Shown one piece after another: positions 1 to 64,000 of a DNA stretch of 64,000 nt. The notes below the pieces were generated by a model that had not been told where the DNA came from, did no database searches, and worked only from the letters and a program-made list of their open reading frames with translations. The stretch's first letter is position 1; each line of letters starts with the position of its first letter. The DNA lies in IMG/VR virus record IMGVR_UViG_3300021963_000083, positions 1-64,000 of that record. The stretch is one strand, 5' to 3'. The position numbers and the translations under genes were made by a program. This stretch comes from a virus.

Positions 1-81
1 ACTATGAAGATCTAGACCAGCCGATCCGATTGTTTGGTATTGAGGAATAATTGCATCCTCATGTAACTTCTCAAATGTCAT
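1..81 (-). CDS. dut: dUTPase, N-terminal fragment (runs off window start)
   Basis: Manual translation from ATG at 81 gives MTFEKLHEDAIIPQYQTIGSAGLDLHS, containing dUTPase motif 1 (SAGLDL). Not in the ORF track. Confidence 0.85.
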   Translation of the reverse strand, partial: MTFEKLHEDAIIPQYQTIGSAGLDLHS

Positions 82-274
82 CCAGTAACATTCCTTGTAA
101 GCATGTCATAATAGTTGCTCCATTTAGTTTAAACTTCATGGAATCAATATCCAATCCGTTATCTATGGCCCATGGAATTAACTGTTCCTGTACAAATTCT
201 AGTACAGGGTCGATTTCATCCACTATGGCTACAGTGGGATTATTCCCAAATAGCTTGACCACATTATCGTCCAT
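71..274 (-). CDS. hypothetical protein (likely start MDDNVVKLF)
   Basis: Part of ORF 71..358. ATG at 274 overlaps the end of the upstream gene, and the stop overlaps the dUTPase start. Confidence 0.6.
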   Translation of the reverse strand: MDDNVVKLFGNNPTVAIVDEIDPVLEFVQEQLIPWAIDNGLDIDSMKFKLNGATIMTCLQGMLLDDI

Positions 275-479
275 TATGACAGACCCTAATAAACCTTGCT
301 TTAGTGTTAGTTTTGTCGGGATTAGGGATTGAAAAGCAAACCCGTTTTCCGGCAGCAAGGGCCTTGACTTTGAATATAGCTCGGTCTATAACTCCCCAAG
401 TGTCAAACGAATGTGCTGTCGAAACATTACGACGTTCGCCCTTAGAGACCTGCTTTGACCTTTTTCTCTTTTTACCCAA
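264..479 (-). CDS. small basic hypothetical phage protein (MGKKRKRSKQVSKGERRNV)
   Basis: ORF track; packs tightly into the leftward operon. Confidence 0.6.
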   Translation of the reverse strand: MGKKRKRSKQVSKGERRNVSTAHSFDTWGVIDRAIFKVKALAAGKRVCFSIPNPDKTNTKARFIRVCHNGR

Positions 480-639
480 AAGTCCATTTCCTTTTTCTTA
501 AATATGATACCTGATTATGTATGGCCTTTTCTGTTCGGCCTGGTAGCAGTTCAAGAAGTTCCTTCATCGGCTTGAGCTTATAATACTTTTTCAAAACGTA
601 ACGCTCCTCGTCCGTCCAAGGTCTCTTCTTGTACTGCAT
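472..639 (-). CDS. small Myb/SANT-like HTH DNA-binding protein, 55 aa
   Basis: Manual translation MQYKKRPWTDEERYVLKKYYKLKPMKELLELLPGRTEKAIHNQVSYLRKRKWTFG shows the WT.EE...L...LPGRT..AI pattern. Confidence 0.7.
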   Translation of the reverse strand: MQYKKRPWTDEERYVLKKYYKLKPMKELLELLPGRTEKAIHNQVSYLRKRKWTFG

Positions 640-645
640 TCATGT

Positions 646-674
646 AATATATGTGATTTTAGCTCGAAAGTCAA
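646..674 (-). promoter_or_regulatory. sigma70-type promoter, leftward
   Basis: TTGACT (674-669), 17 nt, TATATT (651-646). Confidence 0.75.
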
Positions 675-729
675 GACATATTTTGGCCCAAACTAGGAAA
701 GATTTGTTTTGGGTTGCTTAATTTATTTC

Positions 730-758
730 TTGACATCAAGGCTCAAAGTGTGTATAGT
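730..758 (+). promoter_or_regulatory. sigma70-type promoter, rightward (divergent pair)
   Basis: TTGACA-17-TATAGT with an AT-rich UP element. Confidence 0.8.
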
Positions 759-765
759 GCATAAC

Positions 766-906
766 ATGACTGAGAAGAAATGTCAAAAGAAGTGCAAGCT
801 AGACCAAGATAATTTGGTCTGCCTTGGATGTGGTAGAACCCTAATGGAGATTATAGATGCAGGAAACGCACACGCAAAAAATGGAAAGAAAAAGAAAGCA
901 ACGTGA
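766..906 (+). CDS. DUF1289-like small Cys-rich protein
   Basis: MTEKKCQKKCKLDQDNLVCLGCGRTLMEI matches the CxxxC...CxGCxRTxxEI pattern. Confidence 0.7.
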   Translation: MTEKKCQKKCKLDQDNLVCLGCGRTLMEIIDAGNAHAKNGKKKKAT

Positions 907-1033
907 TCTTTGGTATCGCTCGACAGGGCAAAAGCTCATTCTAGCTAATATCTCGAAGAATCACATGGACTACGGAATGAGCCCAGCTCAGCATCTACGT
1001 GCTAAGCAGGAACGCGCAGAAAATAATTCTTGA
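857..1033 (+). CDS. hypothetical protein, 58 aa
   Basis: GGAGA SD then ATG 857; MQETHTQKMERKRKQRDLWY...ENNS*. Confidence 0.5.
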   Translation: MQETHTQKMERKRKQRDLWYRSTGQKLILANISKNHMDYGMSPAQHLRAKQERAENNS

Positions 1034-1058
1034 CTTTTGGTGTAACTTTTGTTATATC
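1030..1058 (+). promoter_or_regulatory. promoter of the tmRNA gene
   Basis: TTGACT-17-TATATC (context GTTATATC), just upstream of the acceptor piece. Confidence 0.7.
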
Positions 1059-1064
1059 AGATAC

Positions 1065-1386
1065 ATAGTCGCTGACAGCCGACAATAAAAGCGGACAAGA
1101 CCGGAGTTCGATTCTCCGCGGCTCCACCATAGACACACCACTGTTTGATCGACAGAGTATGGTACTAACTGGATCGTATGCCAGTAGATAGGGTTCGAGT
1201 CCCTTGGTGTGTCTTTGATGGGGCCGACCTGGGTTCGATTGACGTGTAATAGGAACGCCGAGACTATTGACTGGCAAAGTGCCACTAAACTAAATGCTAA
1301 CGATAACGATAGCTTTGCAGATATCCGCCTAGCGGCATAATCTACACGGGTACGGCTCCACCTTGGAACAGAACGGGCCATTTTTC
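1065..1386 (+). ncRNA. ssrA: two-piece (circularly permuted) tmRNA, alphaproteobacterial type
   Basis: The acceptor piece ends CGGAG-TTCGATT-CTCCG-CGGCTCC-A-CCA at 1129. The coding piece starts GGGGCCGA at 1220, giving a 7-bp acceptor stem with G3:U70. Tag 1296-1340 reads ANDNDSFADIRLAA*. A 3' hairpin and T-run end near 1386. Confidence 0.93.
1131..1214 (+). ncRNA. tRNA-like element inside the tmRNA intervening segment
   Basis: AGACACACCA/TGGTGTGTCT closing stem, three internal hairpins and an AGGG-TTCGAGT-CCCT T-arm. No canonical anticodon loop. Confidence 0.7.
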
Positions 1387-1399
1387 ATAGGGAGATAAA

Positions 1400-1561
1400 A
1401 TGAGTAATCCATGGACTATACCTTTCGACGGCATCACGCATGTTTGTTGGAAAGATAAAGAAGGTACTCCACAGCACAGGAAGATGACATTCGCGGAAGA
1501 AAGCGCTTATTTCAAATCTAGTGACAAGGAGAAATACCTCAATGAACTACTCCGTATCTGA
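1400..1561 (+). CDS. hypothetical protein, 53 aa
   Basis: GGGAGA SD, ATG 1400, MSNPWTIPFDGITHVCWKD...LLRI*. Confidence 0.6.
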   Translation: MSNPWTIPFDGITHVCWKDKEGTPQHRKMTFAEESAYFKSSDKEKYLNELLRI

Positions 1562-1829
1562 GGAAGTACCCCTAGCTTGGGATCATATCATCAATACCTT
1601 TATAACTATGGTAGAAAATGATGTTAACTTTAATAATGGGGTAGCAATTGAAGATGTTCAATGTTCAGTACGACACGGAACTTTAGCTATTATGTATAGA
1701 GGTGGAAGCAAGATAACAGATGCTTTCTCTATGTTTGCTAAAGAAATGTCTGCTAATACTTGTTCAGGATGTTCAATGCCTTCTACTAGGCGTATATTTG
1801 GATCTCCTAAATGTGATGACTGCTACTAG
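1542..1829 (+). CDS. hypothetical protein with C-terminal CxxC...CxxC
   Basis: AAGGAG SD before ATG 1542; CSGC...KCDDC. Confidence 0.7.
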   Translation: MNYSVSEEVPLAWDHIINTFITMVENDVNFNNGVAIEDVQCSVRHGTLAIMYRGGSKITDAFSMFAKEMSANTCSGCSMPSTRRIFGSPKCDDCY

Positions 1830-1857
1830 GGGGCTTAACAGCCCCCTATTTGCATTT
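1827..1857 (+). terminator. intrinsic terminator
   Basis: TAGGGGGCT-TAAC-AGCCCCCTA followed by TTTGCATTT. Confidence 0.7.
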
Positions 1858-1892
1858 GTCTGGCTGATTCGTAAGAATCACAGAGCAGAAAT

Positions 1893-2294
1893 ATGCTATT
1901 CTTCGCATTAAGGATGCTAGGATTCGGTAAAAAGTTACTAGAACTAGCTATTAAACATTGGAAGATAGTACTTCCGGTAGTTATAATTATAGTAGAGTTC
2001 TTTGTAGTATCCAATGTTTATTATAACAAAGGCGTTACAGAAGAACGCACTAAGTGGGAAAAGAAAATAGAAGAAGAAGGTGAGAAGAACAAAAAACTCA
2101 CAGATTCTATAGCGACCCAAGCAGTTAACTACGGTGAGCTTGCTAGAAAGCAAGATCAGGCTAGAGTACAAAAAGAAGTTATTCATGAAAATAGTATCAG
2201 AACTATTATTCAAGAAAAGCCTATATATAAAGAGTGTAAAACAGATGCAGATGTTCTAAAAGAACTTAATGCAATCAGAGGGTTAGGACAATGA
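1893..2294 (+). CDS. i-spanin (Rz-like)
   Basis: N-terminal TM segment plus coiled-coil region with a C-terminal Cys; overlaps a lipoprotein gene. Confidence 0.75.
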   Translation: MLFFALRMLGFGKKLLELAIKHWKIVLPVVIIIVEFFVVSNVYYNKGVTEERTKWEKKIEEEGEKNKKLTDSIATQAVNYGELARKQDQARVQKEVIHENSIRTIIQEKPIYKECKTDADVLKELNAIRGLGQ

Positions 2295-2575
2295 AAAAAC
2301 TAATATTAGCTTTGGCACTTCTTACTACCGCTTGTGCAGGTAAGGAGACAGGACTAGCCCCAGCGGTGCAAATTCCTCCTCTTCCAGGAAATCTCGCACA
2401 AAAAGCAGAGCCTCTACCTCCTATTACAGATCCAACTATGGGCGGACTTGTACAGGCTAATGTAGATACAAGTAAACGATATAATGCAGTATCTTTCCAA
2501 CTAAATAAGATCATAGATCTATATGTTTGCGTAAAAGATGCTGTAAATGACAAGAAGGAACTCAAATGTCAATAG
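2291..2575 (+). CDS. o-spanin (Rz1-like lipoprotein)
   Basis: Signal peptide MKKLILALALLTTAC (lipobox) followed by a Pro-rich segment. Confidence 0.8.
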   Translation: MKKLILALALLTTACAGKETGLAPAVQIPPLPGNLAQKAEPLPPITDPTMGGLVQANVDTSKRYNAVSFQLNKIIDLYVCVKDAVNDKKELKCQ

Positions 2576-2841
2576 AAACTACACTAGCAGAACGTGGCGC
2601 TCGTTATGGCTCTTTTGAGGAGCACGCCACTATTGCTCAAGCTATTCAGGATGCCTTTCGTATCTATCCTGAGAAGTGGGAACGACTCCCTCCAGTAGTA
2701 AAGCAAGGATTCACCACACTAGCGGATAAGTTCGCTCGTGCTATTAATGGTGATCCTATGTATGATGATAACTACCATGACATTGGCGGGTACGCTAAGC
2801 TTATGGAAGACTGGGTTAAGAAGATTAATAATCTGTCTTGA
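2566..2841 (+). CDS. conserved phage protein (DUF6378/SaV-like)
   Basis: TLAERGARYGSF...K..R...GDP.Y.DNYHDIGGYAKL. Confidence 0.7.
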   Translation: MSIETTLAERGARYGSFEEHATIAQAIQDAFRIYPEKWERLPPVVKQGFTTLADKFARAINGDPMYDDNYHDIGGYAKLMEDWVKKINNLS

Positions 2842-2866
2842 CTTTACTACTGTTCTTTGCTATAAA
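2838..2866 (+). promoter_or_regulatory. promoter
   Basis: TTGACT-17-TATAAA (context GCTATAAA). Confidence 0.7.
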
Positions 2867-2874
2867 GGCTTACT

Positions 2875-3465
2875 ATGAATTTATTTTATCTTGACCATGA
2901 TTTAAACAAATGTGCCGAGTATCATATCGACAAGCACGTAGGTAAGATGCAGCTGGAAGCAGCGCAGCTTATGACTACTACACTGTGGGTCGATAAGTAT
3001 CTAGGCTTCATTCCACGTAAACTAACAAGCGAAGAACTAGGAGTTATTAATGAACATAAGCGTAATGAACCGGCTATTGACCAGCGTGTATTCACTCGAT
3101 ACCTGCCTACTCACATCAATCATCCCAGCGCTATTTGGGCACGTAGTAGCCTAGAGCATCACTACTGGATTATCAACTACATCAATGCTCTCAATGAGGA
3201 GACGATGTGGCGTGGTAATAAATCTCACGCATCCTGTGCAGAGGCCAATCGTATGCCAGAGCCTACTAGACTACCCAATGTAGGGTGGTCTACTCCAACT
3301 CTTGCAATGCCAGATCAGCTTAAGAGTGACGATGCTGTCGCTTCTTATCGCAAGTTCTATATGCTAGACAAAGGTCCGTTTGCTTCATGGAAAGTACGTG
3401 GTAAACCAGACTGGTGGGATGACGACATGGTAGCTGCACAGGCTGGAAGAATCTCAGGACGATAA
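2875..3465 (+). CDS. pyrimidine dimer DNA glycosylase / endonuclease V-like
   Basis: MNLFYLD...CAEYHIDKHVGKMQLEAAQL, THINHPSAIW, AMPD...YRKFY...K. Confidence 0.85.
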   Translation: MNLFYLDHDLNKCAEYHIDKHVGKMQLEAAQLMTTTLWVDKYLGFIPRKLTSEELGVINEHKRNEPAIDQRVFTRYLPTHINHPSAIWARSSLEHHYWIINYINALNEETMWRGNKSHASCAEANRMPEPTRLPNVGWSTPTLAMPDQLKSDDAVASYRKFYMLDKGPFASWKVRGKPDWWDDDMVAAQAGRISGR

Positions 3466-3587
3466 TGGATTTAGTTTTATCAATAATTCTCATTTTGGTT
3501 ATGATAGCTATATTAGCACAGATACCTTGGCAGATATGGTTAATTACCATTTTTATATTAGCTATAGTAGGGAGTATTAAAGAATAA
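3465..3587 (+). CDS. small membrane protein, 40 aa
   Basis: MDLVLSIILILVMIAILAQIPWQIWLITIFILAIVGSIKE; stop/start overlaps at both ends. Confidence 0.6.
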   Translation: MDLVLSIILILVMIAILAQIPWQIWLITIFILAIVGSIKE

Positions 3588-4132
3588 TGTTATATACTGG
3601 CTCTGGGAATATCCCACATCATATATACTGTTGGGTAGACTCATCATTCATTCGCAAGGATGTAGAGCCATATACCTTTGAACCCTGCATTTGGTTCGCT
3701 TTACATTCAAAACCTGGACACTCTTGGGGCTGTCATGTAATGCTAGAGTGCGGTGCTGTGTGGAGGGGTGTTCCTCCTCACGCTCTAGCATTCTCTCCGG
3801 AACCGAAACCTCTATGGTCTCTTGAAGATTCTCAGGTTTGGGACTGCTACGGCGATCAATTCTCAGTAATAAAGTATGACTATTTGAATAATCAAACAGC
3901 TGAGATACGTAGGAGCGGCGAGTTTGGCATGTATTTGTTTACTGCCGTTCCTATGAATGACGGATACACTATGGACCCATCCCAGTCGAAAGAGTTCATG
4001 TTCATAGAACTAGACAATGGCAGACTTTGTATCATGCCCACAAACGAGTTAAGATTTCATGATAAATCTTATACCGAAGGCGACTGGCCTACAAATATTA
4101 AATTAAACACAACATCATGGAGAGTCGAATGA
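3587..4132 (+). CDS. conserved hypothetical phage protein
   Basis: 181-aa ORF with GGGAG SD. Confidence 0.75.
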   Translation: MLYTGSGNIPHHIYCWVDSSFIRKDVEPYTFEPCIWFALHSKPGHSWGCHVMLECGAVWRGVPPHALAFSPEPKPLWSLEDSQVWDCYGDQFSVIKYDYLNNQTAEIRRSGEFGMYLFTAVPMNDGYTMDPSQSKEFMFIELDNGRLCIMPTNELRFHDKSYTEGDWPTNIKLNTTSWRVE

Positions 4133-4326
4133 AAGATAAGATTAAAAGAGTGCTTAAGAAGCATTTCCAGGCCCATATTGATAAGCACGCAATGAACGTC
4201 CACATTATGATGGACAATCCAATGGCTATTCATGATCATACTGATTTTATGGCCGCTATTGAACTTGAGCTAGCACATATTGCCGAGTACAAGGATAAAC
4301 TAGAGGCACTGGAAGAGATTCAATGA
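4129..4326 (+). CDS. hypothetical protein
   Basis: GGAG SD and ATGA overlap with the upstream stop. Confidence 0.75.
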   Translation: MKDKIKRVLKKHFQAHIDKHAMNVHIMMDNPMAIHDHTDFMAAIELELAHIAEYKDKLEALEEIQ

Positions 4327-4994
4327 GTGAAGTAAACCTAATCTCTATCTCTAAGCCCAGTGCCTATACAGACTGTAACACAGCCGAAGAACTAGTAGCT
4401 TGGGGAGCTAGAGTATCTAATCCCTCGAATCAAAATAATATGGCGACAGCTAATAAATTGGTTAGTTATCTAATTAAGAATCAGCACTGGTCGCCACTGG
4501 AGATGGTCCATGTCAGCATGGAAATTAAAACAACTAGAGATATTGCTCGCCAAATCTTACGACACAGAAGCTTCGCCTTCCAAGAATATAGCCAACGTTA
4601 TGCTGATCCAACAAGAGATCTTGGCTTTGTTACAAGGGAAGCTCGCTTACAAGATCGGAAGAATAGACAGAACTCCGTCGAAGTAGATGACGCAAGGTTG
4701 GTCGAAGAGTGGAACATGATGCAACACTATGCCATTCAAACTGCTTCGGAAGCATATGAGTGGGCAGTTCGTAATGGTATTGCCAAGGAACAAGCACGTT
4801 CTGTGCTTCCAGAAGGCTGTACAGAATCAACCATGATTATGGCGGGAACTCTTCGTAGCTGGATTCATTATTGCCAGCTTCGTATGGATAAAGCCACTCA
4901 AAAGGAACATCGCATTGTTGCAGAACAGTGCTGGAACATTATTCAACAACATTTTCCAAATGTTGTTGAGGCCTGTCAAGGAACAGTGGAATGA
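4323..4994 (+). CDS. thyX: FAD-dependent thymidylate synthase
   Basis: HWSPLEM and the RHRSFAFQEYSQRY ThyX motif. Confidence 0.96.
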   Translation: MSEVNLISISKPSAYTDCNTAEELVAWGARVSNPSNQNNMATANKLVSYLIKNQHWSPLEMVHVSMEIKTTRDIARQILRHRSFAFQEYSQRYADPTRDLGFVTREARLQDRKNRQNSVEVDDARLVEEWNMMQHYAIQTASEAYEWAVRNGIAKEQARSVLPEGCTESTMIMAGTLRSWIHYCQLRMDKATQKEHRIVAEQCWNIIQQHFPNVVEACQGTVE

Positions 4995-5137
4995 ATATGG
5001 AACTAGAATATAACGAAGACCTCGATGAATACTTTATTGTTATACCAGAGAGCATGCTTAGAAGGCTCGATTGGGAAGAGGGTGATATGCTTGACTACGA
5101 TCTAGATGAGGAAGTGCTTAGGATCTTCAAAATTTAA
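4991..5137 (+). CDS. AbrB/MazE/SpoVT-like small DNA-binding protein, 48 aa
   Basis: MNMELEYNEDLDEYFIVIPESMLRRLDWEEGDMLDYDLDEEVLRIFKI matches IP..l...l.W.EGD.l. Confidence 0.65.
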   Translation: MNMELEYNEDLDEYFIVIPESMLRRLDWEEGDMLDYDLDEEVLRIFKI

Positions 5138-5138
5138 C

Positions 5139-5167
5139 TTGACATTACGAGTCTTTGTTAGTATAAT
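5139..5167 (+). promoter_or_regulatory. consensus promoter
   Basis: TTGACA-17-TATAAT. Confidence 0.9.
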
Positions 5168-5194
5168 AGCAATTCATTTTTCAGGGAGATAATC

Positions 5195-5905
5195 ATGGCA
5201 ATCCGTAGTAAAGTAAAGGTTAAGGAAGGCGAAAACCTTACTGAAACCACTATTAAGAGGGTTATCGAACTTCTAGAAGCTCAGAAGCCTATCTCTAAGA
5301 AAGACGCTTGTGATATTCTTAATATCTCATATAATACTACACGTCTTACCAAGATTATCGAACAGTTTAAGCAAGACCAAGATGAGCAGCAGCGTCGTCG
5401 CGCTGCAAATCGTGGCAAAGCTGCAACCCCATTTGAGATTCAGGCCATTATTGAGGGCTATCTCGATGGAGACGCAATAGCAGACATTTCAAAGCGTATA
5501 TTCCGTTCTACGGGCTTTGTGAAGGAAGTTATTGAGTCGGTAGGCGTTCCACAGAAAGTTGTAGGTGCCAACTATTGGCAGCCTGGAATTATTCCGGAAC
5601 CCTGTGCACGAGAAGAATTCGAGCTAGGCCAAGTTGTTTGGCATGCTCGTAGGCATTGTATGGCCATCGTGTTAGAACGTAAGCATACGGTAAGTGAAAA
5701 GCACATCGCTAATTACTACCAAGTTTACGTTGTTGAGCCGATTGAAGAAGTTTCACCTTATTTTCCTCAGATTGATGGATATGGTGGCTACTACGACGGT
5801 GCCTATGCGTACGATCTAGGATCACTAGATCACCTTAAACAATATGGAGTGGACGTATATCGTCCATATAGACCCTACTTTAAAAAGTGGCTTGAAGGAA
5901 AATAA
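5195..5905 (+). CDS. T5 D2-like protein
   Basis: KPISKKDACDILNISYNTTRLTKII motif and 236-aa size resemble T5-like D2. Confidence 0.7.
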   Translation: MAIRSKVKVKEGENLTETTIKRVIELLEAQKPISKKDACDILNISYNTTRLTKIIEQFKQDQDEQQRRRAANRGKAATPFEIQAIIEGYLDGDAIADISKRIFRSTGFVKEVIESVGVPQKVVGANYWQPGIIPEPCAREEFELGQVVWHARRHCMAIVLERKHTVSEKHIANYYQVYVVEPIEEVSPYFPQIDGYGGYYDGAYAYDLGSLDHLKQYGVDVYRPYRPYFKKWLEGK

Positions 5906-6272
5906 ATTGCTTGTACATCATCACCTTGTAGTGAGGGCAGAATTAGCTGCCCCACCAACTGACCCAACTTATATTACTATCTGGAAGAAGAACCTAGTAG
6001 AAGCTATTGGAATGAAAATTCTAATGGGCCCATATGCTACGTATTCTGATATGGAGGGTAATCGTGGATTAACCGTAGCGACAGTCATTGAGACTAGTCA
6101 TATAGTTCTGCACGTCTGGGACGAAGAAAGTCCTGGCCTGATGCAACTTGATGTGTACTCTTGTGCCGAGTTTGATAAAAATACTATTTTTGCTGCAATT
6201 CAAGAGTTTCTGCCCACAAAAATAGACTACAAATTTCTAGACCGTACAGGCGACTTTATCCTAGCCTCGTAG
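5844..6272 (+). CDS. speD: S-adenosylmethionine decarboxylase-like pyruvoyl enzyme (true start probably near 5890)
   Basis: HHHL, GLTVATVIETSHIVLHVWDE, QLDVYSC..F. Confidence 0.85.
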   Translation: MEWTYIVHIDPTLKSGLKENKLLVHHHLVVRAELAAPPTDPTYITIWKKNLVEAIGMKILMGPYATYSDMEGNRGLTVATVIETSHIVLHVWDEESPGLMQLDVYSCAEFDKNTIFAAIQEFLPTKIDYKFLDRTGDFILAS

Positions 6273-6281
6273 AAAAATAAC

Positions 6282-6310
6282 TTGACTTCACATCCTTTTT
6301 GGAGTAACAT
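6282..6310 (+). promoter_or_regulatory. promoter
   Basis: AAAAATAAC-TTGACT-17-TAACAT. Confidence 0.6.
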
Positions 6311-6313
6311 TAC

Positions 6314-6511
6314 ATGTTAGAAAAAACTTTCACAGCTCTTGGCATTGGCGGAGTTATCCTACTGATTGTAGGAGTATTCGTTCTAGGCCCTTGGCTATCT
6401 ATTTTAGCGGTTAACCAGCTATTTGGCACAACTATCCAGCTTACATTCTGGAATTGGTTGAGCGCATTTTGGCTCCATATTATAGTAGCCAGCACCACAT
6501 CTAAGAGCTAG
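6314..6511 (+). CDS. small membrane protein
   Basis: Hydrophobic 65 aa with GGAG SD. Confidence 0.7.
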   Translation: MLEKTFTALGIGGVILLIVGVFVLGPWLSILAVNQLFGTTIQLTFWNWLSAFWLHIIVASTTSKS

Positions 6512-6558
6512 GCTGCATTAGCGGCAAGCACGTACTCTTCGGTACGTTATAGTTGGAC

Positions 6559-6894
6559 ATGGTACAAACTATACAAATAAAACGAGGTACGCGAGCTCAA
6601 ATTGAGGCTGCTAAGGCAGCAGGTCAGCTAAGAGACGGTGAGCCTTACTTAATCACAGACGAAAACAGATTGGCCGTTGGTACTAGTACCAGCGGCTATT
6701 CGTCGTTTGCAAAAACAGAAGAACTAAAAGACGAAAAAGTAGCCGTTGTTGCAAATGGTACCCCAGGATATTTAGGAGGCACTACTGGAACAAATGGGGT
6801 ACTTAGAACTAACAGTAGTATAACAATTCAAAAAGATATCAACAACAGCTTCATGGAATTAGCTGTAGCGAATGTAGACTTCGGCACATTCTGA
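6559..6894 (+). CDS. short fibre/adaptor-like protein (N-terminal IQIKRGT motif, C-terminal DFGTF)
   Basis: N-terminal ~50 aa are paralogous to the next gene. Confidence 0.7.
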   Translation: MVQTIQIKRGTRAQIEAAKAAGQLRDGEPYLITDENRLAVGTSTSGYSSFAKTEELKDEKVAVVANGTPGYLGGTTGTNGVLRTNSSITIQKDINNSFMELAVANVDFGTF

Positions 6895-6904
6895 GAATAA
6901 ATAA

Positions 6905-8731
6905 ATGGCAAATCTTTTAAAGATTAAAAGAGGTACTAGAGCTCAACTTAATGCTGCTGTCACAGGTAATACATTAAATCTTGGCGAACCGTACCTAATT
7001 ACAGACGAAAATCGTATCGCAGTAGGTACAGGATCAAACAGTTATGAAGTATTCGCTAAATCTAGCGAAGTTCAGGCACTAGATGCCGACCTTACTTCAA
7101 TTTCTGGACTAACAGGTACAGGATTCCTAAAGAGAAGCGGTGTCGACACTTATGTACTAGATAATAGTACATACTTAACAGCAGAGAGTGATACATTAGC
7201 TACAGTAACTGGTCGTGGAGCATCTACTGCTACCGCAGTTACATTAACTGGAGGTGTAACTCTCAACGCTGCTGGCTCAACAAATGGCGCTATCTTTGCT
7301 GGTTCCACAAGTGGAACGACCAAAGTAGTAGCAAGTGCTGTTGCAGGTACAACTACTCTAACATTGCCTGCAAGTACTGGTACAGTAGCTTTAACAAGTG
7401 ATCTACCTACAGTAAACAACGGTACTCTTACATTTTCAATAGGTGCTGCAGGCGCAAGTAATACAACAGTTACAGTTGGTACTGGTACTGGATATAGTGC
7501 AAATACAGCAACTAATACAACATATAGTATTAGTGTAGGTCCGGCACTCACAGCCCTAGCCACATTCATGAATACAGCTACCGCTGGTTTCATTAGACGT
7601 ACAGGTACTGATACTTATGCTATTGATACAAGTACGTATCTAACTGGCAACCAGTCAATTTCTATTTCTGGGGACGCTTCTGGTAGTGGTACTACCGCAA
7701 TTACACTAACACTAGCAAACTCTGGTGTTACTGCGGGTACATATACTAAAGTACAGGTTGATGCTAAAGGACGTGTAATTGCTAGCAGCTCACTGGCTGC
7801 TTCAGATATACCTACACTTACTGCTGCAAAGATTAGTGATTTTGATACTCAGGTAAGAACATCACGTCTAGACCAAATGGCAGCTCCTACAGCTTCTGTT
7901 GCTTTCAACTCACAAAAGATCACAGGTCTTGCTGATCCTACCGCTGCACAAGATGCAGCTACTAAGAACTACGTGGATCTTGCTATTCAAGGACTCGATC
8001 CTAAAGCAAGCACTGTAGTAGCAACAACTGCTAACTTAACAGTAACAGCTACTACACAAACACTAACTAATAGTGGGACTCAAGCCGCACTAGCTATTGA
8101 TGGTGTCACACTAGCGGCGAATGATCGCGTACTTGTTAAAGATCAGACTACTCCTGCACAAAATGGTATTTTCGTAGTAACCAACATTGGTTCCGGATCT
8201 ACAAACTGGGTACTTACTCGCTCAGATGATGCCAGTTTATGGTCTGAACTACCTGCTGCGTTTGTATTCGTTGAAAAAGGCTCCACAAATGCTGATAACG
8301 GTTTTCTATTCACAGTAGAGCAGGGTGGTACACTTGGTACAACTCCAATTACAATTACACAGTTCTCCGGAGCTGGACAAATTACCGCAGGTAATGGTCT
8401 AACTAAGACAGGCAATACAATCGACGTTGTAGGTACTGCTAACCGCATTACAGTTGCAGCCGATGCGGTTGACATTGCCTCTACCTATGTGGGTCAAACT
8501 TCGATCACTACACTTGGTACAGTAGGTACCGGTACCTGGAACGCTACAGCTATTGGCGCAATTTATGGTGGTACAGGACAGACAACATATGCAGCCGGTG
8601 ACATCCTTTATGCTAATGGTACCAATACTTTGACCAAGCTTACTAAGCCAGCGTCATTAGATTCATTTTTACAAATGACCAGTGCTGGTGTTCCATCATG
8701 GGTCAGCACAATTGACGGCGGAACATTCTAA
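6905..8731 (+). CDS. fibre-like structural protein, 608 aa
   Basis: KIKRGT N-motif, GTYTKVQVDAKGRV fibre repeat, DAATKNYVD, DRVLVKDQTTPAQNGI, C-terminal IDGGTF. Confidence 0.8.
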   Translation: MANLLKIKRGTRAQLNAAVTGNTLNLGEPYLITDENRIAVGTGSNSYEVFAKSSEVQALDADLTSISGLTGTGFLKRSGVDTYVLDNSTYLTAESDTLATVTGRGASTATAVTLTGGVTLNAAGSTNGAIFAGSTSGTTKVVASAVAGTTTLTLPASTGTVALTSDLPTVNNGTLTFSIGAAGASNTTVTVGTGTGYSANTATNTTYSISVGPALTALATFMNTATAGFIRRTGTDTYAIDTSTYLTGNQSISISGDASGSGTTAITLTLANSGVTAGTYTKVQVDAKGRVIASSSLAASDIPTLTAAKISDFDTQVRTSRLDQMAAPTASVAFNSQKITGLADPTAAQDAATKNYVDLAIQGLDPKASTVVATTANLTVTATTQTLTNSGTQAALAIDGVTLAANDRVLVKDQTTPAQNGIFVVTNIGSGSTNWVLTRSDDASLWSELPAAFVFVEKGSTNADNGFLFTVEQGGTLGTTPITITQFSGAGQITAGNGLTKTGNTIDVVGTANRITVAADAVDIASTYVGQTSITTLGTVGTGTWNATAIGAIYGGTGQTTYAAGDILYANGTNTLTKLTKPASLDSFLQMTSAGVPSWVSTIDGGTF

Positions 8732-8771
8732 TAATTAAAGCCCCGCTTATATAAGCACTGGAGGGAGGCAT

Positions 8772-10166
8772 ATGCCAAATACAATTCAATTAAGAAGGTC
8801 GGCTACTGCAAATGCGGTGCCGACCACCGCGCAGCTAGCCCTTGGTGAGCTGGCTATTAATACGACTGATGGTAAGTTATACTTAAAGAAAAACGTTAGT
8901 GGTACAGAATCAATCGTAGAAATAGGTGCTGGTGGGGCAAGCATTAGTGTATCTGATACAGCCCCATCATCCCCAGGTAATGGCTCACTATGGTGGAACA
9001 GCACTGTTGGTGTTCTAAAAATTTACTATAATGATGGTACATCTAGTCAATGGGTCGATGCCTATGCGACACCTGTAGGCGTTACATCTGGCGGAGTGGC
9101 ATACCCACAGAACGTCCAAAACGGCAACTACACTCTCGTTTTGGGTGACGCTGGTAAGCATATTTACTCCAGTAATACCGGCGCACAGACCATTACAATC
9201 CCGACAAACGCGTCGGTGGCCTTCCCAATCGGGACGCTGGTTACGATTGTGAACGATGGTACTACTGATATTTCGCTTTCTGTTACAGGAGTGTCTGTCT
9301 ATAATAACGGTGCTATTTTTACTCTTGGTAATCCACAGATAGCTTCCGGCATGGCGGTTCAGCTTATTAAAACTGGAACTAATGCTTGGAAAGCAACATT
9401 CGGCACAATGCTTAACATTATACCTCTTCAGTATCTTGTTATTGGTGGCGGCGGTGGTGGTAACTCATCGAATGGCGGTGGTGGCGGCGCTGGCGGGTAT
9501 GTAACTGGTTCTCAAACATTTACCGGAGGAACCATTGCGGTAACTGTAGGTGCTGGTGGGAGCGTGAACGTCAATGGCGCTAATTCATCCTTGGGTGCAA
9601 TTTCTACTGCAATAGGTGGTGGTCGCGGCGGCGGTGATGGAGGCGGCGGCGTTACTGGAAGCTCTGGCGGCTCTGGCGGTGGCGGTGGTGGCTATGGGCC
9701 TTCTGCTGGTGGCTCAGGTACTGCTGGACAAGGTAATAATGGCGGCAATAGCGGTGACGGTTATGGGTGTGCAGGTGGTGGAGGCGCAGGTGAAGCTGGG
9801 CCAAACGGAGCGCAATATACACCAACCCGTGGAGGAAATGGCCTCGCATCATCAATTACAGGTACATCTGTAACACGCGCTGGTGGCGGTGGCGGCGGAA
9901 ATATTTTTGGGGCTCCCAAGGCTGGTGGTGATGGCGGCGGCGGTGCTGGTGGCGGTTCAGGAAGCGCTGCTGTATCAGGCACAGCCAATACAGGCAGCGG
10001 TGGTGGCGGACAGGCACAGACAGGCACTGGCGGTTCTGGTGGCTCTGGTGTAGTTATCATAAGTTCGCCTTTCGCCGCGGGTTCAACCACAGGCTCACCA
10101 ACAATTACAACATCAGGTGGGAACACAATTTACCAATTCAACTCATCTGGCACTATTACATTTTAA
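8772..10166 (+). CDS. fibre-like protein with C-terminal glycine-rich domain
   Basis: IQLRRS...GELAINTTDGKLY N-domain, SDTAPSSP..LWWNS module, YLVIGGGGGG...GGSGVVII domain. Confidence 0.8.
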   Translation: MPNTIQLRRSATANAVPTTAQLALGELAINTTDGKLYLKKNVSGTESIVEIGAGGASISVSDTAPSSPGNGSLWWNSTVGVLKIYYNDGTSSQWVDAYATPVGVTSGGVAYPQNVQNGNYTLVLGDAGKHIYSSNTGAQTITIPTNASVAFPIGTLVTIVNDGTTDISLSVTGVSVYNNGAIFTLGNPQIASGMAVQLIKTGTNAWKATFGTMLNIIPLQYLVIGGGGGGNSSNGGGGGAGGYVTGSQTFTGGTIAVTVGAGGSVNVNGANSSLGAISTAIGGGRGGGDGGGGVTGSSGGSGGGGGGYGPSAGGSGTAGQGNNGGNSGDGYGCAGGGGAGEAGPNGAQYTPTRGGNGLASSITGTSVTRAGGGGGGNIFGAPKAGGDGGGGAGGGSGSAAVSGTANTGSGGGGQAQTGTGGSGGSGVVIISSPFAAGSTTGSPTITTSGGNTIYQFNSSGTITF

Positions 10167-10175
10167 GGAAACATC

Positions 10176-10523
10176 ATGGCACATTTTGCAAAAGTTATTG
10201 ACGGCATCGTCACAGAAGTACTTGTTATCGAGCAAGACGTTATCGACACTGGTATGTTCGGCGACCCAGCACTTTGGGTGCAAACATCATACAACACTTA
10301 TGGCGGTCAGCATCCAGAAGGACGTCCGCTGCGTAAAAACTACGCAGGTGTTGGGTATACATACGATGCAGAGCGCGATGCGTTTATCCCACCACAACCA
10401 TTCCAATCATGGGAATTAAACGAAACAACTTGTTTATGGGAATCTCTTGTCGAATATCCAAATGACGGAAACCTATATTCATGGAACGAGGACTCACTTA
10501 ACTGGGACTTACAACAACCGTAA
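10176..10523 (+). CDS. conserved phage protein (MAHFAKV...WVQTSYN...RKNYAGVG), partner of glycine-rich proteins
   Basis: AAGGA SD; recognisable family motif. Confidence 0.8.
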   Translation: MAHFAKVIDGIVTEVLVIEQDVIDTGMFGDPALWVQTSYNTYGGQHPEGRPLRKNYAGVGYTYDAERDAFIPPQPFQSWELNETTCLWESLVEYPNDGNLYSWNEDSLNWDLQQP

Positions 10524-10574
10524 GCATAATTTGCTTGTGCGATTGCTCAGCCAAGGCAGTCCTTAGGATACTAT

Positions 10575-13500
10575 ATGGCATTAGATTTTCCGTCTAGTCC
10601 AACTAATGGACAGACTTTTACATCAGGAAGTAGAACCTGGACTTATAATACTACAACATCCTCTTGGGAGTCTACTAGCCCTGCTACTAGTCCGCAAACA
10701 GCTAACTATGTTTATGCGGCTCCAAATGGTGCGACAGGTCTTCCTACATTTCGTGCGATAGTCGCTGCTGATATACCTACACTTAACCAGAATACTACAG
10801 GAACAGCAGCTACAATTACTGGGGTTTACTCTGGTACAATAACTTCTTCGCAAGTAACAACTGGTCTTGGATTCACTCCATATAATGCGACCAACCCAAG
10901 TGGTTATACATCAAATCTTGGCACTGTAACGTCGGTTGGTGGAACTGGTACCGTCAGCGGACTTACTCTGTCAGGAACTGTTACTGGAAGTGGTAATTTA
11001 ACACTAGGTGGAACACTTTCAGTAACTGCATCAAATTTTGCATCACAAACAGCAAATACTTTTTTATCTGCTCCAAACGGGGCAGCAGGCACACCAACCT
11101 TCCGTGCGATAGTTGCTGCTGATATACCTACACTCAATCAAAATACAAGCGGCAGTGCCGGTAGTTTATCCGATTTCAGTAATTACATGGTTAATAGAGG
11201 TACTGTAGCCCAGGCTAATGTAGATACTGCTATTTTGAATGGTTTTTATACTCAGACTAACGCTTTAGATAGTCAGGCATTACTAGTATTTAATGCAGGG
11301 GGTTCTCTAGGCCCGCTTCAAATGACATTTACCTATGGTGGGTTAATGCAGTTTAGAAACAAAACAGATTCCGCAAACTTTACAGCATGGAAAACAGTTG
11401 TAACTGGGGTTTCTGGAACAGCCCCTATAGTTTCAAGCGGTGGAGCTACTCCGGCTATCTCTATAAGTGCAGCTACAACATCAGCAGCCGGCTCTATGAG
11501 TGCTGCCGATAAAACCAAATTAGATGGCATAGCTGCTAGTGCTAATAACTACGTTCTGCCAAAAGCAACCGCCTCAGCATTAGGTGGCGTGGAAGTATTT
11601 GATGCCACTGTTCAAACTGTAGCAGCAAACGCTGTTACTACCACAGCATCACGTACTTACGGCGTTCAATTAAATGCTGCTGACCAAATGGTTGTGAACG
11701 TGCCGTGGAGTGATACAACAGGAGACGCTACAAAGCTACCTCTCTCTGGTGGAACTCTTACAGGCGTACTTACTGTCCCAGCTAATGCTACAACATCTGG
11801 CGGAGGTATTAATTTCTCGGGCACGGGGAGCACCTTCATTCGTGGAACTAGCGGGGATGGTGCGAGCAGCACTACATCCAACCTACAGCTTCAATCGTGG
11901 TTTGGGATTGGGTTTGGCCCAAGCATTTCAGGACAAACTGTTCCAATTGGCGAAAATGCTGCTTGGCTTGATTGCCGTAGTGGTAGCTTTAGCGCAAGAG
12001 CGGATTTCCGCGCACCCATTTTCTACGACAGCAACAATACCTCTTATTATAGTGATCCAAGTAGCACCTCAAGGTTTTCCAATTTTCTTTTAGGCGGAAA
12101 TGAAGTTTATGTCTATGAAGGTACTACAAACGTATTAAATATTCGTACAGGGGCGAGTCCAAACCACAAATACTTTGGTTTTGGAACTGATGGTAGATTC
12201 ACAGCAAGTAATGGTGGTATTACATCTACTAGCGATGCACGTGCAACAATATTTTATGATGTTGATAACACAGCTTATTACATGAACCCCCTGGGAACAA
12301 CCAATCTTCTTGGAAATCTATACATAGCAAGAGATGGAACATCTAACGATGTGTTTGGTGGTTTAGAAGTCCGTGAGTACTCTTATGCTGGTGCAGCTAC
12401 TGGTGCAGCAACTGAGGCGCCAGGTATTAACTTCCACTGGTCAAACCGTGGAGCCGCTCGTATCTATATGAACGGCGCTGGTAACTTTGTATTTGCTGGC
12501 CAAAGTGATATTACAAATAATAGAAGAGATATTATCTTTGCTTCTGGCTATGCAGCAACCCGTGTTGACGCCCCAATCTTCCGTGATAGTGATGATACAG
12601 CCAGATTCTTTAATGGTACTGGCGGAATTAACTTCCTAACAGGTTCTAGCAACCGTGTCACAGTTTACAGCGATGACTCTGGTTTATACGTAAACAATGC
12701 TGAAGGGGCTGGTGGTCTTTTACGTCTTGGTGCCGCTTACAATCTTACAGGAATATACGTTAACCCAAGTCTTTATCTACAGTCAGAAAACACTATCTTC
12801 TTCCGTACTCAAAATGTACAAAGAATGTCTATTGACAGCAGTGGAATACTTACAGTATCTGGTTCTGCAAGAGCACCTATTTTCTATGATACCGACAATA
12901 CTGGTTTTTATGTAAATCCCGCTGGTGACACAAACCTTAACAAAACATTCACATATTTGGGTGGAAAGGACGTAAACACTAACTGGAATACTGGTTTCCA
13001 AAATACACCAGCTCAGTCCTACAATTTTCATGGAGATGTTTCTTCAGGTGGCCCAGCAGGTACATGGTGGTTCTACGAAAGTATGCGTCACTCAAACGCA
13101 AGTAATTATTGGGGTACGCAGATTGCTTGGGGCTGGGAAGATAATGCGAACAGACTACAACAGCGTAACGTTACAAACGGATCGTTCGGTGGATGGGTTG
13201 AGTATCTAAACACGTCCGATCGTACGTACAATGGTAACTTATATATGACCGGCTCCATCAGGTCTACGTCTAGTGATATGAGGGCACCTGTATTTTATGA
13301 CCAGGATAATACTGGCTACTACATAAACGCCGCGGGTACATCATACATCAATGCTTTAAATATTGGTCCTACTGCTAACGGTGCCTCATACCTAAATATT
13401 AATGGTTACAATGCCTATGGAGGTACAGGTTTTCATGGATTCCTGACAATCTATAACACATATGCTTCGGCAACAAATCCACAGCAATTTTGGAGATTGA

Positions 13501-13913
13501 ACGGTGCTGGTGGGTTTGAAATTGTTAACTCACCATACAATGCTGTGTTGTTTACATTTACACAGGGAGGCGACTTTACTGCTGCTGGTAACGTCACAGC
13601 TTATTCTGATCGTAAGTTAAAAGATAACTTCGAACCAATCTCCGATGCCATACAGAAAGTAATGCAACTTAACGGCGTAACCTTTACACGTATTGATAAA
13701 GAAGACACAACAACTCGTTATGCAGGTCTAATTGCCCAGGATGTAGAGCCAGTATTGCCTGAAGCTGTACAGAAGAACGATACCATGTCTTATGGGGAAG
13801 TACTCTCAGTGGACTACAATGGTACTATTGCTCTTCTGGTTGAGGCGATCAAAGAACAACAATTCCAAATCATTGAGCTTAAAAAAGAGCTTAATAAATT
13901 ATTAGGAGAATAA
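10575..13913 (+). CDS. tail fibre/spike with C-terminal intramolecular chaperone (peptidase S74)
   Basis: YSDRKLKDN...GLIAQDVE..LPEAV...VDYNG.IALLVEAIKE plus a coiled coil; repeated RAPIFYD..NT.YY motifs. Confidence 0.9.
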   Translation: MALDFPSSPTNGQTFTSGSRTWTYNTTTSSWESTSPATSPQTANYVYAAPNGATGLPTFRAIVAADIPTLNQNTTGTAATITGVYSGTITSSQVTTGLGFTPYNATNPSGYTSNLGTVTSVGGTGTVSGLTLSGTVTGSGNLTLGGTLSVTASNFASQTANTFLSAPNGAAGTPTFRAIVAADIPTLNQNTSGSAGSLSDFSNYMVNRGTVAQANVDTAILNGFYTQTNALDSQALLVFNAGGSLGPLQMTFTYGGLMQFRNKTDSANFTAWKTVVTGVSGTAPIVSSGGATPAISISAATTSAAGSMSAADKTKLDGIAASANNYVLPKATASALGGVEVFDATVQTVAANAVTTTASRTYGVQLNAADQMVVNVPWSDTTGDATKLPLSGGTLTGVLTVPANATTSGGGINFSGTGSTFIRGTSGDGASSTTSNLQLQSWFGIGFGPSISGQTVPIGENAAWLDCRSGSFSARADFRAPIFYDSNNTSYYSDPSSTSRFSNFLLGGNEVYVYEGTTNVLNIRTGASPNHKYFGFGTDGRFTASNGGITSTSDARATIFYDVDNTAYYMNPLGTTNLLGNLYIARDGTSNDVFGGLEVREYSYAGAATGAATEAPGINFHWSNRGAARIYMNGAGNFVFAGQSDITNNRRDIIFASGYAATRVDAPIFRDSDDTARFFNGTGGINFLTGSSNRVTVYSDDSGLYVNNAEGAGGLLRLGAAYNLTGIYVNPSLYLQSENTIFFRTQNVQRMSIDSSGILTVSGSARAPIFYDTDNTGFYVNPAGDTNLNKTFTYLGGKDVNTNWNTGFQNTPAQSYNFHGDVSSGGPAGTWWFYESMRHSNASNYWGTQIAWGWEDNANRLQQRNVTNGSFGGWVEYLNTSDRTYNGNLYMTGSIRSTSSDMRAPVFYDQDNTGYYINAAGTSYINALNIGPTANGASYLNINGYNAYGGTGFHGFLTIYNTYASATNPQQFWRLNGAGGFEIVNSPYNAVLFTFTQGGDFTAAGNVTAYSDRKLKDNFEPISDAIQKVMQLNGVTFTRIDKEDTTTRYAGLIAQDVEPVLPEAVQKNDTMSYGEVLSVDYNGTIALLVEAIKEQQFQIIELKKELNKLLGE
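10719..11146 (+). repeat. internal direct repeat (~78 bp x2) in the fibre gene
   Basis: APNGA.G.PTFRAIVAADIPTLNQNT encoded at ~10719 and ~11070. Confidence 0.8.
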
Positions 13914-13914
13914 A

Positions 13915-14289
13915 ATGATATACACATGGAAAATTAATACCATAAAAAAGCAGGATGATCCTTCCACAGAACTAAATGATATTATCGTGCAGACCTACTG
14001 GGAATGCACTGGCACTGACGAAAACGGTAATAGTGGCACTTTTAATGGTGCCACCCCATTTCAGCCAGACCAAATAGATGCAGCTAATTTTACTGCTTAT
14101 GAAAATCTAACTGAAGCGCAAGTTATTGGTTGGATTCAATCAGTAGTCAATGCAAATCCTGGCTACAAGGCTCATATCGAGGAGCAGATTCAGAAGCAGA
14201 TTGATGCTATTGTCACACCAATCACCGAAGTAACAGATGGAGCACTGCCATGGGCTCCTCCATCAGAAACTACACCACTAACCGCATAA
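13915..14289 (+). CDS. fibre-associated hypothetical protein
   Basis: YTWKI...W.C.GTD...F.AYENLTEAQVIGW...LPW; AGGAG SD. Confidence 0.75.
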   Translation: MIYTWKINTIKKQDDPSTELNDIIVQTYWECTGTDENGNSGTFNGATPFQPDQIDAANFTAYENLTEAQVIGWIQSVVNANPGYKAHIEEQIQKQIDAIVTPITEVTDGALPWAPPSETTPLTA

Positions 14290-14299
14290 AGGAGAATTT

Positions 14300-14479
14300 A
14301 TGAATAACCCAGAATTAGACCCAAAGCTTGAAGATAACCAGCAAGTACCTACAGTTAATCTTCAACTAAACATTAATGAATTAAACATCATACTAGCGGG
14401 TCTACAGGAGCTTCCGCACAAAGCGTCGGATCCTATTATACGCAAACTAATGCAGGAAGCCCAGGCTCAATTAGGATAA
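14300..14479 (+). CDS. hypothetical protein, 59 aa
   Basis: AAGGAG SD; MNNPELDPKLED...ILAGLQELPHKASDPIIRKLMQEAQAQLG. Confidence 0.75.
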   Translation: MNNPELDPKLEDNQQVPTVNLQLNINELNIILAGLQELPHKASDPIIRKLMQEAQAQLG

Positions 14480-14483
14480 TAAA

Positions 14484-15455
14484 ATGGCACTACCAACGAG
14501 CACAATCAGCATGTCTCAGGTTAATACAGAACTGGGCCGTAGTGCTACTGCTTCTATAAATCTAAATGAATCGGCTGTGCGCTCGTTGGCAGGTGTTGCC
14601 TCGGGGGCTATTTCTATGAATAACCTTCGAGGTAAGTCCGCGGCACCAGCTACATATACAGCATCTTACTTAATTGTTGCTGGTGGTGGTGGCGGTGGTA
14701 CGTGGCAAGGGGGCGGAGGTGGAGCAGGCGGTCTAAGGTCTGGCTCTACTACATTAAATAGAAATACAGTGTACACAGTTACCGTCGGTGCTGGAGCTGC
14801 TCTAGTTACCAACAGTGCTGGTAATAACGGCTCTGGATCTTCTGCTTTAGGCGTCTCTACAACAGGCGGCGGTGGCGGCGGCTATGGAGGCGGCGCTGCA
14901 GGAAAAAATGGTGGTTCCGGCGGCGGTGGCGGTGGATATAATTATGTTGCCAGTACTAATGGCAGTGGAATAAGTGGTGAAGGTACATATGGCGGAACCG
15001 GTAGCGATGCTGATAGCGGTGGCGTTTACGGTGGCGGCGGGGGCGGCGGTAGCTTATATCCTGGACAAGGTGGTTCTGACTTTGCCGGAGGTGATGGCGG
15101 TAGTGGTTCAACATCAAGTATTACCGGCTCATCTATAGTATATGCCGGTGGTGGTGGTGGAAGTAGTTATGGTACTAGCTCACCAGGAAATGGTGGAGAT
15201 GGTGGAGGCGGATCAGCAGGCACAAACTTTGTAGCTGGGCAACCTGGGTTTACAAACAGAGGCGGCGGCGGTGGCGGTGGATTTAATGCCGGAGGTGGTT
15301 CGACTAACGCTGGTGGCGCAGGAGGTTCTGGCGTAGTTATTATTTCAGTACCAACATCATCCTACACGGGAACTACAACCGGATCACCAGTAATCACAAC
15401 AAGTGGTGCAAATACTATTCTTAAATTTAATTCATCAGGAAGTTACACAGCGTGA
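14484..15455 (+). CDS. glycine-rich fibre-tip-like protein
   Basis: MALPTSTISMSQVNTELG...ISMNNLRGKS N-domain plus a glycine-rich domain paralogous to 8772..10166. Confidence 0.8.
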   Translation: MALPTSTISMSQVNTELGRSATASINLNESAVRSLAGVASGAISMNNLRGKSAAPATYTASYLIVAGGGGGGTWQGGGGGAGGLRSGSTTLNRNTVYTVTVGAGAALVTNSAGNNGSGSSALGVSTTGGGGGGYGGGAAGKNGGSGGGGGGYNYVASTNGSGISGEGTYGGTGSDADSGGVYGGGGGGGSLYPGQGGSDFAGGDGGSGSTSSITGSSIVYAGGGGGSSYGTSSPGNGGDGGGGSAGTNFVAGQPGFTNRGGGGGGGFNAGGGSTNAGGAGGSGVVIISVPTSSYTGTTTGSPVITTSGANTILKFNSSGSYTA

Positions 15456-15490
15456 ATCATTTCACAAAAGCTATAAACAGGCCTTTTTAA
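15452..15490 (+). pseudogene. truncated relic of a MAHFAKV-family gene
   Basis: GTG AAT CAT TTC ACA AAA GCT ATA AAC... = MNHFTKAINRPF*, versus MAHFAKVIDG at 10176, in the same position after a glycine-rich gene. Confidence 0.55.
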
Positions 15491-15498
15491 AAAATGTC

Positions 15499-15527
15499 TT
15501 GACTTTCGATCTATTTTGCATTATATT
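15499..15527 (+). promoter_or_regulatory. promoter for tRNAs
   Basis: TTGACT-17-TATATT. Confidence 0.75.
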
Positions 15528-15540
15528 GATAATAACAAAT

Positions 15541-15623
15541 GAGGGCGTGGCGAAATGGTAGACGCAAGAGACTTAAAATCTCTCGGTTCATCCGTGCGGG
15601 TTCGAGTCCCGCCGCCCTTACCA
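15541..15623 (+). tRNA. tRNA-Leu(TAA)
   Basis: GAGGGCG/CGCCCTT stem, AGAGA-CTTAAAA-TCTCT, variable arm, CCA. Confidence 0.95.
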
Positions 15624-15624
15624 T

Positions 15625-15715
15625 AGTCCTATAGCTTAAAGGTAGAGCGGTCGGATTTATATCCCGAAGCCCAGATTAGGGATCGGTCTCGGTTCGAATC
15701 CGAGTAGGACTACCA
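15625..15715 (+). tRNA. tRNA-Ile(TAT) with long variable arm
   Basis: AGTCCTA/TAGGACT stem, loop TTTATAT, extra arm CCC-AGATTA-GGG, T-arm CTCGG-TTCGAAT-CCGAG, ACCA. Confidence 0.8.
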
Positions 15716-15729
15716 GTTTTGGAGGAAGT

Positions 15730-15912
15730 ATGAAAGTAGTTATCACAAGTAGTTATCCTCTTCGGGATGGAAATATTACTTCTTATTACAGTTTTCCCGT
15801 ATACTCTACTGATATAGAGGAAACTCTGTGCAGACAGCTAGAGTTCCTTAAGCAGTATGATAAATTCTCTCTCGAAATGAAGATTACACAGGGATCTGAA
15901 AAAAGTTCTTGA
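15730..15912 (+). CDS. hypothetical protein
   Basis: GGAGG SD; 60 aa. Confidence 0.65.
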   Translation: MKVVITSSYPLRDGNITSYYSFPVYSTDIEETLCRQLEFLKQYDKFSLEMKITQGSEKSS

Positions 15913-15937
15913 CATTATAGTATAACTTAGCTATAGT
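15909..15937 (+). promoter_or_regulatory. promoter
   Basis: TTGACA-17-TATAGT (context GCTATAGT). Confidence 0.8.
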
Positions 15938-15962
15938 ATGTTTTCAATGAAAGGAAAGCCCA

Positions 15963-16229
15963 ATGAACATCGAAGCTATTCGAAACCTGCTAAAAACAGA
16001 TTTAGTTACTGTAGTCTTTACCAAAAAGGACGGGACTAAGCGCGAGATGCATTGCACTACTATTTCTGAGTATCTCCCTGAGATAGCTCGTAGTATTACT
16101 AATATGCCACCAAAAGAAGATGTTGTAACTGTATGGGATCTAGAGCAGAACGCTTGGCGTTCATTCTTGCTCGATTCTATCGTATCTATTGAGACGGATG
16201 ATTTTAAATATGTGGTTGAACGCGCGTAA
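15963..16229 (+). CDS. SH3/WYL-like small phage protein (DUF2693-like)
   Basis: VFTKKDGTKREMHCT...VWDLEQNAWRSF. Confidence 0.75.
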   Translation: MNIEAIRNLLKTDLVTVVFTKKDGTKREMHCTTISEYLPEIARSITNMPPKEDVVTVWDLEQNAWRSFLLDSIVSIETDDFKYVVERA

Positions 16230-16638
16230 GGCAATTCTAGCGTCTAGTGAACACTCGTCGATTTACATTGGCTGTGACTCCTTACGTATCCCTAAAAAGA
16301 ATAAGGCTCTGTACTCTACAGTAGTAGTTCTACACATGGACTCAAAGCATGGATGTAAGATTTTCCATAATCAGATAACTGTTCCAGACTATGGTCAGAT
16401 GCGTCCACGACTTCTTATGGAAGTGCAATACGCTCTTGAGGCTTTCTACGCTATCGAAGATATAGTAGGAAATCGACGTCTAGAGGTTCATCTAGATGTT
16501 AACCCGGATCCTCGCCATGCAAGTAACGTAGTTACTAGTGAAGCACTAGGGTGGGTTAGAGGACTAGGTATTCAGGCTAGAATTAAGCCAGATAGTTTCG
16601 CTGCTACTACAGCGGCCGACCATTTCGTAAGACACTAG
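16210..16638 (+). CDS. YkuK-like RNase H-fold protein (DUF458)
   Basis: IYIGCDS...RLLMEV...EVHLDVN...IKPDSFAATTAADH. Confidence 0.75.
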   Translation: MWLNARKAILASSEHSSIYIGCDSLRIPKKNKALYSTVVVLHMDSKHGCKIFHNQITVPDYGQMRPRLLMEVQYALEAFYAIEDIVGNRRLEVHLDVNPDPRHASNVVTSEALGWVRGLGIQARIKPDSFAATTAADHFVRH

Positions 16639-16714
16639 GTCCCGTAGCTCAGCTGGATAGAGCACGAGCCTTCTAAGCTTGGGGTCACAGGTTCGAATCC
16701 TGTCGGGATCACCA
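16638..16714 (+). tRNA. tRNA-Arg(TCT)
   Basis: Cloverleaf, loop CTTCTAA, ACCA. Confidence 0.95.
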
Positions 16715-16724
16715 TTTCTAATAT

Positions 16725-16799
16725 TCCCTGATGGCGCAGCGGTAGCGCAGTTGACTGTTAATCAATTGGTCGGAGGTTCGAATCCTTCTCAGGGAGCCA
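16725..16799 (+). tRNA. tRNA-Asn(GTT)
   Basis: Cloverleaf, loop CTGTTAA, GCCA. Confidence 0.95.
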
Positions 16800-16807
16800 G
16801 GACATTT

Positions 16808-16978
16808 ATGATTGAATATGCACTTTTAGGGTACGCCCTTACAATTCTTATATTTTTTGGTTGGGTAATAAAGGATGCCAAAAGGTACTCTCCTTCATTC
16901 ATCCTAGCTGTTACCTTATTTAGCTTATTTTGGCCAATAGTTTTGGTCATATATTTGCTAGATAACAAAGAAGCCTAG
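16808..16978 (+). CDS. small membrane protein
   Basis: AGGA SD, ATG 16808, two hydrophobic segments. Confidence 0.6.
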   Translation: MIEYALLGYALTILIFFGWVIKDAKRYSPSFILAVTLFSLFWPIVLVIYLLDNKEA

Positions 16979-16979
16979 T

Positions 16980-17055
16980 ACTCCTGTAGCTCAATGGTTA
17001 GAGCTGACCGCTCATAACGGTTAGGTTAGGGGTTCGAGTCCCTTCGGGAGTACCA
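16980..17055 (+). tRNA. tRNA with CAT anticodon, Ile2 type
   Basis: GACCG-CTCATAA-CGGTT arm and TAGCTCAATGGTTAGAGC D-arm, typical of lysidine-modified tRNA-Ile2. Confidence 0.85.
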
Positions 17056-17074
17056 TTATTTTCATTACTATTAT

Positions 17075-17150
<76 letters not shown>

Positions 17151-17183
17151 GTAACAATAAATAGCTAGTTATATACTAACTCT

Positions 17184-17257
17184 TGCCCCTTCCTCTAATG
17201 GTAAGAGAGCGGACTTTGAATCCGTCAATTTAGGTTCGAGTCCTAGAGGGGCATCCA
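17184..17257 (+). tRNA. tRNA-Gln(TTG)
   Basis: TGCCCCT/AGGGGCA stem, loop CTTTGAA, TCCA. Confidence 0.93.
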
Positions 17258-17278
17258 AAAAGAAAGGAGAACTAATAT

Positions 17279-17494
17279 ATGTGGCGTCTATGGTGTAAAG
17301 CACTTGGTCAAAAGGCTACAGAATGTAATAAAGAGTCAGATAGAGTAGCTATTATACGCACTATAATTCTAGTCGCATATATGATTGCTAACGCCTTCAT
17401 CGTGGCGGGTGTCATTAGACACTGGAACGATGGTAATAATACAGCCGAACTTCAGATTGAAGTAGAAGTTCAAGAAAAACAATTCATGCCGTAA
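17279..17494 (+). CDS. small membrane protein (MWRLWCKALG family)
   Basis: AAGGAG SD; one TM segment. Confidence 0.75.
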   Translation: MWRLWCKALGQKATECNKESDRVAIIRTIILVAYMIANAFIVAGVIRHWNDGNNTAELQIEVEVQEKQFMP

Positions 17495-17529
17495 GGGTGA
17501 ATAAATAATCTCGCTTAAGGAGGAGATAT
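17483..17529 (+). promoter_or_regulatory. ROSE-like RNA thermometer upstream of hsp20
   Basis: ATCTC-G-CT-TAAGG-AG-GAGAT hairpin with a UCGCU motif pairing the SD. Confidence 0.65.
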
Positions 17530-17967
17530 ATGATGAATAATGATTTTGCACGTTTCTTTGTTGGGTACGACAAAGTACTAGATAAACTAACTAATATTGC
17601 GGATCAATCCGCCAGACTAATACAGAATTATCCACCGTTTAATCTTAAAAAAGTCGATGAGAATAAGTACGCTATCGAGATAGCTCTAGCTGGCTTTAGT
17701 AAAGAAGATGTTCAGATTGAAATAGATGGCTCAAAGTTAGTTATTACAGGGAACGTAGAATCTAAAGATGCGGAAGATACTTTTGTGTTTAAGGGAATCT
17801 CTAATAAGCCGTTTACCCGAGAGTTTACACTAGCAGACAATGTTGAAGTTCAGGGAGCTGAATTTATTAATGGTATGCTAATAATTGCACTCACCACTAT
17901 AACGCCACAATCTAATAAGAAAAAGATTAATATTAAAGAAGCAGCCAAAGCTAAAACCGTGTCTTAA
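17530..17967 (+). CDS. small heat shock protein Hsp20 (IbpA-like)
   Basis: NYPPFNL...IEIALAGF...KGIS...FTREFTLADNVEV.GAEFINGML. Confidence 0.95.
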   Translation: MMNNDFARFFVGYDKVLDKLTNIADQSARLIQNYPPFNLKKVDENKYAIEIALAGFSKEDVQIEIDGSKLVITGNVESKDAEDTFVFKGISNKPFTREFTLADNVEVQGAEFINGMLIIALTTITPQSNKKKINIKEAAKAKTVS

Positions 17968-17992
17968 AACTAGCCTTATGTCAATTTTATTG

Positions 17993-18021
17993 TTGACATG
18001 TGTGCTGATTTTTGCTAGATT
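17993..18021 (+). promoter_or_regulatory. promoter
   Basis: TTGACA-17-TAGATT (context GCTAGATT). Confidence 0.75.
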
Positions 18022-18046
18022 GTTAATCTAATTTGAAAGGAAGGTT

Positions 18047-18271
18047 ATGACTGAACCAAAACTAATGGAAATCTGGTGTGAAGGCGATCCCCGTCGCGAT
18101 TACACCGCCTGCCATCTTGGGTATGGAAAGGGAACCACACTAGCGGAAGCTTGTGAAGATTGGTCCTCACGAAATAACTACTTTAAAGAGCACTATAATC
18201 CACACAATATGACGTATTGTGGGTGCAAAGTATTCGATAATGAATCGGATGCGAGGGAATTGTATAACTAA
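18047..18271 (+). CDS. hypothetical protein
   Basis: AAGGAAGG SD; 74 aa. Confidence 0.7.
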   Translation: MTEPKLMEIWCEGDPRRDYTACHLGYGKGTTLAEACEDWSSRNNYFKEHYNPHNMTYCGCKVFDNESDARELYN

Positions 18272-18274
18272 TGC

Positions 18275-18349
18275 GTCGGTGTAGTGAAATGGCTATCATT
18301 ACGGTCTCCAAAACCGTCGTTCTGGGTTCGAATCCCAGCACCTTCGCCA
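18275..18349 (+). tRNA. tRNA-Trp(CCA) with two acceptor-stem mismatches
   Basis: ACGGT-CTCCAAA-ACCGT, intact T-arm, GCCA; acceptor GTCGGTG/CACCTTC. Confidence 0.85.
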
Positions 18350-18364
18350 GTTACTAAATCAAAG

Positions 18365-18415
18365 AAGGCATAGGTCAAAATATATCTTGACTTATGCCTT
18401 TTGTTTTTATATAAT
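18365..18415 (+). promoter_or_regulatory. terminator-like inverted repeat overlapping the D3 promoter
   Basis: AAGGCATAGGTCAA-N8-TTGACTTATGCCTT plus T-run; TTGACT(18387)-17-TATAAT(18410). Confidence 0.8.
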
Positions 18416-18469
18416 TATGAAATCGACGAACAAATAGTCGATATTATTTATTCAAAAAGGAGAATTATT

Positions 18470-18820
18470 TTGGCGTGGGATGACGACAAGAAGGCTCAAG
18501 CGATCGGCATGTACGAAGACCGCGAGCCTACACCTGAGAACTCGATGGACATTGTATCGGAAATTGCTGATGAACTTGGCGAAAGTCCGAACGGCGTCCG
18601 TATGATTCTTAGCAAAGCTGGTGTCTACATTAAGAAAGAAGCTGCAGCGGGTGCTGCAAAATCTAAGACTACTAAGACCGCCTCAACACGAGTTAGCAAG
18701 GAAGATGCTCAGGCTCAACTTATCGCAGCTATCGAAGCCGCTGGTAAGGAAGTAGACTCTGACATTATCTCAAAGCTAACTGGTAAGGCCGCAGTTTATT
18801 TTGCTGGTCTATTCGCCTAA
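18470..18820 (+). CDS. T5 D3-like DNA-binding protein (TTG start)
   Basis: AAGGAG SD; MAWDDDKKAQAI...ELGESPNGVRMILSKAGVY...KLTGKAAVYF. Confidence 0.85.
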   Translation: MAWDDDKKAQAIGMYEDREPTPENSMDIVSEIADELGESPNGVRMILSKAGVYIKKEAAAGAAKSKTTKTASTRVSKEDAQAQLIAAIEAAGKEVDSDIISKLTGKAAVYFAGLFA

Positions 18821-18892
18821 CTCATCGGTGCCAGCCCTTAAACGGGCTGGCGCTCGCGTCTGCAAGTATGCCAACCTGCTGACAAGAGAAAT

Positions 18893-19165
18893 ATGACAAA
18901 AGACGAATTAATTACCACAGTAAGAGAATTCGGGGACGCAACAATAACTTACAGAAGCCTTGAGTCGAAGAAGTTAAAATATAATGTATGCACCCTTGAC
19001 TACTCTAATGAGTACATTCAAACAAAATCAAATAGAGCGAAAGAAACAGACGATACTGTTTTACTTTTCTGTTGGGATGCAGATTCCTTCAGATTAATTC
19101 GGCCCAGTAGTGTAACTAGTGTTGTTCCACTGTCTGCCTCGCTCAAGGGAAGGGCCAATGGATGA
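18893..19165 (+). CDS. conserved T5-like hypothetical protein
   Basis: YRS..SKKLKYNVCTLD...LLFCWD.DSFRL; synteny after D3. Confidence 0.8.
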   Translation: MTKDELITTVREFGDATITYRSLESKKLKYNVCTLDYSNEYIQTKSNRAKETDDTVLLFCWDADSFRLIRPSSVTSVVPLSASLKGRANG

Positions 19166-19445
19166 TGATGAGGAAATTTATTCTCGCATAATCCATGCCA
19201 CCGACGATTTCCAAGTAAGACTTACAATCAATAGATTTAGGGGCGTAGAATATATGCACTTACGTAAGTATTACTTGGACTTCTCAGAAGAATGGATGCC
19301 CACCAAAGATGGTGTAGCTATGCCACTAGACTTGAATAACTCTAAGGAGCTATTTATCGGCTTAGTCGAAATCTTGTCTTTAGCTGAGTCTAAAGATGTG
19401 ATAGTCTCTAATTTCAGTGAACTTCTACAGGATATTTATCAATGA
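19158..19445 (+). CDS. PC4-like ssDNA-binding / transcriptional coactivator
   Basis: QVRLTINRFRGVEYMHLRKYY....EW.PTKDGV. Confidence 0.85.
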   Translation: MDDDEEIYSRIIHATDDFQVRLTINRFRGVEYMHLRKYYLDFSEEWMPTKDGVAMPLDLNNSKELFIGLVEILSLAESKDVIVSNFSELLQDIYQ

Positions 19446-20386
19446 AACTCTTTCTAGATTACGCGAGTTCTAAATACTACGCTGGTGATCCTATCATTAG
19501 CGATGAGGAATTTGATAAACTAGCGGAGTATCATGGCTATGAGAGCGTGGGTGCTCCGGTCACTGGTGATCGGATTGCTCACGCTTTTTCTATGTGGAGC
19601 CTACAGAAATGTTACGACGACGAGCCTAGGATTGAGCTTGGTGGAGCAATAGCTGCTACTCCCAAGCTAGATGGGGCTGCTGTTGCTAACTATTATGTTT
19701 ATGGTAGGCACGTACTATCACTAACTCGTGGCGATGGTAAAGAAGGACTAGATATTACTGATAAGATGCGAACTCTTGTTCCACAAGAGATTGCTTACAG
19801 TGAAGTAGAACTTCTACAGATTACCGGCGAAGTCGTTGCTCCTAAGAGCATTGATAACGCCCGTAACTATGCAGCAGGAGCCTTAAATCTAAAATCAGTG
19901 GATGAATTTAGAAATCGTGATGTAGTATTTATTGCATACGGAGTTACTCCTAATCAATATGATACTTGGACAGAGGAGATGGCTAAGCTAAGTCTTAGTT
20001 CAGAGTTCCGCACTGTATACACTACTCTACCAGATATTCTAGAGAAGTATCCACAAGATGGGATTGTATTCCGTCTAGATGAGTATGCCAAGTTTAATGA
20101 ACTTGGTTATACCGCAAAGCATCCTCGCGGTGCATTTGCTTTAAAAGAGCGCAAGGGTGGAGTTATCACTAAGCTGCTCGATGTAGAATGGCAGGTTGGC
20201 CGAAGTGGGGTGGTAAGTCCCGTTGCAATCTTAGAGCCTGTTATTATCGGTGAAGCCACGGTAGCCCGTGCTACACTACATAACATGAAATACATCCAAG
20301 AACTGGATCTAGAACTTGGATGCCTTGTGGAAGTTATACGCTCGGGAGAGATTATTCCACGAGTAGTAAGGAGAATTTATGAATAA
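19442..20386 (+). CDS. ligA: NAD-dependent DNA ligase subunit A (adenylation + OB)
   Basis: YYAGDPIISDEEFD, KLDG, TRGDG, RNYAAG, DGIV, RSGEIIP. Confidence 0.95.
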   Translation: MKLFLDYASSKYYAGDPIISDEEFDKLAEYHGYESVGAPVTGDRIAHAFSMWSLQKCYDDEPRIELGGAIAATPKLDGAAVANYYVYGRHVLSLTRGDGKEGLDITDKMRTLVPQEIAYSEVELLQITGEVVAPKSIDNARNYAAGALNLKSVDEFRNRDVVFIAYGVTPNQYDTWTEEMAKLSLSSEFRTVYTTLPDILEKYPQDGIVFRLDEYAKFNELGYTAKHPRGAFALKERKGGVITKLLDVEWQVGRSGVVSPVAILEPVIIGEATVARATLHNMKYIQELDLELGCLVEVIRSGEIIPRVVRRIYE

Positions 20387-20624
20387 ACTATTAGTATTCA
20401 GTGCTAGTTGGTGTGCGCCTTGCAAGGCCATGAAACCAATGTTAGATGAATTAGATCAAGATCGGTTAGTAAGATACGATATTGATGAGGCTACGAATGA
20501 GCGCGCGCAATACGATGTACGCGCAGTACCGACTCTAATTTTAGTAAATGAAACAGGTGAAGAACTAGAGCGCTTGATTGGGTCTCAATCACTTAGCGCG
20601 ATACAAAAGCTGTTAGATGTCTAA
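20379..20624 (+). CDS. thioredoxin
   Basis: FSASWCAPCK and VPTLIL. Confidence 0.92.
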   Translation: MNKLLVFSASWCAPCKAMKPMLDELDQDRLVRYDIDEATNERAQYDVRAVPTLILVNETGEELERLIGSQSLSAIQKLLDV

Positions 20625-20988
20625 AGGTATCTATAACGCTACTTACTTTAAGAACAATCCAGAGGAGTCAGCTCTCGAAGGAGTGCTCTATATTGTGGTT
20701 TTAGTTAATAAAATTACTAATAAAAGAGAGTGCGTTAAGATAGGGATTACCAAAGGTCGTAACTGGAAGGCAGCTATCAAAAGGTCTAGCGGCTTTATTG
20801 GTTATGATATTAGGATTCAAAAAATAGTTTCAGGAACTCTTGAGGAAGTATTTTACTTAGAGGACTACCTACACGAACTATGGGCAGACCACAGATATTA
20901 TGATAGTCATCGGTTCGGTGGACATACGGAATTATTTACTATTGACAAGTTATCTGATATACTTGCAAGCGTGCCAAATGAGCTTTAA
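20617..20988 (+). CDS. GIY-YIG/T5orf172-like protein
   Basis: GVLYIV...VKIGIT...R...E..LH...FGGHTELF. Confidence 0.6.
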   Translation: MSKGIYNATYFKNNPEESALEGVLYIVVLVNKITNKRECVKIGITKGRNWKAAIKRSSGFIGYDIRIQKIVSGTLEEVFYLEDYLHELWADHRYYDSHRFGGHTELFTIDKLSDILASVPNEL

Positions 20989-20999
20989 AAAAATACTTC

Positions 21000-21028
21000 T
21001 TGACTTTGACCCCTATTATGAGTATAAT
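21000..21028 (+). promoter_or_regulatory. promoter
   Basis: TTGACT-17-TATAAT. Confidence 0.85.
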
Positions 21029-21054
21029 GGCTTTATCAAGAGCAGAGAGATAAT

Positions 21055-21804
21055 ATGCAAATAAACATTCCAACAAATTGTCCATCATGCAACAGCTCTC
21101 TTGTTCTTATTAACGATCTTCTCTATTGTCGGAATACAGACTGTGGCTCAATGAGTCGTAAGCGTGTCGAGCATTTTGCATCAACGCTTAAAATCAAAGG
21201 TCTGGGTCCAGCAGCAGTGGAGAAGTTAGAACTATCTAGTCCTCTAGATATTTATAACCTAAGCCTTGAGGATATTTCTGAAGGCTTAAACTCGGAGAAG
21301 TTAGCAGCTAAGCTGTTTGATGAGATTGAGCAATCTAAGTCTAAACAACTTAATGATGTGCTACCTGCTCTGGGTATTCCGCTAATCGGTAAAACGGCTA
21401 CAGATAAACTTGCTAAGATTTGTGATGACATTGAGTCCATTACAGAACAAACGTGTAGTGATGCTGGCCTTGGGCCGAAGGCTACAGAAAACCTTATCAA
21501 TTGGCTAAATGATAACGACTGGTACTTATTCTTACCGCACAATCTTAGTTTCGGAAGTACCAAGGCTATTAGTCAAGTAAGTAAAGGTGTAGTCTGTATC
21601 ACAGGAAAGCTTAACAGCTTCAAGACAAAAGCGGAAGCCCAAGTCGAACTAGAACGACTAGGTTATGTAGTTAAGTCCTCTATAACGAAGGATGTAACTA
21701 TTCTAGTAAATGAGAGTGGTAAAGAAACCACAAAAACGCAAAAAGCCAGAGAGTCTGGTGTTTTTGTTATCACAGACCTAAATCTATTTATCAATGGAGA
21801 ATAA
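21055..21804 (+). CDS. NAD-dependent DNA ligase subunit B (Zn finger, HhH, BRCT)
   Basis: CPSC...C....C, IKGLGP, VCITGKL BRCT. Confidence 0.93.
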   Translation: MQINIPTNCPSCNSSLVLINDLLYCRNTDCGSMSRKRVEHFASTLKIKGLGPAAVEKLELSSPLDIYNLSLEDISEGLNSEKLAAKLFDEIEQSKSKQLNDVLPALGIPLIGKTATDKLAKICDDIESITEQTCSDAGLGPKATENLINWLNDNDWYLFLPHNLSFGSTKAISQVSKGVVCITGKLNSFKTKAEAQVELERLGYVVKSSITKDVTILVNESGKETTKTQKARESGVFVITDLNLFINGE

Positions 21805-21811
21805 TTAAATT

Positions 21812-22528
21812 ATGACTACCCCAAAATGGACCGAAGAACGCACCGCACAACTAGTTGATGGCGTTGCCGACGAGTCCCCAGTAAGCCGCGCAACTGTTGC
21901 GGAACTAGCCGATGAGCTAGAAACAAGCACTCGTTCAATTTCATCGAAGCTGCGTAAGCTAGGCTACGACGTTGAGTTGGCTTCTGCTGCTCCTCGTGCG
22001 TTCTCTGATGAAGTTACTGCCGAATTGCGTGATTTCGTTCTCGACAACAGCGGTGAATACACCTATGCTGAGATCGCAGAAAACTTCCCAGGCGACTACA
22101 CTGCCAAGGCTATCCAAGGCAAGATCCTTTCGATGGAACTTACCAGCCACGTTAAGGAAGCTCCTAAGGTTGAGCATGCCAAGTCGTATACTGCTGAAGA
22201 AGAAGCACTTGTTCTTAACTTCATCCGTAGCGGCAAGTTCGTAGAAGAAATTGCTGACGCAGTTGGCAAGTCAGTTCAGTCAGTTCGTGGTAAGGCTCTA
22301 AGCCTGCAGCGCGCTGGTGAAATCGACGCAATGCCAAAGCAGCGTGATGTTAAGGGTCCAGCTGCTGATCCACTAGAATCTATCGGTGACGTAGCTGCTA
22401 TGTCGGTTGCTCAGATCGCTGAAAAGATTGGCAAGACCGAGCGCGGTGTAAAGACCATGCTAACACGTCGTGGCCTCAAGGCTGCTGACTATGACGGTGC
22501 AGCTAAGAAAGAGAAAGCTGCTGCTTAA
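21812..22528 (+). CDS. T5 D5-like DNA-binding protein
   Basis: KWTEERT...TRSISSKLRKLG...GKTERGVKTMLTRRG...DYDGA. Confidence 0.9.
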   Translation: MTTPKWTEERTAQLVDGVADESPVSRATVAELADELETSTRSISSKLRKLGYDVELASAAPRAFSDEVTAELRDFVLDNSGEYTYAEIAENFPGDYTAKAIQGKILSMELTSHVKEAPKVEHAKSYTAEEEALVLNFIRSGKFVEEIADAVGKSVQSVRGKALSLQRAGEIDAMPKQRDVKGPAADPLESIGDVAAMSVAQIAEKIGKTERGVKTMLTRRGLKAADYDGAAKKEKAAA

Positions 22529-22546
22529 GTTTTCTCTTTAAGTGAA

Positions 22547-22587
22547 AGCCGGAGCAGCTTAAATGCTGCTTCGGCTAAACTTGTTTT
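22547..22587 (+). terminator. hairpin/terminator after D5
   Basis: AGCCGGAGCAGC-TTAAAT-GCTGCTTCGGCT. Confidence 0.6.
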
Positions 22588-22599
22588 AAGGAGATAACT

Positions 22600-23997
22600 T
22601 TGAACCTCGCTAGTGCACTTTTCAAAAGGATTCTCGAAACAGAAGACTTTGATACTTGGTCCAGCTTAAGACGGCACTATCTGCCTAGTGAGTATCACGT
22701 AATTTATGATGTTATCGACAAACAAATCGACTCATACCATAAGTTACCAACGATCGAAGAACTTAAGCTGGCAGTTAGAGACGCACCTACCTTAGACAAA
22801 GTCTATGCTATTCAAGCAGTTGAGGTAGATGCAGAACCCTTTCTTCTGTTAGACTATCTAAAGAACGAATTTACACAAAAAGAGACTCTATTCCAACTAC
22901 ATAGATATGTAGAAAACTCTATCTCGTTTGAGACGGCAGAAGAAACATTAGAGTCTCTATACGATATTATCTCTAGGATTGAAGATAAGGTAGAATTAAA
23001 AGCTATCGAAGACAATCTACAGAAGATGAACCTATTCGAGTCGGATAGTGAGATTGCCGAGTATATTCCTCTCGGACTTAACGCAGAGTTTGACAATAAA
23101 GTCCGCTTTAAAAGTTCAGACTATATTCTTATGGGCGGTAAGCGCGGCTCAGGTAAGTCAATTACCTGCTCTAATTTAGCGAATACTGTCTATAATCGTA
23201 ATAAATCTGTGCTATTCTTCACTATCGAAATGCCGACTCGTGAAGTCCTTCAGCGTCAATGCGCTATTGGATCGGGTGTTCCACACTCTAAGATTAAGTA
23301 TAGAACACTCGACAATTTAGAATGGTTTAAGGTTGCTCAATGGTGGGCTGATCGCTATGAAAATGGTGATGTTCACTTAGAAACCTATAAAAAGCATAGG
23401 GACTTTGATAAGTTTCATGCTGCCCTTCAGAAAGAAAATCTTAACTCAGTACAGATAGATATTGTGTATGACCCTGTACTAACTCTACCGAAACTAAAAG
23501 CCGAGATCATTAAAAGAACTAGGAAACTAGGTAATGTTGGCTTAATTATCGTTGACTATGTTAACCAGATTAAGAGAACAACTTCCTCAGAAGATCGCTT
23601 TGACTGGAAAGATCAGATTGTGGTTAGTACCGCTCTGAAAACTATTGCTGGTGAACTTCAAATTCCTGTGTTCTCGCCGTATCAAATTGATGCTAGTGGT
23701 GAGGCCCGTTTCGCTAAGGGTATTCTAGACTCTGCGGATGCCGCATTTATTCTAGAAGCTGGCCCCGATTCCGTACAATTTACTTGTACTAAGATGCGTG
23801 GTGATGCTAAGATTAATTTCACATCTAAAACTGACTGGAATACACTGACTATCGGCCCAGCAAATGGAATGGAGATCACTGTAGAGTCAGCGGAGGAAAC
23901 TCCAAAGAAGTCAAGTTTTAAGAAAAAGAAAGCACCAAGAGAGGATGAAGATACTAAACCTATTATGGATGGTATTTATGACGATCCTCCCTTTTAA
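22600..23997 (+). CDS. DnaB-like replicative helicase (T5 D6)
   Basis: GGKRGSGKS, FTIEM, VDYVNQ, ARFAKGILDSAD; TTG start with AAGGAG. Confidence 0.93.
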   Translation: MNLASALFKRILETEDFDTWSSLRRHYLPSEYHVIYDVIDKQIDSYHKLPTIEELKLAVRDAPTLDKVYAIQAVEVDAEPFLLLDYLKNEFTQKETLFQLHRYVENSISFETAEETLESLYDIISRIEDKVELKAIEDNLQKMNLFESDSEIAEYIPLGLNAEFDNKVRFKSSDYILMGGKRGSGKSITCSNLANTVYNRNKSVLFFTIEMPTREVLQRQCAIGSGVPHSKIKYRTLDNLEWFKVAQWWADRYENGDVHLETYKKHRDFDKFHAALQKENLNSVQIDIVYDPVLTLPKLKAEIIKRTRKLGNVGLIIVDYVNQIKRTTSSEDRFDWKDQIVVSTALKTIAGELQIPVFSPYQIDASGEARFAKGILDSADAAFILEAGPDSVQFTCTKMRGDAKINFTSKTDWNTLTIGPANGMEITVESAEETPKKSSFKKKKAPREDEDTKPIMDGIYDDPPF

Positions 23998-24011
23998 CAT
24001 GAGGCAGGCAA

Positions 24012-24845
24012 ATGATTGTTGATGAACTTTTAACAGCGCAAGGAATAGAGTTCAGACCCAGTGGTAAAGATTATCTTATTAGGTGTCTTAGTCCAGATCA
24101 TGAAGATAGAAACCCTAGTCTTAGAATTGATAAGACTACTGGTATCTTCAATTGCCTGTCTTGTGGTTACTCTGGTAATTTATTCAATCACTTCGGTGAA
24201 AAGCCAGACTGGCTACAGATTAGACGAGAGAGGCTAAAAGGCATGATCTCTGACAAACTTGTGGAAACATCGGGACTTAGTATCCCAGAAAATGCCGTGT
24301 CATTCAATCAGGAATGGCGCGGTATATCTGCCTCTACTTTCAACAGGTTTGAGGCATTTCAACATAGTAACTCTGAATATATTGGTCGAGTAGTATTTCC
24401 CATACGAGGAATTACTAATAAGATCGTCGCATTTTGCGGTAGACACCAAGGTCAGGTAGACCCTAAGTATCTATTCCACCCTGCTGGCGCTAAATTACCA
24501 TTATTTCCTATTGTTAAACCAATACAAGGACGAATAATCCTAGTAGAAGGTATCATGGATATGATTAATCTTCACGACAAAGGACTGACTAATGCTGTTT
24601 GTGCATTTGGAGTCAACAAGGTTACAGTAGATAAAATAAATATCTTGAAAATTCAAGGAATTTCTGGTATAGATATATTCTTCGATAATGATGATGCTGG
24701 GCAGAATGGATCAACAGCATTAAAAGACTTACTAGAGCGTAATGAGCTGACTTCTCGTAATATTACATTCGGTAAAGTTAAAGACCCAGGTGAATTGACA
24801 GCCTTACAAGTGATCAAATTAAAGGAGACCTTATACAATGGCTAG
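24012..24845 (+). CDS. DNA primase (Zn finger + TOPRIM)
   Basis: CLSPDHEDRNPS...CLSC, VEGIMD, FDNDDAG. Confidence 0.95.
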   Translation: MIVDELLTAQGIEFRPSGKDYLIRCLSPDHEDRNPSLRIDKTTGIFNCLSCGYSGNLFNHFGEKPDWLQIRRERLKGMISDKLVETSGLSIPENAVSFNQEWRGISASTFNRFEAFQHSNSEYIGRVVFPIRGITNKIVAFCGRHQGQVDPKYLFHPAGAKLPLFPIVKPIQGRIILVEGIMDMINLHDKGLTNAVCAFGVNKVTVDKINILKIQGISGIDIFFDNDDAGQNGSTALKDLLERNELTSRNITFGKVKDPGELTALQVIKLKETLYNG

Positions 24846-27126
24846 TGTAGCAATTATTGAGACTAAACCAAGTCGTAGTGACTTCCATAAAAGTTTCAAG
24901 GAGGCATTTGAGTTTGATAGGTATTGCCTATGCTCAGATCCTTCAATCAAGAAGGTTCTTAAAAAGAACGTAGATATTGAATTCGATCCAGATAACTATG
25001 AATGGGTTATTTTGGTGGGGTCGGATGCGTGTAAGTATTACACTAAGAACGCTTCCGTAACAGATTATAGTGGTAAGATTGTAGAAGACAAGTTTCTTCC
25101 AGTCATTAATCCAGCTATGGTATCATTCAAGCCAGAGTCGGCTCGACTTTGGGAAGAATCACGAGATAATATTATTGGCTATGTAACTGGCGCGAAGCGA
25201 GTTGTAAAGTATTCCACAGATCGAATCTATGGTATTACTGACTCAGAGCATCTAAAGCAGTTTCTTCGCGATGCAATTGCCAGCCCCAACCCTTTTATCG
25301 GTCTTGACTCTGAAACTACAGCACTATATCCACGTGATGGGTATGTGCTAGGTATTAGCCTTTCTTACGAACGAGATCACGGAGCATATATTGACTCCGA
25401 CTGCATTGATGATGAAGCATCAGAGCTATTCCAGCAACTATTCAACAAGAAGACTGTAGTATTTCATAACGCTAAGTTCGACTTGGCCTTCATGACTTTT
25501 CACTTTGGCTGGAACTTTCCGGTATATGAAGATACTATGCTTCTACACTATTGCATTGATGAAAACCCAGGTACTCACGGCCTAAAGCAATTGGCTCTAC
25601 AACTCACCGACTATGGTGACTATGAGCAGCCCATGTATGAGTGGATTGACGAATATCGTAAGAAGACTGGATGCTTGAAGGATGACTTCTCCTTTGATCT
25701 TATTCCATTCGATATTATCAAGAATTACGCAGCTATCGACGCTGTAGTAACATTCCTCATTTATGCAAAGCTAAAACCTGCTGTTACTAAGAATAAGAAG
25801 CTGAATCAAGTATATAATGGTATACTTATTCCGGCCTCTACCTTCCTAATTGAGATTCAGGACAATGGCGTTCCATTTGATATGGCCCGCCTAAAGTTTG
25901 CTCAAGGTGAAATGCAGAAAAGCATTGATGAATCTATTGAAGAACTATATAAGGAACCTAAAGTACGTGAATTCGAAGAAGCACAGGGGAAACCCTTCAA
26001 TCCAAACAGTGTTATGCAGCTTCGTAGTTTCTTATTCGATTACCTTGGCTTGCAACCTATTGGCAAGAAAACTAGCACAGGTGCTAATTCAACAGACGCT
26101 GAAGTCTTGCAAGAACTTGCCGACCAGCACCACGTACCGCAGCTAATTCTAAATATTCGCCAGAAAAGTAAGATTAAGAACACATACCTTGATAAAATTA
26201 TTCCACAACTCGATCGTGATGGTCGCCTACGTACTAATTTTAACATCCATGGTACTACTAGTGGACGGCTCAGTTCTTCTGGCAAGCTTAACCTTCAGCA
26301 GCTTCCTCGTGATAACCCAGCTGTCAAGGGTAGTATCAAGGCATCGCCAGGACATAAGATCGTAGCGGTCGACTTGACCACAGCAGAAGTCTACATTGTA
26401 GCAGTTCTGTCTGGTGATAAGGAGTTGATGGGTGTGTTCAAGAGTGGAGGTGACTTCCACTCTACAATGGCTAAGAAAGTATTCGGACTAGACTGTCCTG
26501 TTGCGGAAGTAAAGGCATTACACCCTCTACTACGTCAGGCTGCTAAGGCCATTACCTTCGGTATTCTTTATGGGTCTGGGCCTTCTAAGGTTAGTGAGAC
26601 TGTTAATAAGGAAGCCAAGGCTAATAATATGGACTACTACTTCAGTATTGAAGACGCCCAAGAAGCTATTAAGTCTTACTTCAAAGAATTTAGAAAGCTG
26701 CGCGAGTGGCTAACTACTAATCAGGAGTTCATTTCTAAAAATGGATATACCTATTCTTACTTTGGCCGTAAGCGTCGTCTTCCTAATGTTCTTTCAACAG
26801 ATGGTGGGATTAAGTCCCATGCTGTACGCTCAGGACTAAACTTCCTAGTTCAGTCTCCTGCTAGTGACGTCAATCTGCTTGCAGGTATTGAAATGCAGCA
26901 GCATATTAAAAAGACTGGCATGAAGGCTCGTATCTTCGCACTTGTTCATGACTCTATTCTAGCAGAGGTGCCAGAGGATGAGATCGAGAAGTACATGGAA
27001 GACCTAGAAGGATTTATTAAAACGGACCGAGGACTATCTATTCCAGGTTGCTCCATCGGATGTGATTTTGAGGTGGGTGATGATTATTCATTCGGAAAGT
27101 TTGAAAAGCAATACGGACTGGTATGA
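24838..27126 (+). CDS. family A DNA polymerase with 3'-5' exonuclease (T5-type)
   Basis: DSET, HNAKFD, TTSGRLSS, DLTTAE, RQAAKAITFGILYG, VHDS. Confidence 0.97.
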   Translation: MASVAIIETKPSRSDFHKSFKEAFEFDRYCLCSDPSIKKVLKKNVDIEFDPDNYEWVILVGSDACKYYTKNASVTDYSGKIVEDKFLPVINPAMVSFKPESARLWEESRDNIIGYVTGAKRVVKYSTDRIYGITDSEHLKQFLRDAIASPNPFIGLDSETTALYPRDGYVLGISLSYERDHGAYIDSDCIDDEASELFQQLFNKKTVVFHNAKFDLAFMTFHFGWNFPVYEDTMLLHYCIDENPGTHGLKQLALQLTDYGDYEQPMYEWIDEYRKKTGCLKDDFSFDLIPFDIIKNYAAIDAVVTFLIYAKLKPAVTKNKKLNQVYNGILIPASTFLIEIQDNGVPFDMARLKFAQGEMQKSIDESIEELYKEPKVREFEEAQGKPFNPNSVMQLRSFLFDYLGLQPIGKKTSTGANSTDAEVLQELADQHHVPQLILNIRQKSKIKNTYLDKIIPQLDRDGRLRTNFNIHGTTSGRLSSSGKLNLQQLPRDNPAVKGSIKASPGHKIVAVDLTTAEVYIVAVLSGDKELMGVFKSGGDFHSTMAKKVFGLDCPVAEVKALHPLLRQAAKAITFGILYGSGPSKVSETVNKEAKANNMDYYFSIEDAQEAIKSYFKEFRKLREWLTTNQEFISKNGYTYSYFGRKRRLPNVLSTDGGIKSHAVRSGLNFLVQSPASDVNLLAGIEMQQHIKKTGMKARIFALVHDSILAEVPEDEIEKYMEDLEGFIKTDRGLSIPGCSIGCDFEVGDDYSFGKFEKQYGLV

Positions 27127-27631
27127 GTATAGGAACGAGCTTCCTTTAAATACCTTGAAGGCGTGGCGAGAAGAAATTCTCGCCACAGCCCGATTTGAAC
27201 ACACAGGATGGACTGGTGCGCCGAAGGAACCATATCGGCATTGGTGTTACGCGCCCGACTATGAAGGTCTATTTGTAAAAATATTTGAGTGCCTAAACGA
27301 ATCCTTTAAAGAAGAAGGATTGAATCTAAAACCAGAACGATTATTACTAAATGTATATAATCATGGGGATAGCTCATGGCTTCATACAGATACAGAAAAG
27401 CCAGGTTACTGGACTGCCATATTATTCATGAATGAATATTGGGATGTTAACTGGGGAGGAGACTTCGTTCTTGTTAAGAACAATGAAATATATAAGTCAT
27501 TCGCACCCACCCCAGGAAAGTTTGTACTATTTCAATCTAATATCCTACACGGCGCTAGACCCGTATCTAGAGAAGCACAGTTTCCTAGGGCGGCACTAGC
27601 TATACAATGTTCAAACGATTCCAAGATATAA
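27062..27631 (+). CDS. 2OG-Fe(II) oxygenase
   Basis: HTD...WGG...H...R; true start probably near 27101. Confidence 0.88.
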   Translation: MILRWVMIIHSESLKSNTDWYEYRNELPLNTLKAWREEILATARFEHTGWTGAPKEPYRHWCYAPDYEGLFVKIFECLNESFKEEGLNLKPERLLLNVYNHGDSSWLHTDTEKPGYWTAILFMNEYWDVNWGGDFVLVKNNEIYKSFAPTPGKFVLFQSNILHGARPVSREAQFPRAALAIQCSNDSKI

Positions 27632-28104
27632 AGACAATAAAGTTTCCTGTATATGCTCTTCCATCTGTGGATTGGTATATGCAGGATGGTGTGCTGTTTA
27701 TAGACGATGGCAAAGTACTAGATGATAAGAATATGCCGGGAGCTACTCTTGGCATTAGAAGAATACAGTGTGGAAGAAAAGATCTATGTAGGCTTAAAAA
27801 AGCCTATACAGATTTTAATTCTATGATTAAGGGCAAGCACAAAATCTTCATAGATAGTAATGGAAATCCATTCGTATATAAACGAACTATAAACAGTCCT
27901 CTTATTCACCATAGAGTAGATAAACTTGAACTAAAGGGAGATTGCTCCGTCATTTGGTTCAAGAATATTAGTCATCCAATGACTATACCTCGACCTCCAT
28001 ATGGTGATGCTAGATATGCTAGAATACTATATTACAAAGGGTTTCCTTGGCTAATATATGACTTCGTACTAGAAAGAGGTAAGGACTCGTATCGACGAGT
28101 ATGA
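27607..28104 (+). CDS. conserved T5-like hypothetical protein downstream of pol
   Basis: IKFPVY...DG.LF...VLDDKNMPG.TLG.RR; synteny. Confidence 0.8.
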   Translation: MFKRFQDIKTIKFPVYALPSVDWYMQDGVLFIDDGKVLDDKNMPGATLGIRRIQCGRKDLCRLKKAYTDFNSMIKGKHKIFIDSNGNPFVYKRTINSPLIHHRVDKLELKGDCSVIWFKNISHPMTIPRPPYGDARYARILYYKGFPWLIYDFVLERGKDSYRRV

Positions 28105-28110
28105 GAAGAT

Positions 28111-28797
28111 ATGCGAAATAGTAAGAAGGGTCCAGGAAGGTTTGCTAAACAGCAGCACTCCATGGATTTCAAAGTAAAGAACATAACTGCACTAAATGAT
28201 AGACAGTCAAAAGTATTACGTAGCGATAAGAACCTAGTTCTAACTGGTTACGCTGGGACGGGTAAGACCTTCCTGACTTCGTATATTGCATATCATGAAA
28301 TGTTTGCAGGAAACTATGACAGACTAATCTATATGAGAAGTGCTGTGCCAACTAGAAACACTGGGTTCCTGCCTGGTACTCAAGAAGAAAAACTAGCTAT
28401 ATACGAGGCTCCATATATTGATATTGCCTCTGAGCTATTTGGCCGCGGTGATGCATATGACATTCTCAAGAAAAAAGGATTAGTACACTTTACCTCTACT
28501 TCTTATGTTAGAGGCATAAATCTTAGAAATGCTGTAATCATAGTAGACGAGACTCAGAACATGACTTATCATGAACTAGACTCAATTATTACGAGACTTA
28601 ATGATAACTGCAGAATTATGTTCTGTGGTGATATTAGACAGGCCGATCTTTATAAGAACGGACTCGAAGACTTCTATAGTGTTTTGAAGAAGATGGACGA
28701 ATTTGATTTCGTTGATTTCAAGAAAGAAGATATTGTACGTAGTGATCTAGTTAGAAACTATATCATTAAGAAAGAGCAAATTCTAAATAAAATGTAA
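28111..28797 (+). CDS. phoH: PhoH-like ATPase
   Basis: GYAGTGKT, GFLPG, RGINL, DETQN, GDIRQAD, DIVRS. Confidence 0.95.
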   Translation: MRNSKKGPGRFAKQQHSMDFKVKNITALNDRQSKVLRSDKNLVLTGYAGTGKTFLTSYIAYHEMFAGNYDRLIYMRSAVPTRNTGFLPGTQEEKLAIYEAPYIDIASELFGRGDAYDILKKKGLVHFTSTSYVRGINLRNAVIIVDETQNMTYHELDSIITRLNDNCRIMFCGDIRQADLYKNGLEDFYSVLKKMDEFDFVDFKKEDIVRSDLVRNYIIKKEQILNKM

Positions 28798-28840
28798 GGC
28801 TAGTAAATAGCTAAGGGGATATATCCCGGGGATTGAATTA

Positions 28841-30142
28841 ATGAAGGCTATCATTAGCAACAAGATTTACATGACGGTAGAGCCTTCGATGTATAAGTAC
28901 CTTGATAAGGAGCTTACATATCATATTCCGTCATATAATGAGCCAGAGAAATTTGTAAGTATTAAGAACTTAAAAGTCATAAACTACAATATAGCTGGTG
29001 GAAAAATGCTGGTAGCGTTTCCAGTTGGTCGTATAGATCTTATACCAAAAACTTTTGAAATAGTTGATAAACGAGCTTATAACTACTTGGAAGACTTTCC
29101 TAAGTTTAAGTTCGAACTAAGACCAAGCCAGCAAGAGATTCATAATGAAGTAGAAGATAACTGCATCATCAATGCAAAAGTTGGTTACGGTAAAACATTT
29201 ACGGCTTTAGCTATCGCTGCTAAATTGCAACAGAAGACTCTTGTGGTAACTCACACAGTCGCTCTTCGTAATCAGTGGGAAAAAGAAGTAGTAAATACTC
29301 TAGGAATAAAACCTGGAGTAATTGGAAGTGGTAAGTTTAATATGGATAGCCATGTAGTAGTGGCTAATATACAAAGTCTTATTAAGCACGTCGGAAGAAT
29401 AAGCAGGGAATTTGGAACTGTTATTTTGGACGAAATGCACCACGTATCTAGTCCTACTTTTTCTAAAGTTATAGATGCTATGTTCTGTCGTTATAAGATT
29501 GGGCTATCTGGTACTATTGAACGCAAAGATCAGAAGCACGTAGTATTTAAAGATTATTTTGGTTCGAAGTTATTTAAGCCAGATAAAGAAAATACTATGG
29601 TTCCTGAGGTTCATGTTATCAACTCTGGGATATATTTCTCTGACAGCTCCGGAGCATCTTGGGCAGAGAAAATTAATGTGTTAAAGGAATCCTATCTATA
29701 CAAAGACTTAGTGGTTGCATTGGCAGATAAATACGCTAGTGAAGGGCACAAGGTCATCATAGTATCTGATAGGGTTGACTTTTTAAGAGCATGTAATCAT
29801 AACTCTACTTATCCCTCCGATTTAATTATTGGAGAAGTAAAGGATAGAGACGAGATAATTAGAAAGATATTTGAAGATGAGATTGACCAAATATGGGGAA
29901 CTCAAAGTCTAGTATCTGAGGGTTTGTCAATTAATCCTTTAAGCTGCTTAATACTTGCTACTCCACTTAATAATATGCCTCTACTAGAACAGTTGATAGG
30001 TCGTATTATTCGTGAGTATCCAGATAAACTGAAACCAGTCGTAGTGGACATTAGACTAGAGGGTAATACTGTCAGTAGGCAATATAACAATCGTCTAGGT
30101 CACTACATGAAAGAAGGCTATGAGATAAAATTCATAAAATAG
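28841..30142 (+). CDS. superfamily 2 helicase (T5 D10/UvsW-like)
   Basis: LRPSQ, GYGKT, DEMHH, LSGT, QLIGRIIR. Confidence 0.93.
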   Translation: MKAIISNKIYMTVEPSMYKYLDKELTYHIPSYNEPEKFVSIKNLKVINYNIAGGKMLVAFPVGRIDLIPKTFEIVDKRAYNYLEDFPKFKFELRPSQQEIHNEVEDNCIINAKVGYGKTFTALAIAAKLQQKTLVVTHTVALRNQWEKEVVNTLGIKPGVIGSGKFNMDSHVVVANIQSLIKHVGRISREFGTVILDEMHHVSSPTFSKVIDAMFCRYKIGLSGTIERKDQKHVVFKDYFGSKLFKPDKENTMVPEVHVINSGIYFSDSSGASWAEKINVLKESYLYKDLVVALADKYASEGHKVIIVSDRVDFLRACNHNSTYPSDLIIGEVKDRDEIIRKIFEDEIDQIWGTQSLVSEGLSINPLSCLILATPLNNMPLLEQLIGRIIREYPDKLKPVVVDIRLEGNTVSRQYNNRLGHYMKEGYEIKFIK

Positions 30143-30145
30143 TTC

Positions 30146-30174
30146 TTGACTTTTATCCTTATTTTTGGTAATAT
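30146..30174 (+). promoter_or_regulatory. promoter
   Basis: TTGACT-17-TAATAT. Confidence 0.6.
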
Positions 30175-30568
30175 GCTATTATACAGTTGGAAGAAAATAC
30201 TAAGAAAGTCGGGTGGCAGCTCTAAAAGGATATTAACTATCCTAAAAGCTATAACTCAACGGGAACTACCCAGACATGTATACGATCCAGTGTATAAGTA
30301 TTATTATACTGACTTTTCGGGGAACAGTTTTCTAGTAAATCCAAGTGCTCTGCTTATAAATAGATATAAGTGGAAAGATAAAGAAATAGCAGACTATATC
30401 GGTCTAGCTAGCTTTAGAAGCACCGGAGATTACATGGCAACTGGAAAAGTAACATTAGACTTAGCCCATAGCCCCATGGGACAAGACGCAATCAACAACA
30501 ACAGACTACTTCGTATTGACAGAGGTGAAATCCACTTCCTTTACGAAGATTACACAGGAGAAAAATAA
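30173..30568 (+). CDS. conserved T5-like hypothetical protein (MLLYSWKKI)
   Basis: YIGLASFR...NNRLL.I....IHFLYE; synteny between D10 and D11. Confidence 0.8.
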   Translation: MLLYSWKKILRKSGGSSKRILTILKAITQRELPRHVYDPVYKYYYTDFSGNSFLVNPSALLINRYKWKDKEIADYIGLASFRSTGDYMATGKVTLDLAHSPMGQDAINNNRLLRIDRGEIHFLYEDYTGEK

Positions 30569-31203
30569 TGGCAGGTTTAGGCTTTGGTTCAGTTAAGGGT
30601 TCAGCTAAGAAAGAAAAAGCTGAATCATACAAAATGATTGATGGAGACAATTCAGTTCGTCTCTTCGGAAATATCCTAGCACGTTACGTGTACTGGATTA
30701 AGGGTACGAATGGTAAGAATCTTCCGTTCGAGTGCCTTGAGTTCAATCGTGAAACTGAAACTTTCGATAAGGCTGAAAAAGATTGGGTTAAAGAATTTTA
30801 TCCCGATATTAAGTGCGGCTGGTCATACTCAATGATGTGCCTTGATAATGGTGTTCCAAAGATCTTCAACTTCAAGAAGAAGCTCTTCGATCAGATTATG
30901 GCTAACATTGAAGACCTTGGTGATCCTACAGACCTCGACAATGGTTGGGTTCTAAAGTTCAGCAAGAAGAAGACTGGTCCTCTACCAATCAACGTGGAGT
31001 ACACTCTACAGACCATTAAGTGTCAGAAGTCGAAGGGTCCAGCTACTCAAGAAGAGCGTGATGCTATTGAAGCATCAAAGACCATTGAAGAACTTCTACC
31101 TCGCGCAACCCCAGCAGCTCAGAAGGAACTTCTAGAGAAGCTACTAAGCGGTGATGCGGACGCTATTGATGAGTCAGTAGAAGAAGAGCTCAACGTTCAG
31201 TAA
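30568..31203 (+). CDS. T5 D11-like ssDNA-binding protein
   Basis: RYVYW, KKKLF.QI, DPTD...GW, KTGPLPINVEY, acidic tail. Confidence 0.88.
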   Translation: MAGLGFGSVKGSAKKEKAESYKMIDGDNSVRLFGNILARYVYWIKGTNGKNLPFECLEFNRETETFDKAEKDWVKEFYPDIKCGWSYSMMCLDNGVPKIFNFKKKLFDQIMANIEDLGDPTDLDNGWVLKFSKKKTGPLPINVEYTLQTIKCQKSKGPATQEERDAIEASKTIEELLPRATPAAQKELLEKLLSGDADAIDESVEEELNVQ

Positions 31204-31209
31204 TCAAGT

Positions 31210-31245
31210 AAGCCCAGCTAATCTCGGTTAGCTGGGCTTCTTATT
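31210..31245 (+). terminator. intrinsic terminator
   Basis: AAGCCCAGCTAA-TCTCGG-TTAGCTGGGCTT-CTTATT. Confidence 0.75.
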
Positions 31246-31254
31246 CGGAGAATT

Positions 31255-32214
31255 ATGAGTAAATTACTAATAGCCGATATACACATTAAGCTAGGACAGA
31301 AGAATGTACCACGTGAATGGGCGTTAAAACGCTACGATATGTTCTTCGACCAAGTAGCTGAAGTGGAAGATGATGTGGATGAGATTATCATCCCAGGCGA
31401 CTTGTTCGATAGGATGCCTACTCTAGATGAGTTATCCCTATACTTCAAGTTTATTTCGCAACGTACTAAGCGAACGATTATTAGTACAGGCAATCACGAA
31501 GCCACAAAGAAAGGTAGAAGCTTCTTCACGGAACTCAAAGGAGTTACAGAAAGACTTAATCCTAATGTGGAAATAGTGGTTGATTATATTCACGAATCAG
31601 AAGAGTACTATGTAGTTCCTTATGAGTTCGTGAAGAATAAAAGCACGTGGGACGACCTAGACCCTAGGTATGTGTTTACCCATGTTCGTGGAGAAATTCC
31701 CCCACACGTTAAGCCAGAGATTAATTTGGACTGGCTTGATAAGTTTCCTATAGTATTTGCTGGTGACTTACACTCACACTCTAACACTCAGAGAAACATA
31801 GTATATCCTGGTAGTCCTATGACTACTTCCTTTCATAGAAATGAAGTACAGGCTGGATATATTATTATTAATGACGACTGGACTTGGACATGGAAGGCTT
31901 TTGATCTTCCACAGCTTATTCGTAAGACAGTCTCAGATCCGTCTGAAATGCTGCCTACAGATTTCCACCATACAATATATGAGTTGGAAGGCAATATTAA
32001 GGACCTAAGTAAAATCGAACATAGTGATCTACTAGATAAAAAGCTAGTAAAACGTAGCAGTGATACTGCTCTCGTCTTAGATAAAAAGATGACTATTTCC
32101 GAGGAACTAACAGAGTATCTACGGTATATTCAGGAACTACCTGATATTGAAATAGATAACATTATGGAGGTGTTTAATGAGTACGGTGGTACTTCAATCA
32201 ATCAAATGGGATAA
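31255..32214 (+). CDS. Mre11/SbcD-like nuclease (T5 D12)
   Basis: ADIH, GDLFD, GNHE, THVRG, GDLH, YPGSP. Confidence 0.93.
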   Translation: MSKLLIADIHIKLGQKNVPREWALKRYDMFFDQVAEVEDDVDEIIIPGDLFDRMPTLDELSLYFKFISQRTKRTIISTGNHEATKKGRSFFTELKGVTERLNPNVEIVVDYIHESEEYYVVPYEFVKNKSTWDDLDPRYVFTHVRGEIPPHVKPEINLDWLDKFPIVFAGDLHSHSNTQRNIVYPGSPMTTSFHRNEVQAGYIIINDDWTWTWKAFDLPQLIRKTVSDPSEMLPTDFHHTIYELEGNIKDLSKIEHSDLLDKKLVKRSSDTALVLDKKMTISEELTEYLRYIQELPDIEIDNIMEVFNEYGGTSINQMG

Positions 32215-33979
32215 GTGCTTTAGCTTTGGTGAAGATAACTTCATCGACCTTAGCACTGAGCCACTAACACAAATTATCGCCCCTAATGGTTATGGTAAGT
32301 CCTCTATCCCACTTATTATGGAGGAAGCCCTCTACAATAAGAACTCTAAAGGAGTAAAGAAAAGTGACATTCCTAATCGTTTACTTGATGGTAGTTATTC
32401 TGTTAAACTTCAGTTCTCCGTCGATAATGATATATACTTGGTATCTACTGAACGTAGTTCCGGTATTAAAATCCGTCTCTTCAAAAATGATGAAGATATT
32501 AGTAGCCACACTGCCACCAATACCTTCAAACAAATCGAAGAACTAATTGGAATAGACTTTAAGACATTTCAACAGTTGGTATATCAATCGACAAATAGTA
32601 GTTTGCAATTTTTGACGGCTACTGACACTAACCGGAAAAAATTTCTAATAGATCTATTTGACCTAAGCGAGTATACGAAGTTGTTTGAGGTTTTTAAAGA
32701 AGCCGCTAAACACTTAGGACTGGAAGTCAATACGTTAGAGAGTCGGATTGAAACTATTAACAAGTGGGTTAGCAATAACTCTACGTTAGATTTGGTAAAA
32801 TACGATTTAGAAGAAATTCCAGAACGGCCTGATTTCGGCACAGAAGTCGGGGATTTGAACTCCAAACTCTCAAATATAAAATCTCACAATACAGCAATTC
32901 AAAAGAATAATCTACTGAAGAAGCAGTTGAGTGAAATTGATATTGAGGAGCTACGTAGTGTTGATATTGTAAAAGAATCTTACGACGAATATCAAGGCGA
33001 GATTGGTGAATTAAAGTCTGCCAAGACTGCCGCGGATGCAGTCATTAAGAAGCTAAAAGGCCTAGAAGATAAGTGTCCTACTTGTCTACAGGACATTGAT
33101 AGAAATTTTTATGATGATCTGCTAACAACTAATACTGCTGATTCTGCTACATACGCTGGTCGTATATCAATGCTAGAAACTGCGGTTGAGCAAATTAAAA
33201 AGAATAACCGTCTTTTTGATATGACTCAAGCAGAGATCAAAGAATGGGAACAGCTTAATAAAATGGTAGATCACACTATGGGTGATGATCTGCTTAGTGC
33301 TTCTGATATTGAAGAAGAACTGAAGATAATTAAGAATACCCTATCTAAAGTTGATGCTGAAATTACTAAGCTGACAGCCGCTAATAATGAGGCTATCAAG
33401 CACAACAGTAAGATTGATATTTATCTGGAACAGAACGAGGCGTTTGCGGAACAGCTTAAAGAAGCTAAAGAGCAAGTCTGGGTTCTAAATGATAAGTATA
33501 AAAATCTTGAAGTATTAAAGAAAGCCTTCAGCACTAATGGTCTGATTGCCTACAAACTAGAGAACCTCGTTAAGGACTTGGAAGTATTTACAAATGAGTA
33601 CCTATCAGAACTATCAGACGGACGCTTTACGATTGAGTTCAGCATATCCAGTGATAAGCTTAATGTTGTTGTCACAGATGAAGGCAAAGAGATCAGTATC
33701 AGTGCGCCTTCGAGTGGAGAAATGGCTAGGATCAACATTAGTACACTACTTGCCATCCGAAAGCTCATGTCTAGCATCTCAAGGAACACCATCAACGTCC
33801 TATTTCTCGACGAGGTCATTAGCGTCCTCGACGATTACGGACGGGAACGTCTCGTTGAGGTATTGTTACAAGAAGAAGGCCTTAATACTTTCCTCGTTAG
33901 TCACTCCTGGACACACCCCTTGGTGGATAAATTAACCATCAAGAAGAAAGATAGCATTAGCTGGATTGATCGTGGTTAA
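32177..33979 (+). CDS. Rad50/SbcC-like ATPase (T5 D13)
   Basis: PNGYGKS, CPTC zinc hook, SSGE, FLDE, VSH. Confidence 0.93.
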   Translation: MSTVVLQSIKWDKCFSFGEDNFIDLSTEPLTQIIAPNGYGKSSIPLIMEEALYNKNSKGVKKSDIPNRLLDGSYSVKLQFSVDNDIYLVSTERSSGIKIRLFKNDEDISSHTATNTFKQIEELIGIDFKTFQQLVYQSTNSSLQFLTATDTNRKKFLIDLFDLSEYTKLFEVFKEAAKHLGLEVNTLESRIETINKWVSNNSTLDLVKYDLEEIPERPDFGTEVGDLNSKLSNIKSHNTAIQKNNLLKKQLSEIDIEELRSVDIVKESYDEYQGEIGELKSAKTAADAVIKKLKGLEDKCPTCLQDIDRNFYDDLLTTNTADSATYAGRISMLETAVEQIKKNNRLFDMTQAEIKEWEQLNKMVDHTMGDDLLSASDIEEELKIIKNTLSKVDAEITKLTAANNEAIKHNSKIDIYLEQNEAFAEQLKEAKEQVWVLNDKYKNLEVLKKAFSTNGLIAYKLENLVKDLEVFTNEYLSELSDGRFTIEFSISSDKLNVVVTDEGKEISISAPSSGEMARINISTLLAIRKLMSSISRNTINVLFLDEVISVLDDYGRERLVEVLLQEEGLNTFLVSHSWTHPLVDKLTIKKKDSISWIDRG

Positions 33980-34427
33980 CCCTCGACAAAAAGGCGCTAT
34001 AGGAGAAAACAAAGTTAAGGAGTTCCTAGATTCTAGGACTCCTTATACTTTCGAACGCACTCCTGGGTCAGGAAGCGGAAGCATAAAGGGAGACTTATAC
34101 ATTCCGAAATACAGGAATGTATTCTGCATAGAGGTTAAGAACTATGCGGAGTCTCCCTTTAATGATAAAATTTTAACAAACAAAACGAACGACTTTGTAC
34201 TATGGTGGACTAAGCTACAGAAACAATCTGGAGTAATGAGACCGCTTCTTTTCTTTAGGTACAATCGTTCAAAGATATTCGTCGCTACAGATATAAAGCC
34301 AGCTAATGTTGAAAAATATATTGACATTCCGTGGCTAAATTGCTATGTTATGTTATCAGACGAATGGATAGAAAGGGAAACAATTCAATGGCTAATTTTG
34401 CCAACAATAGGCGGTCAGAAAATCTGA
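33966..34427 (+). CDS. T5 D14-like PD-(D/E)xK nuclease / Holliday junction resolvase
   Basis: RQKGAIGE...R.PGSG...KGDL...IEVKNY. Confidence 0.85.
   Translation: MIVVNPRQKGAIGENKVKEFLDSRTPYTFERTPGSGSGSIKGDLYIPKYRNVFCIEVKNYAESPFNDKILTNKTNDFVLWWTKLQKQSGVMRPLLFFRYNRSKIFVATDIKPANVEKYIDIPWLNCYVMLSDEWIERETIQWLILPTIGGQKI
34321..34349 (+). promoter_or_regulatory. internal promoter for D15-nrdJ
   Basis: AAAATATA-TTGACA-17-TATGTT inside D14. Confidence 0.6.
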
Positions 34428-35221
34428 TGATCGTCGACACGATGAACCTCGCTTTCCGATGGAAACACGCGGGACAGAGTCGTTTCTCACACGACTATCT
34501 TAGTACAGTATTATCACTTGCCACGTCCTATGACGCTGGCACAATTATTGCTGCTGCTGACTGGGGTGGTTCTTCTTATCGCAAGGGAATCTACCCAGAG
34601 TACAAAGCTAATCGTAAAGAACTAGTAGAAAAGCAAACTGCTGAAGAGAAGGAACAGGCCCGCCTATTCTTCGATGAGTATGAACGCACTTTAGAGGTTC
34701 TAGATCAGCATAAAGATATTCAAGTGTTTAGATATAAAGGTGTGGAGGCAGATGATATTGCAGCGTATATATGCTCTAGGCTATATGACTATGGCTTTAA
34801 TCAAGCTTGGCTTATCAGCTCTGATCGTGACTGGGATCTTCTTATTAGTGAGTATGTTTCTCGTTTTTCTTATGTTACTAGAAAAGAGCACACGCTCGAT
34901 ACGTGGGATTATCCAGTAACACCAGACCAATACATTTCATACAAGGTTCTAACTGGAGACGCTGGAGACAATATTCTCGGTGTGCCCGGTATAGGACCAA
35001 AACGTGCAGCCGCTCTCATAGAACAATATGGTAGCGCGCTTGACATACACGATCAACTCCCTCTGCCTGGTAAACAAAAGTTTATACAAGCACTAAATGA
35101 CAGTAAGGATCTAATCCCCCTCAATTATGAACTAATGGATCTTGTTAGCTTCTGTCAAGAAGCTATAGGATACGACAACGTTCAAGATATTGGCCGCAGA
35201 CTGGCCTTTGGAGAAAAATAA
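34388..35221 (+). CDS. flap endonuclease / 5'-3' exonuclease (T5 D15)
   Basis: NLMIVD..NLAFR, YKANR, EADD, SSDRDW, GDAGDNILGVPGIGPKRA. Confidence 0.95.
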   Translation: MANFANNRRSENLMIVDTMNLAFRWKHAGQSRFSHDYLSTVLSLATSYDAGTIIAAADWGGSSYRKGIYPEYKANRKELVEKQTAEEKEQARLFFDEYERTLEVLDQHKDIQVFRYKGVEADDIAAYICSRLYDYGFNQAWLISSDRDWDLLISEYVSRFSYVTRKEHTLDTWDYPVTPDQYISYKVLTGDAGDNILGVPGIGPKRAAALIEQYGSALDIHDQLPLPGKQKFIQALNDSKDLIPLNYELMDLVSFCQEAIGYDNVQDIGRRLAFGEK

Positions 35222-35223
35222 GC

Positions 35224-37188
35224 ATGGTTAGTACCCGCGCACAAATTATTACAAGACGTACATATAATCGCCCACTTAATGAAGAGGGCACAGAATTTGA
35301 AACATGGGCACAAACAGTAGCACGAGTTATTGACCATCAAGAATGGCTGTGGACACGAGCCGTAAATGGTCGTGAACTAACTGATATTGAATACGCAGAA
35401 CTGTACGACCTAGAGCGACTTATGCTAGAGCGTAAGGTATCTATGTCGGGCCGCACACTATGGCTCGGAGGAACTAAGGTTGCTAAGACTCGTGAAGCTA
35501 GTCAGTTTAACTGTAGCTTTACAGAAGTAGAAACAGCATACGATGTAGTTGACTGTCTATGGCTACTTCTACAAGGCTGTGGCGTTGGCTTCAAGCCTGT
35601 AATCGGTACTCTTAATGGCTTCTCAAAGCCTATTAGAAATATCGAAGTTGTTCGCAGCACCCGCACAGAAAAGGGAGGCAAGGAATACAATGAAGAATTT
35701 TGGGACGAAGAATCAAAAATCTGGGTCATCAAAGTTGGTGACAGCGCCGAAGCATGGGCAAAGTCCATTGGAAAGTTACTCGCGGGTAAGTACCCAGCCA
35801 ACACACTGGTACTGGACTTCTCGGAGCTACGTCCTGCAGGAGAACGACTAAAAGGTTACGGCTGGATTAGTAGTGGTGATACTGCGATCTCCAAGGCATA
35901 TCTAGCTATTGCTAATATCCTTAATGGCCGCGCTGACTCGCTTCTAACCCGTATGGACATTCTAGATATTGTCAACTGGCTTGGCACTATTCTAAGTTCA
36001 CGTCGTAGTGCTGAAATCGCACTATTCGAGTATGGACAGCCTGAATGGGAAGAATTCGCTGTAGCTAAGAAAGACTTCTGGCTCTATGACCGTGCACATC
36101 GCACTCAGTCAAACAATAGCTTAGTATTCAACGATAAGCCTACTCGCCAAGAACTATCAGATATCTTTGCACTAATGCAAGAAGCTGGCGGTTCTGAGCC
36201 TGGCTTTATTAACGCCGTAGAAGCACGTCGTCGTGCTCCTTGGTTCAAGGGTTGCAACCCTTGTGTAGAAATTTTATTAGGAAACAAAAGTTTCTGTAAC
36301 TTAACGGAGATTGACATTGGAAAATTCAAAGGCGATACAGCCGGACTGCATTATGCAGTTAGACTTGCATCAAGGGCTAACTACAGACAAACATGCGTTA
36401 ACTTGCGCGACGGTATCCTTCAAGAAGCTTGGCACCTCAACAACTACTTCCTTAGATTGTGTGGTGTGGGACTTACCGGGATCGCTAAGCGCCCCGACAT
36501 GGATTCCTACGCATACGAATACTTAAGCCGTACCGCTACAGCTAGTGCTGTTTCAATGGCCGAAGAGCTGGGTCTTCCATATCCAAAGAATGTTACTTGC
36601 GTTAAGCCAAGTGGCACTTTATCGAAGATTATGGATACGACCGAGGGTGTGCATAAGCCACTAGGTAAGTATATTTTCAACAATGTTACTTTTAGTAAGT
36701 ATGATCCTATTATTGATAAGCTTCGTGAGGCTAAGTACGTTGTTGTAAATCACCCGACAGATCCAGATGGCGTACTAGTAACCTTCCCTGTTGCTTATGA
36801 GGATGTTCCGTTTGATAATTTCAACGGAATGGAAGTTAACTTGGAGTCAGCTCTTGCACAGCTTGAGCGCTATAAGCTGCTTCAGACTAGCTGGACTCAG
36901 CAGAACACTTCGGTAACTATCAGCTATGACCCTACGGAAATTGATGATATTATTGACTGGCTTCTAGCTAACTGGGATATTTATGTAGGAGTTAGCTTCC
37001 TATATAGGAATGACCCAACTAAAACTGCCAAGGATCTCGGTTATCTATATCTTCCACAAGAAGTAGTAACCAAGGAAACCTACGACAAATATGTATCTAC
37101 ACTACTTCCAGTAAGTCTTGAGAATACTGAGAGTTTTGAAGAGCTTGTTCAGGATGATTGCGCTACTGGCGCTTGTCCAATCAAGTAA
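35224..37188 (+). CDS. nrdJ: class II (cobalamin-dependent) monomeric ribonucleotide reductase
   Basis: GRTLW, FNCSF, EPG, NPCVEI, FCNL, TCVKPSGT, C-terminal CATGAC. Confidence 0.93.
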   Translation: MVSTRAQIITRRTYNRPLNEEGTEFETWAQTVARVIDHQEWLWTRAVNGRELTDIEYAELYDLERLMLERKVSMSGRTLWLGGTKVAKTREASQFNCSFTEVETAYDVVDCLWLLLQGCGVGFKPVIGTLNGFSKPIRNIEVVRSTRTEKGGKEYNEEFWDEESKIWVIKVGDSAEAWAKSIGKLLAGKYPANTLVLDFSELRPAGERLKGYGWISSGDTAISKAYLAIANILNGRADSLLTRMDILDIVNWLGTILSSRRSAEIALFEYGQPEWEEFAVAKKDFWLYDRAHRTQSNNSLVFNDKPTRQELSDIFALMQEAGGSEPGFINAVEARRRAPWFKGCNPCVEILLGNKSFCNLTEIDIGKFKGDTAGLHYAVRLASRANYRQTCVNLRDGILQEAWHLNNYFLRLCGVGLTGIAKRPDMDSYAYEYLSRTATASAVSMAEELGLPYPKNVTCVKPSGTLSKIMDTTEGVHKPLGKYIFNNVTFSKYDPIIDKLREAKYVVVNHPTDPDGVLVTFPVAYEDVPFDNFNGMEVNLESALAQLERYKLLQTSWTQQNTSVTISYDPTEIDDIIDWLLANWDIYVGVSFLYRNDPTKTAKDLGYLYLPQEVVTKETYDKYVSTLLPVSLENTESFEELVQDDCATGACPIK

Positions 37189-37190
37189 AG

Positions 37191-37230
37191 AAAAAGCCCC
37201 GCTAGAGCGATCTAGCGGGGCTATTTTTTT
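37191..37230. terminator. bidirectional terminator between convergent modules
   Basis: AAAAAGCCCCGCTAGA-GCGA-TCTAGCGGGGCT-ATTTTTTT. Confidence 0.9.
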
Positions 37231-37906
37231 AATAATTAGTAACATCTATGGCAATTAGCCCACCATTATATACAGGTCCGCTGCTAGATAATCTCTCCCC
37301 TCTTATGCTCGAGAATTGGGCACTAACTCCCCCAGAGTATGTTCTTATAACAGGGAAAATCTTTACATCTGGTGCAGCCTTAGTAGGTGCTACAGCTGTA
37401 TTATATACCGAACCATAGAGCAAGAAAGCAAACCTTCTATCTGTTGGTAAAGAATAATTCTGAGTAGTACTTAAAGTTGTTATTGGTATAGTTGAAAAAG
37501 ACCTCATTAGTTTTGGATAATTACTGCTAAAAGCTACTCCGCCAGTACTATTATATATTTCTATACCGTATCCGGATGTAGATGGCGACAAAGAAGTATA
37601 TTTTTTAAATAACCAATATTTAACGGTGGTCTGTGTACTTAGCTCGTTACTAGTTATAGTTGTAGAAGTTGTACTTTGAGAGAATACAGCTTTAGGTATT
37701 ACGAGACCGTCTTCGGTAGCAACACATATGGCATCGAAGGCGATAGGGTGAGATACAGTTACTACAGTACCCCTATTAATACTAGTGGATAGTGGAGATT
37801 TGGGCGGAACAATTATTGTGCCTGAGTATAGCATATAATAATTAGCTACTGAGTCGCTTATTTGTATATACCCATTGTCATTTTTAGATTCAAAACCGTA
37901 AGCCAT
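37229..37906 (-). CDS. tail tip/fibre-associated protein
   Basis: MAYGFE..N..G and SGYGIEIYN..G...FSS duplicated motif, typical of small genes after central tail fibres. Confidence 0.7.
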   Translation of the reverse strand: MAYGFESKNDNGYIQISDSVANYYMLYSGTIIVPPKSPLSTSINRGTVVTVSHPIAFDAICVATEDGLVIPKAVFSQSTTSTTITSNELSTQTTVKYWLFKKYTSLSPSTSGYGIEIYNSTGGVAFSSNYPKLMRSFSTIPITTLSTTQNYSLPTDRRFAFLLYGSVYNTAVAPTKAAPDVKIFPVIRTYSGGVSAQFSSIRGERLSSSGPVYNGGLIAIDVTNY

Positions 37907-37910
37907 ATTA

Positions 37911-40658
37911 TCACCTATAATCCATTAAATTTATTGTAGCCAAGAACCCGGATCCTCCGGATACAACTAGTAGTTTATTTATATAATCTATACTAACACT
38001 TCCAACAGCGAGTGGGTCTGTTCCTGAGCTTAGTTCTATTACTTGAGCTACGGTATCGGATATTATGCTTGGTACACTTATTGAGGTGGAAGCAGTGACT
38101 GAGACTGAATACTTAACCTCTTTTACTGTATAAGTGCTCGTATCCATTACTATATTTCCATTTGAGTCAAGTATCTGCATACCATACGCGTTCGCAGGAG
38201 GATCAGTAACTAAAACCGTTGAGGTAGTTAATACTGTTCCTGAAGTAGACCCAGATCTTACTGCTAATGTATAAGTTTCTGTACCTTCCGTTAAAGCATC
38301 TGGTGAGGCTGTAATACTAAAGGTCCCTGTGTCAGAATTTACAGTGAAAGACCCACTAACCGCAGAAAAGTCAGCAGTTGTGGCCCCATTTAAAGTCCAA
38401 TATAAAGTAGTACCATTAGCCACTCCTACTGTTTCTAACACTAGAGGCATCGTACTTCCTTCATACATGCTTATAAAGTTTGGCGTAAGTGAGTAGTCAA
38501 ACCTCCGAGTAGTTACAGTAAAAGTATCTGATATAATTGCGCCTGTAGTTGTATAGATATATAATTGAGCACCTAGTGAAGTACTGTAGTTAGGGCTACT
38601 TGTGGCTCTAACTGTTATAGTATCATTATTTGTTACAGAACCGGGACTAGACGTATATGCTAGCCCGTTTTTACTGTACGTACCATTGTTAATAGTTACT
38701 GTGGCTGATAATCCAGTATTTAAACCTGATACAGTTATAGTATTGGAAGTATAAACCGTACTAAAAGCTGCATTGGTTATATCATCAAAGGTGAACTGAT
38801 TTACTTGATTTCCAGAAGAAAATGTAGTTACTGAGAAAGTATCAGACAGAGTGCCAATAGTAACTACACAATTAACTGTAGTACCAGCACTAGCACTACT
38901 TGTCACTCTTGCAGAGACAACTATAGAACCCAAGGCATCTGTAGTTACCGTTTTACTAGTAGCGAAAGTGCCTGATAGAGCTGAGGTACCAGCATCTACT
39001 GTTCCACCACTTGCTGTTACGGTTATACTATAATTTGGCTGTAATCCAGTAATAGTTACATTGTCAGTAGTATATACTGTATTAGTTGTGGCCCCGCCAA
39101 CATCAGTGAAGCTAAATGCATCAGGTGTAGTATCACTAACGAAAGCCAGTGTAGTACTGGTAAAAATATCTGATACTCCACCAATTGTTAGTGTAGTATT
39201 AGTAGCCGTACTATTACTTGCTGAACTAGTATGCCTTACTGATACTGTCTGACCGTTGGTTACTGTTCCGGATGTTGAAGTATAGGCGCCACCATTAATA
39301 CTATATGTACCGCCACTGATAGATATGGCTGATGCCGCATTAATACCAGATACCGTTATAGTATTGGATGTTATAGTATCATTTAATGCGACGTTAGTTT
39401 GGTCAGTAAACGTGAAAGCATCTGGGGTAGTATCAGCAACAAAAGCTAGCGTAGTGCTTGTGAAAGTATCTGATACGCCACCAATAGTTAGTGTTGTATT
39501 AGTAGCTGTACTATTGCTTGCTGAACTTGTATGTCGTACTGAGACTGTCTGACCGTTTGTAATGGTCCCAGATGTGGCAGTATACGCTCCACCATTTATA
39601 CTGTACGTGCCTCCACTGATAGATATAGCCGAAGCTGCACTTATGCCGGAGACAGTGATAGTATTAGAAGTAATTGTGCTACTTAAGGCAACGTTAGTTT
39701 GATCAGTGAATGTAAATGCATCAGGCGTAGTATCTGCTGGTGATGTACTAGTATCATTTATTGTTATGGCTGAACTAGCTAGAACTGTGCCCGATACTGA
39801 ACCACTTCTAATATAAACAGTTAAAGACTCAGGATTACTTTCTGTAAGAGAGTCTGCCGATATAGTAAAATTAAATAGTCCAAAAGTTGAACTGACAGCA
39901 AAGCTACCGTCGACAGGAGATACCAAGTCGGAACCACTAGAAGTATTCCAATAATATGTACCATCGGGGGCTGTAGTAGATAGAAAGGCGTATACAAGTT
40001 CGCCTTCGTTGAAGTTGGTTCTTACACTAGCAAAAGACGAGTCATAAAAGTTTAAAGTATACGTTGCTGCTGCGGCCGTAGTACTAGTGAATGTATCTGA
40101 TACGCCACCAATAGTTAGTGTTGTATTAACAGCCGTGTTGTTGCTTCCGGAGCTAGTATGCGCTACTGATACGGTCTGGCCATTTGTAACTGTACCGGAG
40201 GAGCTTGTGTAAGCCCCTCCGTTTATACTGTAAGTACCTCCAGAGATAGATATAGCCGAAGCAGCATTTATGCCAGATACTGTTATAGTGTTGGATATAA
40301 TAGTACTATTTAAAGCTACTCCAGTTTGGTCAGTAAAAGTGAACGCATCTGGAGTTGTGTCAGATGCGCCACTACTTATAGTTCCACTTAGTACACTAGA
40401 GTACCATATGGCTTGCTCTGTATCACGAGTACGAAACGTAACAGAATAGCTTGTAGCACCCGATATGGGAGTAAGAGTAGTAGTCGATCCGTCTGACCCA
40501 GTAGTAAAGTTTAAAGTACAGCCAGTAGGACTTAGGGATAGCCAGGTACCAGTAGTACCAAAGGTAGTACCAACGGTTACTAGTATAGTATCTGTGGGGC
40601 TTATATTTTGAACGACATTTGGATCGCCACATTCTACGAATACTGAATAAGTTGTCAT
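37911..40658 (-). CDS. tail appendage with tandem Ig-like beta repeats
   Basis: ~100-aa DTTPDAFTFTD repeats, two Calx-beta-like units, C-terminal AYGMQILDSNG domain. Confidence 0.8.
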   Translation of the reverse strand: MTTYSVFVECGDPNVVQNISPTDTILVTVGTTFGTTGTWLSLSPTGCTLNFTTGSDGSTTTLTPISGATSYSVTFRTRDTEQAIWYSSVLSGTISSGASDTTPDAFTFTDQTGVALNSTIISNTITVSGINAASAISISGGTYSINGGAYTSSSGTVTNGQTVSVAHTSSGSNNTAVNTTLTIGGVSDTFTSTTAAAATYTLNFYDSSFASVRTNFNEGELVYAFLSTTAPDGTYYWNTSSGSDLVSPVDGSFAVSSTFGLFNFTISADSLTESNPESLTVYIRSGSVSGTVLASSAITINDTSTSPADTTPDAFTFTDQTNVALSSTITSNTITVSGISAASAISISGGTYSINGGAYTATSGTITNGQTVSVRHTSSASNSTATNTTLTIGGVSDTFTSTTLAFVADTTPDAFTFTDQTNVALNDTITSNTITVSGINAASAISISGGTYSINGGAYTSTSGTVTNGQTVSVRHTSSASNSTATNTTLTIGGVSDIFTSTTLAFVSDTTPDAFSFTDVGGATTNTVYTTDNVTITGLQPNYSITVTASGGTVDAGTSALSGTFATSKTVTTDALGSIVVSARVTSSASAGTTVNCVVTIGTLSDTFSVTTFSSGNQVNQFTFDDITNAAFSTVYTSNTITVSGLNTGLSATVTINNGTYSKNGLAYTSSPGSVTNNDTITVRATSSPNYSTSLGAQLYIYTTTGAIISDTFTVTTRRFDYSLTPNFISMYEGSTMPLVLETVGVANGTTLYWTLNGATTADFSAVSGSFTVNSDTGTFSITASPDALTEGTETYTLAVRSGSTSGTVLTTSTVLVTDPPANAYGMQILDSNGNIVMDTSTYTVKEVKYSVSVTASTSISVPSIISDTVAQVIELSSGTDPLAVGSVSIDYINKLLVVSGGSGFLATINLMDYR
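39151..40361 (-). repeat. three near-identical ~285-300 bp coding repeats
   Basis: Copies at ~39151-39434, ~39451-39734 (300-nt period) and ~40078-40361. Confidence 0.9.
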
Positions 40659-43636
40659 GCCGCTAGATTTCCTATCTTCACTCTAAGGTTCGCACCTTCA
40701 AAGATTTTTATAACTTGACCATCCATCTCTATTCTAGACAGAGAAGTATTAGTAGATGTTCTTACACTAAAATTACTTGTGCCAGTAAGCGCTATACTTC
40801 CTATTTGTGCGGATCCAATCGCGGCGTTAGCAATAAAAGTGCTTGCATTACCTGCCGTAATCTGACCACTAATATTGGTTCCAAAAGTTGCACCATACGT
40901 AGCATTGAGATCACCAGTGTATCCGAGACCTCCAATAGTAACCTGACCACTACCCCCTCCACTTAGAGTACCATTGTTATTAATACTAATATTGGAGTTA
41001 TTGATTGAAGAGGCCGCAGTAGTACTAGAAATTACTATCTCACCACTGGTATTTCTTATCTGGAATCCTACTGTGTTTGCATCTACGTAACCTAATTTAA
41101 TTAAATCGTAAGTGCCGTTACTTACAGTAAGAGTACCTTTGCCTGCACCTTGTTCGGCACCATTTATTCTAAAGTTTGTACCGCCGACATATAGTCTATT
41201 ACCAATTACACTATCGGCTTTAAATCTATCAGCGTTTACAGTACCAGTAGTAATTTGACTTCCGTCAATTATGGTTCTGCCGTAATTTGCTACAAAGTCT
41301 ACGCCACCTCTATATGTGGCAAATACTATGTTGTCAGCACCGTATGCTGTACCTGTAGCGGTACTAGACTGAAGCGTAGTATTTGGAGTCGTGTCGTTTT
41401 TTACCCAGTAAATATATAATGTGCCTGAGGACCAAGTAGTATTACCTGCTGCAATATTAACTACTAATATTGCACCGTCATCTTTGGTATATGTTATAGT
41501 ACCTGCGGTCCAGCTTAAAGTATTAGTGGCTTCATTTGCTTGAAACTGAATACCTGCTATATCTACGCCACGCATACCTATCTGTAGCTTATTAGCTGAA
41601 ACGGTATTCGTAGCAAGAGACCCACCCTCTATCTTGGTAGCATCACTGCCATTTCTCCAATTAGCGAGAGTTGTTGATCCACTTATAAGAATCTTACCAG
41701 GATCAATAGTAGTTGCTCCAGCGTTAATTCTTGTAGTAGGATTAGTAGCACCTGTAGCGGCATCAGTCTGTACGGTTCCTATGCTTACACCAGTTGCCCC
41801 TACTGTGATAGTGCCCGGAAGACTTGTGGTAGTGTTAAATCTATCTCCAGTTAAGCTCCCTGCTTGTACTCTATCAGCAGTTATAGATCCTACTACAATA
41901 TCTGAAGTTCCGACTGCTGCTGGAATAGCGGCTGATCTAACTACTGTGAAAGTTAATCCAGTAATCGAACCAACACCTGTTGTTAATGTAGTACCATTAG
42001 CAGCTACTAGAGTGGCTGTAGTGGATCCATTAGTAGCACTTACTACATAGTTAGTACCACTAGTATATCCAGAAATAGTGGCACCTCCTAGAGTACCAGT
42101 GATCGTCACAACATTACCTAGACTTAGTGGAGTAGAATTTCCTGTGAATGTAAATACTCCACCAGCTGCTACAGTTACTGAGGATTGATTGGTGGCCGCG
42201 CTATTTGTTGATGTGAACGCTGAAATATTGTTTGAAGTATCTACTGACTTTAAGAAGTAATAATAAGTAGTACCATTTGCTACGCCTGATCTAGTAAATC
42301 CGCCAGGGGCACCTTTTACAGCGTTAACTGTAGCTATTTTAGTAGCTGAAGCAGAGTTATTAGTTGTTGCTTCCCATATTTCTACAGCTGCTAAATCTGT
42401 ATCCGTAGCTCCATCAGTATTTGTCCAAGATAAGAATATATTCTTAAAAGTAGCTATAGCAGTTAGTGTCGTAGGTATTCCAGGTGCTACACTATCTGTG
42501 CCGGATATAAGGGCAACCGGGGCAGAATATGCACCTTTATTGTCACTCTTATCGGCAGCTCTCACTCTTACAGTATAGCTTGTACCTGCTGTTACTGGCC
42601 ATTCGTAAGAGTTAGTAGCAGTCTGATAACCAATGTAAGTAGCGTCTCCTGCGGCTGTTAGTTTTATCTCTGGTTCATAGTAGGATAGATCCGCCTCAGT
42701 ATTAGCCGTCCAAGTTGCTTTAAGTTTAACTTGAATACTTCCACCAGCCAGAGTCTCAGTACTCGTAGTAAGAGTTAATCCAGCTACTTGTCCTGGTGGG
42801 GTAGTGTCTACTACTGCTCCAATTAAGCGAGTAAACGTCTGTACAACAGAAGTAGTAAATACTACGCCAGAGCTATTTTTACCACTAATATTATAAGTAA
42901 TACTAGCTGTAGCTGCTGATATAGCGCTATGGTCATTTATTATAGCATAAGATGCTGAGTCAACAGCCGTAGTCCCGGCAGTTATACCACTAGCCACGAC
43001 TGATAATATTTTCCAAGTACCTGAGGAAGTGCCTACACCATCATACTCTAGAGTAGTTAACCCCTCTATTACTGATATATTTGTACCTGAATTTGTGTAG
43101 ATTCCATTATTACCATTACTGTCAGTCATGATATTAACGGTTGGTCTACTTAAACTTACTAGTATAGGAGATACGCCTGAGGTTCCGTCTGCTCCCTTAA
43201 ATCTAGACCATACGTAGTCGACATAACTATTACTTTCAACAGCCGATGTTTTATTAACAGCTATACCTATATACGCTCTTGTTATACCTCCGGAATCATA
43301 TGTTCCAGTAGTAAAGTCTGTGGCTCCGTCCGCACTATTAGCATAGGCTATCCACACGAAAGTCTGAGTAGTCTGTGTACCTACTAACTCCCAATATGCG
43401 TTAGATATTGTAGGAAGTGTTGGAGGCGGATTACCAGAGGAAGAAGTATTATTTATGTATACCCATATTGAATTCTGGTCATATGCAAGATCACCCTTTT
43501 TATAGGTTACTCCTGCAGCATAGTTAGTTGCTTGTGCAAATAACTCTGCAAAAGACGTTGACGTAAGATCAATTAGGGAGGTGCCTAAGACACCTCCCGT
43601 AACATTCTCTGGATGATAAATAGAGTTAAAGATCAT
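40655..43636 (-). CDS. central straight fibre (T5 pb4-like) with FnIII domains
   Basis: DTTPP..V.GL...W...E.DL..Y FnIII units, C-terminal RVKIGNL; synteny after the hub. Confidence 0.8.
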   Translation of the reverse strand: MIFNSIYHPENVTGGVLGTSLIDLTSTSFAELFAQATNYAAGVTYKKGDLAYDQNSIWVYINNTSSSGNPPPTLPTISNAYWELVGTQTTQTFVWIAYANSADGATDFTTGTYDSGGITRAYIGIAVNKTSAVESNSYVDYVWSRFKGADGTSGVSPILVSLSRPTVNIMTDSNGNNGIYTNSGTNISVIEGLTTLEYDGVGTSSGTWKILSVVASGITAGTTAVDSASYAIINDHSAISAATASITYNISGKNSSGVVFTTSVVQTFTRLIGAVVDTTPPGQVAGLTLTTSTETLAGGSIQVKLKATWTANTEADLSYYEPEIKLTAAGDATYIGYQTATNSYEWPVTAGTSYTVRVRAADKSDNKGAYSAPVALISGTDSVAPGIPTTLTAIATFKNIFLSWTNTDGATDTDLAAVEIWEATTNNSASATKIATVNAVKGAPGGFTRSGVANGTTYYYFLKSVDTSNNISAFTSTNSAATNQSSVTVAAGGVFTFTGNSTPLSLGNVVTITGTLGGATISGYTSGTNYVVSATNGSTTATLVAANGTTLTTGVGSITGLTFTVVRSAAIPAAVGTSDIVVGSITADRVQAGSLTGDRFNTTTSLPGTITVGATGVSIGTVQTDAATGATNPTTRINAGATTIDPGKILISGSTTLANWRNGSDATKIEGGSLATNTVSANKLQIGMRGVDIAGIQFQANEATNTLSWTAGTITYTKDDGAILVVNIAAGNTTWSSGTLYIYWVKNDTTPNTTLQSSTATGTAYGADNIVFATYRGGVDFVANYGRTIIDGSQITTGTVNADRFKADSVIGNRLYVGGTNFRINGAEQGAGKGTLTVSNGTYDLIKLGYVDANTVGFQIRNTSGEIVISSTTAASSINNSNISINNNGTLSGGGSGQVTIGGLGYTGDLNATYGATFGTNISGQITAGNASTFIANAAIGSAQIGSIALTGTSNFSVRTSTNTSLSRIEMDGQVIKIFEGANLRVKIGNLAA

Positions 43637-46600
43637 TGTTGTGTTATCCTATATCTTACCCAGTAGTACTGATTAATACTACTTACTCCCCCAGCCACTG
43701 GAGTTATTGAATCTACATATCGATTTTGTCCAGTTGCTACGGGAACTATAGCTATGATACTAGCAGTACTTAGATTGTTGGTTGTTGACCTCCAAATCTC
43801 AGTTACCATGTTTTCTATCCCTGTGTTGGAGTCATTTTGCCAAGTGAGAGTAATTTGATTATACTGATTAGTCGTTGCTACAAGCGAGGTAGGTCCAGAA
43901 GTACTTGGGTAAATTACTTTACCAGGATTTGTAGTTGCTCCTGTACCTTCTACTCTTTTAATGTTTGATAGAGTATAAAAACTATCATCATATTCTTTAG
44001 CTACAATGTCTACTAGTCCATCCGGTTGATAATTCACTGATTCTACTCGGAAGTTCTTTCCTGGAGCTGTCCAGTCATACCTAGGATAAATCACTTGTAT
44101 AATTGTACCCGCTAGTATCAAGAATCCGGAGGGCCTTATCGTCATACTAATACTTAGACCAAAACGAGACTTGTTTAAGAAACTATCGGCTAGTAATCTA
44201 GTATTATAGTAATTGGTTATTCCTGGTACGGATAGATTGCCTTTCTTGAATACATTCCTATCAGTTTTTAAATAATCGGAATTAAAGAAACTAACATTAC
44301 GAGCTTCGAACTTATTCGCTGGGTCAGCAAATGAGGCTGTTAATGAGTTGAAAGCGGATCTTGTACCCTCGTCGGATAGTTGAATCTTTCCAATTATATC
44401 ATCAACAGTAATAGTTCTTATATCTAGTTCCCAAGCATTTGATTCATTGTATCTATATCTTCTCTTGTCAGTAGTTAATAATACGCTTCTTCCAATATAA
44501 TTATTGCTAGATGGTAGCGAAGCAAAGGATTCATAGGAATCTATTTCCTCTACATCCAAAGAATACTTACCTGCGCTATATCTTAGTATACCACTAAAGT
44601 GGTCCAATAATGCATTCGTATTATCAAACAATGGTAGAGAAGTATCTAGGGTGATATTACACTGATTTCTAGTAACGTATCTCTGAGCATGTTCATCCCA
44701 TCCTGACATTCTCCAGTAATTTACGTCATCACAATCATAAATAGAATAACCTGATATAGATTGTCCATCTGCGTTTATTCCCTTAATAGGATTTCCAGAA
44801 GTAGTAGGGGATAATGTCGCGCTTCCAGTTCCAGATACTCTTGTAAGAATAAATGAAGTCAGGGTGCTAGTCATGCCTGAAGGTGCTGTGGTAGGGCTCG
44901 ACGCCCACGTATTATCTTGTGCTGTAGCATATACGCCCGCAGTATTAACTATAAATAGTGAGCCTGCGCTATTATATACTACTTCATTTTGTTTCCATGA
45001 TTTCCAAGAATTCCACTTATTGGTTAATTTACCTATAACATCAGTAAATTTAATATAAGAGCCTGAAATTGAGCTGACAGTACCCTGCCATAGTATATTG
45101 CCAGTAGCAGGATATTTATATACATCACCAACTACTGGAGTACCTGCTGATGTTAATACTGTTACATCGGATCTTGTATCACACTTTCTGGCGGATTCTG
45201 TAAAAGAAGGTAGAATTAGATCGTCTGTATAGTCTAATCCTTTGCCGTATGTTTGTGATGTTAGATAATCCAATGTTTGTATTGCTGGATTTATGCTTAC
45301 TCGTCTATCCGAATATTTAGGGTAGATTCTTACATAATCAGATGCAACTGGAATAAAGTCCCAAATGCCATCAATAGCTGCTACTTTGTTAGTGCCATCA
45401 TAAGCTGATATAACCCCTGATTGAGTAATTAGCTTTCCAGTACCCGCAATGTATCTGGTTATCTCTATATTATCGCCCACATAAAAAGTATTATCACTAC
45501 TTGCTGTATTAGGCAATTTTACAGTATTTTTAGATGCTATAAGTAATGTACCTGTTGTACCATTTATTGTCTTTCCGCTTGTACTTGCTAGTGCCGTTGC
45601 TTCTGATCCGTATGACGCTGAAGTATAGTAACTAACCAATGATGTACTAGTAGGTGTGGAGCTGCCTTCCATTATAGCATATGGGAATGTATTACTTCCA
45701 GTTATATTATCATATACTGAATTATTTAAATAAACTATTTGATAAGTCTTTGTTGCAGATGCAGGATAAGTCATATCGTTATTTGCAGTGTAATTAAAGG
45801 TTACATATGTTCCTGCTGTCGAAGGTGTAGAACTTAATCTGGCTACTATAGCTCCACCTAGAGTTACTCTATTTGCGCTATCTGAAAATTCTGAACCTAA
45901 CTTGTTATAGTTGAAAGTATTCATGGTCCAAGTATTGGTACCACTTTTCATATAGAACTTTTTAATAAGTGGTTTACCGTTTGAATCATACATAAGACTA
46001 GGTGGAGTACTAAATCTAAATCTAACATTCTCAGATCCGTCTGGATTATAGAAAGTCCACTTATCAATAATTTGTACGTTTGAATTCAATAAAGTCTCTG
46101 TTCCATCATAGTTAGTGCCAGTCTTATAGTATAGTGATACAGTCTGACCCAATACAAAGTTATCTGCAGATTCTCCAGTAACTTTATTATCATGAATATA
46201 ACTATAATCATAGTTATAGCAGTCTAACAGCTTTCCTCTCACTACTACATTCATTTCTGGAATAGTGGTTTCGCCCTCTTTAATGATGAACTTACCAACT
46301 ATATAAGCAGTGTCTAGTAGTCTGTGGTTTGGACCCCAGTATTCATAAGTATTGCTACCAGTCCAGTACGATTTTTGTATCTTGAATTTCTCTTCAAATG
46401 CTAGGCTTGATAGTTGAGCTGAGGCTTTCTGTCCTGGCTTGCCTGTAAATATATCTAGTGTTATTTCTTGTTGACTTGTTGGAGGAGCTAGTCTTAGCGA
46501 GTCTCCGTCTTTTAGTCCATATCCTGTTGGTGCTTGTGTAACTATTGGATTAGTACCTAAATAATTAAAGCCTCTCCATTCTGTAACATAGTTAGCTATA

Positions 46601-48084
46601 CCAGGCTCAGAGATAGATATGGCTTCTCCATCAGGCCCATAAAAAGTATATGGTGTGCCTATTAACTGTTCTCCACCAAGAGCATCACCTCTATCGGCTC
46701 TTCCTCTACATACTAATTCTACTGTATTTTCTGCAGACTGACTACCTCTAGCATCAGAGTCTGCTTTGTCGCTGCATAAAAGGCTGTTGCCATTTATGCT
46801 GACGTCGTATATTCCGCCAATCTCACCTTCTGATATAGCTGCTACTACATAGACCTCACTACTGTCTGAGGATAGTGTATCAGCGAATACAGGTATTAGG
46901 GTTTCAGGCTTTCTAACTCCATAAATTACTGGAATAGCCTTGGCTTGTATTTGGAAATCTAAGTTGGTAAAACGATCTTCTGGAACATTGTACTTCTTTA
47001 CTTTTACACTGGCTCCAATACCTAGAACGCCTTTCTTCGATTTAATATCTTGTTTCTCTACCTGCACAACATATTTTGTGAGCATGTTAACCGAAGTTTC
47101 ACCATGAATGAAACCCTTATCGTATGCATAAATAGGTTTTAGTGCAGAGTTAGGTTGTGGCGCTCCATTAGCATCCAGCGCTCTATGTGCCGAGTCAGAA
47201 GTTACTCTTCCTTTTACCTGGGCAAAATCTGCCCAGTGGCTAGAAAGATTCCAGCTTACTCTGATAGCGCCTTCTGAGTCTTCGAACCCTACACCACTTA
47301 TGATGCCCTTGAATAGTAATACAGCTCCATCTTTTTTGGTAGTAGTATTTTGACCCACCATTATGCCATCTTTGAAATACGCTCTGTAGATAAATACTTC
47401 TCTGTTAATAAAGGAAGCATAGTCAGCTGCATTCTTATTTAAAAGAATACTAATAATTTCTTCTGAGGCTAGTTTAAGCTGAGTAGATTGAGTAGCTGTA
47501 GTTAGATTTTCGTCGATTTTTGAGACTCTTAACACATTGCCGGATCTAAACGAGGTTATGTTAACTGTAATTCCGTTACCAGAAACACCTAAGTTAGAGG
47601 CACCTTTAACAGTTACTTTGTCTCCCTCTCTAAAGCCTTCAGCGAGTAAGTCGTCTAAAGAAATTGGTGCTGCATAAGTAATGTCCCATAATGCAAGTCC
47701 AGTAATAGGATCAATACCGGCGGAGGCTATAGTAGCAGTGCCAGTAATATCTGCACCTAGACCATTCCCATCTAGTACTACTGTGGTATTAGATGGGGTT
47801 GCTCGTGTCTGCTCTTGAATAGCACCAACATTTAAAACCTTATTAGCTAGATATGTTTGTATGCCATTAGCTACGCCATCTAGACTGTTACTAGCATCAT
47901 CAAAGGATACATTTATGCTGGCATCTGTTAAGTATGTGTATCTTTGTTCAGAAGTAGAGACCTGCCCGAATTCATCCGGTCTTGAAGGTCTTTCGAACTT
48001 TATAAGATGTGCATACTGAAACGGCTCGTTATTAACAAGCATAGTTTTCAGAGCTGTCGATACTGGTCTTTCTGTTGCGCTCAT
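43633..48084 (-). CDS. baseplate hub protein (T5 pb3-like)
   Basis: LSSHWADF....GR.T, IPVIYG, A(I)SEGEI, NPA...LDYL...YGKG, C-terminal FnIII. Confidence 0.85.
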   Translation of the reverse strand: MSATERPVSTALKTMLVNNEPFQYAHLIKFERPSRPDEFGQVSTSEQRYTYLTDASINVSFDDASNSLDGVANGIQTYLANKVLNVGAIQEQTRATPSNTTVVLDGNGLGADITGTATIASAGIDPITGLALWDITYAAPISLDDLLAEGFREGDKVTVKGASNLGVSGNGITVNITSFRSGNVLRVSKIDENLTTATQSTQLKLASEEIISILLNKNAADYASFINREVFIYRAYFKDGIMVGQNTTTKKDGAVLLFKGIISGVGFEDSEGAIRVSWNLSSHWADFAQVKGRVTSDSAHRALDANGAPQPNSALKPIYAYDKGFIHGETSVNMLTKYVVQVEKQDIKSKKGVLGIGASVKVKKYNVPEDRFTNLDFQIQAKAIPVIYGVRKPETLIPVFADTLSSDSSEVYVVAAISEGEIGGIYDVSINGNSLLCSDKADSDARGSQSAENTVELVCRGRADRGDALGGEQLIGTPYTFYGPDGEAISISEPGIANYVTEWRGFNYLGTNPIVTQAPTGYGLKDGDSLRLAPPTSQQEITLDIFTGKPGQKASAQLSSLAFEEKFKIQKSYWTGSNTYEYWGPNHRLLDTAYIVGKFIIKEGETTIPEMNVVVRGKLLDCYNYDYSYIHDNKVTGESADNFVLGQTVSLYYKTGTNYDGTETLLNSNVQIIDKWTFYNPDGSENVRFRFSTPPSLMYDSNGKPLIKKFYMKSGTNTWTMNTFNYNKLGSEFSDSANRVTLGGAIVARLSSTPSTAGTYVTFNYTANNDMTYPASATKTYQIVYLNNSVYDNITGSNTFPYAIMEGSSTPTSTSLVSYYTSASYGSEATALASTSGKTINGTTGTLLIASKNTVKLPNTASSDNTFYVGDNIEITRYIAGTGKLITQSGVISAYDGTNKVAAIDGIWDFIPVASDYVRIYPKYSDRRVSINPAIQTLDYLTSQTYGKGLDYTDDLILPSFTESARKCDTRSDVTVLTSAGTPVVGDVYKYPATGNILWQGTVSSISGSYIKFTDVIGKLTNKWNSWKSWKQNEVVYNSAGSLFIVNTAGVYATAQDNTWASSPTTAPSGMTSTLTSFILTRVSGTGSATLSPTTSGNPIKGINADGQSISGYSIYDCDDVNYWRMSGWDEHAQRYVTRNQCNITLDTSLPLFDNTNALLDHFSGILRYSAGKYSLDVEEIDSYESFASLPSSNNYIGRSVLLTTDKRRYRYNESNAWELDIRTITVDDIIGKIQLSDEGTRSAFNSLTASFADPANKFEARNVSFFNSDYLKTDRNVFKKGNLSVPGITNYYNTRLLADSFLNKSRFGLSISMTIRPSGFLILAGTIIQVIYPRYDWTAPGKNFRVESVNYQPDGLVDIVAKEYDDSFYTLSNIKRVEGTGATTNPGKVIYPSTSGPTSLVATTNQYNQITLTWQNDSNTGIENMVTEIWRSTTNNLSTASIIAIVPVATGQNRYVDSITPVAGGVSSINQYYWVRYRITQQ

Positions 48085-48860
48085 GGTAATATTTCTTCCA
48101 ATGATAGAGAGAATTGATAGAGATTATCAGTATCTAGATCATACTCCATCGTATCTCCTTTTTGAATTACTCTGAATTGTGGATTTATAAAATTAATAAC
48201 AGCAGTAGCAGCTACAGCTCTTGAGATCGGAGGCTGAGTCCAGACACGTCTCTGAGTATTTAACGCTGGTGCTGTAGTTCCAGCCTGATATGTGCCGTTG
48301 TCTTCTACTCTTATTACTTTATAAGCTTTCTTGTGATTTACATCAGAAGAATCAGTAATAGTAAAGAAGTCTCCTGGACTAGGGCTTCCTGATATTGCTG
48401 AGAACCCATTTAACATAAGAGTAGGCGAACCTGCAGCAGTTGCTGATGCAACAGTTATAGCACTAAGATTGGCTAGTGTATATGCTGCGAAGGTAGCATT
48501 CTTCGGTTTAGCGTGCTGTGGTAAAATAACATAAAAAGGGTTTAATCTTCCTCTGCGACTCTCAAGAAATGAACCTACAGGATCAAACTCATCACGAGTT
48601 AGTGGATTGTAAGATATATCGAAGGACCACTTATGATAACTGGGAGAGGCGGTTACGCCCCTCCCACTTATTGTTCTTGACACCTGTGTAGTGTTATCTG
48701 ATGTAAACTTTACTTTAGTAAAGCCAGGACCAGCTACGCCGTCCGTAACTTTAGTAGACGTTGTGCTAAATTGAGAGCTATTACTAAAAGTAGCTCCTGC
48801 GCTATTGATACCAAAGTTTGGATCTGGTAACAAGTCTGAAAAGTTTGTAAAAGTTGCCAT
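48081..48860 (-). CDS. distal tail protein (T5 pb9-like)
   Basis: LPDP...GPGF, W.F.ISYNPLTR.EF, YQFSLSLEE; synteny. Confidence 0.85.
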   Translation of the reverse strand: MATFTNFSDLLPDPNFGINSAGATFSNSSQFSTTSTKVTDGVAGPGFTKVKFTSDNTTQVSRTISGRGVTASPSYHKWSFDISYNPLTRDEFDPVGSFLESRRGRLNPFYVILPQHAKPKNATFAAYTLANLSAITVASATAAGSPTLMLNGFSAISGSPSPGDFFTITDSSDVNHKKAYKVIRVEDNGTYQAGTTAPALNTQRRVWTQPPISRAVAATAVINFINPQFRVIQKGDTMEYDLDTDNLYQFSLSLEEILP

Positions 48861-51800
48861 TAGAGTTTCCCTACTGAAGGACGAGTATAAACATTAACGT
48901 TTACATCTTCCATGAATGTCTTGCCACTAGCATTGGCTGCTTCGCGTAGCATCTTGATTATGTTACCCTTCTGACTTACAAGAACATCTTGGATGCCTTG
49001 TGAGTCGATAGCATTGATGGAGAAGTTGGCATTGATTGGCGATCCGCCTCCAACATCATTAGCTGGTGTTACTGAGATTGGAGTTTCTGGAGTAATAACT
49101 TCAGGACCCTTCTCACCAACAACGAAGCCTCGGTTTCCATATCCTCTCATTAGCTCACCACCGTAAGCCGAGCCTACTGTGCGATAATTTGAGGCATTTG
49201 AGCCTGTGCCCTGTGAGCCACGTAGATAAGCTACTTCTCCGCCTGCGCTAGCATTTGGACCCTTAGCTAAGTCTACTGTATCTGAGCGCTTGCCTATTGA
49301 TAGTGATGTTGGCATAGATGCTGCTTTTGGAGTATAGCTGCTTTCGTATTGAGTACCAGAAATAATCGCTATCTGAGCAAGACCCATAGCACCTATCATA
49401 CCTGCTAATATAGCTGCTGCAATAGGACCTACTTGTGCTGATGAAGCAAGAGCCCCAGCCACACCAGCTGCTGTTGACATAACTGCTTGTGCCATCATTA
49501 GCTTTTTGTTAGTATTGAACTGCTTTCTAGCTATTCCGTCCTTTTTCTTTTCTAGAGCATCTAATTTGGCCACGCTAGCGGCCGATTTACCATCTCTCTT
49601 TTCTTCTGCCGATATTTCTTTGTCTATGTTCTCTATCTTAGCTTTGGAAGTAGCATTTAGTATGCTCATTACTCCACCAATAACAGAAGATATAGCAGAA
49701 GCTACAGCGGCTACCTTATCGCCGGCACTAGCACCTGCGTCAGCTAATACGGCGAAAGTATCTTGGAAAGAATTGGAAATATTGACAGCGGACTGACCTA
49801 TCGCCAGTACTATCTCTCCTTGCGGACCAAGGGCCTGTAATGACTCTTTCATTTGATTAACGAAAGCTCCGAGTCCTTCGGTAACAAATTCCGTTCTAGT
49901 CATTAGCCCGTCTTTTACATCAGCAGCCATGTTTCTTACATTATTATACATGGAGATTAAGCCGTCGGGAGACTTTAATCCTTTTTCCATTGCTTTCTGT
50001 AAGTTTATACCTAAAGTATCTAAAGCCTTCTGTACAGTATCTACAGCATTAGTTTCGGCTCTATCTATAGACTCGTTAGTAACTTTGCCTAGCCTTGTAC
50101 TGGCGTCTTTAAATGTAGCTATCTGAGTATCTACAGCGGCAAGTCTTGCAGTTAGACCTTCTACTGAATCCTGCTGTGCGGTAACTACTATATCACCAGG
50201 AGCTTTTGTGCCTGCGGCAGCGGTAGTTGCTGCTGGAGCCTCTGCTTTCTTTGTTTTTGCTGCTGCTAGTTTATCCGCTATATCTTTTCTTTCGTCGGCT
50301 AATACCTTGGATCTACTTTCTATATCTGCTAGCATAGTATCTCGTTTAGCTTTTAGAAGAGCAAATTCTAGACGAATTATAGCTATTTTACCTTCGGCCT
50401 CTGCCTTTGCAATATCAAAAGCATCCTGAGCAGCCTGGACTTGTCTACGATACTGTACAGCTTCGGTATTTTCTATGCCCTTTCTCTTGGCCATGAGATC
50501 GAATACTGCGAGATTGTAGTCTTTCTGGGCCTTTATAGCCTCTGTAGCAGCCGATACTATTTGCTGCTCTATATTTAGAACTTCTTTCTTAAAATTTAGT
50601 CTATCTTCTTCGTTCTTAAAAGCGGCTAAAGCTATTCTCTGGCCTCTTTCTTCTACATCGACTAATGCGTCTGCGGCATCGTATCTTTCTTTTTCTATAT
50701 CACGAAGATTAGTATAATACTTTACTTGAGAGGAATTTCCACGTCCAGTCGCTCTCTTTATTTCCTGATCTAGAATCTGCTGTCTAATGTCCCACTCTTC
50801 TGACAGAGAGTCTCTCTTTTGCCGAGCAATTCTACCAATGTTGTCCAATTCTCTGGCGGTACTGTCATTAGCCATAGTTAGTAGACTTAAGGACTCTGCT
50901 TCTGACTTGGTTATGCTATCTTTTACCGCTCTAGTTTCTCTTTGTATTGCTAAAGACTCTCTTTCGTTTTCTAAGTCTTTAATTTTACTTGCTACTGACC
51001 TCTCCAGGGCCGAATTGCCTTGCATTAGTGCGGCGGTTATTTGCTTTTGTAGTGCTACGCTCTGTGCGTCTCCTACTCTTAGTTCATCCTTCTTATCTGA
51101 TATAGCGTCCGTTAATCTTTGCTGCTCTTTATTATAGTTTAATTTGGCCTGCTCCAAGCTAACTATTTTACCTTCTGCAGCTGCGACAGCTACAGCTTTT
51201 TTAGGGTCATTACTGTCAGTCTTAACTTGAGTACGTAATATAGAAAGTTGATCCTCTATATTTTGTTTCTCTTTTTCTGCTGTTATGTCCTTTAAGCTTT
51301 TAAGAAGTTCTAGAGTATCCTCTAGCTCTTTTAGTCTATTTCTCTGTTTTTGTAGATCAATATCCAAAAAGCTTTTTTGTATTTTTAGCTGCTCTACTTG
51401 TAGCGCGATGATTGCATTCTCAGCTTTCATCTGTCTAGCAACATCGTCTCCGGTTACGATACCCTGCTTTTGTATAACGTTTAACTGCGCCTGAGCTATT
51501 GCTAAGTTACCTTGAGCTAATATACTTTGTTCTTGAGCGTTTGCTAATAACTTATTATAATCCTGTACCTGCTTTGAGATTAGAGGAGTTATAGCCGTCA
51601 TTATCTTTGAGCGTTTGTCCTCAACTGGCCCTATTTGATTAGCTAAAGCACTGTACTCTTTCGTTCCCTCATTATACTTAGCTTGTTCTGCCTTTAGATT
51701 TTGTAGTTTAAGATCTACGTCATCAAATACAGATAAATTAGCTTGTACATCTAATGAGAAAATGTTTCTTGCATCGCCCTTAAATCCTGTGAGAGTTTCA

Positions 51801-54169
51801 GATAATCTCTTATTAAGATCAGTAGTTGATGTGCCTATAGATCCTGAATCTTCAATTGCCGCATTTACTTCTCTGAAAGAAGTCTTGAACGACTTGAATT
51901 TATCTATGATCGTATCATAAGCGGTTGTAGGAGTTATGCTCTTAATAAAGTCGGTATAGCCAGTATTAATACCAGATATAGATTTAGATAGAGAGTCAAA
52001 TCCTGATTCTATTCTTTTTAATGCAGTACTTGTTATACCAGCTTGTTGTGCTATGGCAGCTAGTTTTTTATCTGTATCGAGCTTATTGAACTTCTCTGCA
52101 CCCCCTTGAGCAGCATAAAATGCTTTAGCTACTCCAGGTAGTTGTTTCTCTAAATTATCTAGATACTGTGCGCCTGCTTCTGCATCATTCGACAGGTATA
52201 ATCCACTAGCCTCGTTTTGGAAAGCTTGAGCTGCTTGTGTGCTTGAGGATACGCCGAGTCTGTTCGCGTTATTTAGAAGTTTTTGCTTATTCTGTAAATT
52301 TCTAACTTCCTCAGCATCACCTTTATTAGTGGCTTCTATCAGCTTCTTTTGTAACTCTAATCTTTCATTTACCTTCTCTTTTGCTGAGGAGTCTTCCTTT
52401 TCTGATTTTCGTCTAGCCTCATAAACAGCTACGTATGCGTCGGCTAGTTCATAGATTGTAGCTGATTGGTTTTTAACTGCAGCTACGGCTCTATCAGCCG
52501 CGCTAGCTGTGCTTGCTTCTATTTTCTTTAATCCATCTATTTTTTTAGAAGTAGAATCTAGTACAGTATTGAATTCTTCGAAGGCTTTAATTGTATCTTC
52601 TGTTTGTCCGGTTAGTTTGTTAAATAACGGTCTTCCTATAAATTCCCAGAGTATACTTACAACGGCAATAACTTGACCTATTACTGGAAGGAAGTTTAAG
52701 AATCCAATTGCGGCTACTTTACCGGCCGCAGCTATACCCTTACCAGTAGCTGTGGCTGTATTAAGTAAGCCTTTTAATGATTTTTCTGAAGTCTTAGCTG
52801 CATTATAATTGACTGTAAACGAGTTACTTAGTGCTCTTACTGTTTCACCTAATTTTTGCTTACTATTAGCTAAGCCCACTCCCTCCGAGGCTGCGAAGCC
52901 CTGTGCTTTAGCTTCTTCAAGTAATACTTTCGACTGAGTTTTCTGTATTGACTCTAAACTTTTTCTTCTAGCTATTTCAGCTTCTTGTACTTTCTCTTTA
53001 TTTTTAGCATTTCTATCCATCGAAGCTTTTTCTCTGGCTTCGGACTCTTCTCTGGCAGCCTTATACTGCTCCGTAGTAGCCTGACCCTGCTTAGCGGCAA
53101 GTATATAGTCATTAATAGCTTTTCTTTTACCGCCAGCTAGTGTTTTCTGTCCTTCTAATTCTGTTACGGCGGCTTTCTTATTATTTTCCGCTGCCTTTAA
53201 AGCTGTCTTAGATGCGTCCTGCAATCCAGGAATAATTTGTCCACGTATACTACTTACGAATAGAGTAGAGAATCCAAGTAGTATCATCTGACTAGAGGAT
53301 AAGAAAGATACTAATGGTTTTAGTAGAACATTTATTATGCCTAATCCTGATTTTATTAAGTTATCAAATGTTGATGCTAACTGGTTATATGGATTTGGGT
53401 CTACTTCTTCTGCTAATCCACCGAATTTTAAAGTACCCTGCTCAACCCAAGCATTTAGTAGTGCTTGTTGTTTTTGCATTTGAGTCATACTGCCAGCAGT
53501 TATATTATTCTGTCTAGCATACTTTTCGGAAGCTTCTGTTATCTTGGTGGTTAATCCAAGTTCGTCGACTAGTTCTGGCTCCATCTTAGTGACGGCTAGT
53601 ATCATACGATTTAACGAATCCGGAACATCTCTACCGAGGGCTAATGAGGCTTCATAAGCTACTTTTGTAAGTTTTTCTAAATCGGCTGAGCTTATACCTG
53701 AGGTGGAACCTTGTGCTGTAGCTCTCATAGCTTCGGTCGTACTGATTGAGTCTTTTGTTATATCTTTTAGTCTTGAACTAAGTACACTAAGTGTCTTACC
53801 AGTTCTTGCTCCTTGAGCTTCTAATCCTTGTAATAAAGATTCTGCTTGTGCTGCATTATTTAATGCACTAAAAGCGGCCGACACGGCGAAGGCGTTCGCT
53901 GCAAGTGCTGCGTATGCGCCAACTAAACCATTATTCCCATCTCCGATAGTCTGGCTTAATTTAGCGAAACTTTTAGTAGAATTAGCAGTACCAATTATAC
54001 CTTTATTCTGCTTAGAATAGTGATCGTCCGCCTGCTTTCCAGCAGCAACTTGTGCGTTGCCTAAGCCAGTTACAGCTTTACCAGCTTTATTGATTTGCTT
54101 TTCAGCTAATGCTAAGGATCCGTCTTCACGGACCTTGAATGTCATTGTAAATGTTGCGTCGTTAGCCAT
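48860..54169 (-). CDS. tape measure protein (T5 pb2-like), 1769 aa
   Basis: Ala/Lys/Glu-rich helical protein with LVGAYAALAANAFAVSAAF, EPELVDELG, TM segments and VGEKGPE. Confidence 0.93.
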   Translation of the reverse strand: MANDATFTMTFKVREDGSLALAEKQINKAGKAVTGLGNAQVAAGKQADDHYSKQNKGIIGTANSTKSFAKLSQTIGDGNNGLVGAYAALAANAFAVSAAFSALNNAAQAESLLQGLEAQGARTGKTLSVLSSRLKDITKDSISTTEAMRATAQGSTSGISSADLEKLTKVAYEASLALGRDVPDSLNRMILAVTKMEPELVDELGLTTKITEASEKYARQNNITAGSMTQMQKQQALLNAWVEQGTLKFGGLAEEVDPNPYNQLASTFDNLIKSGLGIINVLLKPLVSFLSSSQMILLGFSTLFVSSIRGQIIPGLQDASKTALKAAENNKKAAVTELEGQKTLAGGKRKAINDYILAAKQGQATTEQYKAAREESEAREKASMDRNAKNKEKVQEAEIARRKSLESIQKTQSKVLLEEAKAQGFAASEGVGLANSKQKLGETVRALSNSFTVNYNAAKTSEKSLKGLLNTATATGKGIAAAGKVAAIGFLNFLPVIGQVIAVVSILWEFIGRPLFNKLTGQTEDTIKAFEEFNTVLDSTSKKIDGLKKIEASTASAADRAVAAVKNQSATIYELADAYVAVYEARRKSEKEDSSAKEKVNERLELQKKLIEATNKGDAEEVRNLQNKQKLLNNANRLGVSSSTQAAQAFQNEASGLYLSNDAEAGAQYLDNLEKQLPGVAKAFYAAQGGAEKFNKLDTDKKLAAIAQQAGITSTALKRIESGFDSLSKSISGINTGYTDFIKSITPTTAYDTIIDKFKSFKTSFREVNAAIEDSGSIGTSTTDLNKRLSETLTGFKGDARNIFSLDVQANLSVFDDVDLKLQNLKAEQAKYNEGTKEYSALANQIGPVEDKRSKIMTAITPLISKQVQDYNKLLANAQEQSILAQGNLAIAQAQLNVIQKQGIVTGDDVARQMKAENAIIALQVEQLKIQKSFLDIDLQKQRNRLKELEDTLELLKSLKDITAEKEKQNIEDQLSILRTQVKTDSNDPKKAVAVAAAEGKIVSLEQAKLNYNKEQQRLTDAISDKKDELRVGDAQSVALQKQITAALMQGNSALERSVASKIKDLENERESLAIQRETRAVKDSITKSEAESLSLLTMANDSTARELDNIGRIARQKRDSLSEEWDIRQQILDQEIKRATGRGNSSQVKYYTNLRDIEKERYDAADALVDVEERGQRIALAAFKNEEDRLNFKKEVLNIEQQIVSAATEAIKAQKDYNLAVFDLMAKRKGIENTEAVQYRRQVQAAQDAFDIAKAEAEGKIAIIRLEFALLKAKRDTMLADIESRSKVLADERKDIADKLAAAKTKKAEAPAATTAAAGTKAPGDIVVTAQQDSVEGLTARLAAVDTQIATFKDASTRLGKVTNESIDRAETNAVDTVQKALDTLGINLQKAMEKGLKSPDGLISMYNNVRNMAADVKDGLMTRTEFVTEGLGAFVNQMKESLQALGPQGEIVLAIGQSAVNISNSFQDTFAVLADAGASAGDKVAAVASAISSVIGGVMSILNATSKAKIENIDKEISAEEKRDGKSAASVAKLDALEKKKDGIARKQFNTNKKLMMAQAVMSTAAGVAGALASSAQVGPIAAAILAGMIGAMGLAQIAIISGTQYESSYTPKAASMPTSLSIGKRSDTVDLAKGPNASAGGEVAYLRGSQGTGSNASNYRTVGSAYGGELMRGYGNRGFVVGEKGPEVITPETPISVTPANDVGGGSPINANFSINAIDSQGIQDVLVSQKGNIIKMLREAANASGKTFMEDVNVNVYTRPSVGKL

Positions 54170-54555
54170 TTCCCTTCTTTTTGACGGAATCCCGTGCTTT
54201 TTTCATTTGCTCTGCCGATCTCTGTATTAAATGAGCATCAAGGCGAACTAGAGCTTCTAGAAAAATATCTTTCTCTGTTACCCCGACTACATCCATGTGT
54301 AGTGGTAATGATGTATAATCTTTACCCATATAACCTATATCGGGGTAAACTCTATCGCCGAGCCTGTTAAAGACTTCGATTGCTTGCTGCAATGGTATCG
54401 GGAAATCTCCGTATTCAGGAGGACATTTATCTTCGGAAGGATCCTGACCCATCTGGTCACAGAGGGTCAGGTATTTATCCTTCGTCATCCCGATATCAAG
54501 GTTCTTGTGCCACTTTTCCAGCCTTTCCCACATCTGCTCCCTTTGTTCCTGAACG
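54162..54555 (-). CDS. tail assembly chaperone, second frame (T5 p138-like)
   Basis: MTKDKYL.LC.QMGQDP...CP, GYMGKD; +1 frame relative to the upstream chaperone. Confidence 0.8.
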
Positions 54556-54948
54556 AAAGTTCTCAAGATCGAACACCGTATCATTTACCCAGGTATCAAA
54601 CTCTGATGAGTTAGTAACTAGTAGCTTGGCGTTGTCTTGTGAGTAAGGAAGGAGATCTTCTGGATTAACTGAAGATAAGTTAACTAGAATGAAGTCTTCG
54701 AGATACTTATACTTAAATCCTTTCCAGTTCTTGATTGTAGCCTTAGTGAACTCTGAAATGAATTTTTCTTCATTTAGTTCTTCTACTGGCTTACGTGTAG
54801 CCTTATCATATTTAGTAATTAGGCAGCGCTTACGTAGCGCTGTTAATTCTGGGCGAGAGAGGTTTACTACCTCTACTTCGAAGCCTTCGTAGCCTGGATA
54901 TTCTACCCACGCTGACTTTGTATCGACCATTAGTTCACTTAAATTCAT
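54496..54948 (-). CDS. tail assembly chaperone (T5 p139-like)
   Basis: K.AWVEYPG..GF.V....LSR, WKG, NS.EFDTWV...DLENFR. Confidence 0.88.
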   Translation of the reverse strand: MNLSELMVDTKSAWVEYPGYEGFEVEVVNLSRPELTALRKRCLITKYDKATRKPVEELNEEKFISEFTKATIKNWKGFKYKYLEDFILVNLSSVNPEDLLPYSQDNAKLLVTNSSEFDTWVNDTVFDLENFRSGTKGADVGKAGKVAQEP

Positions 54949-55872
54949 TTATGCTCCTTTGTAAAGAGGTTTTACAATTGTTGAGTTGGAATTGAGTCTA
55001 AAATCGTAGACTCTGTTAATAAGCTCCTCAAAATTCAATCTTCTTGTAAATACTGTAGAAGGTAAGTTGAATTGTAATATTGGAGTTGTTGTTGAATATG
55101 ACTGCTCGTATATTTCTATATTAACGGCTGCAGTCGTACTTGAATCTGATATTGAATCTACGTTATCAGACGTAATAAATTGAGTTACTGAACCAGAGAA
55201 AGTTCTTTTCTCTAATACATATGAAGTAAGATATTTAATAGTATTCTCTGCTAGAGACTCCTGTAAGGTGTTCCCATCGTACCATTTTATATCATTTTTT
55301 AAATCCATGTTAATGGACGCTATACTATCTAATACTGTACCACCTATTGTGACTCTCATAGTATCAATAGTAGCGTACTTATTGCCTACTCCATATGTTG
55401 GAGTAAATACTGTGCCTGGTATTGCTGTTGGTACATTTCCATGCTTAGAAATCTTAGACGCAGTACCAGAAACTGACATAGTTATAACAGATCTCATTTC
55501 TAAATTAAAAGTAATGGATTCTATAACGCACTTAGCAATCTTATATATAACATTGTCCGATTCTATATACATATCGAAATTAGTTATAGTGCCAGTACTA
55601 TATTCTCTAGCTAATGTTAACACTATTGGTGTTGTAGTAATATTTAATACAGGAGTAGTAAAACTAAAATTGGCCACATTAGCACTATTAACTACAGCGT
55701 ATTCATGTAGAGATGTTTGGCTGTGCAGTGTTTTTCTAGGGGCGCTTTGCTCGTCAAATGTCTGAGAAGCACTAATGTCGGAATATATTTCTATAGAGTG
55801 CTTATTGGTAGCAGTACCAGTAGCATCTAACTCTACAATATACAGTTTTGCGTTTTTCTTAAGGTTGTACAT
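54949..55872 (-). CDS. baseplate tube / minor tail protein (T5 p140-like)
   Basis: SQTF.E....RKTLH, ANFSF; size and position after the tail tube gene. Confidence 0.8.
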   Translation of the reverse strand: MYNLKKNAKLYIVELDATGTATNKHSIEIYSDISASQTFDEQSAPRKTLHSQTSLHEYAVVNSANVANFSFTTPVLNITTTPIVLTLAREYSTGTITNFDMYIESDNVIYKIAKCVIESITFNLEMRSVITMSVSGTASKISKHGNVPTAIPGTVFTPTYGVGNKYATIDTMRVTIGGTVLDSIASINMDLKNDIKWYDGNTLQESLAENTIKYLTSYVLEKRTFSGSVTQFITSDNVDSISDSSTTAAVNIEIYEQSYSTTTPILQFNLPSTVFTRRLNFEELINRVYDFRLNSNSTIVKPLYKGA

Positions 55873-55923
55873 ATCTTACACGAAGGGGGAGCAAAATTTC
55901 TTCTGCTCCCCCGAGTTTCTATA

Positions 55924-55952
55924 ATTATAGAATGGTTGGTCCTTAATGTCAA
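55924..55952 (-). promoter_or_regulatory. consensus promoter for the tail-tip operon
   Basis: TTGACA (55952-55947), 17 nt, TATAAT (55929-55924). Confidence 0.85.
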
Positions 55953-55965
55953 GAACTATTTTTTA

Positions 55966-57387
55966 TTAGGCTACGTAACGAATTTTTGTTAGTTCATCTG
56001 TGCCACTAATAGTTGTTGGCAGGGCGGTGAAGTTTACTTCGAATGCGATTACATCGTCAATATTAATGCTAGGAATTTCTAAGTGACACTGGCCCATTTC
56101 GAACATAATACCTGGAGAGGCCGGATACCCAGCAGTATTGCCCTTTCCACCTACAAAGAATTCTAGATCGAACTTGTTAGTAACAGTTGTGGTAGCACCT
56201 AGAAGATCCTGATAAAGATCTATACTTCCGTTTGTTGCCTCGTCCAGGTAGCAAGTGAATGATCCTGAAACAGAGCGAGTACCTGTTACGTGCTCAAGTG
56301 GCTGATTAACAACACCAATTACTTCTGGTGTTAGGAAACTCATGTTATTACTAATCGTGATGCTTCCTCCAGTTAGAGTAACTGCGTAAGTCTTAGCGTT
56401 AGGTGTTACACCAACAGCGTTTAGAGCAGTTAGACGGTTACGAATCATGTTACTTGTTGAAGTAACACCATTAGTGATTAGGGTATAACCAGCAGCTGAG
56501 AAGTCTACAGAAGCTACTTCTGAGATTGTTCTACCCATTCCTGACCAAGAAACTGTTGCGATACCGTCAATTTCAAAGTTAACAGTAGCTTCATTAACAC
56601 AAGCATTGGCAATTCTATAAATTGTTGTGGCTTCACTTGCAGGGAATACGCCGTTTGTTGCCCCATCCTGGATGGCTTTATTGGCACCTAGAACAAAATA
56701 AAGGTCAAAAGTACCTAGTCTTGTTTTATTTGACCCGGTTGTAAAGAAGTCCAGTTCTGTTGCTGTTGTAGCGAAGGCAGTAGAAGCTACCTTACCAGAA
56801 GTTGCGGTTACTGCTGTTGTACCTGCTGGTGCAGCATAGCTTACTGTGGTATTTGTTACGGCTGTAACTACGAAGGTATTTGTACCAGTAACTGCAGGGC
56901 TACTGTTAGTATAGGTTACTCCAGATACTGAGATTGGATCTCCGACCTTGAAGTATGTTCCTCCTGCTGATGCAGCTGTTGTAAATGTAAGTGTAACTAC
57001 GCCTGAAGCCAGTGCAGCGCCTGTACCAAAAGGAAGACCTGCGGTTTGACCTGCTGTTGCTGTGTAGTTAGTTTCTGCAAACATAGAGTGCCATAGAATT
57101 TCTTCTGGTGCACGAACTACGGTAGCTAGAGTTGGGCGAGCATATGTATCGAAGCTCCACTCAGCTGGTGCTAGTGAGTCATTGAATGAGCGCTGACCAC
57201 GACGGCTTCTGCCAGTAGCATCTGCCATTTCATTTAGCGTAATCTGACTTGAATTTGTTGATTGACTGAATGAGTAACCACTTAGAACTGGGATTTCCCA
57301 TACGTTGAATGTTGAGGTACCTACAGCCTGAACTGCGTATACCTTTGTATCTCTATTGAAGAAGAGGTTTGAATCACCTACTGCCAT
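55966..57387 (-). CDS. major tail tube protein (T5 pb6-like)
   Basis: RDTKV, WEIPVL.GYSFSQ, FNDSLAPAEWSF.TY.RP, TGTRSVSG..TCY. Confidence 0.93.
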   Translation of the reverse strand: MAVGDSNLFFNRDTKVYAVQAVGTSTFNVWEIPVLSGYSFSQSTNSSQITLNEMADATGRSRRGQRSFNDSLAPAEWSFDTYARPTLATVVRAPEEILWHSMFAETNYTATAGQTAGLPFGTGAALASGVVTLTFTTAASAGGTYFKVGDPISVSGVTYTNSSPAVTGTNTFVVTAVTNTTVSYAAPAGTTAVTATSGKVASTAFATTATELDFFTTGSNKTRLGTFDLYFVLGANKAIQDGATNGVFPASEATTIYRIANACVNEATVNFEIDGIATVSWSGMGRTISEVASVDFSAAGYTLITNGVTSTSNMIRNRLTALNAVGVTPNAKTYAVTLTGGSITISNNMSFLTPEVIGVVNQPLEHVTGTRSVSGSFTCYLDEATNGSIDLYQDLLGATTTVTNKFDLEFFVGGKGNTAGYPASPGIMFEMGQCHLEIPSINIDDVIAFEVNFTALPTTISGTDELTKIRYVA

Positions 57388-57409
57388 TTTAATCTCCTAA
57401 AGTACTTCA

Positions 57410-57856
57410 CTAGTACTTTACCTGTAGGGTCATCTCTCCGACTCCAAGTGGTGCGAGAGCTCCCTGATCTGTATCTATGTCTGTTATAATAATATCTCTT
57501 GTGTGACCACTGTTACCGGAAGAGTCGACGTATGCCAACCTGCCATTTCTGTCTATGATTAATTCGACATCTTCCAGTAACTTTTCAAGAGCCATCGTTG
57601 AATCTTCTTCGTTAACGTAAGCACGAAGGATGACGTCTAGGTATCTATCCTTAGCTCCTCCGCCTTGGTGGACGATAGATTCTGCTCCGGCGACTAAACA
57701 TATACAAGGAAATTCTTGGATCTCGTCCCAGAATCTCATTTTAGGATATGCCTGTTCGCCTAAATCTGTTGAATAACCATTAGCATAGCTAACGGTTTTT
57801 AGCTTGTCCGTAAGAGCTTCTACAATTGAGCTTCTACGAGTTCTATTTGTAACCAT
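57410..57856 (-). CDS. tail terminator (T5 p142-like)
   Basis: FWDEI.EFP, LE.LLED.E, IDTDQG.L.PLGVGE. Confidence 0.88.
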   Translation of the reverse strand: MVTNRTRRSSIVEALTDKLKTVSYANGYSTDLGEQAYPKMRFWDEIQEFPCICLVAGAESIVHQGGGAKDRYLDVILRAYVNEEDSTMALEKLLEDVELIIDRNGRLAYVDSSGNSGHTRDIIITDIDTDQGALAPLGVGEMTLQVKY

Positions 57857-59257
57857 TTAGGCTCTCCTTGTGTAGAATCGACCTATTGCCATTGCCTGTA
57901 CGATTTCTCGTACGGATTTGTCAACCAAAGTTCTTGGATCTCTTGCTGGAGTGTTCCATGGCGGCGCTCCTTTTGTCCTATCAAATACATCGTATGGATC
58001 TCTTTGATAATCAAATACAACGCTTGGGTATCCATCTTTTGTAGTCTCTACATTAACTATTCGGGTACTGTTTGCAAAACGACCAGTTCTATATACCAGT
58101 CCTGGTGCTCCCATGTTATTGGCCACTTGTTCTGGTAGTCTTTTATTAATGATAGCTATTAATGATGCCCAATTAGTTTTTGGTCTAGCCGTTGCCTCCT
58201 CTTTAGGGGCAGATAACTTATTACCTTTAAGTGACTCTTTTTCGGCACTAGTGCTTGATCGTCCTGTTATTTTTGATTGGGCCTGGCTTTTAGATGAAGT
58301 AGCTTTGCTTATTTTTGAGGTCTTGGCTCCACTATTTTTAGCTGCGGTACCTAGTCTAGAAACTGCTATTTCTACGGCACTGCTGGAACTTTTTGTAGTA
58401 AATAGATTTGTACTTTTTAATAAGTACCTTTCCACTTCTTTACTTAATGCATTAAGAGTAGCTTTTTCCCTGCTAGAATCTCTTTGGTTTCTAAAGGCTG
58501 ATTCTTCGTTGAGCTTCAAAGTAGTAGTAAATTGCTTTATTAAATTACCTGCCTCTTTTTTCGCATAGCTAGCTACTTGTATCTTTAATTCTGCTCTATC
58601 TTCTTTACTGGCTTTTATTCCAGATAATGCTGTCGAAGCTCCCTTTATAGAAGATAGCTTCTTAAGTATTTCAGCCTTTCTTCTAATACTTACTGATCCA
58701 CTCTTGTCATGACCTAACTGAAATAGACCACTACTTCTTACCTCGTTTCCGTATTCGTTTATGTATTTATTACCATATAAGGCTTTATCCACAGATTCGG
58801 AGTCATCAGCAAAAAATACGTCTAAATGAATCTTATCTCTTAGTCCTGGTAATTTACGTGCTCTAACTTGGTTAATAGATCTAAATACATCTATATTTCC
58901 TGACCCAGATTTTTTCTTACCACCAGTAGCTATAACTACAAAAGACTCGGCCGTACTACCTTTGGAGAATCTTAAAGAAGCCTCTCCCTTAAACTTACGC
59001 ATTGAATCGTATAAATCTTTTACATAATCTTTTAATAGTGCATGTAGGACTTGTTTGCGTCTGGCTATTTCACCAGCAGTAGGATTTCCTACAGTCATTA
59101 TTAGATTATCTAACTGGTATAGAGCCTCTTCGTTTAGACTATTAAGATCTACACTAAATTCATGTTTATAAGAGTTTAAGGTCTCTCTTAAAGTACTATT
59201 AGCCTCTATCTGTTTGGTTATATTACCTACTATAATAGATAGATTGCGACTAGACAT
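57857..59257 (-). CDS. tail completion protein (T5 p143-like), N-terminally extended
   Basis: C-terminal NMGAPGLVYRTGRFANS...PY.VF...RDPR.LVDKSVREI. Confidence 0.8.
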   Translation of the reverse strand: MSSRNLSIIVGNITKQIEANSTLRETLNSYKHEFSVDLNSLNEEALYQLDNLIMTVGNPTAGEIARRKQVLHALLKDYVKDLYDSMRKFKGEASLRFSKGSTAESFVVIATGGKKKSGSGNIDVFRSINQVRARKLPGLRDKIHLDVFFADDSESVDKALYGNKYINEYGNEVRSSGLFQLGHDKSGSVSIRRKAEILKKLSSIKGASTALSGIKASKEDRAELKIQVASYAKKEAGNLIKQFTTTLKLNEESAFRNQRDSSREKATLNALSKEVERYLLKSTNLFTTKSSSSAVEIAVSRLGTAAKNSGAKTSKISKATSSKSQAQSKITGRSSTSAEKESLKGNKLSAPKEEATARPKTNWASLIAIINKRLPEQVANNMGAPGLVYRTGRFANSTRIVNVETTKDGYPSVVFDYQRDPYDVFDRTKGAPPWNTPARDPRTLVDKSVREIVQAMAIGRFYTRRA

Positions 59258-59828
59258 TACGGTACATATCTAATATTCTAATAATATGTACTGGCCACTC
59301 CGTAGCTAGGCTCGATCCTTTGCTAGTGCTATTATCAATAGAGGTATTACCAAGTGTACGCTTTTCTTTATACTCTTCTTTGACATACATATGTATTAAG
59401 TCTAAGCAGGCCATTCTTAGATCGAGAGGTACAGTAGCGTAGCCAGCTGTATAAGTTACTTTTACAGCGCCATAGCCTTCAGGCCAGTATGCTGATTTTC
59501 CGTGTATGTATATGCAGTCTACATCAGGGTCCACGTAGTATTCTACAGGATCCATAGTCACATATGCTTTATCGTAGTCTTCTCTAGTCTGTACGCTCAC
59601 TACTGCTTTTATTGGCCATTCATTTAATTGTAAGGAAGCCTGGCCCTGTTGTACATTAAATGTTTCAACACGTGGAGTAGTGTAGTAGTCTATAATAGAG
59701 TGTCCCACGAAAGTTCTTACAAGAACATTTACAGAGTTGATAATGTACTGTAGTTCAGTATCTGCGTCTGTTTTAGTAATCTTCTTATAAGTTTTGTAAT
59801 CTTCTAAAGTTACTAATGGTGCTCCCAT
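59250..59828 (-). CDS. head completion / head-tail connector (T5 p144-like)
   Basis: LVTLEDYK.Y, V.VTYTAGY...P.DL..A..DL, P.HI.RILDMYR. Confidence 0.88.
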   Translation of the reverse strand: MGAPLVTLEDYKTYKKITKTDADTELQYIINSVNVLVRTFVGHSIIDYYTTPRVETFNVQQGQASLQLNEWPIKAVVSVQTREDYDKAYVTMDPVEYYVDPDVDCIYIHGKSAYWPEGYGAVKVTYTAGYATVPLDLRMACLDLIHMYVKEEYKEKRTLGNTSIDNSTSKGSSLATEWPVHIIRILDMYRNV

Positions 59829-59841
59829 GGTGTCTCCTAAT

Positions 59842-59874
59842 AAGAAAGGGGGCTGCTGGTAGCAGCAACCCCCT
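59842..59874 (-). terminator. terminator after the major capsid gene
   Basis: On the minus strand: GGGGGTTGCTG-CTAC-CAGCAGCCCCC-TTTCTT. Confidence 0.8.
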
Positions 59875-59890
59875 CCCAGTTAATGTAGAA

Positions 59891-61255
59891 TTAAGCGTAC
59901 TTAAGACCGATAACTGACTTAGCGTTTGGAATGATTTCCTTGAAGCCAAGACGCTGAGTTGTTGCAAGAACCTTGTGCTGATTTTCAACTAGGTACTGGC
60001 TCTCAACTGTTACGCCACGCTGACGTGGAACAACGAAGTTACGTGTGTTAACTGCTAGCGCGTGGTACTTACCAGTTGCTGCTGCTGGGAATTCGTCGCA
60101 AACCATTACGGATGAACCGAAGATCTGACCTACTTCACCAGTTAGCTTTGTAGCCTGCTGGTTAACTAGGTTGAAGTCCTGGAATTCAGCATCTTCTAGT
60201 AGTTCGAAGTAGCACTGCTGTGAAACGATGTATGCAACGTCATTTGGACGTAGACCATACTTGCCCATGTTCTTACGTAGGCCTAGTAGAGCAGCTGCGG
60301 TTAGCGGTGTTGCTGTACCAGCGGCTGTTACTGTGCGGCTCTGTGTAGAAGCGTACTTTAGAAGACCTGATGCAGCTGTTGCTGAAACTGAAGGATATGC
60401 ACCATCAGCGTGTCCACCAAGAAGGATTAGGTTTTCAACACCACGTGCGTGCTGACGGATCATGCCTTCGCGTAGTAGTGGAAGAATTGGGATAATTCCA
60501 TCTTCTTCTGTTTCGTTACCTAGGTAGCTCTTAGCAATCATCTTGATTGTGCGTAGTTCGATTTCAGTTAGTGCTATACCATCTTCTGAACCTACTGCAA
60601 CGCCACGTGAATCAAGAGTACCAGCTGGTGCTGTACCTGGAAGCGCAGCATTACCTGTGATAGTTGCATAGTTGGTGTCTGGCATGATCGGTAGAACCAT
60701 GCTTGCAGTTGTCATCGCGATTTCACGGAACATAGGAGCTAGGATTAGTTCTAGCTGGATATCACGTTCGATATTGATTGAAACTTCGCGCTCGAAGTTA
60801 TCGCTTGATACAGCAACGGATGACATTGTGTTGACCTTCTGAAGAAGATTCTTTGCAAACTCTGTGTTATATCCCTTTCCAGTGATACGACCTAGTAGGA
60901 ATGCATCGTCCATTTCCTGGGCGAATTGCTTCTGCCATTCGTTGCTGTTGCCGCCACGGTCAGCGAATACACGCTTGCTGTTAGCAATGTTCTGTAGTTC
61001 AGCTGACTTTTCAGCTAGTTCTGTACGTAGACCTTCGAGCTTTGTATTTAGGTCTGTGTTGTCATCCTTGAAGCGCTTTTCTAGTTCTGCGAATAGCTTT
61101 TCTTCTGAAGATGCGATAACTTGTGCTACGATCTTTTCGTTAGCAGCCTTTTCGTCAGCAGCCTTCTGTGCAGCAGCTGCATCAGCGGCAGCCTTTGCTG
61201 CCATTGCGTCTGCAATGCCTTTCTGAATCTGTGCGTTAATTGTTTCGTCGTCCAT
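59891..61255 (-). CDS. major capsid protein (HK97 fold, T5 pb8-like), from internal start, 454 aa
   Basis: GAGGA-AAATTAAA-ATG at 61255; coiled-coil delta domain; LRKNMGKYGL.P.D, GEVGQIFG, QRLGF. Confidence 0.9.
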   Translation of the reverse strand: MDDETINAQIQKGIADAMAAKAAADAAAAQKAADEKAANEKIVAQVIASSEEKLFAELEKRFKDDNTDLNTKLEGLRTELAEKSAELQNIANSKRVFADRGGNSNEWQKQFAQEMDDAFLLGRITGKGYNTEFAKNLLQKVNTMSSVAVSSDNFEREVSINIERDIQLELILAPMFREIAMTTASMVLPIMPDTNYATITGNAALPGTAPAGTLDSRGVAVGSEDGIALTEIELRTIKMIAKSYLGNETEEDGIIPILPLLREGMIRQHARGVENLILLGGHADGAYPSVSATAASGLLKYASTQSRTVTAAGTATPLTAAALLGLRKNMGKYGLRPNDVAYIVSQQCYFELLEDAEFQDFNLVNQQATKLTGEVGQIFGSSVMVCDEFPAAATGKYHALAVNTRNFVVPRQRGVTVESQYLVENQHKVLATTQRLGFKEIIPNAKSVIGLKYA

Positions 61256-62530
61256 TTTAATTTTCCTCGACGCCATTTCAGCGCCCTCTGATGAGCCTCC
61301 GGTTTCAGCGAGAGGCTGACCACCTAGAGCATTTTCGAATTGTTTTCTAAAAGTAAGATAGTCGCTTTGACTATCGAATGATTTAGCTACAGAGAATGTA
61401 GCGTCTTGATTACAAGGTATAGAAACTACTGATACCTCAAGTAATTCTGCATCTTTAACGATTAAGCCATCAACTGACTTATCGTATTCCGCATCTTTAA
61501 TTAAAAAGCCTACAGAGAATGTCGAAAGAACTCCTTCTTTGACTAAGTTGTGAATATCTCCAGCACTCTTGCTGATGATTCCCTTGATCTTTAGTCCTGT
61601 ATTATCTGTAAGTATTTCTACAACCTTGCCTATTGGTTTATCATAATTATGATTGAATAGTAAGATTGGATTGGTTTGAAAGTTTTTTAGGCCTCCCTTA
61701 GTCCATGCAGTAGATAAGATTCTATCAGCTGAACGGTCAATAGCGTTTGTGCTAGCATAACCTGCTATAATAAGCTCACCGTCACTATCTTCGTGCATGT
61801 CCTTGATGGAGGAATCAAGCTTAAATATTTTATTCACACTATTCTCCTCTGGAGCAGGCACATTTTCGATACCTTTTCTCTTAACTTTAGTAAGCGTAGA
61901 AAAACGATGACCTACAAGAGTATCAGTTTCTACTTCATCCTTATATATCCGAATGAGTGCCGCGGGGTCTTCTTTAGTTGCATCTATGGAGAAGCTGCTA
62001 TCAGGAATACCTAAAGTGCCTTCTCTCATAATGTGCTCTATACGGCCCATTGCCTTTCCGCCAGAAGAGTTCCACTCTACAAAATCACCAAGTTTTAAAT
62101 CTTTTGGACCTGCTGTTTCATGTACGTCTTCTAGACCGTCCTCGTCTTCATCTTCAGAGTATTCTTTAGTATAGTCTAGGGATTTACCTTCTAGCCTATC
62201 TAGCGTCTCACTCTTGGCTCTAGCCCATGTCTGGCCGGGGTCTCCACCCCAAAGTGCCCAAGCAACTCTACCGTTAGAAGGAAAACCAGGCTCTCCAGGA
62301 CTAAATCCTTCGCCTTGTTTATCTACTTCGTGTCTGCTGAAAAAGCTATGCATCCTACGTACAGTACTTGGTGATAGTTCTTGCTTATTTACAAGTTGCC
62401 TTGCACGAGCTAGACCTACCGGAGTACCTCCGTCGAATCCATCCTTTCTCCAGTCGAGAGCTTTTTGTGCCTCTTTTGCCATGCCATCGGTAGGAGTTAA
62501 ATCAATATCTTCTCCACCTACTCTCGCCAT
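59891..62530 (-). CDS. fusion ORF: two N-terminal accessory domains + HK97-type prohead protease + major capsid protein
   Basis: Single 879-aa ORF; protease motifs IAGYAST...DR..D, LLFNH...PIG, FSVGF, ELLEVSVVSIPCN. Confidence 0.85.
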   Translation of the reverse strand: MARVGGEDIDLTPTDGMAKEAQKALDWRKDGFDGGTPVGLARARQLVNKQELSPSTVRRMHSFFSRHEVDKQGEGFSPGEPGFPSNGRVAWALWGGDPGQTWARAKSETLDRLEGKSLDYTKEYSEDEDEDGLEDVHETAGPKDLKLGDFVEWNSSGGKAMGRIEHIMREGTLGIPDSSFSIDATKEDPAALIRIYKDEVETDTLVGHRFSTLTKVKRKGIENVPAPEENSVNKIFKLDSSIKDMHEDSDGELIIAGYASTNAIDRSADRILSTAWTKGGLKNFQTNPILLFNHNYDKPIGKVVEILTDNTGLKIKGIISKSAGDIHNLVKEGVLSTFSVGFLIKDAEYDKSVDGLIVKDAELLEVSVVSIPCNQDATFSVAKSFDSQSDYLTFRKQFENALGGQPLAETGGSSEGAEMASRKIKMDDETINAQIQKGIADAMAAKAAADAAAAQKAADEKAANEKIVAQVIASSEEKLFAELEKRFKDDNTDLNTKLEGLRTELAEKSAELQNIANSKRVFADRGGNSNEWQKQFAQEMDDAFLLGRITGKGYNTEFAKNLLQKVNTMSSVAVSSDNFEREVSINIERDIQLELILAPMFREIAMTTASMVLPIMPDTNYATITGNAALPGTAPAGTLDSRGVAVGSEDGIALTEIELRTIKMIAKSYLGNETEEDGIIPILPLLREGMIRQHARGVENLILLGGHADGAYPSVSATAASGLLKYASTQSRTVTAAGTATPLTAAALLGLRKNMGKYGLRPNDVAYIVSQQCYFELLEDAEFQDFNLVNQQATKLTGEVGQIFGSSVMVCDEFPAAATGKYHALAVNTRNFVVPRQRGVTVESQYLVENQHKVLATTQRLGFKEIIPNAKSVIGLKYA

Positions 62531-62532
62531 TA

Positions 62533-62841
62533 TTAAGCTCCTTTAGTCTTTTCGACTGCTGGCTTAACTGCTGGTGCCGGTGCTTCTACTGGAGCCTCTA
62601 CTGGAGCTTCTGTAGACTGGGCTGGAGCTGAAGGAGTAGTTGGTACTGATGTGGAACCATCATACTGCTTAATATCTCCAACCATATTTAATAAACGTGA
62701 CCATGATCCGATTCCTCTTTTTACGAGTTGGAATCTAATTGGAACATCATTAGCGTTTTTATATTCTTCTGCAGTTAGTACTCTACCTTTAGAGGCAAAA
62801 TATGCACCAATCTGCTCTACGATATTTGTTCGTCTAGTCAT
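62533..62841 (-). CDS. small protein between portal and protease genes
   Basis: YF..KG......EY....D.P......KR..GSWSR followed by a Pro/Ala-rich tail. Confidence 0.7.
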   Translation of the reverse strand: MTRRTNIVEQIGAYFASKGRVLTAEEYKNANDVPIRFQLVKRGIGSWSRLLNMVGDIKQYDGSTSVPTTPSAPAQSTEAPVEAPVEAPAPAVKPAVEKTKGA

Positions 62842-64000
62842 TAGTTGTTTCCTGTGTTATCATCTTGAGGTGGTGCGCCCCCTTGTGAAGGATCTACTGC
62901 ACTTCCTGCTATATTTTGAGGTATACGTATACCATCATTTCCAGGCAGTACATCCCTACCCAATCCGATTCTAGCTTCATTGGCAGTAATAATACCGCCA
63001 TTGACTAGTGTTGAGTAGAAGGCTGCTTCGTCTCTTAACTCTGGCTGTAGAGCGGGTATTCCGGATACGTTCTCTATAATCTCAAATCCAAAGAACATTT
63101 GTAACGCAGAGTTCACCTTCTTAATAATAGGAATGATGGTCTCTAAGTAGTATAGTCTATGGTTTGGTCTAAGATTAGCGTTATTACCGCTATCAACTAG
63201 GACAGGTGGTACGCCTAAAGCCTTTAAAATTACTTTTTCGTTGGTGTCTATTGACCCAGCGAAATCTAAATCTTTAAAACTGACAGTAGTTAGTGGATCT
63301 ACCACCATACCGCCGTCTAGAATTAATGGACTTCTTCCGCCAGACTGAGGTCTGTAAGAAGTCTTCCAATCTTCTTTCATTCTTTCTTTAATACGGTGAC
63401 TTAGTACGTCCGGACTTCTAATCACTAGGCCCGGTACTGCTCCGTTTGTAAAGAAGTTATCTTGAAAATCTCTCATTGACTTCATAAGCTTCATTGTTCG
63501 TAAAGCTGGTTTCAGTCGAGATGCGCCTCTATAAAGTGAGATAGCGCTATTATCTTTGATATGAATAATTTCATTAACATTGAAATCTATAGTCCCTTGG
63601 AACGTATATTTTTCAACATATGTCTTTTCGTCTGAGTAGATAGTTACCTTATTCGCTGGTAGCTGATATAAGTGCTGACCGTCCCAATATAGGAAGATGT
63701 TACCATCAATAATCAGGTCCATAATCATATTTCGTCTAAACGAGTGAATGTCTTGGAAAGGGTTAGGCTGAACATTTAGTAATGTTTCTACCGTTTTCTT
63801 CTTTACTCCGCTTACTTTAGGAAATCCAATCTTGTCAGATCCTACTTTGAAATTTATCTCAGCGGCATCGTCAATAATCATATTAACTGCGCGATTAACA
63901 ATTTCTAAGTTTTCATAATAATAAATGTAAGTGCGTTCTGGCTCAGTGCTAGGACTTTGTGACTCCATATAGGAGATCCAGCGCTGACCAGGATTTAGTT
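62841..64000 (-). CDS. portal protein (T5 pb7/HK97-like), 5' end beyond the window
   Basis: LLN.QPNPFQD, FF.NGAVPG, LGVPP, IIT.NEAR, NIAGSA.DPS.GG.P; frame stays open to the window edge. Confidence 0.95.
   Translation of the reverse strand, partial: LNPGQRWISYMESQSPSTEPERTYIYYYENLEIVNRAVNMIIDDAAEINFKVGSDKIGFPKVSGVKKKTVETLLNVQPNPFQDIHSFRRNMIMDLIIDGNIFLYWDGQHLYQLPANKVTIYSDEKTYVEKYTFQGTIDFNVNEIIHIKDNSAISLYRGASRLKPALRTMKLMKSMRDFQDNFFTNGAVPGLVIRSPDVLSHRIKERMKEDWKTSYRPQSGGRSPLILDGGMVVDPLTTVSFKDLDFAGSIDTNEKVILKALGVPPVLVDSGNNANLRPNHRLYYLETIIPIIKKVNSALQMFFGFEIIENVSGIPALQPELRDEAAFYSTLVNGGIITANEARIGLGRDVLPGNDGIRIPQNIAGSAVDPSQGGAPPQDDNTGNN

What the first reader, a model, noticed from the sequence alone, without database searches (positions are those of the whole stretch)
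1130..1219. tRNA-like cloverleaf nested in the intervening segment of a phage permuted tmRNA
Seen: 90 nt lie between the tmRNA acceptor CCA (1129) and the GGGGCCG 5' end (1220). They fold as a separate tRNA-shaped RNA: a 10-bp closing stem (AGACACACCA/TGGTGTGTCT), a D-like hairpin (CTGT-TTGATCG-ACAG), a mini-hairpin (AGTA-TGG-TACT), a long arm (ACTGG-ATCGTATG-CCAGT) and a T-arm (AGGG-TTCGAGT-CCCT) stacked on the closing stem. There is no 7-nt anticodon loop and no encoded CCA. Known: in alphaproteobacterial permuted tmRNAs this segment is a spacer removed during processing. Inference: tmRNA maturation may release a second, anticodon-less tRNA mimic. It could act as a decoy for tRNA-targeting defence nucleases or toxins, a ligand for RNA repair or quality-control proteins, or a processing aid. 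I know of no described equivalent.
Basis: partly seen in the sequence, partly recalled or inferred. Interest (0 to 1): 0.85.

Follow-up and report, generated by a model that had tools for sequence, protein, structure and literature searches.

The report
tRNA-like RNA nested in phage tmRNA
The stretch that is cut out when this phage's two-piece ribosome-rescue RNA matures is a conserved, anticodon-less tRNA look-alike, also found in about twenty other phage sequences, so the "spacer" is probably a small RNA gene riding inside another RNA gene.

Summary
Window 1130-1219 lies between the CCA end (1129) and the G1 start (1220) of a permuted tmRNA (Rfam RF04321, 92.6 bits).

ARAGORN and Rfam do not call it a tRNA. 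It belongs to a family of 14 distinct sequences on 21 phage contigs. In this family 94.6% of cells are paired, and 13 of 23 pairs show compensatory changes, against 6.7±1.4 in shuffles (0 of 500 as high) and 1-5 with slid partners. All four modelled helices covary.

The element always starts 0-2 nt after an encoded CCA. On 19 contigs it sits in a tmRNA spacer; on 2 it follows a tRNA-Thr. Close relatives with an identical tmRNA carry unrelated spacers, or only 5 nt, so tmRNA does not need it.

Best reading: a portable passenger tRNA-like RNA whose acceptor/T-arm top half lets RNase P excise it. Cleavage, release and any function in trans are inferred.

Only a single intact tRNA-Ala in a tmRNA spacer is in print (PMC11915505). 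This scan noted a similar passenger RNA earlier on other DNA (e1-5402571).

The parts
1030..1058 (+). promoter-like TTGACT - 17 nt - TATATC just upstream of the tmRNA gene
   Evidence: Read. The same stretch is kept in nearly all relatives printed. The consensus scan did not flag it, because its second hexamer ends in C.
1067..1129 (+). tmRNA acceptor piece (3' half of the tRNA-like domain), ending in the encoded CCA at 1127-1129
   Evidence: Rfam RF04321, 92.6 bits, model positions 1-63.
1130..1219 (+). intervening segment, which is the nested anticodon-less tRNA-like RNA (long form)
   Evidence: Fold. Covariance model R1 scores it 80.7 bits, E 2e-20. Family covariation.
1131..1140 (+). closing (acceptor-like) helix, 5' strand; pairs with 1205-1214
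   Evidence: In the family, 6 of the 9 modelled pairs have compensatory changes and 100% of cells are paired.
   Evidence: 5 of 6 pairs have compensatory changes.
1156..1166 (+). mini-hairpin AGTA-TGG-TACT, whose TGG loop is identical in all 14 distinct sequences; candidate stand-in for D-loop G18 G19
   Evidence: The innermost pair is A-U in 10 distinct sequences and U-A in 4. Its role in an elbow is inferred.
1168..1185 (+). long arm ACTGG-ATCGTATG-CCAGT, present only in the 4 long-form sequences; the 10 short-form sequences carry a fixed linker that contains the palindrome TTCTAGAA
   Evidence: (one compensatory pair; loop identical in 4 of 4).
1190..1204 (+). T-arm AGGG-TTCGAGT-CCCT, stacked directly on the closing helix
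   Evidence: it matches only the T-arm part of other models. T-stem cells are 100% paired with one compensatory pair.
1205..1214 (+). closing helix, 3' strand
   Evidence: As for 1131-1140.
1215..1219 (+). unpaired tail TTGAT, the leader before tmRNA G1
   Evidence: 15 of 19 distinct T-arm-bearing spacers end in GAT.
1220..1382 (+). tmRNA coding piece; tag reading frame 1296-1340 (ANDNDSFADIRLAA, stop)
   Evidence: Rfam calls RF04321 and RF01849. ARAGORN reads the same tag on L063, whose coding piece is identical over the tag.

Best explanation
The 90 nt between the two halves of this T5-like phage's permuted tmRNA gene are a copy of a conserved, portable, anticodon-less tRNA-like RNA.

Anatomy: an acceptor-like closing helix stacks on a canonical T-arm, about 14 bp in all. 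A mini-hairpin with a constant UGG loop could play the part of the D-loop in a tRNA elbow. There is one variable hairpin and, in the long form, an extra arm.

The element sits 0-2 nt after an encoded CCA end. The most likely course is as follows. The precursor is cut by RNase P at the 5' side of the nested helix, which leaves the tmRNA acceptor piece with CCA plus 1-3 nt for exonucleolytic trimming. It is cut again at G1 of the coding piece. The tRNA-like top half is thus the handle for its own excision, and an RNA of about 85 nt is set free as a passenger small RNA.

Shown: structure, conservation, covariation, position, portability, and that tmRNA can do without it. Inferred: both cuts, release, stability and any action in trans.
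For: The flanks are a permuted tmRNA.

The family has 14 distinct sequences on 21 contigs. 94.6% of cells are paired, and 13 of 23 pairs have compensatory changes (0 of 500 shuffles as high; slid controls 1-5). On the plain MAFFT alignment of 10 sequences the figure is 12 of 28 pairs (0 of 500). RNAalifold independently gives 3 of the helices. The mini-hairpin loop and T-loop are constant, and the mini-hairpin's inner pair flips from A-U to U-A.

All 15 aligned copies begin 0-2 nt after a CCA. Every tmRNA-borne copy tested lies inside a permuted tmRNA: Rfam for 7 of 7 family loci and for L158 and L164; ARAGORN for L257, L259 and L260. The host tmRNAs score as alpha type or as beta type.

Portability: L258 and L261 carry the element directly after tRNA-Thr, while their tmRNA spacer keeps L257's closing stem around a different interior.

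Dispensability: L003 has a 100% identical tmRNA and an unrelated 53-nt spacer. Other relatives have 5-nt or 16-nt spacers.

A wider set of 19 distinct spacers keeps a T-arm. In 13 of them it lies within 3 nt of the 3' strand of the closing helix. An acceptor helix stacked on a T-arm is, from my recall, the minimal RNase P substrate.

From papers: pre-tmRNA is an RNase P substrate, and tRNA-like structures direct RNase P end formation in MALAT1/mascRNA and in plant mitochondrial t-elements (PMC4919922, passages). Permuted pre-tmRNA is 'probably' processed by RNase P and tRNase Z (PMC3985003, passages).
Against: No RNA-level data exist for this element. Only assembled metatranscriptome contigs were on offer, and they cannot show ends.

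The stacked helix is about 14 bp, not the 12 bp of tRNA, so the exact RNase P site is uncertain.

Relatives with unrelated structured spacers or 5-nt spacers mature without the element, so it is not needed for processing.

The single-sequence fold is only z = -2.19.

The family was collected with patterns that fix the T-loop, the mini-hairpin or the linker, so the constancy of those motifs is partly by design. Against that, 5 distinct members found without fixing the mini-hairpin all have it, and 4 distinct sequences found without fixing it show the covarying variant.

Contigs from similar habitats may be related, which inflates shuffle-based significance. The slid-partner control speaks against that.
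Confidence: 0.55

Rival explanations
1. A purely cis-acting aid. The nested tRNA-like fold only clamps the two tmRNA halves together and recruits tRNA-processing enzymes. The excised piece is then degraded and has no function of its own.
For: Every long spacer, with or without a T-arm, has a closing helix that starts 0-2 nt after the CCA. The part shared by the widest set of spacers is only the closing helix plus the T-arm. R1 scores those other spacers at just 21-27 bits.
Against: Loops and linkers that RNase P should not need are constant: the UGG loop, the linker containing TTCTAGAA in 10 of 10 short forms, and the arm loop in 4 of 4 long forms.

In L258 and L261 the element is kept next to a tRNA-Thr while the tmRNA spacer holds something else.

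Related modules occur as free-standing elements outside tmRNA. An identical tmRNA matures in relatives without the element.
Confidence: 0.22
2. A decoy or sponge. The released mimic titrates a host factor that reads the tRNA elbow or acceptor end. Candidates are a defence toxin acting on tRNA 3' ends, RNase P, the CCA-adding enzyme, or the tmRNA partner SmpB.
For: The anatomy is that of a tRNA top half without an anticodon. In all 21 contigs the element lies within about 300 nt of a tmRNA gene. The phage record has no SmpB of its own (0 hits; the record is 81% complete). The phage is T5-like; from my recall, not from a call, T5-like phages are known for tRNA-centred conflicts with host defences.
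Against: There is no anticodon loop, so it cannot mimic the target of anticodon nucleases. It has no encoded CCA and no G3:U70 pair. Nothing here shows binding or stability.
Confidence: 0.12
3. A selfish or neutral insertion. A tRNA-derived mobile or recombining cassette is tolerated in the spacer because the spacer is removed anyway. Structure is kept only so far as it ensures harmless excision.
For: Spacers are swapped between otherwise identical tmRNA genes, and the same spacer type sits in different tmRNA backbones. Closing stems can be shared while interiors differ, as in window versus L063 and L257 versus L258.
Against: There are no repeats, target duplications or enzyme genes. The structure is kept with compensatory changes in all four helices across tmRNAs as different as alpha- and beta-scoring types.
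Confidence: 0.08
4. A decayed tRNA gene, or a chance fold in a neutral spacer.
For: ARAGORN and Rfam do not recognise a tRNA. The single-sequence z-score is modest. Some relatives, such as the L003 type and L060, hold T-arm-like remnants that look degenerate.
Against: Covariation in 13 of 23 pairs and constant loops across 14 distinct sequences.
Confidence: 0.03

Closest known systems
Intervening sequence of circularly permuted (two-piece) tmRNA genes, including the one reported case with an intact tRNA-Ala gene inside it (PMC11915505, passages read)
   Same: It lies between the CCA of the acceptor piece and G1 of the coding piece, and is absent from mature tmRNA by definition of the gene form. 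A tRNA-shaped RNA sits in that slot.
   Different: The published case is a single, high-scoring, intact tRNA in one nominally archaeal genome bin, and the authors called it unique. Here the RNA is not a tRNA: it has no anticodon arm, a 10-bp closing helix, and gets no ARAGORN or Rfam call. It forms a conserved family in phage tmRNAs and also occurs next to a tRNA.
tRNA-like end-formation signals cut by RNase P: MALAT1/mascRNA, MEN-beta/menRNA, and plant mitochondrial t-elements (PMC4919922, passages read)
   Same: A tRNA-like fold placed directly 3' of the end to be made. The excised tRNA-like piece becomes a small RNA (mascRNA). The proposed mechanism here is the same.
   Different: Those are eukaryotic or organellar. 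There is no sequence relation: the Rfam mascRNA-menRNA model matches only the 15-nt T-arm at 12.9 bits, against a cut-off of 42.5. Cleavage is not shown here.
Spacer tRNA genes in bacterial rRNA operons and polycistronic tRNA transcripts separated by RNase P (my recall; no paper read)
   Same: One stable-RNA gene nested in the transcribed spacer of another. tRNA-type cuts free both the passenger and the host RNA.
   Different: The passenger here is not a decoding tRNA, and the host RNA is a phage tmRNA.
Phage T4 small stable RNAs RNAC and RNAD at the end of the tRNA cluster, of unknown function (PMC3014915, passage read; annotation and sequence)
   Same: Phage-encoded small RNAs of unknown role, transcribed with tRNAs. 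rnaC ends in a hairpin, a T-arm and an acceptor-like 3' strand (read).
   Different: Model R1 does not recognise them; the best match is 8.5 bits, on the T-arm only. They are not in a tmRNA spacer.
The tmRNA tRNA-like domain and bacterial Y-RNA (YrlA) tRNA-like modules
   Same: An acceptor/T-arm stack with a D-loop substitute and no anticodon.
   Different: No Rfam tmRNA or Y-RNA model matches 1130-1219 at E up to 10. There is no G3:U70 pair, no CCA and no Ro-binding stem.

Membership tests
canonical tRNA (Rfam RF00005; ARAGORN) | Recognised by tRNA detectors (RF00005 at 29 bits or more; an ARAGORN call) | tested here: not met
   No ARAGORN gene at 1130-1219 or in any of 20 relatives' tmRNA regions. 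No RF00005 match at E up to 10.
canonical tRNA (Rfam RF00005; ARAGORN) | T-arm with a 7-nt T-loop of the TTCRANT type, stacked on the acceptor stem | tested here: met
   1190-1204 abuts 1205-1214. It is kept in 14 of 14 distinct sequences.
canonical tRNA (Rfam RF00005; ARAGORN) | Anticodon arm with a 7-nt loop; 7-bp acceptor stem with discriminator and CCA | tested here: not met
   No arm has a conserved 7-nt loop; the loop of hairpin 1 varies from 3 to 7 nt. The closing helix is 9-12 bp. No CCA follows it.
intervening sequence of a permuted tmRNA gene | Lies between the acceptor-piece CCA and coding-piece G1 of a gene matched by the permuted tmRNA model | tested here: met
   RF04321 at 92.6 bits places 1130-1219 as an insertion in the loop that closes the acceptor stem.
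intervening sequence of a permuted tmRNA gene | Removed from the mature two-piece RNA | not testable with these tools
   Only assembled RNA contigs were on offer.
tRNA-like RNase P end-formation signal (mascRNA / t-element kind) | tRNA-like acceptor/T-arm fold directly 3' of the RNA end to be made | tested here: met
   The helix starts 0-2 nt after CCA in 15 of 15 aligned copies.
tRNA-like RNase P end-formation signal (mascRNA / t-element kind) | Cleaved by RNase P at its 5' side | not testable with these tools
   Needs an in vitro cleavage assay or 5'-end mapping.
mascRNA-menRNA (RF01684), tRNA-Sec (RF01852), Y RNA families | Score at or above the family's gathering cut-off | tested here: not met
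   RF01684 scores 12.9 against 42.5; RF01852 scores 11.8 against 47; no Y-RNA match.
new family defined here (model R1) | Closing helix, hairpin 1, UGG mini-hairpin and T-arm in this order, matched by R1 with a strong score | tested here: met
   The window scores 80.7 bits. The 5 members not used to build R1 score 65-84.5 bits (L257-L261). The next-best non-members score 28 bits or less.
T4 RNAC/RNAD small stable RNAs | Similarity detectable by model R1 | tested here: not met
   Best match 8.5 bits, on the rnaC T-arm only.

The most novel reading that the evidence does not exclude
Phages use the throw-away spacer of their two-piece tmRNA gene as an expression slot for a trans-acting, anticodon-less tRNA-elbow mimic. 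The mimic would be made in one-to-one amounts with tmRNA and released by the cell's own RNase P. It would then engage a factor that reads the tRNA top half: SmpB or another tmRNA partner, a defence toxin that acts on tRNA 3' ends, RNase P, or the ribosome. This would be a new class of phage small RNA with free-standing relatives in phage tRNA arrays.
Probability: 0.3. Interest if true: 0.88.

Novelty: new variant of a known kind. Interest (0 to 1): 0.72.

Why it matters
The spacer of permuted tmRNA genes is treated as waste, and tmRNA finders model it as an unscored insertion. Here it holds a conserved, covarying structured RNA with the recognition surface of a tRNA but no decoding part. The same RNA moves between tmRNA spacers and a position after a tRNA.

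If RNase P cuts it, this would be, as far as my searches found, the first phage counterpart described of the MALAT1/mascRNA arrangement. It would also explain how long structured spacers can be tolerated directly after a CCA end.

If the freed RNA acts in trans, it opens a class of phage tRNA mimics that standard tRNA and Rfam scans miss. In practical terms, ARAGORN missed the tmRNA of this window, perhaps because of the long structured spacer; that cause was not tested.

Tried and rejected
tRNA identity. ARAGORN and Rfam give no tRNA, tRNA-Sec, Y-RNA or mascRNA membership.

Cultured relatives. BLAST of the window's tmRNA region and of two family members against 50,697 phage records found no copy of the element. 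It found only short tmRNA or T-arm matches. ARAGORN calls permuted tmRNAs in all four records fetched (Pelagibacter phage Mosig, Stenotrophomonas phage DLP_6, Erythrobacter phage L02, Rhodobacter phage RcSimone-Hastad). My script parsed the spacers of RcSimone-Hastad and L02 only; both are long, closed by a helix, and lack a T-arm.

Host. The 24-mer of the tmRNA T-arm and acceptor end hit 36 places in Coriobacteriia genomes and two integrase-side att-like sites (L002, L004). This says nothing about the host.

Expression. The look-up of sequencing runs listed only Logan contigs. Four RNA runs laid on 1000-1450 gave contigs of relatives over about 1207-1441. Nothing covered 1130-1206, and one contig (X17) ran into an L060-type spacer. 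Contigs cannot show ends, so I draw no conclusion on the nested RNA.

T4 RNAC/RNAD as relatives: R1 does not match them.

A free-standing 'type B' element BLASTed to phages matched only the T-arm and acceptor part of a tRNA-Tyr.

SmpB is not found in the 84.6-kb record.

Papers. Keiler 2000 (PMC16621) and Sharkady & Williams 2004 (PMC516066) are not held, so what I say about them is recall. Supplements are closed; the supplementary tables of PMC11915505, which list its 79 phage tmRNAs and their intervening sequences, might show members of this family that I could not see.

The claim 'not in print' rests on searches and on Rfam 15.

Not used: protein searches, structure prediction, complex prediction.

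Full report
WHAT IS THERE. Window 1026-1382 (+) is a circularly permuted tmRNA gene: Rfam RF04321 at 92.6 bits over 1067-1340, and RF01849 at 69.9 bits over 1026-1382. ARAGORN missed it. The acceptor piece ends in CCA at 1129 and the coding piece starts with GGGGCCG at 1220. The tag frame 1296-1340 reads ANDNDSFADIRLAA.

There is a 10-bp closing helix (1131-1140 with 1205-1214), hairpin 1 (1141-1155), a mini-hairpin AGTA-TGG-TACT (1156-1166), a long arm (1168-1185) and a T-arm AGGG-TTCGAGT-CCCT (1190-1204). The T-arm abuts the closing helix. The fold has an energy of -29.9 kcal/mol and z = -2.19, and 6 of 200 shuffles fold as well.

It is not a tRNA by any detector. ARAGORN finds none. Rfam at E up to 10 gives only T-arm-sized matches (RF01684, 12.9 bits) and a tRNA-Sec alignment of 11.8 bits.

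The record is an 84.6-kb IMG/VR phage contig. It is distantly T5-like: it has Pfam T5 p143 and p140 domains, and its DNA polymerase A is 44% identical to those of Aeromonas and Proteus T5-like phages.

THE SPACER IS A SWAPPABLE SLOT. L003 has a tmRNA whose flanks are identical to the window's in every aligned column. Its spacer, however, is an unrelated 53-nt hairpin, while the rest of that contig is 82-93% identical to the window. L006 has the window's spacer unchanged.

A 20-mer of the coding piece found 17 viral contigs. With the window, L005 and L006 that makes 20 sequences and 14 distinct spacers. Two are 5 nt long and one is 16 nt. The other 11 are 53-143 nt, each closed by a helix that starts 0-1 nt after the CCA. 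Three of the 14 hold a canonical T-arm.

L044 and L063 share the window's promoter, the start of the acceptor piece and the whole coding piece. They differ in both halves of the tRNA-like domain and in the spacer interior, yet keep the window's outer closing stem. So the tmRNA does not need this element, and spacers recombine.

THE ELEMENT IS A CONSERVED FAMILY. A scan for a T-arm placed 5-35 nt before a tmRNA 5' end gave 90 loci. I set aside those in which the T-arm is the tmRNA's own. That left 31 entries with 19 distinct spacers that carry a nested T-arm; two of these, L136 and L132, are doubtful. In 13 of the 19 the T-arm lies within 3 nt of the 3' strand of the closing helix.

Several of these have the window's whole arm order. 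A scan for the mini-hairpin plus a T-arm and a scan for the short-form linker plus a T-arm added more. In all there are 21 contigs and 14 distinct sequences. Four are long-form like the window; ten are short-form, with the arm replaced by a fixed linker that contains the palindrome TTCTAGAA.

COVARIATION. On a plain MAFFT alignment of the first 10 distinct sequences, my structure gives 92.6% paired cells. 12 of 28 pairs have changes on both sides, against 5.2±1.4 in shuffles (0 of 500 as high) and 2-3 when partners are slid. RNAalifold, run without my structure, predicts the closing helix, hairpin 1 and the T-arm, and 11 of its 19 pairs have compensatory changes.

I built a covariance model, R1, from that alignment. 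It scores family members at 65-97 bits, including five that were not used to build it. Everything else in about 1.75 Mb of fetched phage DNA scores 28 bits or less.

On the model-fitted alignment of 14 distinct sequences, 94.6% of cells are paired and 13 of 23 pairs covary (0 of 500 shuffles; slid controls 1-5). All four modelled helices contribute. The mini-hairpin's inner pair is A-U in 10 sequences and U-A in 4, while the UGG loop stays fixed. That alignment leans towards the model, but the MAFFT and RNAalifold results do not.

CONTEXT. Nineteen contigs carry the element inside a permuted tmRNA. Rfam confirms this for 7 of 7 family loci scanned and for L158 and L164. ARAGORN confirms it for L257, L259 and L260. 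The remaining contigs are duplicates with the same spacer.

The host tmRNAs differ widely. Some score best as alpha type (the window, L068, L134, L150, L077, L117). Others score as beta type (L158, L164, L196). The contigs range from 4 kb to 353 kb.

Two contigs, L258 and L261, carry the element 1 nt after the CCA of a normal tRNA-Thr, which lies about 160 nt downstream of their tmRNA. In those contigs the tmRNA spacer has the same closing stem as L257 but another interior. In all 15 aligned copies the closing helix begins 0-2 nt after an encoded CCA. The phage has a single copy.

HOW IT MOST LIKELY WORKS. The parts that are kept are those of a tRNA top half. An acceptor-like helix stacks coaxially on a T-arm, about 14 bp in all, and a constant GG loop could pair with the T-loop as D-loop G18 and G19 do. 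The elbow role is inferred.

That surface is what RNase P, RNase Z and the CCA-adding enzyme read; this is established tRNA biology as I recall it. Pre-tmRNA is an RNase P substrate, and tRNA-like folds direct RNase P end formation elsewhere (PMC4919922). A review holds that permuted pre-tmRNA is probably cut by RNase P and tRNase Z (PMC3985003).

An RNase P cut at the 5' side of the nested helix would leave the acceptor piece with CCA plus 1-3 nt. The known cut at G1 would make the other end. The structured spacer would then not block 3' trimming, and an RNA of about 85 nt would be released.

Three observations argue that the RNA is more than a processing handle. The element is kept next to a tRNA when the tmRNA spacer holds something else. 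Loops and linkers that RNase P should not need are constant. Related modules stand alone in other phages (below). I therefore rate 'portable passenger RNA excised by tRNA-type cuts' at 0.55 and 'cis-acting aid only' at 0.22. The other rivals are a specific decoy role (0.12), a selfish cassette (0.08), and decay or chance (0.03).

COMPARISON WITH WHAT IS KNOWN. The 2025 tmRNA database paper reports, as unique, an intact tRNA-Ala gene in the intervening sequence of one permuted tmRNA (PMC11915505, passages). Two-piece tmRNAs in aquatic phages are published (PMC9004378, passages). I found no paper describing a tRNA-like family in phage tmRNA spacers, and Rfam 15 has no model for it.

This scan noted a comparable 'T-arm passenger RNA inside phage tmRNA' on another genome (e1-5402571). 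It also noted that phage tmRNA spacers are swappable slots (e1-5661280, e1-6020789). Other windows hold the short form inside tmRNAs that were noted only as tmRNAs. Those are unchecked notes and not evidence.

VERDICT. This is a new variant of a known kind: a tRNA-like structured RNA in a tmRNA intervening sequence. RNA-level proof is lacking.

Noticed in passing
L155:1771-1834(-), L218:2674-2735(+), L163, L165, L211, L222 and others (loci): Free-standing mini elements outside any Rfam tmRNA hit. A 5-7 bp closing stem encloses the same 10-nt mini-hairpin motif, followed 5-7 nt later by a T-arm. Of 43 distinct sequences with that spacing, 14 are of this kind. L155 and L218 match the window at 29 of 30 positions from the mini-hairpin through the T-arm, once the window's 19-nt arm insertion is set aside (by eye). 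R1 scores them 25-26 bits.
   Followed up: partly
L159:8196-8316(+), L161, L171, L175, L198, L216, L249 and others: RNAs of about 120 nt in phage tRNA arrays with two T-arms. The second T-arm is preceded by the same mini-hairpin motif. The outer acceptor-like helix has a G:U pair at the third position and no encoded CCA. 25 of the 43 distinct sequences are of this kind. Rfam tRNA scores one at only 32.7 bits and ARAGORN finds none. They may correspond to the scan's earlier 'two-headed alanine tRNA-like phage RNA' (e1-5367092); I did not check this.
   Followed up: partly
L157:~3070-3190(+), L162, L169, L193, L205, L209, L226, L238, L245: RNAs of about 115 nt with an alanine-type acceptor helix and, in 7 of the 9 loci, an encoded CCA. 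They have an inner T-arm, the same 10-nt motif, and then a tmRNA-like 3' half. No tag frame was looked for. There is no Rfam tmRNA hit at that place in L157 or L162.
   Followed up: no
window 1096-1246 versus L044/L063: The two halves of the tmRNA tRNA-like domain together with the spacer differ as one block, while the promoter, the start of the acceptor piece and the whole coding piece are identical. This points to recombination that swaps the domain and spacer as a unit.
   Followed up: partly
window 1400-1561 and 1521-1829 (+): A 53-aa ORF and a cysteine-rich ORF of about 95 aa follow the tmRNA in the window and its relatives. Metatranscriptome contigs of relatives run from the coding piece into the first ORF. 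No Pfam search was done on either.
   Followed up: no
window 6905-8731 (+), 4323-4994 (+), 5844-6272 (+): A tail-fibre-like ORF with an Mtd_N (major tropism determinant) N-terminal domain, a ThyX thymidylate synthase, and an AdoMet-decarboxylase-like ORF. I did not look for a diversity-generating retroelement.
   Followed up: no
window 15541-18349 (+): Eight tRNA genes, including an unusually long (91-nt) tRNA-Ile with anticodon TAT at 15625-15715.
   Followed up: no
L254 (Stenotrophomonas phage DLP_6), L255 (Erythrobacter phage vB_EliS-L02), L256 (Rhodobacter phage RcSimone-Hastad): ARAGORN finds permuted tmRNA genes in these three cultured phages at places where the records list no RNA feature. 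RcSimone-Hastad has a 97-nt spacer whose closing stem and TTGAT tail resemble the window's, but it has no T-arm. Its host, Rhodobacter capsulatus SB1003, is cultured, so it could serve as an experimental stand-in for long spacers.
   Followed up: partly
L002:7395-7418(-), L004:9354-9377(-): The 24-mer of the window's tmRNA T-arm and acceptor end recurs next to an integrase-like reading frame in two small viral contigs. These look like attachment-site copies of a host tmRNA or tRNA 3' end.
   Followed up: no
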